The notes beneath the pieces were generated by a model. The model was not told the DNA's origin. It made no database searches and saw nothing but the letters and a program-made list of their open reading frames with translations. DNA of 64,000 nt from Anthoceros angustus. Lineage: Eukaryota > Plantae > Anthocerotophyta. A program made the translations under genes and the position numbers. Positions 1-64,000 of this stretch are shown here, one piece after another; position 1 is the first letter of the stretch; each line of letters opens with the position of its first letter. Location of the stretch: positions 656,964 through 720,963 of the forward strand of contig VJWM01000135.1 in the NCBI GenBank assembly GCA_010909165.1. The letters run 5' to 3'.

Positions 1-335
1 TCTATCCATTTGTGGCCCTTGTTCTCCCTCTACCTAAGGCTGTGGATTGTGGCTAGCCTGCCTCCGAGGAGTCGGAGCCGTCTGCGGGCTTCCGCACCCT
101 TCTCTCCTGGTAACCCACCAGCAGCTCAGCTGCCTGCCCGCGGAGGTCGGGGTCCAATCTCTTTCTTACCCCTCATCTGCAGCGCCCAGCTCCTCTTCTT
201 CTCGGCGGAGGAGAAGGCAGCTGCTGCAGCTCCTCTTCTTCTCTCGCAGCTGGGACAGGACCCAGGTCCCGAAACAGAAGCCGAAGCAGAAGCGGAAGCG
301 GAAGCGGAAGTCGAAGCGCCTCGCTCCCTGCAGCC

Positions 336-3311
336 ATGGCCGCCGTGCGGTGCAATGTTGCCCAGGTGGGCGCTGCGGCCGCGGCCGCTCCGGGGGCGAT
401 CCGGGCTGCGTCCGGCCAGGGGGTGGACCGGGTGGCCGCGCAGGCCTTCCCTGTGGGCACGTTCTCCGGGCTGAGGCTCGCGTCCAAGGGGCAGCGCGCG
501 GTGTCCGCCTCCCCCGTGCAGAATGCGTCTGCCGGGAAGCTGCAGAAGGCGGCGCCTGTGCGGGCTACCGCGGCCGTGGAGACTCTGGAGAAGACGGACG
601 TGGCGTTGGTGGAGAAATCCATCAACACCATCCGCTTCCTGGCCATCGATGCGGTGGAGAAGGCCAATTCTGGGCACCCCGGGCTGCCCATGGGCTGCGC
701 TCCCATGGGCCACATTCTCTTCGACGAAATCATGCGGTACAACCCTAAGAATCCCTACTGGTTCAACAGGGATCGGTTTGTGCTGTCTGCCGGCCACGGA
801 TGCATGCTGCAGTACGCTCTGCTCCATCTTGCGGGATACGACAGTGTCCAGGTATGCCTGTATGTCTCGTCATGTTGTTGTTGTTCAAGTGCATTTCGGC
901 TCCGTCTATTGTTGTTGGTTGGGGTTGCATGCTTGTCGCACTAAAACATCCTGCCTCGCTGTCCGGGTTTCAGGAGGAGGATCTGAAGCAATTCCGTCAG
1001 TGGAAGAGCAGGACTCCCGGCCACCCAGAAAATTTTGAGACACCCGGTGTCGAGGTCACTACTGGTAATGAACAGTCCTTCGAGATGATAGTTGTTGTGC
1101 CAGCACGCCATGCATGCTCCATCTTGTTGCATGTCGCCGACACTCTCGTCTGTCGTGGCAGGTCCTTTGGGGCAGGGAATTGCGAATGCTGTGGGTCTGG
1201 CTTTGGCCGAAGCGCACCTTGCTGCCCGTTACAACAAGCCTGATGCCAAGGTTGTCGACCACTACACGTAAGTGTCCAGTGTGCTGCATGTTGATTTTTT
1301 TTTTTCTAATCGAACTGTCCTCCAGTGGCCGTTTCTTACCGATCTGTGTGTCTCAACCTTCGCAGATACTGTATCCTTGGAGATGGATGCAACATGGAAG
1401 GTATCTCGAATGAGGCTGCATCTCTTGCGGGTCACTGGGGGCTGAACAAGCTCATCGCTCTGTACGACGATAACCACATCTCCATTGACGGAGACACCAA
1501 GATTGCCTTCACCGAGAGTGTGGATGACCGCTTCAGGGCTCTAGGTTGGCATGTTATCTGGGTGCAGAACGGAAACACTGACTATGATGCTATCCGGGCT
1601 GCTATTGCTGAGGCGAAGACCATCAAGGATAAGCCTGTTTTCATCAAGGTAAATTTTTGTGATGACTTGCCAGCGTGTTCTGGTCATTTCCGTAGTCCCG
1701 TTGTATGTCGAGTCTAATGTTTTTCAGAGTCTGGTGGCAATGTTGGGGGCCCGACCTTCATCTTTGTTTTTGTTGTTCTTGCAGGTTACTACCATCATTG
1801 GATTTGGTTCTCCCAACAAGGCAAACTCTTACAGCGTCCATGGAGCAGCTCTCGGAGCTAAGGAGGTGGACGCAACACGCAAGAACCTTGGCTGGCCATA
1901 CGAGCCTTTCTTTGTCCCTGAGGATGTGAAGAGGTACGCTAGGGCCATCATCTGTTCCTTGCTTGTGTGTCAATTTGTCATATAGGTTGCAGCAGATTGT
2001 ACTGGATGTTGTGTTGATAATTTATTGCTTGTGCTAGCCACTGGAGCCGCCACACCAAGGAAGGTGCTGCTTATCAGGCTGAGTGGGAGGCTGCTGTCGC
2101 TGCATACGAGAAGAAGTACCCTGCGGAGGGGGCTGAGTTCAAGCAGCTCATCAGCGGAGAGCTTCCAGAGGGCTGGGAGAAAGCTTTGCCTGTAAGATCT
2201 ATCCAATGACGCATGCACTAGGTTTCAGATTCTGGGGAGTTCAAGCAATATTTTAGAAGTTTGTTTGCCATTCTTTGTTTCTGGGCTTCAGTCTACCTGG
2301 GGCTTCTTTCTGGAAGATCTAACCATGTTTATGTACCGTGGATTGCAGACTTACACCCCAGAGACACCTGGTGATGCCACCCGTAACTTGTCTCAGACGA
2401 ATCTGAACGCACTTGCAAAGGTGCTGCCAGGGCTTATTGGAGGAAGTGCTGACTTGGCTGGATCCAACATGACTTTGATGAAGATGTTCGGTGACTTCCA
2501 AAAAGACACACCCGAAGAGCGCAACCTGCGATTTGGTGTGAGGGAACACGCCATGGGAGCCATCTGCAACGGTATCCTACTCCACAACAGCGGGCTGATC
2601 CCATACTGCGCGACCTTCTTCATCTTCACTGACTACTTGCGGGCTGCTATGCGCATCTCTGCCCTGAGCGAGGCTGGTGTGATCTATGTCATGACCCACG
2701 ACTCCATCGGTCTGGGAGAGGACGGTCCCACCCACCAGCCTATCGAGCATCTGGCCAGCTTCAGGGCCATGCCCAACATCCTCATGCTCAGGCCAGCTGA
2801 CGGAAACGAGACTGCGGGATCCTACAAGGCTGCTGTACTGAACCGGAAGACACCGTCTGTGATTGCCCTCTCCAGGCAAAAGCTGCCCAACCTTGCAGGA
2901 TCTTCCATCGAGAACACGCTGAAGGGTGGCTACGTCCTCAGCGACAACTCCACTGGAAACAAACCCGATGTCATCCTCATCGGCACAGGTTCCGAGGTGG
3001 AAATCGCCGAGAAGGCTGCCAAGGTCCTGAGGGACGAGGGGAAGGCGGTGAGAGTGGTGTCCTTCCCCTCCTGGGAACTTTTTGAGCAGCAGAGCGCTGA
3101 GTACAAGGAGAGCGTCTTCCCGGCAGCTGTGACCGCCAGGGTGTCCATCGAGGCCGGTGCAACCTTGGGATGGGAGAGGTACGTGGGCTCCAAGGGTAAG
3201 ATCATCGGTTTGGACCACTTCGGTGCCAGCGCACCCATCGGCATCCTGTACAAGGAGTTCGGCCTCACCGCGGAGAATGTGGTGGCCAAGGCTAAAGAGA
3301 CCCTGGCCTGA
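336..3311 (+). CDS. TKL: Plastid transketolase, 7 exons (336-851, 974-1064, 1162-1267, 1366-1648, 1785-1933, 2038-2191, 2349-3311)
   Basis: Ala-rich transit peptide, then [38 protein letters not shown], ThDP motif LGDGCNMEG...[34 protein letters not shown]. All junctions are GT-AG and keep the frame. Confidence 0.97.
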
Positions 3312-4327
3312 AAGTACCCATGCTTAGTGTGAGGTTTATCTTACCCCTTTCCGAGGTTTTTTCTTCTTAGCAACTGGTAATGGGCATTGGGGATTGATTC
3401 CTCCTCCCACCATTCTGAACAGACGACAGGCAGCCGTGAGCATATCCGATGAGATGTGTCCATTCTGCAGCCTTTTCACAATCAATCCTTAGACGTGAGT
3501 GATACATTTTTTTATGTCGTCCCGAGCATAGACAAGAAGCAAGCAGTCTGCAGTTTTGGCAGGAATCGATGGAATCTTTCTTCCACTCAGCAACAAGATG
3601 TGAGTGACAGCCGAAGAGGTGGTCACATCAATAAATGAAGCTGTGCTGCCAGTGGCCAGCCTGAGGAATTCTGTGGGAAGTCTTGCAGTGCTCTGGCTTT
3701 CGTACACTGGCTTTATGAGCAGAGGATATTTGGTGAATCACACAGGATATGTACGAGCTGCTGCTCGGGTATGACTGGAGGTTTGAAACATTGTTTGTGT
3801 GCATCTGGTTGGCCCAGGGCAGCATTGCCAGACTGGATAGGTCTCAGCACCCAGGTCCACCAATTTCCTAATCGATCGTAATCGCCCAGCGAGCACAAAA
3901 GATGTCATCCTTCGATGGGTGGAAGTCGGAGGCCCCCAAAGACGCAGTCCAGTCAAACCCATCCTCCTTTCGGTCTGCTCGCAGCCGACCGCGGCCGAAG
4001 ACAAAGCCCCCTTTCTTGCTTTCTTGCTCGGAGCCAGTCATGTGGTGCCTCCTTGCACACGATGCACACATAAGTACATACATTCATATTTCATATCAAC
4101 ACGCATGTAGTCTAGAAAGAAGGCTAAAGAGCCGAGCCGTTGCTCGTTCGGGAAAAGAAGAGGCTTTCCGCTTTCTGCAGGCAGGAAAGGATGACATGAT
4201 GAAGGATGACCGCTTCCATCATTCGCAAAGCCCTCATGACGCAAGAGCCTAACTGCACCGCAGCAGTCAGAAGGGCTCATCAATGGCCTCCACATCGAGC
4301 ATGTGTGCAAGGATTCACATATGCATA

Positions 4328-4864
4328 CAGTCCACCCCCCCTAAATGGGACTGGTTCGGAGTGCCTTTAGAGGTCCCATTAAGGGAGGTGTCCCGATTAT
4401 ATTTTCCCTATTTAAAAATAATAAAAATATTATAAACTCTAAAAATCAAAAATACCCAAAAAAGAAAATTTTAAATTTTGATTGATAGGTTTCACTAAAA
4501 ATAACTTTTACCACTTCTTTATATAGTTGTTTGAAAGCTAGCGCTCTCTCAAAGCAACATCAAAAAACCTCTACCTATCATAAAGGAAAAAGCTTAGCTT
4601 AAGAGTTTTCAATCACACCTAAAAGTCTATTGTTCTCTGAAATAATGGATTCTTTTTTCTTTCTTTTTTAATTGTTTTTAGTAAAAAAATTAGAAATCCC
4701 ATTTAGGGAGGTGAAACTAACATGAATGTATGTTTCAAAAGGTCCCAATTATCATTTAGGGAAAAGTCCCATTTATTACATTGTAAACTAAAGGGAGTTG
4801 GATGGGAGGTCCCATTTAGAGAGAAATTCCATTTATAGAGTTCCCAATTAGGGAGGGCCGACTG
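4328..4864. mobile_element. Non-autonomous Tc1/mariner-superfamily (pogo-like) MITE, 537 bp
   Basis: TA on both flanks (4326-4327, 4865-4866). Imperfect TIRs CAGTCCACCCCCCCTAAATGGGAC versus reverse complement CAGTCGGCCCTCCCTAATTGGGAA (19/24 match). AT-rich non-coding interior with repeated TCCCATTTAG(GG)-like subterminal motifs. Confidence 0.75.
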
Positions 4865-5059
4865 TACATGGGGCCGCGTGAAGGAACGGATTCCCACGCA
4901 CATTATGACATGGGCCGTAGCGCCCTTGATGGGCGCCTTGATGAGGACAGAGAGGCGATGGCGGGCATGCGCACCAGCCCCTTCACGGGGGCAGCAGCAG
5001 ACAGAAGGCACCGGGTTTCGGAACGGCAGCCACCCTCGGTCCCGAGTCTCACCAAATAA

Positions 5060-5129
5060 TGGCTATGGCAGGGTTCGACCCTGCGACCTGCGTGTTCTCA
5101 GCCCGTCGCTCAGCCAACTGAGCAATGCC
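5060..5129 (-). pseudogene. Degenerate tRNA-like sequence with a tRNA-Ile-type body; tRNA pseudogene or tRNA-derived SINE head
   Basis: Minus strand reads GGCATTGCTCAGTTGGCTGAGCGACGGGCTGAGAACACGCAGGTCGCAGGGTCGAACCCTGCCATAGCCA. It has an A-box-like TGCTCAGTTGG, an AGGTC variable loop and a perfect T stem GCAGG/CCTGC. The T loop is mutated, and the anticodon and acceptor stems are mismatched. Confidence 0.65.
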
Positions 5130-6002
5130 GACAGCCCGAGGAGTCGTGGCTCAGGCAGGGCCAGGACGCGCGAGCGGGCCAGCTCGGTCCACTGAAACCG
5201 CTCGCTCGCTTAACCGCACGGCAGCGAGCTGGATGTACAGATCTGGTGCTGACAGGGGATTTCAGGCTTCCAGGCTTTCGGGCCGGACGGCGCGATGTCG
5301 CTCCCCGCACCCTTGTTGCGTGCCTTGCTCGGCCGCCCAGCTCGGCTCGCAGCTGGGCAGTGCGATGCGCGGCTCGTGCCTAACCGCCCCAACGGCATGA
5401 GGGAGGCGGGTAGGAGCGGGCATGACGGAGCGTGACGAGGCAGCCCCGGATTCGACTGGCATCGGAAAGAGAAAGTGGGTTGGCTCGCCCGCGAGTCGCC
5501 GGGGCCGGGCGCCCGAGGTGCATGCGCCTGCCATGGCGGATCAACGTGGCCCGCGTTGCGCACAACACGCATTTGCCGACTACACCCCGGCACTTCGCAA
5601 GCCTGTGCCACTGCCAGTCGTGAGAGATGAGCCAAGAGAAGCCCTTCCCCTCCCGGAAGCTAAATCAGAGAGAGATGCGGGTTCTAAATAAATCAGCGCT
5701 CCTATCGCGGGGCTAATTCTGGCCATCTCTGCCTACTGGCGGCCATCTCAAGGCTCTACCGCCTCGCCTGCCCACAACCCAAGTCGCAAAGGCATCAATT
5801 TCGCACGCATCGGAGCCTGCTCTTCCGCTTCCCACCCAAGGCCACGCCTTGCGGTCTAGGTGGGGCTCTTGCGTTGCTTCTTCCCACCTTTCTCCCGCTG
5901 TCCATGTCTTTCTTGCTTGCTCAAATCGGCGGTGGGGCGGTTCCGGGTCTGAATCAGCCAGCCTCGCCAGCCTGATCCTGCCGCTGCCGCCCGGAATTGG
6001 CC

Positions 6003-7427
6003 ATGAACAAGTATCTGGACAGGTTGTCGGAGATAGAGGTGACCTTCACCGGCCTGGCTGTGGGAGGAGGGGGAGTGGTGGAGAGGGGAGGGGAGATGGC
6101 GGTGGGGGCAGCGGGAATTGATGAGCAGCAGGAGAAGGAGGAGCAGCCGCACTTGCTGCTCTACATGCTAGAGGAATTGGAGCAGGGACATGTGGGGGAG
6201 GGCTCGGAGGGTGGAGGTTGTGGTATGGATGCGGCGGTCTGGAGTGGGCTGCCGGCGGACATGCTGGAGAGGGTGCTGCTCATGCTGCCGTCTGCGACCC
6301 AGCTGCGATTTCGCGTTGTGTGTAAGAAGTGGAGGTCGATGCTTTCCTCCCCGCGCTTTCTTGATCAGAGCGCGTGTTTGGCGTTCGCGGCCGGGCCGCC
6401 GATCTGCGCGTACGAGTACAAGCCCGGGAGGCTGAGGCCGGAGGTGGAGGCGCGGAATTTCTATCCGAGGAACTTCGGGCCGCTGCTCCGGTCTCGGCAC
6501 AAGGTTTACAAGCTGGACCTGTCGTTTGTGCCCAGGAAGTTCTCCAAGTGGAAGCGGGGGATCGAGCGGTGTGTTTCGCATAGTGGGCTGCTGTGCATCT
6601 ACAATGCGGACTGGAAGCTGAGCAGAATTTGCATATGCATCATCAATCCGGTGAGCAGGACGTGGAGGGAGTTGCCGCCTCTGGCCGTGCCCGGGATGGA
6701 GGACTGGGACATCATCCTGGTGGCGGAGCGCAGGTTCAAGTCCAGCTACAGCGTGGTGGTGATCTGGAATCGGGGATGCAGCGATGCGTTTCAGGCTCCG
6801 GGATACATCGGGGTGTACTCTTCGGAGAGCAGGAGCTGGAGCACGTCGGAGTGCGAGCCGTGTTTGAGGAACCTGTCTTGGAGGAACTGCGTTGTGTGTG
6901 ATGAATTTCTCTACTTCCATGCCAAGGCGCAGGTGGTGCGGCACCGGATTAGTGATGGGAAGTGCGTCAGCAGGATGGACGAGCCTCACGACTGGAGTGA
7001 TGGGTATAAGGATGTGTTTTTGGTGGAGCAGCAGGGGGTGGCTTTCTGGGTGGACTTCATCATCCCCGGCATCGCCGAGTCTGATCGTACTTGCGGGGTT
7101 TGGAGGCTGAACGAGAGTAGCTTGCAGTGGGAACAGGTCTCGGTGTCTCCTAAACCCCTCATAGACAAGCTCAAGACACCCTTCTTGAAGGGGGAGGGCG
7201 TTGATGCCTCGGCCTTCCGTCTGTGGTTGAAGAAGGTTGTTGCTGCTGGGGATTTCATTTTTTTCACCATCTGCCTGGAGAGCTGGATCGATGACTGCTG
7301 CTGGACCCATCTAGTAGGATACCACGTCGGGCAACAGGCCTGGCAAATTTTGGTGTATGATCATGTTGGCCATCCCATCAGCGATGAGTTTTACTTCGTG
7401 GAGCCCAACGGTGACCTTGTTGTATAG
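6003..7427 (+). CDS. F-box protein with F-box-associated/kelch-like C-terminal region, single exon
   Basis: WSGLPADMLERVLLMLPSATQLRFRVVCKKWRSML F-box motif, then SHSGLLC and CIINPVSRTWRELPPL, typical of plant F-box proteins. ATG at 6003. Confidence 0.9.
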   Translation: MNKYLDRLSEIEVTFTGLAVGGGGVVERGGEMAVGAAGIDEQQEKEEQPHLLLYMLEELEQGHVGEGSEGGGCGMDAAVWSGLPADMLERVLLMLPSATQLRFRVVCKKWRSMLSSPRFLDQSACLAFAAGPPICAYEYKPGRLRPEVEARNFYPRNFGPLLRSRHKVYKLDLSFVPRKFSKWKRGIERCVSHSGLLCIYNADWKLSRICICIINPVSRTWRELPPLAVPGMEDWDIILVAERRFKSSYSVVVIWNRGCSDAFQAPGYIGVYSSESRSWSTSECEPCLRNLSWRNCVVCDEFLYFHAKAQVVRHRISDGKCVSRMDEPHDWSDGYKDVFLVEQQGVAFWVDFIIPGIAESDRTCGVWRLNESSLQWEQVSVSPKPLIDKLKTPFLKGEGVDASAFRLWLKKVVAAGDFIFFTICLESWIDDCCWTHLVGYHVGQQAWQILVYDHVGHPISDEFYFVEPNGDLVV

Positions 7428-7824
7428 CACATTCATCGCAACATTTTTGTTTCTTGCGATAGGTAGGGGCAGCCAATGACAGGAGCATTACATTATTGAC
7501 AAGGTAGTCTACCTTCAGCAAGCATTTTGGACAGCAGCTTGCTGAGCAAACTTCCGCTTGTGCTTTTGTGGGCAACGTTATTACAGAATGTGGAGGATGG
7601 CAACAGTTAGTAGGATGTAAATTCCCAGGATGGCCGGAACATATGTTGGACTAACATCCTCATTTCAACAAGGAGAGTTCCATCTTTGCACACGCAATGT
7701 TGTACAAGAGGAAGATGAAGCGCATCTCCTTCACATCCCGCATATGTACAAACTGTCTACCAGACAGCAAACAACAACTTCCAAAAAAAGTCTCCCTATC
7801 TGGAAGTCTGAAGACTTGAAATGG

Positions 7825-8592
7825 CTACGCAGGGCCACCGTTTACTCGAATCACCTGCCCGTTCACCCACTCCCCTTCATCAGAAGCAAGGAAAAGCACG
7901 ACAGCGGCAATGTCCTTCGGCTCCCCAAGTCGCCCCAATGCAGTGGTCTCTCTGAAGCGCTCGAGGGTGGCCTCGTCCTTGCCCGCGAAGAACATCTCCG
8001 TGGCCACAGGCCCCGGGGAGACGCAATTGGCAGTGATGTGCTTGCCTTTGAGCTCCTTGGAAGCGATGAAGGTGAGGGTTTCCACAGCAGACTTGCTGGC
8101 GGTGTAGGCAGCGTATCCAGGCAACAGAGTGGCCACCAAGGTGCTGCTGGTGTTGATGATGCGGCCTCCTCCGCCGGTGACAAGCCGATTCACAGCCTGC
8201 TTGGTGACCAGGAACGTCCCCCGCGTGTTCACATGGAAGATCCTGTCCCAGTCCTCCTCCGTGGTGTCTCCCAGCTTCGGGTAATTTGTCAACAGAAGCC
8301 CGGCATTGTTCACCACGATGTGCACCTTCCCGAAGACCTTCTCCGCCTCGTCGAAGAGCGCCGTCACGTCCTCGCTCTTGCTCACATCCGCCTTCACCGC
8401 CAAAGCTTGGCCAGCCCCCGCGGCCTTCACCAACTCCACCACCTCCGCCGCGGCCTTCTCGTTCCCCTGGTAGCACAGCACAACACTCGCCCCCGCTCCC
8501 GCCAGCTTCAGCACGATCTCCCGCCCGATGCCTCGCGAGCCCCCCGTCACGATTGCAACTCGCCCCTGCAGCTTGTACGCCCCAGATGCCAT
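7825..8592 (-). CDS. Classical short-chain dehydrogenase/reductase (FabG-like; plant NADPH-dependent aldehyde reductase-like family), intronless
   Basis: TGGSRGIG Rossmann motif, VNNAG, catalytic Ser region NTSST, YTASK (YxxxK), ANCVSPGPVAT, C-terminal WVNGQVIRVNGG. ATG at 8592. Confidence 0.93.
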   Translation of the reverse strand: MASGAYKLQGRVAIVTGGSRGIGREIVLKLAGAGASVVLCYQGNEKAAAEVVELVKAAGAGQALAVKADVSKSEDVTALFDEAEKVFGKVHIVVNNAGLLLTNYPKLGDTTEEDWDRIFHVNTRGTFLVTKQAVNRLVTGGGGRIINTSSTLVATLLPGYAAYTASKSAVETLTFIASKELKGKHITANCVSPGPVATEMFFAGKDEATLERFRETTALGRLGEPKDIAAVVLFLASDEGEWVNGQVIRVNGGPA

Positions 8593-9563
8593 AGCTGCTC
8601 CAGTCACCAAATTTGCATGCCCCGTTTGCCTTTAAATCCTGCTTGCCACTCGGAAGAAGCTTCTTGCGCGCCTTCCCCGGCCGCATATCACATCTCCTGC
8701 AACGTCAGTCGAAATTCGCACCTTTCAGCAATTTTGTCCAGTAGCTCATCCTGCAGACAACTTGACAAGGGGCACGTTATGGCTAAGCGGGATCACAGAA
8801 CGGCGTAACAGAACGACCAGGAGAGAACGGCGGATCCTATTCCTCACGGAAGGCAGGAGCATTGAGGTAGGTGAAAACCGGCCATCACTCCACGCAGCTC
8901 AAAATGTCCTACCTTCTCTGCTGCAATCAGAGAAATGTTCGATTTGCAAAGGAGGGATTCCTTTCCTTGATTTGACTGGTGCCGACTGCGGAGGAGGCTT
9001 CATAGCAAGCACCGTCAGCTTTCAAGCAGAGCATGTGTGACCTAGGAATCGAAGGAGCTGCAGAGTGCTTCGGTTGAGAACGGGAGGATCGTGGAATGTC
9101 TGAGGAGTGGAGAATGTTCGGAGAATGTTGGAAGGTGAAGATATCTGAACTTTGGCATATGCATTAGAATCTGTTTGATCCTCTTGAAGACATTCTTGCG
9201 TTGCATGCAGATCGTAGGTTACGCAGTTGCAACTTACGCCATAGCCGCAGATTTTACCAGCAGTGAACTTGTGAAGACCCCGTCAGTGTATGGCTGTTGC
9301 CACGTCACAATGGTGTCTAAATGCAGATGGGGGACCTTTAGGACACAGCCAGTTGTACGTCCGCCCTGGCGCCTTCTTCTCCAGGCTCTGGCTGTGCCTC
9401 CGCCCTTGTTTTTTGTGATTGTGGAGTTGCTGCGGCTGCTGCCGAGCGGAAATCACACGGATCGGTCGGTTTGTGTGCCTCCTTGACTGCCGTCGTTTCC
9501 CTCCGGAGGTGATGGCGTTTGTTGCGGTTTTCTGAGCTCGTTTGTGTTGTGGAAGCTCTGCAG

Positions 9564-10689
9564 ATGTCGACTCTCACAGATGTCATCGCGCTCATTGTCT
9601 CCATAGCTCTTCATGTCGGTCTTGGATTTGCTGTGGCGTATTTCTTCGGAGGCGGAGACAGTGGTATGCGTGTCTCCCTTTTTGGCAACTTTGTCTGCCG
9701 GATAACATGTTCCTCATGGTACAATTTTTTGGATCAAGTCTTGTGACGCCTTTTTCGCACTTGTTTCACAGATTGGTACAGGCAGCTCAACAAGCCGTCG
9801 TGGACGCCTCCGGTATGGAGAGAACTGTTAGACTGTGACATTCGACATGCAGTGTGTGTGGAGTTTTGAGTTCTTACGGCTGTCCCGCTCCGTGCTGTGT
9901 AGGACTATGCTTTTCCCGTGATTTGGACCATTCTGTATATTTTGCTTGGCGTCTCCGCTTGGTTGGTGTGGAGAGATGGAGGTAACGAGGAGAAACTTGG
10001 TGGCTTTGGCACTTGTGGGAATGGGAAGCTGGCTGCCTGCTTGCTGACGTCCAAGTTGACATGTGCCCTGCTCTTGTGCCTCTTGTGGCAGGCTTTTCTC
10101 GGCATGGGCTAGCTCTCGGAATCTACATTCTGCAGGTGAAAGCTGAAACGCTCTACTCTGCTTTGATGACTGCGAGTTGATTTCAAACTCTACTCGTGGG
10201 GTTTCAGTAGCTGAGAAGAGCATGGACTGGTTGTGCAGCTGGTGCTGAATCTCCTCTGGACGCCCCTTTTCTTCTATCTGCATCGCCCGGTAAGTGCGGT
10301 AGTTGCACATTGTCACTCCTCTCATCATGTTTCAGATAGCCGACATGGCTTAAGAGATGTGGGGTTCTACAGGCTGTCGCATTGGCGGAGATTGTCTTGC
10401 TGTGGATTTCCGTGATTGTCACGATCTTCTTATTCTACCAAGCAGACAGGATTGCAGCCTACCTCCTTATTCCGTACATCTTATGGTAAGAGGATGTGGA
10501 ATAGTTTTCTGCTTGACATGTGGCCCGTAGTGCTATCCCACAACTTCACTTGTGTCTATGCACTGCAGGGTCACTTTGGCTGCAGCTCTCAATGGCTACA
10601 TCTGGCTGAACAACCCCCCGGATGGTCAGAACCGGCCAAGTGGTGGATATGACATCACACAGCCCTTGACACAGGGAAGCTCGGTGTAA
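9564..10689 (+). CDS. TSPO: TspO/MBR (translocator protein), 7 exons (9564-9663, 9772-9812, 9903-9981, 10092-10135, 10239-10289, 10373-about 10485, about 10569-10689)
   Basis: The spliced product contains WYRQLNKPSWTPP, AFPVIWTILY, ALGIYILQLVLNLLWTPLFF and AAYLLIPYILWVTLAAALN, the canonical TspO motifs. Not evident from the ORF track because the exons are small. Confidence 0.92.
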
Positions 10690-10766
10690 TACCGTCATGA
10701 CGCCTCTACTCTATGTAGAACACCAGTAGAGTACTTGGGCCATATTTTAGTATCCTAAGCTAAGAC

Positions 10767-11585
10767 CAAGTATCGGCGTTCCTACGGCTTGCGAGGCGAC
10801 TTAGATGTAGCCTTTCACTACAGTGTTGACTGCTTTACGAAGCGGAGACCAGGTGGGGTTCCCAACATCCGCTTTGGAAATAGTCTCCCCCTCATCCCTT
10901 TTGTCGCATCACGGTCCTCCCCCAGGCCTCAGTATCTCTGATTTGGAATAGGGACTCTGAAATGAGGTGCAGCATGCAGGCACCACAGTGCCACACTTCT
11001 GGTGTCTGACATCGTCCATCTCTTGCAGGCCACGCGTAAACCACCTGCAGCTGTGCATCTTGAAACCGTTGCGTGTCTGGACTGACAAAATTTGCAGACA
11101 GTGGAGGATCCTACCTCGGCCGCAGCGTGGCTCAAGTTAACAGGCCGAGAAGAAATTGTATATACCCCACCTTCCCCAGCTTTGAAGATAGGAAATCACA
11201 AATAACTTGCAAGCTACGATCAAGTATTGGCGTTCCTAGGTTCCCTCGACTCAGATGTAGCCTGGCTCTACACAGTTGGAGTGTGAGCTAAGCGTATACT
11301 ACATTGCCCTGTCAATCTAGCCCCTGCGCGCTGGAATTGCCACCCCCCAACCCCTTTTGTCGCATCCATTCACGTCCAGGGCTGCATCTTTAACTTGGCA
11401 TTGGGAAAAGGAAACCAGGTGCAGCATGCAATCACCACACTCCAGGTGTACATCATAGATCCCTCAGTTGAAAGGCCGAAAACGTCCCTGAGTTGAAAGG
11501 CCGACAACGTCCAAAGAAGGAATTGAATATACCCCACCTTGCCCAGCTTTGGAGACTGCAAATTACACATAAATGGTAAGCTGCA
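10767..11585. repeat. Diverged tandem duplication; copy A about 10767-11215, copy B about 11221-11585
   Basis: Collinear shared blocks CAAGTATYGGCGTTCCTA, AGATGTAGCCT, CCTTTTGTCGCATC, AGGTGCAGCATGCA and ATATACCCCACCTTNCCCAGCTTTG. Confidence 0.75.
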
Positions 11586-11735
11586 CCATTTGAACGTGAT
11601 TATGAACGATCAATAGCCCAACAACCAGTACCGTCGTCTGTCCTCCTGTTTAGCCGGAGAGGTGGTTGGAGCTCTGCCCTCGCCCGTTGGGTTCAGGATT
11701 TTTACGGTTGCTTCGAACAGCCTGCTGTACAGTGG

Positions 11736-12350
11736 CGGGCAAGAGTGATGTGTTGGTTGGCAGCACCAGCTGGTTTTAGAGTTGTGAGACTGATACGGGC
11801 AAGACTGATGTGTTGGTTGGCAGCACCTGCTGGTTTTAGAGTTGTGAGACTGATATGTCGATTGGCCGCACCAGTTGGGCTCTCAAATGCTCATTGGCCG
11901 CACCAGTTGGGCTCTCATATGTTGATTGGCCCCACCAGTTGGGCTCTCATATGTTGATTGCCCGCACCAGTTGGGCTCTCATATGTTGATTGGCCCCACC
12001 AGTTGGGCTCTCATGTTGATTGGCCCCACCAGTTGGGCTCTCATATGTTGATTGGCCGCACCAGTTGGGCTCGGAGTTGCAAGACTGATATGTTGATTGG
12101 CTACACCAGTTGGGCACAGAGTTGCAAGACTGATAAGCTGGTTGGCAACGTCGGTCCAACACCAGACTCATATGCTGGTTGGTGTTGACTGATATGCTGG
12201 TTGGCATCATCAGCTGGTTTTAGAGTTGCAAGACCGATATGTTGATTGGCCGCACCAGCTGGGCATTGCAAGACTGATATGTTGATTGGCCGTACCAATT
12301 GGGCTCAAAGTTGCAAGATTGATAAGCTGGTTGGCAATGCCGGTCTAACA
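11736..12350. repeat. Compound minisatellite: two 60-bp units, about seven 30-32-bp units, then longer hybrid units
   Basis: Core TGTTGATTGGCC(G/C)CACCAGTTGGGCTCTCATA in tandem. The 60-bp units start at 11736 and 11796. Confidence 0.9.
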
Positions 12351-12789
12351 CCTGTTGGGGTTCCGTTAGCACCGCTTCATCTCTGCACATTTTTGCAATC
12401 CATGAGGGCCTTGTTTTGTGCTCTGCCAAATGTTGTAACTCTTGGCACCACTTCATCTTTGCAGGTTTCTGTAATCCGTGAGGGCTTTGTTTTGTGCTCT
12501 ACCCAATGTTGTAATTATTGCTCTGACACGGGTGTTTATGGGTTCCACAAATACTGAATGTCAATTGACGAAGCTGATTGAGCACATCTTACACCTTTGA
12601 GAGAAGGTTGAAGAGGGGCTATTGATGTTCGGTATAGGTACTACAGCGGCAATTATGTTCTATCAAGATTTTACCTATGATAAGTTTTCGAGAGTTTGCA
12701 AACTATATCTGAAGAGTTATCTTTTTTTTTAATTTCATATTTTAAAAATAAATCAAAACAAACATGGGGGAGAAATCTTCAGCAAGAGT

Positions 12790-13120
12790 TCTGACGAATT
12801 ATCTATATAATTTCAAAGGAATACGAAGAAAAGTGATATCTCAAAAGCTATCTACATAATTGCAAAGGGGATAAGAGGAAGAAGGGTAATATCTCAAGAG
12901 TTATCTACAGAATTCCAAAGGGGATACCAAGAAGGGTGATATATGAAGAGTAATCTACATAATTTCACTGGGGATGCAAACAAGGGTGAAGAGTTATCTA
13001 CATAATTTCAAAGGGGATACAAAGAAGGGTGAAGAGTTATCTACATAATTTCAAAGGGGATGCAAAGAAGGGTGAAAGGGTTATCTACCTAATTTCAAAG
13101 GGGATGCAAAGAAGAGTGAC
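12790..13120. repeat. Tandem array of about 43-50-bp units (about 7-8 copies)
   Basis: Consensus GAAGAGTTATCTACATAATTTCAAAGGGGATACAAAGAAGGGT. Confidence 0.88.
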
Positions 13121-13622
13121 GAAGGTACGTACATTGCATGGTAACACTATAGATAAATTAATGTTAATTAGTTACCAAAAGATATGTAATTAGATTAATT
13201 AATTCTAATCAAACACAAGTGCATAAATTAGTGTCACACGGCATGACACATACCATGCGTAAAAGCCAACACACTAAGTTAATGTTGTGCTTAATTATAG
13301 ACTACAATGCAAAACCAAAATCTCAGGATAAAAACTTACATTGGCCCTGTACTTTTCAATGTTGTTGCTAAAGAGGAAATGCAAAAGAAATTAGGAATAT
13401 AGGGATTAAAGAATTTTGCAATAAGAATAAGGAAATAGAGTAATTAAAATTTACTCTATTATCCTAATAATTAATTAGGATAATTATTGTTTAGGATAAT
13501 CACTATGACCTAGCGCTAATGCGCGGGTCTAATCATGTCCGCATCACGATGTACTACTGTTTGTGACTGGTACATGACCTAGCATGTGGGGTGCATGACT
13601 TAGCATGTAGATGGCATAAGAA

Positions 13623-13917
13623 CTAACGAACCGTTAAGACAACTGAACTACATTTCAGTCTCATCAGGTATTGAAGGATCCTGGCCTGATGAATCCATTG
13701 CGCAAGGTTACTTTTGCAAAGTAAATCTCTTATATATTTCTGGAAACTTTGTATAATCTTGTTCTTATCATTGTCAGACCACTTTGGATAGTAATCTATT
13801 ACAGCCTCGAAGATTCTTATCACATATTCTTCATGGATTTTAACCTTAGGCCAAAAGTTCTCATCTTGGAAGTTCCTTATGTCCACCTTGTAATTCTTGA
13901 ATGTCCGCTCAGCATAC
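13623..13917 (-). other. Isolated exon-like ORF in an AT-rich repeat block, possibly from a DNA-transposon accessory gene
   Basis: Acceptor TGATGCAG at 13918, then an open frame YAERTFKNYKVDIRNFQDENFWPKVKIHEEYVIRIFEAVIDYYPKW. No family recognised. Confidence 0.35.
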
Positions 13918-14499
13918 CTGCATCAAGTAGATTAGGCAAATAATTTTAAGATAGACTAAATGAACTAACTACAGGACATGCTCAACAAGCTCAAGAATAA
14001 ACTCAACAAGAACCCAAAAGCATGAACTACTTACCAACTAACAGACTACATATTGAATTGACTACTTAACTAATTACCTCCACCTAGACACTAACAGTCT
14101 TACAAACTGGACTGACCTATGATGGATTAAGAGACCAACAAACATGGCTCAACCTGAACAGACATAAAAATAATGTTCTGGATAACTACTTACCTATACA
14201 CCTACTCTTACCGACTCACATTCACAATTTAACTGGACTTAACTTGCTGAATGAACTCAATGAATGAAAGGTTAAATGATTTAACTTACTTAATGACTGA
14301 ACTTACCAATTGATTGCAATTCTTGAACAACTAACCTAGTGACCTCCGAATTTGAACTAATGACTTGTCTTAGCACTCTCAGCAACGAAAAAAACAATAT
14401 GTGAATAATCTTAAGCCGAAGGTTAACTTACTCTACAAACTCGCCCCAGAATCCTTCCTTGAAAGCTTAAATCGGGCTAGAATTGTCAAATGTTATATA

Positions 14500-15060
14500 A
14501 ACCTTAAGTTATACCATCGTCTAGGTTTGTTCTCGAAAGGTTTTTTACACAACCATCGAGTCCGTGGTGGAAGCGATGATGGACTATGATCCCGAGTTGG
14601 AAACGCATGGCTGGAAAATTTAATGCCTTGTGCCATATACTCCTTTCATCGTACCATCATCCAAGTTTTTTTCCCGAGGGGCTTTCCTACACAACTATTA
14701 GACCCATGATTGAAACGAAAATGGACTACATCCCACGCTGGAAATGCCATGTGCCTTATAGACCTTGTGTTGTACCATCTTCCAAGTTTGTTCCTAAAGG
14801 GCCCTTCTACACAACTATCAGGCGCGTGGTTGAAGTGGTGATGGACTATCTTAACCCACAGGAAACACCACATGCCATATACACCTTTAATTTGTTGCAC
14901 TTTCGTCCATGTTTGTTCTCAGAGGACTTTCCTACACCACCATCGGGCCCGTGGTTGAAGCGATCCCGCGTTGGAAATGCAATGTGCCATATGCACTTTT
15001 AATTTGTGTTCTGGCACCGTCCCAGATTTCATCATCTAGGGTTCTTCCCAAGGGACTATC
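14500..15060. repeat. Diverged tandem repeat of about 120-135 bp, 4-5 copies
   Basis: Recurrent TACCATC...TTTGTTC...CCTACACAACYATC...GGTTGAA...GATGGACTA...GTTGGAAATGC...TGTGCC blocks near 14515, 14650, 14773, 14905 and 15020. Confidence 0.75.
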
Positions 15061-15639
15061 CTTTTTGTTATGCATAATTTACTTTGGGCATATACATGCT
15101 GCTTTGTGAATAGAATATATATTTGGCATGTATATACCCCTCTATCCTAGCCTTTTTAATTCTTGGAGTAAAGAAAAACAATGGGCAAGAAAATGTATGG
15201 GTATGCTTAGTACATGTGATCCAAAACAATTTGCCCTACAAAATGAATGCGAACATCCCACTAAGTAGTATGGCCCACCATTTGGGAACTCACCCTAGAG
15301 GGGTGCCCTCCGGTTCCTGTGTCTGTCAACAAGCCTATGCCATAGCTTCTTTCCGATGCCCATATCGACACAATCCTCATGTGCTCTATGTGCCATGCTC
15401 CATTCCCTATGCTCCATACCCATATGTCTCAAGAGACAACGATGCCCTCATGGCTGGCTCGTGCCGCGGGGCTTTAGGGTAACACATTTAAAGTCCTATA
15501 TATTCATAGATTTGTAGTTTGGTTTTGTCTACACCCGCTGCTACTGATTTTTAGTATAGTGGTGAGTGATTTTGCTTGTGGCTCTAACGACGCGAGTTTG
15601 GACTTAGGTAAAGAGAATAATCTTCTGCGACAAGTCTTC

Positions 15640-15721
15640 AATAATTTCTTTGAGCCCAGAGATTTGATGAAGTTTTTCTTTAATAATTTCTTTGAGCCCA
15701 AAGATTTGATGAAGTTTTTCT
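15640..15721. repeat. 42-bp direct duplication
   Basis: AATAATTTCTTTGAGCCCA(G/A)AGATTTGATGAAGTTTTTCT at 15640 and 15682. Confidence 0.85.
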
Positions 15722-16634
15722 CCCATACCCGATGTCATGGTGAGGGTTAGGCCACCATGCCTGCATATTTTCCTTTCTCCGTTTTCAGCGAGTGCCGAAT
15801 GTATTATTCACATTCATTTTGTAAGGCAAAATAGCTTGTGGCGCCTAGAGAACTAGTGGGCGCTCTTATAATCTCTTAGTGGTCCTGAGACTAACTATGT
15901 AACGTACAGGCATATGTATATTAATTTAAGACAAGTTGAGAGAACTTCAATAACCCAACATTGGCATCCAACCCTTGCAATATGCACAAGCTAGTAAAGC
16001 AAGGAACTCGTAGTAGGCAGTGCATCTCTGCAACCCCTTAATTGCACTCTAACCCGCCTTTCAGACTTCGTGCCTTGGCCTATGGACTAGAGAACCACGG
16101 TTTTCGGCTGGGACCCCTTGCAGGGCAAGACCCACCCGCCTGACGTTTCCACACATTAATCGCAAGCTCTAAGCCCGTTAGAGACTAGGTAGGCAGTGTT
16201 GAGTGGAACTTATGGAGGGACTGCGCCTAAACCAGCTGAATTCTACACTCTCCTAGTGACAAAACCAGTTCCACGGAAGTTAAAAAAGAAGCAAAGAAGG
16301 ACACCTTCCTGAAAGTAGTGACCCATTACATTAATTTAGTGAAGTCGAAGGATAACTATCTCACGCCATGACCCTTTCCACCCAAGAGCCAGCTGCGAGG
16401 AAAGAGAGAAACCGAAAGCTAAACTACTGAATAATCTACACGCTGAGAACGTACTTCACGCCAGTGAGACTTACTAACAACATCCAGATAGACAGAACTA
16501 CAGCTCATGCCTAGAGTAACCTGCAAAACCACCACATGCGATACTCAGTCATAGGCAACCCACAGATGCGCAACAAGAGGGGAAATCAGTAAACTAGAAG
16601 TGTACGAACGGGATAGATTACCTTGAAGGGCAAA

Positions 16635-18782
16635 TCAACGACGATATGGGGCATACTGTGGTGAGAGAGATCTGTCACGCTGGCCCCGATAAGGAGAATA
16701 TCGTGGAGACCTTTCTCGTCCTCCCCCGTAGGGCAAATACTCTGGGGAATGGCGTTGGCTGCGTCCATCACGGTGGAAACCACCACCACGACCTCCTCTT
16801 CTGCTCGATTGCACAGCTGTGGAGGAAGAGAAACATGAGGCAGAAAATGAGAACGTATCAGAGAAGAATACATGAATACCTGGGCCAACTGAAGTCTCGA
16901 CATACAGCATACCTCTGACACCCAAGTATTCTCCAGGAGTTGGAGTCCTTGCACGTCTCCGTTTAGCCTGTGATTCATAAGAACATCAGAAGAAATACAG
17001 AGCAGCAACATTCTGCAGATTTGGGACAGTACGAACCTCCATCCCAATTTCCTGCAACAGCTCAGATAAAAAAAGCCCCTCAGCAGGAGATTGCGTGATG
17101 TCCAATGTGAGGAAATGAGATTCACAGAGGAGCAAGCCACAAGCTTCACTCATTCCATAAAACCAAAAGCGACAGAACTGGGTAGGCAAACAACGCAACT
17201 TACTGGAAACTGCAAAAGCAGTAGATCACTCAGATTGATTAACTGATCTGAGAGGAAAAATATTGTGGCACCAAGAGCAACATGGATGCAGGTAATCCGG
17301 AGGCCTCTGATGGAGGCCAATAGGCTGCTAAATTCGATTGCACTCGAGACCAAACAGCTCCCAAATTCAACAAAGCCGAAGGCTCAAGATTAGCAGTTGC
17401 AGACATGGGTGGAGCCGTGGCTAGATCGGGAAGGAGTTATGGTCGCAGGAAGCTCGATTTGCTGTCGCACTTCTCCTTGATTAGCCTATTGGATTTGATT
17501 CAGCCAGTCAGAAGCGAGGATGTAGACACCACACAGGTCATTAAAGGCTGGCAGTTTGTTCAGTTACAGCTGATCTGAAGCAGAGCCCTTTAGCCTAGGA
17601 CCTTGGCACTCAGATTTGTCAATAGCTGCTGACTGCAAGTTGCCGCCCTTTGAAATGGGCCAGGATGCCACTGTTTGACAATTGCTGACACTTGCTAGAT
17701 TGCCGATGCAGTGACTAAAAATAGGGATCTTGGCGGCGCAAAATGGGGCCGAGATTTCTGGATGACCAAAAGGTCAACGATACCATTAGCAACCACCAGG
17801 TCAAAGTTCCTCACAGTGGATGTGCCTATCATGATAAAGACTCAACATGAGTGACCTGGACAAACATCAGTGCCATGCATACCCCTGTGTCATACCCACT
17901 TACAGGCTCACCTTTTCCACAGTGATCATTCGGCCTTCAAGAGTTGAGCGGTTCAGGTACTTGATGCAGCGCTCAGCGTCCTCCAAATGCTCCATGGTCA
18001 CAAATCCAAATCCACGAGATTCCCTTGTTCGTGGATCCAACACCAGTCGACACTCCAGTACCTGAAAATATCGAACACTTGTGTTAATCCTCAGACTTCA
18101 AACCTCACACAAAAAGTGTGCTTTGCAAGTCAACTCCTGCTGCAAGAAGCCTCCACCTTGCCCTCGCGAGAAAAATGTTCTTCGAGATCCTTTTCGTTTA
18201 CGCGTGTGGACAACCCTGTAACGTACAGATTGTTGCCTGGATTCAAAGCGTCCGACTTGAACCTCTTGCCCCGGTCACTGCTTCGGTCTCTAGTTCTTTC
18301 ACCACCCCTATCACTTCGGTCACTTCTGTCTCCGCTCCGATCATTCCTGTCACTCCTGTCAGACCTGCACCCCAGGGTAAGAACAGTCTGTTCCACGAGT
18401 GTACAGCTAGCTAACGACACCTAACAAACACAATCGAAAACCTACCGGCGTGCCGGGCTCCGCGACCGAGAACGACCACGTTCAGACTTCTCCCGTGGAG
18501 GGGACAGTGAGCTAGAATACCTTCACAAAAAACACTCACAAGCTTCAACAACACGGACATCGGTGTTCCCCAGTGAAACCCATCACCCAAAACCAACATT
18601 TCAAAAAAAAAAAAAATCGCAGCCGGGCCTCACCTGCGCCTCGGTGGTGACTCTGCCTGTGACACAAACCAAATCAACCCAACGAACGTTAAAAGAACGC
18701 GCACCGAAAGACCATCGCCCAAAACAAAACAAAACAAAACCCACACAGCCTCCCCTCAACCCAAAAGCACCGTGCTCACCAT
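16635..18782 (-). CDS. SR45a: SR45a/Tra2-like serine/arginine-rich RRM splicing factor, 7 coding exons
   Basis: Spliced product M|AESPPRRR|YSSSLSPPREKSERGRSRSRSP...NPGNNLYVTGLSTRVNEKDLEEHFSREGK|VLECRLVLDPRTRESRGFGFVTM...RMITVEK|AKRRRARTPTPGEYLGVR|...RSPRYSPY, matching SR45a hallmarks. Confidence 0.92.
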
Positions 18783-19433
18783 ATTAGACGGGGAAAAGCT
18801 GTCTCTGGCTACCACGGACAGAACTCTGCCGATCCTGATAGCTGCCACAATCAGGGAAGCCACACCAACCTCACACCCCCACGTCCCCGGACAGCCTTTG
18901 AGAAGCAACGCCTTGAAGCACCCAACAACAAGGCCCGCAGCACAGGCAGAAGGCACCTGCCACCGAGACCCAGCCGTGAGACGCGACACCCCACGCTCAC
19001 GCTACCTTAGAGCCGTTGAGGCCCTGAGAGGCCGCAAAACAAGAAACCAAAAGCCCGGTGGGCAGAAACAAGACACAAAACCTGTCCCGGCGTGCCGAGT
19101 CTCAACAATCTGCTTTAGCTAAAGCGCAGGAATAAAAAAGGACCTGCAGCGCTAGCAAGAAAGCAGCAGCGACGGCTGCCTCGCCTCGCTTTGCTCGCAC
19201 CGCTGTCTCCAATGAGGCAAAGCAGAGCAACGTTTGTTTGCCCAAACTGTTTTTGGTCTGGCCTCGTCTTTGCTTTCCGCTTCGCCTTTGACCATTGACC
19301 TAAATGTGAACTCCGTCACTTTTTAAGTACCTCCATAATGTAGGTAGGCATTGCGAGCCCCATTAATGCTAATTAAACAAATTAATGATTTGCAGCATCG
19401 CTTCGACTGGGAGCCTGCTGCCTGCTCACCACC

Positions 19434-20912
19434 ATGGCGGCCTCGCTCCCTGTGCCGCCCGGTCTCGGCTGCGGGCCTTCCCTGCACGCTGCGCTTGCGC
19501 TGCCTCCATCGCGCTGGCTCCAGGTCGGGGCCGCCGGGCCGGGATTGGCTGCATCGGGTCGTGATCGGAGGCGGCGGCTGGTTTGCAGGTGCAAGCAGGT
19601 GTCGCCGATCAGCAGAGGTACTGGTGCGTCTGTGGCTGGAGGAGAGGAGGATTAGGGTTTTGGGTTTCCCTTACCATCGTGCTTCCAGGTGCCAGTGACA
19701 AGGGAGGTGCGGCTGCCGCTCCCGCTCCTGCTCCCGCCGCTGCCGTCCCCAAGGCCGTCGAGGTGCGGGACCTGGGGCTCAGCGTGAAGGGTAGCAAGGG
19801 CGAGGTGGCTGTTCTCAAAGGCTGCACCTTGTCCGTACCCGCAGGGCAGCTCTGGATGCTGCTGGGGCCGAATGGATGTGGCAAATCCACTCTTCTAAAG
19901 GTCGTCAACTGGTAAACTACGCACATTTTGGCCTTCCGTTGCTGTGTGGATCGGTGTGGTGGGGAAGGATTGGGTTTTGATTTTTTTTTTTTTTTGGTTT
20001 TCCTTGTTACATTGGCAGGCGTTGGCTGGACTTTTGAGGCCCAGTTCGGGACGGATGTACGTGGTTGGCCCTAAGAGCTTTGTTTTTCAGAACCCTGATC
20101 ATCAGGTGAGGGTTGTCTGGGTAGCGTTCAGGTTGAAGATAGTAGTCACTAGGTGATAAATTTGGCGTGCCTTGCTGAATGGTGTTGCTAGTTTCTGCTC
20201 GGGTGGAAGCATTCTCATGCACCATCTTGACATGTTTCGTGATTTTCCTGGCGTGTTGCTGACCGGTTGCAGGTGGTAATGCCCTCTGCGGCGTCTGATG
20301 TTGCGTTTGGGCTAGGCCAGTCTGGATTACCCAGAGAGGAAGTACGGGCCAGGGTGCAAAGGTCTTTGGAGGCCGTGGGAATGTCTGATTATGCCGAGGT
20401 AGATGTTGTTCGATTGATTTCTTTGGTGTCGATGTCACTTTTGTCAGTGTAAATTCAATGACACCTCTTGCTTTTGAAAAGCAGAGACCTGTTTCAACTT
20501 TAAGTGGTGGGCAAAAGCAAAGGGTTGCCATAGCAGGCGCAATAGCTGAGGAGAGCCGAGTCCTTCTGCTTGATGAGCTGACCACTTTTCTAGATGAGCG
20601 CGACCAGGTTCGAAACCGATGATAGCTGAATGGGTTCCTCGTTTGCTTATTTCTTTCTGGTAGCACTGATGCTGATGAGTATTTCAACAGATGGGGGTAT
20701 TGCAAGCAGTGCGTGGTATTGTTGGTGGACCACAGGCAGTAACTGCTTTATGGGTCACGCACAGACTAGAGGAGCTTGAGTATGCGGATGGAGCATTCTA
20801 CATGGAGCAGGGAAGCATTGTTTGTGGTGGAAGCATTGAGGAAGTGAAGCGCTTCATTCAGCTTCGGCAAGAGCAATTTAATCAGAGTAGTGGGTTTCCT
20901 AGTGCACCATAA
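19434..20912 (+). CDS. ABCI10: ABC transporter I family ATPase (EcfA/CbiO-like, ABCI10/NAP13-like), plastid-targeted, multi-exon
   Basis: Walker [11 protein letters not shown]-loop FVFQNPDHQ|VVMP, signature [13 protein letters not shown], Walker [13 protein letters not shown]-loop [11 protein letters not shown]-terminus is transit-peptide-like. Confidence 0.9.
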
Positions 20913-21715
20913 CCTGGCAGGACCTCATCTTGGTAATCTGCTCAGCGAACATGGAGCATCAAAGATGGAACAAATCTGGTAACTTTGGCTCGCCTGGATT
21001 CATCTTTGGAGGGGTCTCCCACATTGCTTGGGTCACTCGCTGTTCTCGACTTCTCCGGCTGGCATCTATGGTTGCCGGTCCATGTGCCTTATCCAGGTTG
21101 ACTACAGGCATGTAGTGAGAGGCATTTCTGGGCCACGTTAAACCAGGTGCCTACTTCAGTTTGACTTCATTTATGTTATGAGGGCAGGATAACGGCCAAC
21201 TTTTGATGTTGTGTGTCCACGTCTGAACAGCAGGTGTGTTACTGTTGCCCTGTGCTTTTTACCCTGCCCTCACATTTGAAGGTTCTGGATTTAACTATTA
21301 CCGGGCAATCATTTTTGTCCGTGTTGCAGGATGAGGCTGGTCTTGAAACACAGTCTACAAATTTGTCAAACCCGTGAATCATGAGATGAGAGCTAGGGCC
21401 CAAGACTTCTGGGCACGCATTGGCGTTTGGCCAGGTACTAAGGCCTTTGAATTTACAAAGACTTATGACTTTCAATTTGCAATACATATATCCTCCATGG
21501 AAATCGTACGACTCCGACTCCACACGTGCAGACACGACGGGTCCCGTCTGGGTTTCAAGGGCACTTTTACTTTCCTTGGTGTTGTGATCATCAACAAGTT
21601 CTGAAAACAGGATTGGGTGTTGCATTTTCATCAAATCCGCCATCAATAAATGGAAACGGGAGGGCCTCGACTTACAGCACTGTCCAGCATGAGTATCTAA
21701 AGTGACCGCTGGGCT

Positions 21716-24700
21716 TCAGGGAGTATCATTCTGGTATTTTTCCTGGAACACGTTGCACACTTCCTCGTCTGCAGGCTTTTTTGGGACGTTATCAAATTGG
21801 GCAAGAATATCATAAGTTATTTTATCTGGAGAGCAGCCCCTTTCCTTCATCTCCATGTGTAACTTGCGCGCATCTTCATACCTCCCAAAATCCCCTAGGC
21901 CGCCTATGACGGTGTTGTAGGTGACAACATCTGGCACACAGCCATCGCTACGCATCTGTCTCATAAGGGTTTCACCTTTACTCACTTGACCAGCCCTGCA
22001 GAGACCCGCAATAAGGATGTTGTACAGAATGAGATCTGCAACGAATTTCTTCTCCCTCATTTCCTGGAACAGTTCCCAGGCTTCGTCTACCCTAGATTCT
22101 TGGCAAAGACCAGTGATCAGGATGTGGTAAGTCACTCTATCTGCGACCACATTCGCATCCTTCATCTCTTGGAACAGATTAAGAGCCTCGTCTACTTGAT
22201 CTGCCCTTCTCAGTCCATCCATCATGGAGTTGTATGTGATGACATCCATGTCAAAGCCCAATGCTTTCATTTCTTGCAAAAGATTCCAAGCCTCATCCAT
22301 CTCTCCTGCTTTTCCAAGTCCAGAAATCACAGTATTGTATGTCACCAGATTTGGTTCACATCCTTGTTCCTTCATCTCTCTGAATAGAGTCCAGGCCCTA
22401 TCAATGTAACCCGCTTTGCTCAGTCTGTTGACGAGTGTGGAGTAAACATATACATCTGGCTTGCAACCCGCCTCTTTCATTGCGCTAAATAGATTACAGG
22501 CTTCCTCAACCAGCCCCATACTACCGACAATATTAATAATAGCATTGAAGGTGAACCCATCTGGTTTCAATCCTTTGGCCTTCAGTTCACCAAAAAGCTC
22601 GTATGCATCTTGCAGTTCTCCAGCCTTCCCCAACGCATAGAGAAGTGTGTTCCATGTGATCAGATCTGGATTGCAGCCATCTTTTTGCATTTGCACATAG
22701 ATATCTTTGGCTTTGTTAGGCTGACCAGCCTTGCCCAGCCCGTAAATGAGGGCATTGTAAGTTTGAAGACCAGGGACACAATTCTTCAATTTCATCTCTG
22801 CAAAAAGTTGCAAGGCTTTATCAATCTGCTCATCCTTGCCGTGTCCGTCAATGAGTGTCGTATATGTTATGGTGTTTGGCGAACACCCTTGGTGTTGCAT
22901 TTCCTGAAAAAGACGGTCCGCTAAGTCCATCTTTCCTACCCTTACTGCAGCACCAATCACGGTGTTGTAAGTCACCTGATCCCTAGCACAACCAACCCTT
23001 TCCATCTCTTCAAAGATCTCAAAGGCCTTCTCAAATCTGCCTGCCTTTGAAAGACCTGCAATCAGAACATTATAATTGAGCACTTCCGGAACAAACGATT
23101 TCGCTTTCATATCCTCAAACAGCATGTAAGCTTGATCAATCATTTCAGCCTTACAATATGCATCCAGGAAAATAGAATATGTCACAGTATCTGGGAAACG
23201 ACCTCTTCGCCTCATGTCATCCATGTGCTTGGATGCTTTGTCTAGTTGACCAGCTTTACAAAGGCCATGCAAGTAAGAGTTGTGGGTCACAATATTAGCT
23301 GAACAGCCTTCTTGCTCCATCTTTACAAAAAGTTTCAGAGCATCGTCTATCTGACCTGCTTTAGCAAAAGCAGACATTAGCGTGTTGTATGTTATAAGAC
23401 CTGGGGTACACCCGGCTCTACTCATACTGTCAAACAGGTCCAGGGCCATCTCCATCTTGCCCGCTTTCCCACAGCCATCAATCAGTATGTTGTAAATGAT
23501 CACATTTGGCTGAGGTCCCCCAGCTCTCATATTCGTGAACATCTGATATGCTTCATCAATCCTGTTCGCCTTGCAAAGTCCAAAGATGATAGCACAATAT
23601 GTGAAGACATTTGCTGGACAACCATTCGTCTTCATGTCCTCAAACAGCGACAAGGCGTCATCCAGTTTGCCTGCTTTGACAAAGCAATCAATTACACTGT
23701 TGTATGTCCTAGTGTCTGGACGAAGCCCAAGAGCCAGCATCTGTTCATACATTTGCTGAGCCGTGTGATGGAATTTTCCCTTCACTAGGATATCAATAAG
23801 GCAGTTGTAATTGATCACATTCGGCTTGCAGCCAAAGCTTCTGAACCTCTCAAACGCATTGATTGCGCCTTTGTAATTCCTGGCCTTGCCATAGCTTGTC
23901 AGAATTCCAGTCAAAGTGACAGCTGAGAGCTCACATTTATCAATCCGCATTTCCTCAACCAGGTTCCACATAGCCACAAGGTTTCCTGCGTCACCCAGTT
24001 TATGAATTATCATGGTATATGTGTACGCATTGTGTTTGTACCCTTTTTGCTGCTCCGCCCAATTGAAGAATGACAAAGACAGTTGTACATCTTTCAGCTG
24101 CCTCAGTACTTCTGCTACAACATAAGGCCTTAAGGTTACCTTCAGCTGTTCCAATGCTTGGACCACAGCTGAATCCCACTTGCCCCCTTCCAGTATGTCA
24201 ACAATGGCCTTGATCTGACGAGCCTCATTCTGGGGTGCCAATTTCCGCCTAAGCTCACTGAAAACCTTGCTTCGCAAAGGATTTCCCTCCAGCATATCGT
24301 TGAGGTTGAGCGTTCCAACATTTGGGCGTAACGACCTTGCAATGCCAGCATTCAGCCTCTGTGCATCCGTACCAGGCTCAACAGCGAAACCGGGGCACTT
24401 CCTGACATATGTGTCGGATGATGGCCTGGATGGGGTAGCCGATGCTGGTCCTGCAAGGAACGAACCCAACACACTACTTCAACAACAAAAAATCATCCAA
24501 CAGCCAAGGAGAAGATTCGAACGACCCAGCAGCAGACAGAACGCCAGGATCCCAGAAAGAGCTACAACGCAGCTTGGAGCACAGCATTGCAACAGTCGTA
24601 CACGCAGCTGAGCTGCACACTACCTGCGAAGCATGTTTTGGGGGAGCGAGTAGATGCTTCTAGCCCACAACCGCAGCCCCTGTTGAAGGAGAAGTGTGCC

Positions 24701-24771
24701 ATAGCATGTCGGGCTCGGGACAGGGGCAGCGGAGCTTCGGCTACAACCCAACGGTGTCCGGCCAGACACAT
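21716..24771 (-). CDS. P-class pentatricopeptide repeat protein (about 21 tandem 35-aa motifs), exons 24771-24624 and 24450-21716
   Basis: Contiguous PPR motifs (PNVINYNCLIDILVK, PDTRTYNSVIDCFVKAG and others) with no E/DYW extension. The long ORF lacks an ATG but splices in phase 1 to an upstream ATG exon. Confidence 0.93.
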
Positions 24772-24928
24772 GTGTGCTCAGCTGCCGGCCGCCGAGTAGG
24801 CCACCTCAAGCTCCTCATAGCTCGAAATTAGCTGCCTGTATCGCACACAGGCGCGCAGACAAAAGGCCACCACTGACCTAAGAGATGTGAGCAGCGGAGA
24901 TATCCGCTGGCCAAGCTGCTTGTGCACG

Positions 24929-25856
24929 ATGTTCACCTTCTCATGGAGGAAGCCTTCTGCGAAAGAGCAGAGAGCTTGTTTGGCTGGCTCCCGGTCGGTG
25001 TCTTCTTTCCTTCCTCACTCTGATCAACCCACATTGCGCAGCTTGTGCAAAATGACGACTATGCTGCTGGGCTTGCAGGTCAGGGGAATTCAACTACGAC
25101 AGCAAGCACGTGGGGGCATCCAGCGACGCCCCATTTTCAGACGGCTACGAGTCGGCGCTGAAGAAAGACGGCTACTCCATCAACCATGCGCGTGTTCAGC
25201 TGGGACGTGGCTCTGAAGCCTTCCTCAGAGCCAGGGAAAACCTACAGAGATGGAGGTGCCTCCATTGTCCACCGCTGTCCTATGTCTGGAGCTCTGCGGA
25301 TGCAAGGGGACTCTAATCCATGCACGTGGAATGCAACGCAGGCATTTTCAATTGGGCTGGGCATCAGTGGACGCGTCCACGCCCATCAAGGTGGGGTCAC
25401 GGTTCTGCGTGTGCAGTCAGGAGCTTTGCACATGGATTCTGAACCCCCTGGAGGTTCTGTATGTGGAAGACTCGAGCTCCCGGGAAAGCAAGGGGCCAGC
25501 TGGGACTGGAGCCAAGCCAGCCACAGCCTTTGCATTTGGAAGCGGCACTCTCAAGGGGCATCTCCTGGTGAGGGTGTCATTCTGTTGTGTAGCAGAAGCT
25601 CATCCAGAGAAGCGAATTCCGTTGGCTGCTAAGCTGCAATGAATTTTACTTTGCGCAGGCGGGGGAAGAGCGCTTTGCTGTGGAGTGGGACGTGGAAGAT
25701 GATCAAGTGTATTTCGACATCTATTCCTTCTCCAAGCCTGCAAACATGCTTGCTACGGTAACGTATCCTATTGTGAAATTCAAGCAGGCTCTGTTTTCGA
25801 AGCACTCAACCGAAGCCATGCGTAAAGCCATGCATATCCATAAAGCGGAAATGTAG
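24929..25856 (+). CDS. UPF0548/DUF1990 family protein (At2g17695-like), 4 exons
   Basis: MFTFSWRKPS, GEFNYDSK, DGYSINHARVQLGRG, WRHFQLGWA, AFGSGTLKGHLL|AGEERF, FSKPA; GT-AG junctions in frame. Confidence 0.9.
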
Positions 25857-28077
25857 TTGTTTGCCTGGTGGACATGTATGCGTGCAGCATGCCCGCAGGG
25901 TGTTTGACGAGTTAGTCACTGAATTGGTGCCTTGGACTGCTCGCTGCGTACGACGAAAATGGGCTAAGTAAGAAAAAGCCAAGAAGGGCTCTCTCTGTAG
26001 CAGGCATGTAGCAAGCATGTAGCAGGCATGTAGCAAGCATGCAGATTATGTGACATTAGTTTGCCTCCTCAAAGCATTTGCTAATACTGGAGCCGTGGAC
26101 CAGGGTAAGCAGCATAATATGCAGATTCAGGGACATTCCATGTGATTGATGCAAGCAGTTCCCCAAATGACACACGGCTCTCACAATGGGGACCAGGTTC
26201 CAAGTCACAGTGAACTGTACGAATTGGGTTGGATATGTACATCGAATTGAGACGACACAATATCGAATTGGGACTCAGACAGCACAACATTGATTTTAGA
26301 CAACACAAGAATCCGGCGCATCGTCAAGCAGCGTCATGTGGGGATTCAGAAAATGGCACTGAAAAGCACCGTCAGACCTCACACTGAGCCACTCGGTTTG
26401 CAATGACATCACTTTACAAAGGAAAAGCACTCTCAACAGCTCACACTGTCACAGTGTAGAACAAGGCCGACGTCCAGCCACAGCGGTAACGGTCTTGCTT
26501 GAATCAGTTTGCACTTATACGTTTCGTCAGCTCATGGGAAAAAGGGCATTGTGTCTTGCCAGGTACCAGGTCACCGTGAGCTTGAAAAATGTTGCTCACA
26601 GTGTTGTGGGTTTCTGGTCTGCGGGATTCTAACCCGTGCCTCTTTGCAAACTCTTGAGGCTAATCCTCTTATCTCTGGACTACAAATGCTAGGTTGATGC
26701 AGGTTGAATCGCGCAAGATCTTCGACAGCTCGAAGCTCGTTCCGCTCGCACCCGACCGTTCTCAGCTATCCTTTTCCTTCACTGCGAGAGGACATAGGTG
26801 GTTGCCTGGGGCAACCTCCCAAACACACCCAGCCTCTGCTCGGCAGTCTAGCTTGTGCAAAAAAAATCAATCAAGGCATCGGCAAATCCTCGCCTTAAGC
26901 TTGTACCTGAATCCCCACTCCGTATAATAGCAAAGAAATCGAATATTCATTTCTACATAAGCACGCAACTCATCGGATTGCAACTCTGCTTCCAATGACC
27001 TGCACAGACAGAAATGGGCAGGCTGACCTGTATTGCCCAGAAGATGCAAGACTGAGTCCAAATGCTCTTTCTCCTTACATGTTGTGCAGCAACTAAGGAG
27101 GAGTGTATACGTCTGCAAACTCGGCACAGACACGATGGGTAATTGTTTCTTGGACAACCCATCTATGTCTGCCAAACCAGATTTCCTGCTCTCGATCGGT
27201 TTGCTGCACACTGACCACCCTGTACTCCTCTTCCAGCGCAACCCTAGGAATTCACACGTGCTGCAGAGGATTCAAGTTCTGATGGTTCGTGCCCCACAGG
27301 ATGATCCAGCTACGAGCCAATTTCGTGCACCCTTTGTACAGGGGGAGCCGCTGCTTTGGACGAAACATAATCTGAAACGAAAGTGGAAAGAGTGAGGGTC
27401 TGAAGACAGCTGACCTATGCACAGGTCCGAGAAAGAGAAGCAAGGCGCTGTCAACCATTTCCTACTCAAATGAAGCAAGCTTAAGCCGCCACTGTAGGAT
27501 ATTTCGTGCACCCCAAGATCAGGTCTCTTCTTTTCAGGTTGGTGCACCGATGAGGGCCCAACAAGTGAAGCGTTCTGTCCGGCTGGCTTCCACCTTTCCT
27601 GCCTTCTGACATTGCCGATGCTCTCAATGAAGAAGCATTTTGTACGAGACCTTTACACACTATCTGAGACTTACATATCTACATAGATCCGAGACATGAC
27701 ACTATCCAGTGAAGTTCCATGCTGGTCTACCGTCGCAGCTCGACTGGTAGCAGATATTGTTGTTGTCACTTGTTGGTTACCGTCGTAAAAGGCAATCTTC
27801 GAGACAGAAGAAGCGTGACCACCGGCTTGATGTGGCACATGTTTTCAGCTGGTAACCACCTTCGATTCCATACATAAGAGTAGGAGCCAGGTAGATACAC
27901 GGGTATCCAAGCTATACAATGCTTCCAAGGGCAGGACAAGAAACAAGTCCAGCAACGTCCTTCCAGTCCCAGGTGAAGAACGACTGCATTGGAATCTACC
28001 TGGACTAATCCTGTGAGCATGGGAGTTGCGCACTAGGAATTTAGGATAAATCTCATACGCTAAACGCAAGAGAGAAA

Positions 28078-30199
28078 CTAATCCAGAGTAAGAAGAGCGC
28101 CCTTGAGTTTCACACCCTTTTCCGTATCATCGCCCCTGGGCACGATGGTGACGAGAAGCCCGGAGGGCTTGTTGAGGCCCAGCAGCTCGAAGTTGGCAGA
28201 GATGGCGAAGCGGACGTTCACTCTGCGGTAGGTGCCAACAGCGCCGCCGAGCTTGCCCTCGGGAATGCTGTTGTAGGAGCCGACGAACTGAGGGATGGAT
28301 TTGGGAGTGGAGGCGTCGGCGCTGGGCAAGTTGATGAAAACGGAGAAAGCCAAAGAGCCTTGGGAGGGCACCTTCACTCCCTCCAGGATGAGAGTCTTCT
28401 CCAGGTCTTGGAAGTCCAGGTCTTTGAGCTCCTGCGGAACACGCTCCGGGGTGACGCGAACGGTGAAGGGCTTGTCCCCGGTGTCGGCATCCTTCCCTTT
28501 GCGCGCCGCTTTAGAGCCGAATTCCGCGAAGTCTTCGGCAGCTCGCTGCGGCTTGGGGACCTTGCGCAGCTTCTGCACAGTGTTGTTGGGGTCCTTGGTG
28601 TAGTCCTGGATCAAAGCCGCTGCCGCGTTCGCGTCCCCGAGCCCGCCGGCAGCGCTCAGCACCGAGCTGTAGGTGAGCCAGGCCTGGTCCTCCTGCACGA
28701 ATGGGTAGTCGTAGCGCAGGTTGTTCTTGTGGTCCAGGACATCGCGCACCCGGATCTTCACCAGCTGCTTCTTCTCGTCGTAGAAGAGGAAGGCTCCGTC
28801 CAGCCACTGGGGGTCCGTGAAGTTGGTCCGGTAGTTGTCACCCCGCGTCCTGCCGTCGGGCAGCTTCACCCTGCGCACAGGCCGGCCCGTGGCCGTCTTG
28901 TCCGACGGCAGATTCTCCCACACCGTCCACAGCCTGTCCACATTCCCGTGGAGGTGGTAGAAGAGCGGGTCCAATCCCGCGGTCGCGAAATTGCCAAGGT
29001 TCTGCGCACGTCATTTGCAGAAAACCCTGGCGTCAATCGTCCACACAATTGCGAATGCAACCAAAGGGGGAATGATGTTGGTGCAGCCATGGCCATATGG
29101 CTGCGTAGCGTACCTCCTTGGTGCTCGGAAATGCCACGGGATCCCCGCCCCAGCGGTGCACTGCGGTGTGAGGGTCTCTCTCCAGAGACCCAGCCTGAAG
29201 GTCGGTGGTGCCATCTACATTGGTGCCATCCGCGAAGATCTTGCCTCCCAGGAAAGCTGTGGAGGACAAGGTGGTGGTGACGCTGTTGTACATGATGGAG
29301 AGGTTGTTGGCGCGCACCTGGTCCGGGTCCGTGTAATCGGTGACGCCATCGAAGCCCAGGTTGAGGATGGGGGCGATGCCGGTGCTGAGGTGCTTGGCAT
29401 TCCGTTTGGGGTCGTAGAGCGCGGAGGATTTGTCTTCGAAGATGGGGGGGATGATGTTGGCATTGGCCCGGATGCTCTGGTTGTCCCAGTTCCAGAACGG
29501 GAGCTTGAAGGAGGGGTCGTCGATGAGGCTGGCGAGGATCCGCTCGTGGAAGTAGAGCTCGGCGCGGTGGAAGGGGAAGAAGTACCAGCCGAAGTGGATC
29601 TGCAAGGTGGTCCCGGGCGCGCCCGCCGGCAAGGGGAAGGCGCCGTTGCAGTAGGAGCAGTGCACCTTGCCCTGCTGGAACAGGCTCCGGGGGTCCTCGT
29701 CCGGGAGCTCCGCCATGCGCTTGTACGCCAGCTTCAGCTTGGCGATGTAGGCCGCGTCCAGCTTGTGCACCGGCTGGCGCGGGAGGATGGGGATCCTGGT
29801 GTCGGCCTTGAAGTTGATGATGGCCGGGGGGGCCGTGTAGCCCGGGGGGCAGCATTCAACCGGGAAGCTCTTGTCCTGGGTCTTGTACGCCGTGGTGCAT
29901 TTGGTGAAGTCGGGTGGCGGGAACGGGCCCGACTCCGGCCCCCCGAGGGCGGACCCCGCGCCCGGCAGCAGGATGCTGCCCGCGGCCAGGGTTCCCGCCA
30001 GCATCTCCCTCCTGCCAGCGCTCCTCCGTCCTCCCCGCTCATCTTCCGCCTCCGCCGTGGCCTTCACCACCACCGGCCTCGGCCTCGGCCTCGGCCTCGG
30101 CCCGCTGAGCCTGCACTTGCCGCTTCCCAGGCCCACCGCTGCATTTGTGGAGAGGCAGCCCGCCAGAACCGAGGCCTGTACGCTTGCAATTGACGCCAT
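28078..30199 (-). CDS. PPO: Polyphenol oxidase (type-3 copper), plastid/thylakoid targeted, exons 30199-29114 and 29001-28078
   Basis: Transit peptide with twin-Arg RREML, CCPP, CuA HCSYCNG...QIHFGWYFFPFHRAELYFHERIL, CuB HTAVH...DPLFYHLHGNVDRLW, and C-terminal DWL- and KFDV-like regions. One 112-bp intron (29002-29113). Confidence 0.96.
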
Positions 30200-31789
30200 C
30201 GCAGGGAACTTGTTCTTCCAAGCCTACACTGAGACACAGCGTCCTGTATACATACATCGCTGGTGCTGGAAGGGGCTCTATGATTGTGGATTTCAATACA
30301 ATTCTTTCGGGACGTCATGCAGATTGTCGGGGGAGTCGATCCCGGATCTGTTGCTTGGATGGCTACGACCGTAACCGTTGGACTACGTGACTACAATACA
30401 ATTCTTCCTCGTGAACGAGAGAGATGGGCAATCCTGATTGGAGCTGTCTCCTCCTGGAGTCCTGTGTCCAATGTGCAATGCACAATGACGTTCCCACTCA
30501 GCGCCACGTCGAACATTTCTGCTCTAACTGGCGGCACTTTCTTCTCCCAGGTGCGATCACGAGGGCTGCTGACCATCTGGTTATGTCACATGTGCCAGCT
30601 CCTGCAATAATGCTCGATGCGTATCCTCGGGGTTGCCGCCGTTGCAGCTGCGAAGGAGCCACATTTGTATGTCGGAAGTAGGACCTACCTTCAATCAATC
30701 AGTGTTTCACTGTGACTGAAGTATGGATGGATACAGTATTGCCTGGTTTCGACTTCATTCCTCTGGAACCTTGCAAGGGATCTTATCTGAAGGTAGATAA
30801 CATAGCCCACCGAAGTCGGAGGTGGGGCGCCGGAGGGGAGAAACCAGATGAGAGGCATCCATGGTTTACGAAGTAGAGCGGGGCGGCACTGGAGCAGTGG
30901 ACATGCGGCAGTGGCTCTCAAGTGTCATATGGATTGGGTGGGGCAACCTCGCCATTCGGAGAACACTGAACGGAGCCTTCACAAGACTGCAAATGACCTT
31001 AAGTAGATTACGTGGCCCGATTCCGGACAGGACCTCGTCAATTCATTCCATATAGCATCTTGCATAATTCTCAACACTCTCAATTTCAGGACCCAGCATT
31101 AGACTCCAAGTAGCCTATCATCAAGTGACGACTCACAGATCACTTCCTCGAGGTGCTGTTCTTTCTTCACTGAATAGGTACACAGCATGTTCTCAAAAGG
31201 GCATCAATTAATTAGTTTTTATCTCTTTTAACGAGCATCTTCTCAATTCGAATGGCTTGCGAATCTATCCAGCTCGCAGGCATCCATTTATGTACATATC
31301 CAGCTTGCACGCATCTGCATGGATGTACGTCGTGGTTCCCAAGCAAATAATCACAGGCACACAGCGGCATGCGCAGCTCAATATCGTTCTCTTTCAACCC
31401 ATAGATTTCATAGCTTTAACAAATTTTATATACTATTATCATTACTATGATACAATTTCTAATAATATTAGATGTGTAATAGTTTCATTGCTCCAATACG
31501 AGTACTCTACGTTCGTTTAATGGTGCGTCTCCGTCGCAAGTGTCACTCTGCTTTCCTAGTGACACTGCTCAGTACAAAACTCGGGAAAGATCAGGACACC
31601 CCATATCAGCGTCCACATCTGTGAACATCAGGTTAGACTACACTCGCTCCACATGTCAAAGTGACTACTGTTACAAATGGGAGACGGGAAGAATGTGGTA
31701 AACTTTGGCTGGCTAGCTACCTGTACACAAATCAAGAGAAGTGTTGTCAGTGCTTCATCCTCAATGGTCCAGAGCAGGGATCTTGAATA

Positions 31790-34700
31790 TTAATACATCC
31801 GTCGCTTGAAATGGTGATCTTCTTCCAACCGCTCCATATTAGCTTCTGCATCTGACAAGTCCGCTTCCAGCTTCGCTAGCTCAGTGTTGCACAGCTCCAG
31901 AAGCCTATCAGCAAGAGGAGGAATGCCAGGATGGCGCCCATCATTGTAGATATGGGCGTTTACTGCAATCTGCTCGACATCTTGTCGAAATTCATCCCGA
32001 CTCTTGTAAGCCAGTTTCCGCACATTCTCCCTAATTTGGGCAAGGTCCATGGGCCGTTTAACATACTGAAGGTAATCAGGAGCCTCCTTCTTACTGACTG
32101 GCTTCAGAAACAAGTAGGCAACGTCTGATTTTCTCAGTCTCTCCACGATCCCTTCTAGAATGTTGGACAACAGCACCTGACAAAGCCACACATGGTTAGA
32201 TCATCTTTCCAGATCTACCTACCACAACTTGAAGGACCCCAGCGATGGTTAGGTCATCCTCCCGTATCTACCAATGCCAAACCAAGTACTCTACAGTTCA
32301 GCTATATTCGATAACAGCACCTAGCAAGTTACACATGGTTAGATAATCCATCCAGATCTACCTACCACAACCTAAAAGAACCCAGAAATGGTTAGATCAT
32401 GCATCCATATCTACTAATGCCAAACCATGTAATCTACAGTTTCTGAACACAGTTCTTACCTCCCCACCACCTTGTCTCTTCCTTTGGCGCTTGGGTTGGA
32501 TATTGGCTTCTGCTGTCTGATCAGCACCTGGTCCTGCATCCGATTGCGACCGCTTCTTCATTCCTCTCACCCTCTCGCGCTCACTGACCTTCGAATCTCT
32601 AACTACCGGGACTCCTCGCCTAGACCTGTTTTCATCCAGCCTCTGTTGTGTCCTTTGTCTTTTCTTCTCCTCCTGTCGTAATGACCTTTCTTGATCTCTC
32701 TGCTCCTCTGATTTCTGCCGTTTTGCTTCCCTTTCCCTTTCAAGCAGTTCTCTCTGCTGCTTCTCTCTTTCTTTCAGCTCTCTCTCCTTTCTTGCTCTGT
32801 CCCATTCCTTCACCTCCCTCTCCCTCCGCTCTCTTTCCTTCCTGTCCCTTTCCCTCTTCTCCTCCTCCCTCTGCTCCTTCTCCCTCTGCTCTTTTTCCCT
32901 CTGCTCTTTCTCCCTCTGTTCTTTTTCCCTCTGCTCCTTCTCCATCTGCTCCCTCTCCCTTTCCATCTCTCTCTCCCTCAACTCCTTCTCCTTCAGCTCC
33001 TTCTCCTTAGCCCGCTCCCTCTCCTTAGCCCGCTCCCGCTCTCTCTCCCTCTCCTTTGCCCGCTCCTTCTCCTTTGCCTTCTCCCTCTCCACCACCTCCT
33101 TCTGCTTCTCTCTCTCTCTTTCAGCTTTCCGCTCCTTTTCCAATTCCAAAGACTTCAGACGAGCGAACTCCTGCTCTTTGGGCATCACCCATTCACTCTC
33201 ACTAACCCTATGCATTTCAACTTCTCCATCTTGATGTGACTGCTGCTCCGATTCATAAGCATGTAGTCTTCCTGTCTCTTTAGCCTGTTGCTGTTCCTGC
33301 TCATGCAAGCGATGGTTCTTCTCCTTCACCTGCCTTTCCTGCTTGGCCTGTGTCACCTTCTGAAGGTTTGGATCCACAGCCCTAACAATCCCCCTATCTA
33401 TGATCTTAAGCTTCTTAGGTTTAGTTTGTTGCTTCTTCACATTTACATGTACTACTTGTGAATCTCCGACCTCGGCTTTTGCCGTGGCTACATCTCCAGC
33501 ATTTTCCAGTTTGTTGCTAGAGCTCATATGACCTGCTTCTTGGTTAACAGGTATTTTGATCTTCAGAGCTGGAAGCTTTTCTATTACCGCATCCTTCTTC
33601 TCCTTTGCCACAGGTTTGAGTTTTGGAATGACAGGTTTGGTAGCCTGAAGCTCATCCATTTTCCTTTTTTTAATCGTCAATTTCGTTCCCTGCCGTTCCA
33701 CAAGGCCCTCTGTAATTGCGGCGTCGGGTTTTGAACCCTTGTCTGCTTCTTCCATGTACAACGGACACTTTTTATTTGTGCGCATGTGTCCAAGCTGATG
33801 TCACACAGAAACACTTCATTAACCCTATGGAGGCAACAAACTCAAATTCGATGCTCCACCTGCAAATCTGTAACCCATGAGACCTATACGGCATACCTGA
33901 CCACATGCCCCACAAATCACAGTCAAGGACGGTCGCGACCCATCTTTTACGGCCTTCTCCTTCAATTTTGCGACTGTGTTCACCTGCTTGTGCAAAAACG
34001 TAGCCCAGACAACACTAATTTCAAGAGCCCTTCCATCATGAGCTTCAAAAGGCAAGAAACATTGTGAACTTGCACGGGAATGAGACTATTGGGACATGCC
34101 CAAGGTGCAGACAATAATCCTCACCTTGTTTACATCTTTGACAACAGTTTTTTTCTTTTCCTTCTTGCCCGTGACAACTGTCTTAGCAACTGCTTTCATT
34201 GCCAGCTTATCTTCTTCTAAACTCCGTTTTTTGGCTTCCGCTGCCATTTTAGCCTTTTTCTGTGCAATATAGTGAGCAACCTACACTCCAGACATTAACA
34301 AAATAAGAGCCTTTCCAAAAAGGGATTGACAGGAACCACGGGACAGAGGAATGATGGGATAGAAATAGACCTTCTTGGGATCCGTTATGATCTCCTCCTT
34401 GAAAATAAATGAGCCATCTGCTTGCATAATTTTTATAGTACGCCTGAGTGTTTGCACTATTTGCTTTTTCTTCTTGGCCCCTTGATTCTGATGTGAAGGC
34501 TCCTCAATTTTATTTTGTACTTTGTCGTGATTAGTTTTTTTCTCAGTTACAGCATTAGGAACCTTTTTCTTCTGTGCATCCTCCTCACCCTCATCGTCTA
34601 CAGTTGCCACCCAGCAACAGATCATCAAAAGCCTTGTCTGAAAGATGTAATATTTCCTGCCTGACAGTTCAGCCACATACCTTCCAAAAGCATGCGTCGA

Positions 34701-37700
34701 AGCTCAGCTGCTTCTGCAGCTTCATCTTCTGCTTCTTCTTCTCTTTGAGCTTCTAGCGCTCGTCGCCGCGACCCTAGTCCTCGCATGCCATCCCTTTTGG
34801 CCCTCTTGGAGGCTTCATCTTCATCATCACCTTCCTCTGCTTCTAGAAGATTCTCCAGATCTCCAACAAAAGTGTCAAGATCGCCATTGGCCTCTCCATC
34901 ACTTTCTGAGTCCTCTCCTTCTGCAAAAGTAAGACTCTGGACCTGCCGATCCCAGACGTCCTGACATTTCTCTCGGGTCTGCTGCTGCAGTTGCAGGAAG
35001 GACATCCGCTGGCCTCGTGCAAACTTGTTGAGCGCTGCTACACCTACTTTTACACCTGAAGCAGCTTGTTCACTAGACAGCTTTCTCACCAATGCTATTC
35101 TGTGCCATCTGGTCATCTTCTCAATCTGCGCCTCTGAAACTTTAAACTTCAACAGAACCTGCATGGACACTAAATCCATCAGAAACTGCTCGCGGTATTT
35201 CCCTCAAGCCGGAAACAGGTTTCCTGAGTAGGAAGTGCAGATGAACATAAGACATAGGATAACATCACCTCACGAGCTGCATCCATGCTCAGGCGTCGGA
35301 GATCAGCATCAGTGCCAGTAACAGCCCCACCTCCCCGTGCCGCAGCTGCTTTTTTCTCTACTAGAGCACCTGAACTGGGTGGCTTAGCAGCCACTCTTAA
35401 GTAGCTGAAACCCAATCCTCTTCCAGAAGGGTCTCCTATTCCAGATATTTCCAATCGTTCAATGGACTGTCGTCCCTGCAAAAACAAATCCCTGATGAGT
35501 CGACTTGACTTTTGCAGTTCTGTGAAAAAGACAAAACTCCCATACCAACAAGCTTTGAAGTTGAAGACGGCAAGCAATTGGGCTTGCCTGTAAGGTGGCG
35601 GAAACAAAATTTGAACTTAAGTTCCAAGGGCTAAACTGCAACTCGCGTTCAATGACTGATGCAGCGGCAAGGACAATTGCATCATCTGGAAGTTGTGCTA
35701 TAGCAGAGGTAAGACCGGTAGGCTGTGTAAGCCTGTGTATCCCTATACGCTTCAAATGATACAAGCCAGCTTGCATGCTTTCATAGCTGCAAACCTGCAT
35801 GCAGGGTCCATATCAAATGCAGTGGGAAAAGGAAGTCAAACAAAGCCTTTTTCTATTGACCCACGACAAGAAAGATCAGGGTAAATGTTTGCTTGTTCGC
35901 GCCCACAGGAGACCCCAACCTACATGTTCTGGAATCACCATGCGACGAAGTTCCTCCTCGGATGGTATACGGAAATTGCGCTTTAGAGTCCAAAACAACT
36001 CACCGCCAGGACCCCTCTGTCACATGGGTCAACGGGATGCCACTCAGAAATAGTCCAAGCTCCCACTGTACAGTGTATTCACTGAAGGATGTTATCATAG
36101 CAAGCAATTTGCCCCATGGAATCAGACATCTCGCAAACCTGTAGATCAGCACAAGTCCTCAAGCGCTTCCGTGTAAACCCTTCAGTCAAAGAGGGGAACT
36201 GAGACAGAAGCTCATCAGCACGGATCCGAGGCAGAGTTCCAGGCTTTTCATTCGCTCGAAACTCCCGATAGACATAGACCAGCAACCGATTGCCAACATA
36301 ATTTTGTACTGCTTTCGATGTTGGAGTCAAGACTTCCATGTGAGGTTCCTACAGCAGGCATTGACCAGAAGGTCAAGTAGGTCAACCAGTTCAATCCACA
36401 GTGTAGCATACACCCGTTGCAGACCTTAAATACAGTAGCTCTCAGTGACGAAAGAATGCAAGATGGCTACACACCTGCTGGCCTACAACATGGGTGCTGT
36501 CAATCCGTCTTAGTGACAGTTTTCCTTTAGCAGAACGAACGAGAAGAAAATCTGTAGGAGCAACCCGGTGAGCAAACACTGGAGCTCGATATAGATTAGT
36601 CTCAAGGCTTGTTTGAGTCTCTCCAGGTTGTATGTCGCCTAGAAAGGGAGAATCTTCAGTTGGCTCTAAAGGAAGAGCAACTCCCACCCAAGAACCCCGT
36701 TCATTTTTCAATGTAAGAGCCGTGGAGTCTGTTGGTGTTTGCTTGCGGTAGTATGTAGATAACCTAGCACCCATACCGACATTCCCAAGCAAAAGAGGTC
36801 GCTCTTCACAGTATCTGAATCAAATCAAACATCAAGTTAAGATTACCTACAAAAGCAGCTCGAAGTCAGAAACTGTCAGTCATTTTGATACTCACTCCAT
36901 CAGTGCCACATGACCATCCTTCACAGACAGCTCTGACTTCTTCTTGAATGCACCAGGTGGTCGCATAGGCTTATTTTCACCAGGCAATCTCTGAGCTTTT
37001 GGCAAAGGATGGACCTTGGAACGAACAAGATGAAGCACAGAATTTGGTGGAACCTCCTGCTCAGCCAACGTCTTGCCACCTTCTAACTCCTTCCCACAGT
37101 ACAGCACCCTTGTTCTTTCAGAGGTCTTCAAGTCTGGAGACGGATAAGGAATATTAGATGTTGACCACGTCAGGGCTGCTGAGTGTAAAGCAGTCCACCA
37201 AATCCCCTAAAACACTTACCCCCCAACTTTTTTGATGCTTTCAACTTAAGGCCCTCCACAGTCTCAGAGGCATCAACCTGAAGCTTGCTACCCTTCCCTC
37301 CAAGAGTCTTAACAATGACTTTCATAGGACCCTTTGCAGCAAGCTTCCCCTGCTCCTTGGCAGCAACTTCATTATGGTGAGGGTACCAGACTGCCTTTGG
37401 GCGGTGAAAGTTCGCCAGGTCTTTGCTGCAAAAGCACTCCACACCACAATGAACAGGGACTCCAAAGAAATTTGGCAAGAGAGGGAAAATCTCAAGGGAT
37501 GGACGTTCGGAAGGAGTGTGCTTACTTCGTCAGTTTCGGCTTCATAGTTTGCAGCCTGATTGCAGGCACAGAATGCATAACCTTCATACCATGTGCAGCA
37601 GCACGCTTTTTGGCATGTGTTTTCTGTTGCTGGGCTGGTTTCTTGGTAGTGTAGAACTTATCATTTGATATGTTAAATCGTGCCATTGCTGATGGGAGTG

Positions 37701-40681
37701 TGTGAGCCTCCTCTGCTATGTTTTCCTTGGCTGGTTGCACAAGGAGCATAGCTGCAGCATGGCTTCGCAATTTTTGAGCTTCTCTTGTGTCAGGTATTTC
37801 AAATGCCATATTTGGGTCATTCAAGTCCAAGATCCGCTTTGCCCTGGGCATCGGCCTCATGGCAGGGCCTTCATTGTCCCACTGCACCTGGTCCAGCCAC
37901 ATGCATGATGCCAGATCTGAATTCAGACGATCAGGTTGTAGCTCCAACCACTTCATTTGCTGTACAACATCATTTACTCCATCTACTTGATTAGGTTCCC
38001 TGGTCTGCATTGGACCTTCTGACCCTTTTGACTCTAACCGTAACATCTGAGGATGCCTATGCACCTGTACACCTCTACCACCTGGCCTGCTCAGAGGCTC
38101 AATCAAAATAGGCCTATACTGACTATCAGGAGGTCTCATATTCTCCTTCCCATACATCCCTGAAACATTGAGAGACAAACCCTTCTCAGTTGAGCATTCA
38201 TTGTCAACCTCCTCTGAAAGATCTGAAGAACTATCCTCTCTCTGGCCCTCACCCCGTTCCTGCTCATTTTTTGTGCATACATCTTCTCCCCACAAAATTC
38301 GGTCTTCCCAATCCTGTTGGTACAATGCTTCAAAGTTGGCGGCTGGCATGAGGTTCATCACAGCTGACAAATGCTCCCAGTCCGCACTCTCAGATTTCAT
38401 GGGCTCAGAAGCAACGAACACTGCTTTCTTTGATCTTGCCTTGAGCTTCCTATCATATCCACAGCCATGAAATAGAGGTTCACTCTCGTCCAACCCACTA
38501 CCATCTGTTTCCTCAACTTCATCCTCTGCACTCATATCTTCAGCTTCATCCAAGGATATATGGCTGCCAGCGCAAACATTAGAGCAAGTTTTGAAAACTT
38601 CCTCCTCATCAAATTCCAGAGCTTCAGAAGCATCTTCCACACGTTCCCTCCTCTCTGTGCCACAGAAACAAAGGGTGGCCTCAGTCAAACCCATCCCGAA
38701 TTCAAGAGACCTGAGGAAAACCAATCCAGCACATCATCCATCGAATATGACCAGATAGAAACCTTTAGAGAATGGTCTTTTATGCCGTGCTTTTCGGCTC
38801 CCAACAACCCAGTATGGTTCCCTCACACCAAACAACTCAGAAAACCGCAGAACCTCTTGGCCCTCTATCTGACATAGGACAGGTAGTTTCTCTTTGTCCT
38901 CTGCAGTCGAAACAACATCATTGAGGACCGGTAGTTTCTCATTGTCCTCTGCAGTCGAATCAACATCATTGAGGACAGGTAGTTTCTCATTGTCCTCTAC
39001 AGTTGAATCAAAATCATTGAGGACAGGTAGTTTCTCATTGTCCTCTGCAGTCGAATCAACATCATTGAGCACAGGTAGCTTCTCATTGTCCTCTGCAGTC
39101 GAATCAACATCATTGGCCACAGATAGATCCTGCAATACACCAGAATTGGTCACTCTGATTCCACAAATTCTTCTCATGCTGGAAGACTTGAGCAGAACTA
39201 GTTTGCCACCCCAAAGAACTGCTATACCCGTGCCGCTTAATTCTAATGAGCAGTTTCCTGGCCCTAAAACTGCAGTGACATTTTACCTGACTCGGCTCAG
39301 GCTCACCCTCAAACTCTTCTACCGAATGGTCTGATTTTGTGTGTCCTACAATCAAAAGCCAAGATCAAAATCTCGTCAGCCATGAAAAACCTCACCCATA
39401 CACAACCACTACATTTGCACGCCTCTGGCTGTAAGTCACCAATCCTATGCAAACACTGCGACAGCCTCTCCTGATGGCATCTATGAGCTATTAAGATCTA
39501 CGGAAGCACTACTTCTCGGGGTCCTGCTGCAACCTGCATCTTCATCAAAGGAAAACTCCTGGACTGGTTCGCCATGGTCCTGCAAACTGTCAGTCTCGTC
39601 ATCCTCATCATAATTATCTTCTTCAGGTACCGAGGTGCCAGGCTCCACAGCCAAAGCTGCTTTAGCATAAAATTTTTGATCCTGAGGGGGTATATGTAGC
39701 TCCGGATCCTCATCCTCTTCTTCCATATCCTCAATCTCTTCTTGTATGTCCTCATAATCCACGGCATCATCGGCCTTCCTTCCATAGTCTGCAACCGCGG
39801 CACCCCGACTTCAGCTAGCGTAAAAAGAGTGGTCACGCTCACCGCAAGACACAGGCAATCTAAACCTGAGAAGAAAGACCCTCTGCCCACTACCGTCCAC
39901 CGGCTCATGAGAATTCCACTCTTCAACAAGCTCACACATCCTCTTACCCTCCTTGTCCTCAACTGGGCTCCCAGCTGCAGCCGCAGTCGTCGAGGAAAGC
40001 TGGAGACAACGACCAAAACAGAGAGGTAGTTTAACGGACACGGAAATTGCACTTGCGCTAAGAGCTAACCATCACACTTCCCGGGCTGCACCTCGGAGCC
40101 CAGTACACGAGAAGGAGAAGGTCGAAACGCAGGACATCCCCAAGTTTACAACAGAGCAGGGCTGGAGTCACTTAGAAGAACGAGAGAGCACTTACGACGT
40201 TCAGCGGAACAACGCTACCAAGAGCTGAGAGATTGTCCTTCGCATCCTGGAGGCCCCACCAACAACCATTTCATTCATTCACAGCTGCTGGCTTTGCGAG
40301 CTCAAGAGGAACAGTAGCAAACTCGGAAGAAGCCAAAACATCAGAGCATAAGCCAAAGTCAGTACCCCGGAACTGGGCACAGTTCCAGATTTCATTTCCC
40401 ATTCCAACCAACCCAAATTTTGCCAGCCCCGCCACAGTCCAGCTAACTGTGCAGAGCGCATGCAAAGCCAAATCGCGCTCCAAGCTGCCGGATGGGCGCC
40501 AGGAGGAGCGGCACCCAAGGGGCATCAGACAGACAGATCGGTCCTAACACTGCGCAGGAGTACGGACCTGATCAAGGTACTCGGCATCGAGACCTCCATC
40601 GTCGTCCAGGTTCCCAAACATAATCCCGAATTGCCATCTCCCGCCATTCTCCTCTTCATCTTCGTCCTCCCAATTTGGCAT
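31790..40681 (-). CDS. TAF1: TFIID subunit 1 (TAF1/HAF): TBP-binding N-terminus, DUF3591 core with inserted ubiquitin-like domain, zinc knuckle, single bromodomain; many exons
   Basis: Exon 1 FGIMFGNLDDDGGLDAEYLD; KADDAVDYEDI; FHRPKAVWYPH; ubiquitin-like MKVIVKTLGGKG...VLHLVR; YCEERPLLLGNVGMG; GDPSGRGLGFSY; CGACGQ|LGHMRTNKKCP; bromodomain FLKPVSKKEAPDYLQYVKRPMDL. Confidence 0.96.
32640..33130 (-). repeat. Low-complexity E/R/K-rich coding repeats (ERERAK, EKEQR) within a TAF1 exon
   Basis: Pyrimidine tract on the + strand that translates on the - strand as ...EKEQREKEQREKEQR... Confidence 0.85.
38876..39115 (-). repeat. Five-copy 48-bp coding tandem repeat in TAF1 (LPVLNDVDSTAEDNEK)
   Basis: 48-bp period, in frame, with few substitutions between copies. 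Confidence 0.95.
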
Positions 40682-40860
40682 GGTGGGAAGCGTACCGATC
40701 TCATCCGCCGGCGTCACAAAGGGGCTTCAGCCTTCCTCCGCGCCCCTTGACGACGAAGGTCTGTGATGTCACAGAAAAAACACCTTCTATCGGCAGACCC
40801 CTTCTTATACGCCGGTGGGGAGCCCCAAGGGGTTTAAATTGCTAAATAGGTAGAGGCATA

Positions 40861-40869
40861 AACCCTAGT
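40861..40869 (+). promoter_or_regulatory. Telo-box-like element AAACCCTAG in the 228-bp TAF1/NOP2 divergent promoter
   Basis: Motif about 50 bp upstream of the NOP2 ATG. Telo-boxes are known in promoters of plant ribosome-biogenesis genes. Confidence 0.5.
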
Positions 40870-40909
40870 CTCGAAGCAGCGCGGCAGGCGCCATCGCTTC
40901 GGCCGCGCA

Positions 40910-42943
40910 ATGGCCCCGGCAAGGAAGCGCGAGGGACTGGGCTCTGGGATCCGGAAAGCCAAGGGGCAGCAGGTGGCGGCTAAGGAAAAGCGCAAGCAGG
41001 AGAAAGCGGTGGAGCAGCCGGAGTCCAGGAAGGATCTCTTTGCGGACGCCGATGGATCGTTGTCCGATTCTGACGGCGTTGCCGACGACGATTTTTTGAT
41101 AGGGAATGTGCAAGGGTTGGATGGGAATGGGGAGCTGAGCAGCAGTGGCGAGGAGGAGGAGGAGGAGGAGGAAAGGCAGGTGAAAGTTCAGCTGAAGGCC
41201 GGGAAGGCTGGTAAAGAGGATATCAAGGGGAGGAAGAAGGAGAAGAAGGGGTTCAGTGATGACAACAGGGCTTGGTTGAAGGCCAAGGCGACGGGCAGCG
41301 AGTCTGAGGAAGACGAAGATGGAGACGGGGGCGAGGGTTTCAGTTCCGGGGGCGGGAGTGATGGGGAGCTGGAGGTTGAGAAGAAGGCCAGGAAGCTGGA
41401 CTTGGCTAAGGCTCGTGAGGAGAAAGAAGCTGCGGAAGAGCTGCAATTGAATATTCAGGGGGAGGGAGATGATTTTGAGTTGCCGACGGAGGAGGAGTTG
41501 GAGGAGGAGGCAAGGGCCCCTCCCGATCTGCCGACTGTTCAGCGGCGGATTAAGGAGATCGTGCGGGTTCTGTCCAGCTTTAAGGCTCTCAGGAGGGAGG
41601 GAGTTCCCCGCTCCGAGTATACGAAGCGGCTAGCGTTGGATTTGGCTACGTACTATGGCTATAATGCGTTTTTGCTGGACACGTTCCTGCAAATGTTTCC
41701 GATTGCGGAGGCCATTGAGTTTCTTGAGGCCAATGAGAAGCCCCGACCTGTGTCGCTGCGGACGAATACTTTGAAGGCGCGGAGGCGGGATCTGGCGGCT
41801 GTGCTAATTAACAGGGGGGTTAACTTGGATCCGCTTGGGAAGTGGTCCAAGGTTGGGTTGGTTGTTTACGAATCTCAGGTCCCCATTGGAGCGACCCCGG
41901 AGTATATGGCTGGACATTACATGCTTCAGAGTGCTTGCTCGTTTCTTCCCGTTATGGCTTTGGCAGCTCAAGAGAGGGAGCGGGTTGTAGACATGGCTGC
42001 TGCACCAGGGGGTAAAACAACCTATGTCGCTGCACTGATGAAGAACACGGGAGTCATTTTTGCCAATGAGCTGAAGAAGCCTAGGCTGAAGTCTCTTTGT
42101 GCGAATATTCATCGTATGGGTGTGACAAATACCATCGTATCCAATTATGATGGACGTCAGCTCCCAAAAATATTAGGTCACAACATTGCGGACAGGGTTT
42201 TGCTGGATGCCCCTTGCAGTGGCACCGGAATCATTACTAAGGATCAGTCGGTGAAGGTTAGTAAAAGTGCAGACGACATACAGCGATGCGCTGCACTTCA
42301 AAAGGAGTTGATTCTGGCTGCTATTGATATGGTGGATGCTGCATCTAAGACCGGCGGCTACGTTGTGTACTCAACGTGTTCAGTGCTGGTGGCCGAGAAT
42401 GAATCTGTTGTGGACTATGCTTTGCGGAAGCGGGATGTTAAGGTTGTGCCCTGCGGGCTTGATTTTGGCCGCCCTGGCTTCATAAAATTTAGGGAAAATA
42501 GATTCCACACATCATTAGCCAATACGAGGCGGTTCTATCCTCATGTCCACAATCTGGATGGTTTCTTCGTTGCAAAACTGAAGAAACTCAGCAACAAGAA
42601 GAATACCCCATTGGCTCAAGATGACCAACCTGAAGGGGTTGCAGATAGGGCGTTGGAAGATGCGCATACGGAGGATGAGGATGGGGATGTTGCCATGCAT
42701 CAAGAAGACGACCATGAGGCAGAGAGAACGTCAAATGCTACAGGTCCTATTCCTCAGGATGAGCAGCCTTTGGAGCATACCAGAAAAGCTGCAGGAAAGG
42801 TCAAAAGGCCTCTGATGAACCGAAAGGCTCTGAAGCTTCTTCCTTCAAAAGAGGAGATTTCAAAGCATAGAGAAGAGAGACGGAACGTGCAGAGGGAGCA
42901 AAGGAAGCGAGAGGTGTTATCAAAGAAAAGGAATCCCAAGTAG
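40910..42943 (+). CDS. NOP2: NOP2/NSUN1 large-subunit rRNA m5C methyltransferase, intronless CDS (677 aa)
   Basis: Acidic N-terminus, [14 protein letters not shown] region, [35 protein letters not shown]-type motif ([12 protein letters not shown]), [24 protein letters not shown]. Confidence 0.96.
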
Positions 42944-43335
42944 TAGTATGGCTTTAGAGCGAGTATGTACATGAGACTAAGTACGTCTCCGACTCTTTTG
43001 TAACTTTTCTCGTGTAGAGTTGTCACTGGGAGCTGTTCTCAGTCCGCAATTTTGTAGCGTTGCTAGAAAAGGGGCTTACTTATACTTATTTCAAGCCTAT
43101 TTGTATGTGTTACCACTTACCAGTATACAGTACAGCACTGACACTTACCAGTTGATTTCATGCGGACCCTCGCCTGTAGATGAACTGTGTAGAGACTGAT
43201 TTATTCACTTACAAGACATTGAGCAGTGGTTGCAACTCCCACAGTTTGTGCTCGTCGATCAGACCTACGCCATATGGGTCCTCCTATCTCTCAATCTGTG
43301 CGCAAGCGAGATAAACCCGCCGGATGCCTGCAGAG

Positions 43336-45354
43336 CTAGGTTGGCCCTACAGTTTTGCCGAGAATCCACAGCGACAGTGATAACTCTATAACAAAAATTG
43401 CGTAAAGAGAGCCGCGGTCCAGTACGAAACCATATATCGAAATGCCGGCATTGGCATGCTGAAGGTATGTTACTGCATTTGAAAACAAGAGAGTCAGTTG
43501 CCTCTTTCCAACTACGGGGTACTCAAAATCTAGCAAGGGCAAGACACTACAGCAACAGCCGAGCTATGCTACTGCGATCCACTATGAATCCATAGAGCGA
43601 GAAGGCAGCAGGGGAATGTTGCAGATAAGTCACTGCATTGCAGGCACAAATGACGGTCAGACATAAGACCCGAGCACGTAAAACACAGCATTCAATGAGA
43701 GGGAAGATGTTGGATGTGTACTTCTGCAGCTACTCCAAGTTCCTACCGCATTTCAATAGATGAGACCAGTAGCTTACCAAGAGATTGTCGCTTTTGATAA
43801 GCTGCAGGATCATGTGGAGATGCCTCTGACGGATTTGCACACACCACATAGGACGCCTCTAGGTCATCATTTTGGAGCCAAGGATGTGCGGGGCCTATGT
43901 CTTGGGCAGAAAAAGGTTCTGCAATTGGCTCATCGCTGCTTGTGCGCACTGCACGAGCATCCGGCCAACACGTTGCTGCTGCATGCCAACGACTTACAAT
44001 TGATACTATTCCCTGAGCTCTATGGGTTATCCTGGCAGCTCCATGGAGACATATCACGATGCCAGTAAGCTGTGTGATGGAACAGACCTGCAAAGCACCG
44101 GATTGTCAGACCCTGAGCTCTAACTAGCCCTCAGAGAAACGTATCAAGAAGAAGGATTGAGGACGAACCGCCAAGTCGCCAGCTCTGAAGAAGTTGATTA
44201 TCCCAGGTGACGCCGTGATTACAAAGAGGGATATAAACTGGCTGAAGGTGATTGTGAAGAGCGAGGCCACCAGAAAGATTCTGAACCTGTGACTTATGTG
44301 GTAGAGCTGCTTACGGATTAGCAAGTGCCTTGAGAGGATCAGTGCGACATTAGGTGTAGCCTCAAGCAGTCGGTTGTAAGCTTGAAGCCTCAGTATCTGA
44401 AGCGAACACATAAGCCGAAATAATATACATACAAAGAGAAAAACGGTGGTTTTGTAAAGCCAAGACAACATAGCAACCGCACAGATGACAGCGTTTTCAA
44501 GGGGCTGGGAAGTGACATAAGGTATATCCACTTCAACATACGCAAACCACCAGCCTTTGTGTAGTAGTTCAATCAGAAAGCATGGAAGGAGGATCAAACC
44601 CAGCATCCGGAAAGCACTCTGCATCAGAACGGTTATAGCAGAATGTCAATCCCTCACTTTTCAAATTGCAGTATGGACAAGATGTTTCAGAAATCAAACA
44701 GTTCCAACTGAAACATACACAGGGTACATTTCAAATTTGAGTCAAGAACTCCGAATAACAAACAGCACAAGCAAAAGGAAACAAACAACATACATGTAGT
44801 TTCTTTGTATACCCCTCCTGCACTTCGGTAGGCTCCCCATCGAGCTTATCCAGCAACAAAACCTTCCGCAATCCGTTTTTCCTGAGTGTGTAGGACAAAA
44901 ATAGGAAGGAGACTAACGCCAAACCAGACTCAGAGCACTGCACAAGCACCTCGAAGGGATGGCTATGCAGTTCGTCGCAGTTCGGGCATTCCACATAAAA
45001 GGTTTCAAGAAGGGGCTCCAGCACAATAGCCGTCAAGCAAATGAGACAGGAGACTCCAATGCGCAAACCTGTAGATTGGTCAAGACCAAGCCAGAACAGA
45101 CTAGACCGAAATCTCCTCAGTTCATCCTTCCTCCACAAAGTCCGACTAGAAAAGAGCGTCTTGAAATCCGGAAGCTCAAAGGCAACATCTCCCCCTGCAT
45201 CGGCCTGGCCATTTTCTTGTGAATGTCCGTCTTCACTGACTAGACCCGCATCATGTAAGAGCTGAACCTCTGGAGGATCCTTACCATGCCTGCTAGCATC
45301 ATTCTCACGAGTTCCCTGTGCAAGCAAAGGGGCTTGCGGACATTCATCAGCCAT
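43336..45354 (-). CDS. DUF3537 family plant multi-pass membrane protein, about 4 exons
   Basis: DELRRFRSSLFWLGLDQS, YKTTVFLFVCILFRLMCSLQILRL, LSRHLLIRKQLYHISHRFRIF, AARITHRAQGIVSIVSRWH, and C-terminal YLQHANAGISIYGFVLDR...IELSLSLWILGKT. The start could be ATG 45366 or 45354. Confidence 0.88.
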
Positions 45355-48300
45355 GGCGCTGCCCATTCTGCGGCATAAATATAAAAACGCGGACGACATC
45401 CGTCCAGGGAACCAACAAGATGCCGGAGGACACTGCCACCATTACTTTCATAACCTGGTGCCGCGCAAGAAAGCCAAAACCAATCAGACCCTGGCCACGC
45501 AGCATCTACGCAAGCTTCTTGCCGTCCTCTTTGATAAGCTCCGCTTGATCTCTCCGGCTGGAAGGACACAACTCAGGCCTCGAGATCCCAAGCAAGAATC
45601 CCTTCAGCGTCTCATTCGAAACACGGGATTCCGCGGCAAACCTTGGAATGCAGCCAGCTCCAGCCCTGCTTGTTCCCGTGGTGTAGACTGTCATCGTACC
45701 AAAACCGGCCAAATGCAAGCATAGCTGGAGGTCCCTCTGATGATTGACTGGACAGAGCTGCTGCCGCCTCTTTCTATCCGGGTACCATATTCATTTCGAC
45801 GTGGCCGCTTCAGGTTGCGGAATTGTTGATGGTCGGTAAGTGAGCGATGTTTGCGAAACTGAAAATGTTGGATCTGCAACGCCACCGCCGCAGCACTTTC
45901 AGGACTAAAGCCTAGCGACCTTCGCCAAGTGGCGCGCCCACACAAAAGCGAAGGGGGAATCCGCTGCCCGCAAACCCAAGTCTGGCAAGGGAAACGGCTT
46001 CAGACGAAGGTCGTCCGCAGCGCGGGTTCGAACCCTCGGGTTAGGCTGCTCCACCCTGGTTACGGACTTGGTATTATCGGCCCGTTCCATTTCGACCCTG
46101 TCGAAGGGCTGTGATGCCGCCATATGTATTATTGTAGGAAGCAGTACAAACGCCGCCTGTAGTACATGGGAGCGTAATCAAGGAGCGTGCGAGTCGCGCA
46201 TGAATCGGGTTAAAATCAGGCAGGCTTGATTATAATCCGACTCAAGCGCAACTTGGCGAGTGGGGTGGTACGAGCATGGCGAGGGTAGTACAGGCATGGA
46301 TGCGATGCTGCAGAGGCTTCTCCGATCGTCAAGCCTTTCGGTGGTAAGTACATACGTATATGCAAATGATGCAAAGGGGAAGGGAGAGGGGCCACGGCTG
46401 TGGTGATGGACGATTCGGCATCGATGGCTGCTCCCACAGCCGAGCCCTACCATCCGTGCGCGTGCTGGTGACACTGTGGTGGTGGAGCTCGAGAATGCAC
46501 TGCCTGCAGAAGGCCAGTCCGTGGATGTGCGCTTGGCTGCACTCCCCCGTTTCTCAGCAGCCTTGGATTCTTGCGTGGAAGATTGAAGCCTGGTGTGGTG
46601 TGCTCGGGATTGTGCATTCCCAAGCTCCACCACCACATTGCTACCTATGGCTCTGGAGAGGAGAGGAGGGAGCAAGGCAGGTTTACGCGCTGAGATGAGG
46701 TGGTTAGCCTAGTAGGTGCTTGTGCGTCCGCATTCGCGACACCGAGATCTATTCTCATAAACAGCCTCTCCGGCTGGGATTGTGTGCACAAGCATGTGAT
46801 ACATCACGTGACGTTTTCCCATGGCTGATACGGCACCAGCTCCGGGTGCGCATGGCATTCTCATTGCGGTTGCAAAGATATCGGTGCCCCGCATGTCTAG
46901 GCGTTATGCATGATTCCTCATTACTTGTCTACGCGGATTGTGATTTTACAGGCCTGACTGACAAGCATGGCTTGACAGAGGAGATTCTGCGGCACGGGCG
47001 TCGGGAGAGAGCGAGAGATGTTGAGCCACTGTCTTGTCCCGCAGTCGGTGACAACACTAATTTGGTGTAGGCCGCCATGAGTAGAGATGGTCATGACTTG
47101 TTCCTATGTTTCGAAAAAACTGTCTGAAGGCTTCTGTCGTTATGGTGCATTATTCTAAGGCATGCCATCTGCTCCACCATTGAATACTCCATTGTCTCCT
47201 CAGAGATGCAGATATCTTAGAGCCCGGGGGCTAAAATTCGTCGTTTGAGTGGTCGAAATCCAAAGCCAGACTCCAAGACACTGCAGATTTTGTTTTCAGT
47301 TGAACCTGGTGACGCTTCACGAGCCACACATCGCACTGATAAGTCGTACATGTGCGATCCCGTTTGATATTTTGTTGAATAACACAAAGCCTTGGAGATA
47401 AAAAGGGAAAGGAGAAAGAAGAGGAGGAATTACCTATTTTAATCCCTAACACGACGTCATTTCCGTCCTGGCACATGGTACCCAACAAGCCAAACTACTT
47501 GCACCAAGGGCATGCTTCCCCTCAAGCCACCCCATCTAGTACTAATCAAGCATGCTAAACACCGACGTCCTTATAAATGTGTGTCCACTTCGCCTTAGCC
47601 ATTTGGACAACAACATAAAGAGATAGTCTCAAGCAACATTCTATTAAAGTCCAACAAATTCTAACTTGAACTATTTCCTTAGAAAGACGCAGACGCCAAC
47701 ATATATTTGTTTGAATAGGCGCTTGGTCTAGTGGAATCCTTGTTTTTAATTTTGGTCTGCGCAATTCTTCCAACAACACACATGATTAATTTGATTTGGT
47801 TGCTTTTCGGCCTTCCTTTTGCGCTTCTCTTCGGGTCCGGAACCCTATCCTAGATTCTTTGTTTGACTATGCTGGATTCCTTGATTGACCCTTGTGATTT
47901 GAGGTGCTCAGGTAATGGATGGCATCTAGTCTCGTCATGGAATTTCTGACCGTCTCAACTGCATGTGTGGTATTTTATAGAATTAAGAGCTTTGTAAAGA
48001 ATGAAATAATACAAAAAGAGACTAGAGCCAAAGAAAACCAATTGGACAGGGGCAGGCCACACTAGACAGATTGTGCTTGTGTGTTATTTGAGTTTTGGAT
48101 AGAATAAACATAGTTTGAAGTATTTAAAACTTGAATAGAATCCTTTTTATCTTCTAACTTGAACTATGGTTTTGAAAAGAGCACATGTTGACTAACCTCG
48201 TAGCAAAGGTTGTGGTAACAATTTCTTCGGGGTTGATGGCCCCTCAACTTCTTCATTGCTTGCTTGTTCGTATATAATTATGTTTCGGAAGTTTTTTTTG

Positions 48301-48487
48301 AAAATAATGCACCGTGCCCTCCAAGCTTTGAACTTACGAATCTCCGGTCTTGGCAATGACCTTCTAGCATCACCCTTTGCTCTCCGGTATTAATAATGAC
48401 CTTGTGATACCACATGACGCAGCAATAGAGTTTCTAAGTTGGCTCAAGGTGGATGTAGTAATTGAGTGCTCTTTTTGGCTTGGAAAG

Positions 48488-48667
48488 TATTAGAGCTATG
48501 CGGTTCGTATAGCCTACCAGTTATTATATGTTTAATAATTAGGTTAATTAGTGAACAGACACTACAGCCCCATCACACATATTTAAGACAATTTTGTAAC
48601 TTGTTTTAATCAATTGCATCTTGCTTTGTTGCAATCTACTTTTGTGCCTCCGCTTATAAAAGTAATA
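48488..48667 (+). repeat. 5' LTR
   Basis: Aligns with 51966-52147 with roughly 15 substitutions and one small indel (hand count). Confidence 0.9.
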
Positions 48668-48679
48668 TGGTATCAGAGC
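48668..48679 (+). promoter_or_regulatory. Primer-binding site complementary to the initiator tRNA-Met 3' end
   Basis: TGGTATCAGAGC directly abuts the 5' LTR. Confidence 0.9.
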
Positions 48680-49694
48680 AGCGGGTGCTCAATGTTTGAG
48701 TGTATGTTAGATCAATGATATCTACATTGCAGACTTGATTGTATCCTAGGACCTCATGGCCCCTAGCGCTATAATTTTTTGGTTTCTTTATCTCTACATG
48801 TGATAAGCTAAATAGAAATGACGTGGAGTACAGGGAGTTGAATTGAGCTTCCGTTCTGTTTTACTGATCCTGCTGATCATTTCATATAACAGGTAAAATT
48901 GGACAGAAAATTGCTCAGGAATCAGACACTGCAGCAGGTTTCAAGTTCCAGACACCCTAGAAGATCACTAAATCAAAAATTAGACTCTACGATTTTCGTT
49001 GTGTTCGTCTGCGTCTACGTCTTTGCACCCATCGTTCAGGAATGCACAATCAGCACAGGGAAGAAGACCGGAATTTGGAATTTGTTAACCATGCATGCGC
49101 TAAACAGCTTTTAAATTCCCACCTTAAATCCACAGAAAATTTCTCTTCACACATATGGCTGGCAGGATTATCTCATGTGTACAGAAGGCTCCAAGAAATC
49201 CAGGCCACCGTTGATGAGTTGGTTGTCTCTCTTCAACAAATGAACTCTGGAAGATCCACCGTTTTCTCTGCGAGAGACCCAATTGCTGCACTCTATTGCA
49301 CTAGCCTCAAGCCATGACAGGATGAGATGCCCAAGGGCGTATTGTTGTGATCTCTACCAGGATTCTAGGGCCCCTTGCATGAATTGCAGCACTTGTGTGC
49401 AGAATTTTGCCTGATTCTGTAGCATCTTGCTGCCGGCTACCAAGAGGTGCCACAGGATCTTGTGGCGATTGGTGAAGAGAGTCACCTGTGCCCTAATTTT
49501 AGTTTCCAGCTAGCAATTTTCCACACCTCATAAGTTCTCTTTTTCCTGGAAACCCTAAAAATAAAAAGGAAGCGGTGTTAGTTAGTACCTCTTCATAGCA
49601 CAATAGTTAGTATTTTTGCACATCTAGCTAGTTTTAGCAGCCTCCTTCTCCTGCACAAGTCAGTCACCTCCTTACTTCATCTTTCCTTGCTCCT

Positions 49695-51239
49695 ATGCCA
49701 CGTTTCTGGTGGCAACAAACCAATGATATTGATGAAGATGAGGACAATGAGGCTGATTTCCTAGCATCCCTAGCTCGGCAATTTTCTTCCTACACTCCCC
49801 CTGTCCTACCAGTGCCCGCTAGCATGGCTACCTCTGCAAGTGGTGCTCATGGTGGGGAGTTTAAGGAGAAAGACAGGTTTGATGGCAAGTCTACCATGTA
49901 CGAGAGTTGGAGAGCTCGAATGAAGGCATTCCTTGATGCCAGAGACGTCTAGGAATTTGTTGATGGCTCTATCTTAAAACTTGGACCAAGAGCTTTATTT
50001 GCCAAGTTTAACAAGGGCAATAAAGTTGCTTTTGCCATCTTATTGCCTGACTTGGATGAGGCCATTGTTTCGGAGGTTGAGTTTCTCCCAACAGCGGCGG
50101 ATGTCTGAACACAATTGAAGGATACATATCAAGTTCAGAATATTCTAACCTTGGTTGCTGTTAGAAACGAATACTATGGACCAAGGATGAAAGAAGGGGA
50201 CAACATCGATGCTCATATTAGCAAATTTTGTCGTCTGAAGGCTAGGCTTACCATGTTGAGCAACAAGTTGGAGGAAATTGACGTCGTTGCTCAGCTTCTT
50301 TCCAATCTTCCTTCCTCCTATCAGCAATTCGTTTGAAGTCAGAATTCTTCCTTGCATGCATCTGTTTGTGCAGTCTAGCCTAAGGCAGGAAGGACACCAA
50401 CTCTTACCCTAAATGAGCTCATAGGAACTCTTCTTCAAGATGAGCGGAGCTGAACTCGACCCGGTGGCACTGGGAGGGAGTGCATATAGAAGGTTCTAGT
50501 GGCATCAAAGGGAAAAGCGTTTGGATAGGGGAGAGAGAAGGGGAAGAAGAAGAAAACTCTATCTTCTACTGCTCCCACTGTCGCCAAACGCGAAGGTACC
50601 TGCAATTGGTGTCATACCCTTGGACACTGGGAGAGAGACTGTCGCAAAAAGATGGCTGGCGAACGAAGGAAGAATCCCAAACCTGCAGCGCACATTGCCT
50701 CTATTGGATCTTCCTCTTTACAACATGCTCACAAGAGTAGCTCCATTATTACAAGTGTGAGCCATCAGCAAGAGGTATGTTCACTGTTCTACTTCCCCTT
50801 CACGTCAACTCCATGAGAATCCCCCACATAGACCAACTGCTTCTCCTTCTGGTTGTGGAACTGGTGGATGTCCTGTTTGTTCCTGGAATGTCTAAGAACC
50901 TTCTCTCGATTAGAGCCCTTACACAATTAGTCTTGTTTGGATTCAGATTTGAGTCGGATAGCTTCTGCTTGTATAAGATCTCCAACAATGACCATGCATA
51001 GCAAGAGGAGGCTGGTCGTACCGATTCTGGTGTTCCACCGACCAGTTGTTCCCTCGGTAACATCATTAGCAGAACTTTGGCATGCACGCCTTGAGCATAT
51101 CAACAAGGCAAAGCTAAGTATGATATCTTCTATGGACTGCTATAAGGAGAGACTTCTAGCTCAATTCAAGGACCTTCCTGCTTGCAAATCATATATTTTG
51201 TCCAAACAGAAGGAGTTACCTTTCAAGAACAAAGATTAG
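49695..51239 (+). pseudogene. Copia gag and partial pol with stops and frameshifts; no integrase core, RT or RNase H
   Basis: DRFDGKSTMYESWRARMKAFLDARDV, RMKEGDNIDAHISKF, LLSNLPSSYQQFV, CCHC knuckle CNWCHTLGHWERDC, DVLFVPGMSKNLLSI, GAG-pre-integrase LWHARLEHIN...KQKELPF. Confidence 0.9.
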
Positions 51240-51710
51240 ACAAAGGTTAGACAAAGGTTAGATTTCGATGGGAGTTTCCAGTACCGATACTAGCATACCT
51301 GCCTCCTTGTCCACCGAGCCTTCTTTGGCACGTGTGCCTACGTATACTTGTGTGGCAGGGCTGTTAATCGACATTGTTGGTCTGAGCTGCAGATTCCGGA
51401 GGATGCCTTGCTGAGAAGATGATGGGCCGATTGAATCAGATGGCCTGCCGTATACACTTTCTTCCAAATCCAGGTCAATAGCATGCTTTCTAAGGGCACC
51501 CCTGGGTGCGCAGTTCTGCCAGTGTTGATGCGCACCAGTCATGCCCTCCTCCTCCCTTCCATCACTGCGTCTCCTCTTCCACGCGTCGTGGCAGGTTTTG
51601 GCTGCCAGCGCGATGCGCAAACCTGAAATAGTTCTTGAAAACGCAACCACCTCAGTCTGCAATAGACCCTAACTGCAAATGGGAAACGGGAATGAAGTGC
51701 AAAAAAATGT

Positions 51711-51742
51711 AGACGGGAATGAAGTGCACTTCATTCCCGTCT
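51711..51742. repeat. Perfect 32-bp palindrome within a larger imperfect inverted repeat (about 51634-51770)
   Basis: AGACGGGAATGAAGTG|CACTTCATTCCCGTCT. Confidence 0.9.
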
Positions 51743-51965
51743 CCCGTTTGCAGGTGGTTGCGTTTTTAAGGAAGCAGGTGGGGCACGGGGCACGGGGGTT
51801 TTGTGGTCTTAATGGCCATCTACCCCCCCATCACTCTCACATGGGCATGGCTGTTCGCATTCCCATGGGTACATAATTGTATTTCTACCCACCTATCACT
51901 ATTTACTGGTATCTATTTCGAGTAAGTTTGGTAATACATCATAACGTGCCTACGCTAAGTAGGAT

Positions 51966-52147
51966 TGTTAGAGTTATGGGGTTAGTATAACCTACCAGTT
52001 ATTATTTATTTAATAACTAGGTTAATTAATGAACAGACACCACAACCCCACCACACACATATTTAAGACAATTTTGTAACTTGTTTTAATTAATTGCATC
52101 TTGCTTTGTTGCAATCTACTTTTGTGCTTCCGCTTATGAAAGTAATA
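51966..52147 (+). repeat. 3' LTR
   Basis: Direct repeat of 48488-48667. Confidence 0.9.
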
Positions 52148-53619
52148 TAAAGGATCATGGCGGATTGCATACTTTGGTTATAACTTTTATTCTTGGATTA
52201 TCGTTCAAGATCTTAAACCCAAGAACTACTCCTTAGCAACCAAGGGATATATTATTGAGGATCTTTCTCTAGTTGTATCATTGGACGTATTAGAAGGAGA
52301 AGTTGTTCATTTTTAAAATTGCTCATGCTCTATGTGATGTGGCCATTTTTCGTGGAGATGAGTTTGTTGTTTTTATTCTTCATTCAAGTAATTTTTTAGA
52401 CGAAGTTGATTCAATCCCCTTCATTCTTCTCCTCTAACAAATAGAAATGGTTTTTGTTTGTAGCTTAGTGTCCTTATTCTCATATACATATGTTGTTTCA
52501 ATCTATGTCATTCAGATGTAACAGAAGAAAAATTCTATTAAAGTCTATACCATGGTGTGCTTAAGCTACTTGTACCAAGGGCATCCATTCCCTCTAGGCA
52601 TCCCATCTAAGTATCAATCTAAGCACATAATGCTTAATTTTTATGAATGTGCGTAGACTTAAATAAAATTCTTCTTCGTCTTCAATTGGATACTTTTTTA
52701 TAAAAACATCACTGTTACTAGGACGTACTTCTCCTCTGTGTTCACTTTTATGGTTGTGGCGATTCTGTCCAATTCGATCTACAGTAAAATAAAGGGCTTC
52801 CGGACATTGGCTTGGATCTCTCAAGTGGATCAGCCATTTGGTCTGACTTTTTCAGAGCATCTCCGTAATGGTGGAGGAACCTCAACTGCAAAAATTAAAC
52901 ATCATAGCCCAAGAAACCAACCGACAATTGCAAAGCATCAGTAAAACGAGCTTCCAAACAAATATATAGCCAATTCACGGATGAGGTGGTGTTCAAACCG
53001 GATGCGAGGCAAGAAGCGAACGTACATTTGAGCTGGCTGGCCGGACAAACTTGGAAAACCCTAATTAATATACGGATGCAAAGAGTGGCTGCCCGGAGGT
53101 GTGCTTGTTGCAATGGACCACATTCATGTGCATCAATAGGACAGGCATGGTGTAGAAAAGCTCATCTCAATTTAGCAAAGCTCTCACCTAAAGCTCCAAA
53201 GCTCTCACCATTACAGAATGCTCAAGCATCTTTTGGAACGACGGTAGCCCCTCCCCTTGCTGCTAGTATGGCCACCATCTCTGCCTCGTCCAATTGCGAT
53301 GTCACACGTCGCTTACGCTCTGCCTCCGCTTCAGCAACTTGCTCATCCTTCATCTTCTGCCTCGGTGCTTAATTAATTACTTCTCATTTGCAAGCTTCTT
53401 TTGCACTTTAGCGCCGAGTTTGCAATTCGCTCTGCCTGTTGAATTAGATCTAAAGCCTTCCATTTCTTTGTAGCTGCCTTGACAATTACAAGTTCCTTCG
53501 CCTTGAGAAATTTGGCTAGTCTTTGCTCTGTTGTTATCAAAGTAGCCATCGACAGTTTCAGCACACTTGGCTCTCAATGCATCTTTGCACTTGGTGGTAC
53601 ACCTTGCAATTAATTGATA

Positions 53620-53790
53620 CCGAACTAGTCATATTGCAAGCTCATACTCCTCCTCAGTTGTCAAGATTGTCCCGCCTTTCTTCGTTGATTTCACCTTTCC
53701 ACGCACCCATTCTTGCAACGTGCTTTTGGGGATCTTGAACTTTTCAGCCGAACGTGTTCCACCCACCTTTTTTCTTCATGTTGGTCCTTG
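53620..53790 (-). mobile_element. Degenerate pogo/Tigger-family transposase N-terminus (pipsqueak-type HTH leading into CENP-B-type HTH); the relic probably extends to about 52950
   Basis: Frame reads RSAEKFKIPKSTLQEWVRGKVKSTKKGGTILTTEEEYELAI*LVR. It matches the pattern AAxxFxIPxSTL...GxxTxLTxEEExxLxxW, with a TGA at the Trp position. Confidence 0.7.
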
Positions 53791-54502
53791 GTTTTTGCAA
53801 ACACACAGTACGAGTGTATATCAAAGGCCTGATACATGTTGTGCAAGCAGTAGCATTAATGTGTAGCTTTGCAGCCTTGTACAAAACATCGGATGCAAGT
53901 GCAGAAGAATGGATGAAGCAAGTGCAATGGAATGTAGGGAATAGCTCACTGTAGATCAATTAACAGCAAGCACGGCACAAACTATGATCAAACCTAGCGA
54001 ATGCAATTCCATTTCTAGCTTTCATAATCTCTGCTAACTGCATGCTTTATGGTTATGTAGGCCTTGGGGAACATTATGCAATTAGAAGAGTGAGGAGCTG
54101 CTGCTTGTGATCAATACGTAAATTTAGGCAGCCTTAATGCCTCTAAAGTGCTCAAATTTAGACTCTTATAGGCGGCAAAAGACACCATCGATCCACTCTG
54201 AGTACAAATGCTTAGTATAAGAGTTTGATGGAGTCCTTTTTTATCAGCTCTTACTGTTATGGTGTTTTTCTTCTTCCCTCTTACCTTTTTGAAAACCGTC
54301 TTGAGTCTACGCGGCTATAACCGGGCAAACGAATCAAATAAAAAAACCCATCCTCCCTGGCGTTTTCCTCCGAAACCCTTCGCTGGACTCTGTGATCGAG
54401 CCTTGTAATTTGAGTCGCTTGGGCAACGGATGCCGTGTACTGTCGTCGAGGAAATTCCTACAGCCTTGGCTGTGTGCTACCTGGGGGAGAGCTAGCTGGC
54501 CT

Positions 54503-56821
54503 ATGAAGAACAGTCTGATGAATTCCTCCAGCGGTGACAACACCAATTACTACGATGCGCTCGGGGTCAGCAAAAATGTTTCTCAAGAGGAGCTGAGGAA
54601 GGCTTTCCAAACGGAGGTTATTGAAAGCTACCCTGACAAGAGTGCGAACTCTCAGAAGGTGTGGCAAAGGAAGCTTTCCAGCTCCGTGTCTAGGTTTAGG
54701 TTTTATGTCCAATGTCATCGTTTCGTTTGTTGGCTTTCTTGTGTGGTGTAGTGGCATCGTAGCTCTTTTGATTGTGTCACCCATTTCCCTTGACTCATCT
54801 TGATGGCAGGCAGTTGCTGGTAACGCCCTCTCCTGGACAGTTTGCGAGATCTGGTATCTTTCACTCGTTTCATTGTTGGAAGGAACACGGTATTTCTCCC
54901 AAGCGTTGATGAAGGACTCTGCTGATTCTGGCTTGTTGGTTGGCGGATCGCTCCGTTGCAGGAGGTTTTCGCTACTTAGATGGATGGAGGGAATTCGCCT
55001 GGGGCGCGTTGGCCGGTGGGTTTGGGGAAACCATCATGCACCCAGTGGATACTCTCAAGACGCGAATTCAGAGCCAAAGCTTCGGGCTTCAGGTAGGAAA
55101 TGGCCGAAAGTCAGGTTACCAGTTGAAGATCCAATAGACTTGTAGGAAATAGTCTTGCAGGGGAATGCAGCATAGGTATAATTGGAGATTGACACAACCG
55201 GTTTATCAAGATTCAGTTTCAGCGGATGCTGTGCTCGTAGGCAGGTTGTTATAGTGATGCTGGTGCTGCATGTTGATGATCCTCTTGGTGAACAATCAGA
55301 GCCAGAAGCAAGTTGGGCAGCTACTAGGATCGGTCAGAACAGTTGATGGCGTAAGAGGTGACTCACCGACCTTACCTTGTATATGTTTCCTCAATCTGAG
55401 GATCAATTTGTCTGCCAGGCCTCTTCCTTCTTTTCCCTTCTTATTGGTTTCCCGGTTGTGTTGACAGGATTGTACAGGGGAGTGGTACCAGGAATCACTG
55501 GATCTCTGGTCACAGGAGCCACTTACTTTGGATTTATCGAGTCAACCAAAGACTGGTTGCGAGAAACAAATCCAAGCCTAGAAGGTCCATGGGCACACTT
55601 CTTAGCTGGTGCAATCGGTAAGGTGTCTGCAGCTCAGATTTACCCATTCGACTACTTTGACCTTCCTTGTTCTCACCGGGGTCTTGTTTTCTCATGTAAC
55701 CTTCATGTTTCAGGGGACACTATTGGATCCGTGATCTATGTTCCTTGTGAAGTGATAAAGCAGAGAATGCAAATTCAGGGGACCCCCAAAACCTGGCAAG
55801 CAGCAGCATTGAGGGAGGCCCCCCAAGCCGTTTACTATACGGGAATATTTCAAGCGGCAAACTCAATCGTGAAACAAGACGGACCCCGAGGTCTATACGC
55901 AGGGTATTTAGCTGCACTTCTCCTCTGGGGTATTATGTTCACCAGCTGTATGTTGGCCAAGAGTGCATCTTTGGTTGATGATGTGTGTGCTTGCTTGCAG
56001 CTATCTGTCAACTCTTGCAAGGGACGTACCATTTGCAGGATTGCAGGTAAGGATTGGGTGGTAGCTCAGGTTTACTTTGATAGCTTATTTGGTCTTCATG
56101 GTCTCCACATGTTATTAACAATGGTGGATGTGCAGATCATGTTCTATGAAGCTCTTAGGACTGGTGTTGAATATGGCCATCAGCAGTTGTCATCCTCCAC
56201 AGATGTGGCACACAAGTTTGGTACTCTTGAAGAGTTGGGCATGGGTGGTGCTGCCGGCGGTACGTGGTTGCCTGGTTTTCGTTATCGAAGCTTCCTTTGT
56301 TTGGTCCATTACCTAAGCCATTAAAAATTTTTGTGCTTTGGCTTGTCGTTGAATAGTTCCTGATGGTGTGGAGTTGGAGTATGTGGTAAACGCCGGGTTT
56401 CTTCTATCTGCAGTCGCTTCACGCTTGTCTTGTGACGCAGGTCTCAGTGCGTTTTTAACAACTCCCTTCGATGTCATCAAGACACGGCTTCAGGTGCAAG
56501 GCTTCAATGCAGTGTATGTCAAAAGCCACCCTGGCCAATTTCGCCCCTCTCCCCTGTGCTCGGTCGATGTAATAATTTCCATGTTTCTTCAGGTATGCCG
56601 GCTGGACAGATGCTTTGCGAACAATTTGGAGGGAGGAAGGCGTAAAGGGCTTTTTCAGAGGAGCTATTCCTAGGATTTGCTGGTTCGTTCCAGCGTCAGG
56701 CTTGACTTTTATGGCTGTGGAGTACCTACGAAAGCAGCTCAATCCGGAGCTGCGTGAACAATCATCTGGGGCATCCGTGATGACGGTGGTGGGCCCTCCT
56801 TTGGATGAGATCCGAACGTGA
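54503..56821 (+). CDS. Mitochondrial carrier family protein (At1g74240-like) with an apparent N-terminal degenerate DnaJ exon; predicted exons include 54503-54658, 54814-54853, 54962-55092 and about seven more ending at 56821
   Basis: Carrier repeats HPVDTLKTRIQ, VPCEVIKQRMQ, TPFDVIKTRLQ, plus GLYRGVVPG, ARDVPFAG and GFFRGAIPR. The carrier part is high confidence; the 5' fusion is inferred from splice sites and phase. Confidence 0.85.
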
Positions 56822-57054
56822 CACCTTCACCGCACCTATAGTTTGTTGCGCAAGTCCAGGGCCTGGCTGTTGTCTGACTACAGACTTTCCATATTTCCGA
56901 GCCATTTTATTGTTATCCCAACTTTTTACCAAGCTGGCCGAGATACCTTTAGGTGATCAGCCAGACTTTAAACTCATTTTTGAACCCTACCTACACACGT
57001 AGGGTTTATTTCCTATAGGGCCTGCTTCCGGGTTGAGGAGGTTCACGAAAGACG

Positions 57055-58466
57055 ATGGCCACCAGGGCGGTGCAGAGATATGGCCGCCAGGATGTGTCTG
57101 CCAGCGTGAGGCTGCTCACCCGCGGGCGCCCCTGGCACGGTTCGTGTTCCGGGATCCTTCTTGAGCGAAATGAAACGCAGAGCATCGGCGTCTCGGGACA
57201 AGGCGCAGTATTGCACGCTCAGGAATCTGCCTGGGATCGAGGTTTAGGGTTTATGTTTGATCAACGGAGGAGTCTGAAATTGTTTGCCAAGAGCGAGGCA
57301 GACCGGGAGAGGCGGCAGCAGGCCGACAGGATCGTGGTTTATAGAGGCAAATGGATGCGTCCGTTCCGATTGGTTGTAAGGTGTGCAACGGTGACCTAAT
57401 TCTGATCAAATGGCCGCCATTCCATGCCTGGCACGCCCTTGATGTGTGCGGTCTGGTGCAGACTGAAACTGGTTCAGCTGGCGGGCGTGGCAGCGTTGGT
57501 GATCCCCTTGGCACACTGGTCTCAACATGTAGGCTCCCGTTGCCATCGAATTCGTCACGGCTACAAGTTTGGAAGCAGCTGGATGTCTCGAAATTGCTAA
57601 GCTGCTCTGTTGTCGTGCAAGGCGCTAGGGTAGCCTTCCACTGCCGGCTCTGTTAGCTTGTGGAGGTGTTTTGATTGGATCCGCATCCGCGTCCGGTGCC
57701 CTTTGGTACTACTCTCGCAGGTGCACCGTCTGGCTGAAACTCTTTCTGTGCAATCTTGAATGTAGCCACCCCAGACTAGGCTGCGGGATAGGTAGGCTGG
57801 CTGAGGCTATCCCAACGAAGTAATCACCGAGCTCGCCGTGCGCAGGTATGTGGGAGAAATGGCGCTAACACCTGACATGAAGCGAGTGCAGATCAGCGTG
57901 ATGGACTTCTGGGGCAATCGCAAGGTAAACAAGACAGTCGCTCCTCCATTGGATCGATCCTTCGTACCATCAGCCTCCGACATTCTTGTTTCTGAGAACC
58001 GCATCCTTGTTTCAATTCTTTTGCAGAACGTGGACGTCGATGTGAGGTGACAGCAGACCCCGTCCGCCACTGTGGCTTCCGCTCCCGAATGCATCAAAAT
58101 GGCAGGTTAGCCTAACAGCAACAAAATTGTCCTGTCCAGGGATGTGATCCCGCCGCTCCAGGGCTTGGACAAGGAGGAGCTGCAGGCGGTAGCGAACCAT
58201 GTCCTCACCCCGCTGAACGGTAAGCCGATGCTCCCTCGCTCCTGACGTTTCTCCTTTTCCCGCCATCTGTCGCGCAGCATTATGACGAGGCATGGCATCC
58301 CCTGTGCTGTCACCTTCGCGTTCCCTTGGTGCCATCAGTGGCAGGCGAGCGTCAGTTCGTACTGAGCCTGAAGCACGGGCAACTGGTGCACAAGGAGAAG
58401 CTGTTCCAGCTCCTCCACGGCAAGCTGTCCGGCGACGAGCAGGAGAAGCTGGAGTCGTGTGGCTAG
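57055..58466 (+). CDS. TMEM186: TMEM186-like mitochondrial inner-membrane protein (TMEM70/TMEM186 family), about 7 exons
   Basis: Spliced product VYRGKWMRPFRLVV|RLKLVQLAG...WYYSR|RYVGEMAL...MDFWGNRK...DVIPP...FVLSLKHGQLVHKEKL. It parallels recalled animal TMEM186 motifs RLKLAQ, RRLVG, NFWGWR, DVIP and LRYGRILDRERF. Arg-rich presequence-like N-terminus. Confidence 0.8.
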
Positions 58467-59403
58467 CCAGCCGCCTCGCCTCCCCGGTGCGGGGCCTCGC
58501 ACTCTGTGTGCGCTGTTCAGTCTTAGATTGTGATAGGCCCAGTTATTACGTCACCTACATTGTGTACCCCACTCTTGCTGCAGCTGGAGAGGACGCGGCT
58601 GATTTTCTATTGGGAAGCAAGTACACGCGCGTTCCCACTGTTTCACATAAGGAGCACATGCGAGGTTGGCGAAGAGGTCAAATCGCAGCATGTACGTATG
58701 CACAGAAAGCGTATTGGAAGTTGAGTAGTGTTCCGTACATTCTGACATACTGTACATTCAATTCTAGCGAGCTTTACAGCGGTGGGTTCCTCCACGTACA
58801 TACGTCGACTAGCAGAAACAGGGCCATGAAGACAGCAGGGCCAGAAGAGGGCAGTGGCAGGGCTCAACAGTAAAGATGGCAGCGAGATTTGATTCGCCGC
58901 GTGTTTGGCTGGAAGCTCGGCCTCCGCGGCATTTTTTCACACGTGAGTTAAACAGGGGATGAGGCTCGGGGAGAGATCGGATTCGGCGGCCTGGAGGCGT
59001 CGGGAATTTGTGATTCTCCGCGGAATGGCTGCCTACAAATCATGAGAGGTTGGGGTCGCACAAGTCCAACCGGACTGCGAGAATGCGCATTGCACAGGAA
59101 GCAGAAGAGGGGAGGGAGAGGAATTGATCTCATTCCTTTGGCATTTGCATTTCCCGCTGCTGCTGCTGCTGCTGCGGTTGTTGTTGTTGGTGGTGGTGTG
59201 CTTCTGGAGGCAAGGAGCGGGTCCGATGGTGGAGAAAGTGTCGCAGTGGTCGTGTTGCTCGGCGTCCCCGCGGGGGGAGCAGCAGCAGGGGCGGACTCCG
59301 TTCCGTCGACGCCGCAGCGCCGGCACGGCGTGGGCGGGCGCGGGCGCGGGCGCGGGCGCGGGGAGCAGCAGCTGCTGGCGGCCGGACTGCGTGCCGGGGC
59401 GAG

Positions 59404-60168
59404 GTGCGGTACCCGGCGGCCAAGCTCCGGCAGGTGGACAAGGGTGTGGCGCTGTGCTGCTACGCCACCAGCGAGGTCGCATCGTCCCCGGAGGCGGAGG
59501 CGGAGGCGGAGGGGGAGGGGGACAGGGACAGGGAGCAGGGATTGGGAGGGGCAGGGCCAGCGGCGTGGGAGGTGGCCGGGTCGTCTTCCCCCGGCGGCAT
59601 CAGCAAGCGCGCGAGGCCGACGGCTGCGGATTCCGAGACCCGGCACCCCGTGTACCGGGGGGTGCGCAGGCGTAGCTGGGGGAAATGGGTGTCGGAGATC
59701 CGGGAGCCCAAGAAGAAATCGCGAATCTGGTTGGGCTCCTTCTCCAGCCCGGAGATGGCCGCGCGGGCCTACGACGTGGCCGCGCTCAGCCTCAAGGGCT
59801 CCGAGGCCGTGCTCAATTTCCCGGAATGCCGCCCCTCGCTCCCCCGCCCGCCCTCCATGTCCCCCAAGTCCATCCAGGCCACGGCGTCCGAGTACGCCAT
59901 GAACGTGGGCTCTGCCTCCTCCAGCTCCCACCAGCTGCTGCTACCCCAGGAACAGCAAGAGCAAGAGCAAGAGCAGCAAGAGGAACAGCAGGATCCCGCC
60001 GCCGAGCCTGCCTATGTGGACGAAGACCTCATCTTCGATATGCACAACGTGCTTAAAGGCATGGCTCAGGCAATGCTGCTGGACCCCTGGGATCACCGCG
60101 CAGACCTCCAAGACGACGACGAGGATGACGACGACGACGCCGATGCTGGCCAAAGCCTGTGGGATTGA
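59404..60168 (+). CDS. AP2/ERF transcription factor, DREB (A-4/TINY-like) subgroup; 5' end unresolved
   Basis: [33 protein letters not shown]...[14 protein letters not shown]...LNFP (V14/E19 DREB residues), C-terminal [20 protein letters not shown] and SLWD. No in-frame ATG upstream of the domain. Confidence 0.85.
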
Positions 60169-61699
60169 CTTCACGTCTTGTTGCATCCGTCTTGTGAATT
60201 CTTCAGGCTGTGTCACACGCACGAAGGAGTGTGTGTCCGGTCCTGGAGAAGTTCAATATTTTGTTGTGTGGCTTTCCATCCAGCTGCAGGAAGGCGCAGA
60301 GTAGCAACTCCAATCCCATCTCGGCCACCTCCCTTTGCCAATGCAGGTCGCTGCCACGATTCAGACGGTTTTCCAACTCTGACCACGTACGTCAGAGATT
60401 GTTTTTTTCGTCAGAGTTTTGTTCGCTATAATAATTGCAATAGCAATAGCAATGGCAGCAGCGTCTAGCAGAGCAGAGCAGTACTGGACTAGGTACTGCC
60501 GATTACGCAGTGCCGCAGCATTGTATTGTCAAATGGAGTTCCAACAATCTCCTCTGTTGTGATAGGCGTGCTCCGCTCTCATCAATGGAAAAGAAGTTCC
60601 AACAATCTCAAGCCCAGCTGTACAATGTGTTGTTTCAAATTGGGCATCCTCGAGGTCAGCACTTGCAATGTGCACATCCCCATTCGAAGCAATGGTCTCG
60701 ACTCTCGCACGCTCGCACCGCACTGTCTTGAGACTTCCGCGGGTGTTCCTTCAACGTTGTTATCAGGAGGCTTTGCGCACGTTGCTTGCCTCACCCTGGT
60801 CCCTGACAAGCAGGTAGTCAGGCAGGCAGGCAGGCAGGTTGGCAGGCGCTGGCGGCTGCGAGCCGTGAAGAAATCCGGTTCCCACCGAACCGGTCTGAAC
60901 GGGGACCCGCCCTCGCTCTCGGTTCCGTACCCGGAGGAATGAGAGGGAGACGCGTAACGCGCAACGGGCACAGGGCAACGCGCATCCGGGGATTGCGGAT
61001 TTAAGCTATGTAATTCGGGCAGCCGCGATGATTCAGGCAAAAAAGTAATGGTTTGTCCCTTTGTGTACCAAAAAGTGGTACGCTGCCCTGTTGCACACGC
61101 GGCTGGCGGAGAGCCCTGCGGGGAATCGGATCGAGGGCGCCGCTGCTTTCGGGTTTCGGGCCCAGGGCGACCGAGACAAGAGCCGACAGCGGATCCCGCC
61201 AACACCGGGCCAGGCCCAAAAGCGCCACGTTGCAATACGGACTCCGCATCCCCGGGAGCTTGAAGGAAAACCAACCCCTCTCTCTACATACGTACCATCT
61301 TTGGCCGACGCTGCCGCTGCCCTCCCTATTGCGACCGCCACCAGCTCACCTGACTTACCCAACCAATCTCTAATCTTTCCTAACAATCCCATCCTCCACA
61401 CGAATCTGCTCTAATCCTTTCCAACTCACCTCTCAAACATCTTCAGCCACATAACTAATTCGCTGGCCAGGGAATGTCTTAGAGCCACATAATTTGTAGT
61501 TTGAGTTATTAAAAATCTCATCTGGATGTTTTTTTAGTTTTATTTTTCATTTTTTTAGTTCATATAAACCTGCGACTATAACCAACTATACATATAACTA
61601 ATCTTTTCTATCATTATATATATACATGAACTACTATGTACATATATTGTTCCATTGTCTCACTTGCTCTTGAACGGGCTCTCTGCACGGCGACCATCC

Positions 61700-62160
61700 A
61701 CAAAGCGGGGACACCAGGTGACGCGGAATGGCGATATGTATTTGGGGGCATATAAAAACTTGTGCATGCAGCAAGAAGAAATGACGCGTTTGAATGGCGA
61801 TATTACGGAGATCAAGAAAGGAATGTTCCTAAGTTCCTTGCACTATAGACACTCTAGCAGGCCATTTTGGATTAAAAGATCATAGAAGTGAAGTTGGAAT
61901 CATCGAAATCTCACTTCCTTGTTCGTTGGTATATGACCGAGCATACAAATGCTTATGAGGGAGATATGTGGAGGAAATATATAATTCAAGGAAGTGGAAC
62001 CCAACATGGCTTCAAGCTAGGGAACAAAGGAGTAAAACCTTCTATCCCAAAAATATTCAACAGTCCATGTGAACGAAACGATAATCCTTTATTATGGATT
62101 TGTGTTGAATGCTCGAAAGCATTTACATGTTGTTGACAAGAAAGCGATCGTGATAAGTTG
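61700..62160 (+). pseudogene. Stop-interrupted, protein-like reading frame, probably TE-derived
   Basis: DAEWRYVFGG*...DAFEWRYYGDQERNVPKFL*...KIIEVKLESSKSHFLVRWYMTEH...; family not identified. Confidence 0.3.
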
Positions 62161-63820
62161 AGTGAATTACATTGGTTCATACCCGCTACTCAAAGTGCGG
62201 TGATCATGAAGATAGTGATGAAAATGGTGCTAACGACAAGCCCACACAACGAAGGAGTGAACTCGGAGATGAGTAAACTTGCTTGCATGGAGAAGGAATT
62301 GGGAGGAGGCAATGGTTGCCGTATACTCGAGATAAATGTAGGGATTGACTTCATCCAATTTAAATTATCTTGTCGCTTGTAGGAGCCTTTGTTATGGTAT
62401 GTAAGCGGTGAAAGCTTTTGTCCATTGCCATCGCTTTGCAATAAAAACCATGTTTCCTTATACGTGTTTTCAACACAACATTTAAATAATGTATGGGTTG
62501 GGGCCGATTAGGTGTCCCAAGAATATGGAAAATGTGTTGGCCATAGCCGGACACTTGACCAAGGATGACAAATATATATGCATGTTACGCATCACCCCAA
62601 CCCTCTTGGATCGGTTGCTTGTGTTTGTTATGGTGCTTGTGGTGTGGGGACCGAATAGGCAGCTAAACCTCGGGACAAGGCAGGCGATCGGCCGGTGCCC
62701 CGCCTCCACTAGCAGGCCAAGTATACGTTGCTTAAAACCCAGCGAGATGACCTTAACCCTTTGAAAACCCTAGACTTCAAAATGTATTTGCGGAAGACTT
62801 TGGTTTTTTGCTAACCATACTTTCCTACATTTGAGGCAAATCCGAGATAAGGGGATTGCTTTCCCGATGGTAAAGGTCAACGTGGGTCTTACTTTGCCAA
62901 ATCATATGGGTAAAGAATTGCGAACACCCTTCTACGGGCGTGTACCCATGTTGAAAAAGTGGGGCAAGGTGAATGGGACACCCTTTTTTGTGGTACTTTC
63001 ACTAAAAGGTGATGTCAAGCGATTTAAGACCCATGTGTGGTTAACCCTTTGGCACATGTTTAAGACAAAACCCTCATCATGTATATTCCCCTTGAAGGTT
63101 TACGTGTTGGGGCTCTTGTAGGACCAACAAAATCTCGCATGAACTCTAGGTGGCTCGTCCACAAACTCCTCCGCCTTGTTGCTCCACATTTGCGTCTTGA
63201 TGGTGGGCGGGGGTTGTGCATTTTGAGCCAAGGTGGTTACCAAAAGATCCAAAATCGCAATTCATGTAAAAATGTGTGGACAAAGTTGAAAAATCGAGGT
63301 TGACCAAACTTTTGCATTCTACAGCCATCATGTCCCCCAAGCAGATGGCCAACTAAGGTTACAATCAACCTCTACACTAGGCATTCACACACACTCAAGC
63401 AGATGCCCAAAAAGCATGTGAAAGGCAACTAGCAATAACATGGATCAAGCATCACACAAAGGCACAAAATGATGACCCAAACGTACTTGTGACATGTCAA
63501 GAAAGTGTGTGATGTGGTTGATGAAGGTTTTAGTGCGATCCGCACTTGGTATCTTTTGTGTTTGACAACTGGACAAGAAGCATTGGTTTCCCAAAACTAG
63601 ACGCGATGCTTGCTTTCACATAGTCCCAAGGATGTCGACCTTGCTTTCCTTCTAGCCCCACACCATGTTCTCTAGCACGAACATATCCTCCCCGCACCGG
63701 TGCTCAAAGCTTTGATGGATCGCCTCCGCTCACTCCTATGTGCCGAGAAAGGCTTGAAATGAGGCCTTGCCTTGGATATTCTCGATAAGATAATGTTGAA
63801 CAAGGTGTTCCTTGCTCATA

Positions 63821-63875
63821 TTTGTCACCAACTTGAACATCCTTAAGGTTTAAGAATGTTCAAGTTGGTGATAAA
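63821..63875. repeat. 26-bp inverted repeat with 2 mismatches and a 3-nt loop
   Basis: TTTGTCACCAACTTGAACATCCTTAA-GGT-TTAAGAATGTTCAAGTTGGTGATAAA. Confidence 0.85.
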
Positions 63876-64000
63876 TTTAAAGTTTAAAGTTTCAACTTGT
63901 GCAATTTTCAACAACAATGCTCCCAATGGTGGCTTTTGGCATCTAAACTTCCATATCTTTACGACATTTGTATCCACATAATCTCTAGAAATTGATGAGT

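Follow-up and report, generated by a model that had tools for sequence, protein, structure and literature searches.

DnaJ-derived leading exons in the transcript of a plant mitochondrial carrier gene, and the tandem acceptor between them that sets the reading frame

Chimeric genes are known to arise by partial duplication or exon capture, as in Drosophila jingwei and in the gene fragments carried by plant transposons. Tandem acceptors of the NAGNAG type are also known, as is unproductive splicing coupled to nonsense-mediated decay. Among J-like proteins, Pam16/Tim16 lacks the HPD motif and keeps the complete four-helix fold. The locus described here lies in a window of 64,000 nucleotides (the whole stretch of DNA analysed; positions are numbered from its first letter and all features are on the forward strand) and can be set against each of these systems. 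As in other chimeric genes, a fragment of one gene gives 5′ exons and a start codon to another, and cryptic splice sites arise inside former coding sequence. Unlike in that class, no transposon ends were found around the fragment, the DnaJ fragment is internally deleted to two small pieces, and the frame depends on the choice between two AGs. Two adjacent AGs compete at one intron end and both are apparently used, as at NAGNAG acceptors, but their spacing is 4 nt, not 3, and the choice switches the frame instead of adding one residue. Pam16/Tim16 and the J-like segment at this locus have in common a J-domain ancestry without HPD, but only profile positions 1–36 of 63 remain here. As a case of chimeric gene birth the locus is ordinary in kind, apart from a frame-switch twist.

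The transcript data are spliced contigs from four related organisms (runs X1, X2, X10 and X20). A single mismatch-free 1541-nt contig in X1 covers exons 1–10 and joins DnaJ-A-derived exons 1 and 2 to carrier exons 3–10, bringing two parents into one transcript; the mRNA rebuilt from the joints has the identical length. The joints other than that between exons 1 and 2 recur in X2, X10 and X20. An earlier note on this DNA had proposed a chimeric gene in which a degenerate DnaJ exon provides the start codon of a mitochondrial carrier, linked to it in phase through a 40-nt exon. Its sequence features hold, and the donor at 54658 and the junction 54853>54962 are both present in transcript contigs; the in-frame link does not hold as stated, the assembled joint lying 4 nt away. 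In all four organisms the J exon is transcribed and spliced to carrier exons, as exon 1 of the carrier mRNA. At the DNA level the chimera is better founded than the note supposed, because exon 2 is DnaJ-derived as well.

Exon 1 (54341–54658) contains a 5′ leader and a J-like open reading frame (ORF). Its first position is the start of the X1 contig, which is 100% identical here, and not a mapped transcription start; its last is a spliced joint of the GT..AG type. The J-like ATG lies some 160 nt inside the RNA contigs, and the ATGs of the rebuilt mRNA include one that opens an upstream ORF of 21 codons plus a TAG stop (54430–54495), ending 7 nt ahead of ATG 54503. The latter opens a 52-codon ORF (54503–54658) that ends at CAGAAG/gtgtgg, a phase-0 donor. 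This segment is a homologue of exon 1 of type-A DnaJ and encodes helix I, helix II and a degenerate HPD loop, with HPD changed to YPD at the aligned position. The resemblance to DnaJ is far beyond chance: the match to Pfam DnaJ (PF00226) scores 34.0 bits against a curated cut-off of 27.8 (profile positions 1–36 of 63), the J peptide matches the DNAJA1 J domain in the PDB with an E value of 2e-7, and tblastn with plant type-A DnaJ aligns 41 aa without gaps at 49% identity. Nucleotide identity to bryophyte-like DnaJ-A copies is about 65%. The note had placed the first DnaJ-A intron right behind this lysine, and in a seed-plant DnaJ-A gene exon 1 indeed ends GAGAAG/gtgagg after ...GGDPEK, in phase 0; many database fragments continue ...GGDPEK with V and unrelated residues because of intron read-through. 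The exon is thus supported, on sequence comparison, as a degenerate copy of type-A DnaJ exon 1 that has retained its native donor.

Judged by the same comparisons, the J remnant is a relic and not a co-chaperone, and would not work as a J domain. It has neither the HPD motif nor a complete four-helix J domain. Helices III–IV are missing: the exon ends there, and tblastn and local alignment found no continuation nearby. Helix II is acidified, its basic face RKAAIKN having become QTEVIES. The differences from the relatives within the J exon comprise four non-synonymous changes (start codon counted) and two synonymous ones, of which one falls in the same codon as a non-synonymous change; as most are non-synonymous, constraint on the remnant seems weak. 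Its role would be confined to a start codon and an N-terminal extension, and with the remnant functionally dead the locus says nothing new on Hsp70 co-chaperones.

Beyond the J domain, the rest of which the note had taken to be absent, the DnaJ gene has left a second fragment. A segment derived from the DnaJ-A C-terminal domain (about 54781–54840; FPLTHLDGRQLLVTPSPGQ), with the motif LTHLDGRQLL, runs from the last part of intron 1 into exon 2. It is 68% identical over 19 aa in tblastn, and its Smith–Waterman score is 73 against 24.6 ± 3.6 for shuffles. A DnaJ-A transcript contig from X20 aligns at 54783–54821; SLTEALCGF and KSEPGEVIK are encoded by its loose ends. When a full type-A DnaJ was compared with the window by tblastn, only residues 10–50 and 289–307 matched, and the assembly of G/F region, CxxCxGxG zinc finger and two C-terminal domains that defines type-A DnaJ is not found. 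A search for further DnaJ pieces covered the 5′ leader, intron 2 and intron 1 up to its nucleotide 125, and its scores are no better than shuffles. The locus thus resembles cytosolic type-A DnaJ genes (ATJ2/ATJ3, DNAJA1 type) in a gapless exon 1, the same phase-0 intron and the LTHLDGRQLL piece, and differs from them in the loss of helices III–IV, the G/F region, the zinc finger and nearly all of the C-terminal domains.

These features suggest that the native first coding exon of the carrier gave way to a fragmentary copy, duplicated at the DNA level, of a cytosolic type-A DnaJ gene; two pieces of that gene would survive, exon 1 with its own donor and about 60 nt of C-terminal-domain coding sequence. 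The old DnaJ donor at 54658 would then be spliced to a tandem acceptor that arose inside former DnaJ codons. A Copia relic does lie nearby, at 50.1–51.2 kb, as the note had it. Capture of the DnaJ fragments by a transposon was considered and rejected, no convincing terminal inverted or direct repeats flanking the region. The carrier may also have gained the DnaJ promoter, as the note suggested; two parent-like DnaJ-A loci (L005 and L006) are only 64–67% identical to exon 1, have unrelated flanks and do not bear on this idea.

The gene itself belongs to a non-seed land plant and encodes an SLC25 mitochondrial carrier of the group named 'substrate carrier family protein E'. Exon 3 (54962–55092; joints and a Pfam Mito_carr match of 32 bits) encodes carrier helix 1 and the first signature, HPVDTLKTRIQ, and the orthologues of Marchantia and mosses have a matching donor. 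Exon 4 (55300–55357), placed by joints and orthologue structures, has the 58 nt of its bryophyte orthologues. It is followed by exons 5–7 (55468–55617, 55714–55903 and 56001–56046) and exons 8–10 (56136–56259, 56441–56513 and 56593–56821), with all X1 joints GT..AG. Exon 10 is given to the stop codon, TGA 56819–56821 in the translation of the rebuilt mRNA, and the 3′ untranslated region (UTR) extends to at least 56999. Intron 2 has zero contig depth. The three tandem repeats of the SLC25 family (PF00153) are present, with Mito_carr matches above the cut-off in exon 3 (32 bits), exons 5–8 (60 bits, two stretches) and exon 10 (43 bits), and the signature P-x-[DE]-x-x-[KR]-x-[KR] recurs in helices 1, 3 and 5 as HPVDTLKTRIQ, VPCEVIKQRMQ and TPFDVIKTRLQ. 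Four exons, of 58, 150, 46 and 73 nt, have exactly the same sizes in Marchantia, Ceratodon and Sphagnum, and helix 1 is almost identical to that of moss. Among the carrier-exon differences from the relatives that are shown, five of nine are synonymous; indels number zero in about 1.2 kb of coding sequence and four events in about 0.45 kb of leader, intron 1 and 3′ UTR. From this pattern of intact repeats and motifs, exon sizes, helix 1, substitutions and indels, it appears that the carrier must be translated.

The carrier lacks a start codon of its own, as the note had seen: the frames of exons 2 and 3, followed backwards, run into the stops TGA 54769–54771 and TGA 54910–54912 before any ATG appears. 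The ATG at 54503 that the note had assigned as the start does not survive comparison: it is GTG in three relatives (A>G in X2, X10 and X20), and the conserved candidate start is therefore ATG 54518. ATG 54555, in the carrier frame, was rejected as a start since it is blocked by TGA 54594, which editing does not remove because the RNA contig is identical to the DNA. The old start may possibly persist in mutated form as TTG 54940, from which read-through of the exon-3 acceptor gives ADRSVAGGFRY..., resembling Sphagnum ...SRSDGFF; against this, mosses have a phase-1 intron near that place.

Which frame enters the carrier is decided at the tandem acceptor AG-GC-AG (gcag/gcag; 54808–54813), as seen from the sequence, the joints and the frames. 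Both AGs sit in former DnaJ Gly-Arg-Gln codons, GGC AGG CAG; splicing after 54809 shifts the frame and splicing after 54813 keeps it. The acceptor is indel-free in at least three related organisms (A, B and C). The expected junction 54658>54814 was not what the transcripts displayed: the only directly seen joints between exons 1 and 2 are 54658>54810, in the 100% identical 1541-nt contig of X1 and in a contig of X20. Intron 1 as spliced in these assembled transcripts is 151 nt (54659–54809; joint 54656>54808, cut +2), and exon 2 as observed in the joints and the rebuilt mRNA is 44 nt (54810–54853). The 40-nt exon 2 of the note (54814–54853) is the in-frame version, suggested by contig break points. 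As the 54810 form is the one assembled, we take it as the more abundant transcript. A gene model built from sequence only would pick the in-frame 40-nt exon where the RNA mostly uses the neighbouring AG, a warning for annotation.

A 44-nt exon 2 puts the J-ORF out of frame with the carrier. In the 54810 mRNA this ORF runs for 125 codons and stops in exon 4 at a premature TGA (55344–55346). There is no carrier-frame AUG before helix 1; the first is at 55036, inside helix 1, and is preceded by five AUGs that are in other frames or open stopped ORFs. A carrier-frame start in this mRNA, if there were one, would be expected to give the peptide QLLVTPSPGQFAR. Use of the proximal AG would thus add 4 nt, end the ORF in exon 4 and leave no usable carrier start, and the 54810 form is a likely target of nonsense-mediated decay. 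Most of the mRNA is probably unproductive, because the assembled transcripts carry this form.

Use of the distal AG (54814) would instead join the two DnaJ remnants in their original frame and run on into the carrier. An ORF with a start ahead of helix 1 is present with acceptor 54814 and absent in the assembled 54810 transcript. In the predicted product of 398 aa, a complete six-helix carrier is preceded by a 66-residue extension, to which the J remnant gives 52 aa and the C-terminal-domain remnant 14; the peptide LLVTPSPGQFAR follows ...SANSQK in it. For organisms B and C, contig break points suggest that this form exists. The exon-1 contigs of X2 and X10 stop exactly at 54658 and the body contigs open at 54812; contigs of 208 and 207 nt span the intron (54630–54837), indicating that some of the RNA of these two organisms keeps intron 1. 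In a k = 31 graph simulation this geometry was reproduced only with the 54810, 54814 and intron-retained forms all present, although a variant at 54810–54811 in organisms B and C, invisible in the contigs, could mimic the 54814 form. If the in-frame form exists in X1 it should be rare, since it was dropped from the contigs. We consider it reasonably probable that the carrier is made from a productive minor isoform of the chimera, a reading we prefer because the carrier body is intact and its exon structure conserved; the 54814 form would then be the one translated while the other decays.

A rival reading makes the 54810 form the relevant mRNA and the DnaJ relic a transcribed 5′ leader only, with no fusion protein. 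The 125-codon ORF would overlap and block the carrier frame, carrier would be made poorly, without helix 1 or not at all, and the gene would be either a pseudogene that was disabled recently and is still transcribed, or a locus under sustained strong repression. The out-of-frame joint is assembled in X1 (depth 34) and in X20, the first carrier-frame AUG of that mRNA lies inside helix 1 at 55036, the proximal acceptor has the commoner cag/G context, and the J exon is near-neutral in the few differences shown. A pseudogene, however, would hardly have a carrier body free of stops, frameshifts and indels in four organisms that differ by 3–5% in nucleotides, when the leader, intron 1 and 3′ UTR do have indels, nor would it keep all signature motifs intact. 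Conservation with mosses extends to the stretch of helix 1 ahead of Met 55036, unexpectedly if that stretch is never translated, and explaining the X2 and X10 geometry takes a third form, whose path leaves exon 1 through a base other than G and returns at 54812. On balance we regard the absence of any fusion protein as unlikely, though it carries more weight than the other alternatives.

That the carrier starts elsewhere, at a non-AUG codon or through a different first exon or promoter that is spliced to exon 2 or 3, seems to us decidedly improbable. The carrier frame of exon 1 is open from 54597 and offers TTG 54621, CTG 54633 and GTG 54642; it encodes an Arg/Leu/Thr-rich, presequence-like stretch, and through exon 1 and the 44-nt exon 2 it stays open for 36 codons with zero acidic residues. 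This basic composition nevertheless follows from reading purine-rich J-domain codons in a shifted frame, and five upstream AUGs would capture scanning ribosomes before they reached a non-AUG codon. Mosses have a separate first coding exon, then a phase-1 intron near the same place, and exon-1 contig depth is about half that of the body in X2, X10 and X20; lower depth near a 5′ end is usual, however, and among the contigs and loose ends shown none points to another upstream exon at 54810, 54814 or 54962. Misassembly of a DnaJ pseudogene fragment in front of a carrier, or a chance J resemblance of a 156-nt feature, is hardly credible and was rejected: transcript contigs of four organisms cross the joints between exons 1, 2 and 3, the Pfam score exceeds the curated cut-off, the exon boundary is common to DnaJ-A genes, and the tblastn matches place a second DnaJ-A piece after the first in the right order and frame.

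Returning to the productive minor isoform, a more elaborate version is that the 4-nt tandem acceptor is a regulated switch between a productive chimera and a decay-prone mRNA, and that the J N-terminus is retained for an acquired role; we hold this as a doubtful proposal. If true, carrier output would be set by the choice between the productive chimeric and the decay-prone frame-shifted mRNA, and the J-remnant N-terminus might help, for instance, to handle or target the carrier precursor.

Comparison with orthologues bears on how unusual the N-terminus is. The best 120 matches of the carrier all belong to the family E group and to land plants, the group to which, going by the earlier note, At1g74240 would belong. 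The locus resembles family E proteins in three Mito_carr repeats with intact signature motifs, in about 50–55% identity to the liverwort, moss and lycophyte members, in four internal exon sizes and in the donor after helix 1. The orthologues inspected have their own Met 3–40 residues before the WREF motif and none is J-like, whereas the present gene lacks such a start and has two DnaJ-derived exons there instead; liverwort, moss, lycophyte and angiosperm N-termini are short and unrelated. In protein libraries that hold no annotated proteins of this genus, so that a blank says little on sister species, a word search with the stop-free carrier stretch returned nothing above 55% identity and an exhaustive search with the 52-aa J peptide nothing above 53%, with no J–carrier fusion in either. 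The locus offers a clean, datable case of a gene that probably survived loss of its start codon, here by borrowing a first exon and donor from an unrelated gene, with a new acceptor built from old coding sequence. The Marchantia copy is named SLC25A26-like.

The carrier mRNA is headed by the J-like exon, as the earlier note had proposed. A 1541-nt contig from RNA run X1, identical to the window with zero mismatches, spans 54341–56999 with nine GT..AG joints, and the ten exons joined at these positions sum to exactly 1541 nt. Its first exon is the J exon (54341–54658), and its donors at 54658 and 54853 and acceptor at 54962 are those previously predicted. Splice signals are good at both the predicted 40-nt exon 2 (54814–54853) and the carrier exon at 54962–55092. 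The predicted junction 54853>54962 is present, but 54658 is joined to 54810 rather than to 54814: intron 1 is excised as 54659–54809, giving an exon 2 of 44 nt, and the same joint is found in X20. X2, X10 and X20, from three related organisms, share the downstream joints of X1 and are approximately 3–5% different from the window. Transcript contigs give no transcript starts, abundance or strand; the zero contig depth over intron 2 indicates that transcripts do not begin there.

ATG 54503 starts a 52-codon ORF that ends CAGAAG|gtgtgg. The 52-residue peptide matches positions 1–36 of the 63-position Pfam DnaJ profile with 34.0 bits (curated cut-off 27.8 bits), the human DNAJA1 J domain with an E value of 2e-7, and the plant type-A DnaJ P0223 over 41 residues at 49% identity, ungapped as the note had described. 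On these matches it is the N-terminal half of a J domain, well above chance. YPD does replace the HPD motif, and in helix II the basic second half, RKAAIKN in DnaJ-A, has become QTEVIES; therefore, the Hsp70-activating surface is lost. The position given for the first DnaJ-A intron holds in the P0223 gene, where the first coding exon closes in phase 0 at GAGAAG|gtgagg, right after ...GGDPEK. An exhaustive protein search also returned dozens of 60–130-residue database fragments in which ...GGDPEK is followed by V and unrelated residues, and these are DnaJ exon 1 plus intron read-through. The J exon ends with the equivalent Lys and a GT donor and is therefore DnaJ-A exon 1 copied at the DNA level together with its donor, not a retrocopy.

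A second DnaJ-derived piece, overlooked in the earlier note, lies across the end of intron 1 and exon 2. The translation of 54784–54840, FPLTHLDGRQLLVTPSPGQ, has 68% identity (tblastn) to the P0223 C-terminal domain, where the counterpart is FALTHLDGRQLLIKSNPGE, and its local alignment score against P0223 is 73 (shuffles 24.6 ± 3.6). One X20 contig maps to 54783–54821 only, with loose ends that translate as the flanking DnaJ-A sequence SLTEALCGF and KSEPGEVIK, and represents a genuine DnaJ-A mRNA. Exon 2 is thus DnaJ-derived as well, along with the last part of intron 1, and the acceptor region GGC AGG CAG represents former DnaJ Gly-Arg-Gln codons. The leader, intron 2 and the remainder of intron 1 contain no further detectable DnaJ piece, and the DnaJ-derived region is not bordered by transposon ends.

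The carrier body has the features of a living gene. Its spliced translation contains all three Mito_carr repeats and all three signature motifs, its internal exons of 58, 150, 46 and 73 nt have exactly the same sizes in Marchantia, Ceratodon and Sphagnum, and the donor after helix 1 is common to the carrier and these orthologues. Over helix 1, also ahead of Met 55036, the carrier is near-identical to the moss sequence. Five of the nine listed carrier-exon differences to the relatives are synonymous, and indels number zero in approximately 1.2 kb of coding sequence vs four events in approximately 0.45 kb of leader, intron 1 and 3′ UTR. The carrier is therefore constrained, and helix 1 must be translated. 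A 315-aa ORF on the forward strand (55377–56324) does not represent a separate gene; it arises because carrier exons 5, 6 and 8 stay open across three introns that lack stops, exon 7 being read in another frame.

Liverwort, moss, lycophyte and angiosperm orthologues have their own Met 3–40 residues ahead of the WREF motif, and J-like sequence is absent from all of the N termini inspected in these groups, the comparison that the note had suggested. The Marchantia orthologue has an ATG within the helix-1 exon, and in moss orthologues a phase-1 intron, placed one codon ahead of the Trp, follows a small first coding exon, whereas the window carrier has neither arrangement. The native carrier start has been replaced by the DnaJ pieces. 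The best protein matches to the carrier are from bryophytes (approximately 50–55% identity), as would fit a non-seed land plant and probably a hornwort; since the searched protein set has no members of this genus (best identity 55%), the event can be dated only to before the four organisms diverged. In the literature searched, At1g74240 receives a passing mention only.

The carrier has no start of its own ahead of helix 1, as previously claimed: reading backward in frame from the exons at 54814 and 54962 meets a TGA (54769 and 54910, respectively) before any ATG. In the 54810 mRNA, the ORF from ATG 54503 departs from the carrier frame and ends after 125 codons at TGA 55344–55346 in exon 4, and the first carrier-frame AUG is 55036, within helix 1. 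The sole AUG route to helix 1 is the J-frame start via acceptor 54814. All three relatives have G at 54503, making ATG 54518 the conserved candidate start. A 21-codon upstream ORF (54430–54495, forward strand), with a weak AUG context, ends 7 nt before ATG 54503. In the carrier frame of the 54810 mRNA, the J exon and 44-nt exon 2 (54597–54853, forward strand) encode a 36-residue stretch that is Arg/Leu/Thr-rich with zero acidic residues, presequence-like but lacking an AUG; TGA 54594 stands between it and ATG 54555. It is probably a by-product of purine-rich J codons.

The two acceptor AGs are 4 nt apart (gcag|gcag), and because contigs omit minor variants, all that can be read from X1 and X20 is that 54810 is used more often there. 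In X2 and X10, where the assembly graph stayed unresolved and its break points carry information, the exon-1 contigs stop exactly at 54658, intron-containing contigs of 208 and 207 nt span 54630–54837, and the carrier body contigs start at 54812. We simulated k=31 unitigs over all mixtures of the 54810, 54814 and retained-intron forms. With 54810 and the retained intron, the exon-1 unitig is one base longer and the body unitig starts from 54808; with 54814 and the retained intron, the intron unitig is 213 nt. Only when all three forms are mixed is the observed geometry matched exactly, which supports, indirectly but specifically, the presence of the 54658>54814 junction in these two organisms. 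A hidden variant at 54810–54811 could mimic the same break points.

At both the DNA and the RNA level, the locus is almost certainly a DnaJ–carrier chimera. The proposed fusion stands in that the carrier has acquired a new 5′ end, although the in-frame link is not in the assembled X1 and X20 transcripts. We propose that an incomplete duplicate of a type-A DnaJ gene, with internal sequence deleted, landed ahead of the helix-1 exon, and that the carrier mRNA now owes its 5′ end to the donor of DnaJ exon 1 and to a new acceptor within the C-terminal-domain remnant. Use of the proximal AG, the majority form, would shift the reading frame and probably lead to decay of the mRNA; the distal AG would give a 398-residue chimera with 66 N-terminal residues of DnaJ relics. 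We lean towards this protein being made. Given carrier topology, the N-terminal extension would face the intermembrane space; it has no co-chaperone function.

The nearby Copia relic reported previously is real. This degenerate LTR retrotransposon (50115–51239, forward strand) matches Pfam Retrotran_gag_2 (43.7 bits), gag_pre-integrs (34.1 bits) and, weakly, Pol_BBD, with the matched pieces in different frames. A 1346-nt X2 contig covers 53547–53748 and approximately 53918–53995, skipping 169 nt with non-canonical CG..AA ends; it probably reflects an interspecies indel or a further transcript that lies upstream of the carrier, and X1 has zero contig depth over 53547–53995. Just downstream of the carrier is a separate transcribed unit (57005–57500) with contigs in X1, X2, X10 and X20 and a GT..AG joint, 57380>57460, in X1; its ORF at 57055–57399 has no Pfam matches. 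Further on, a single-exon ORF of 254 aa (59404–60168, forward strand) encodes one DREB/ERF-like AP2 domain (55 bits) within a very GC-rich, low-complexity stretch.
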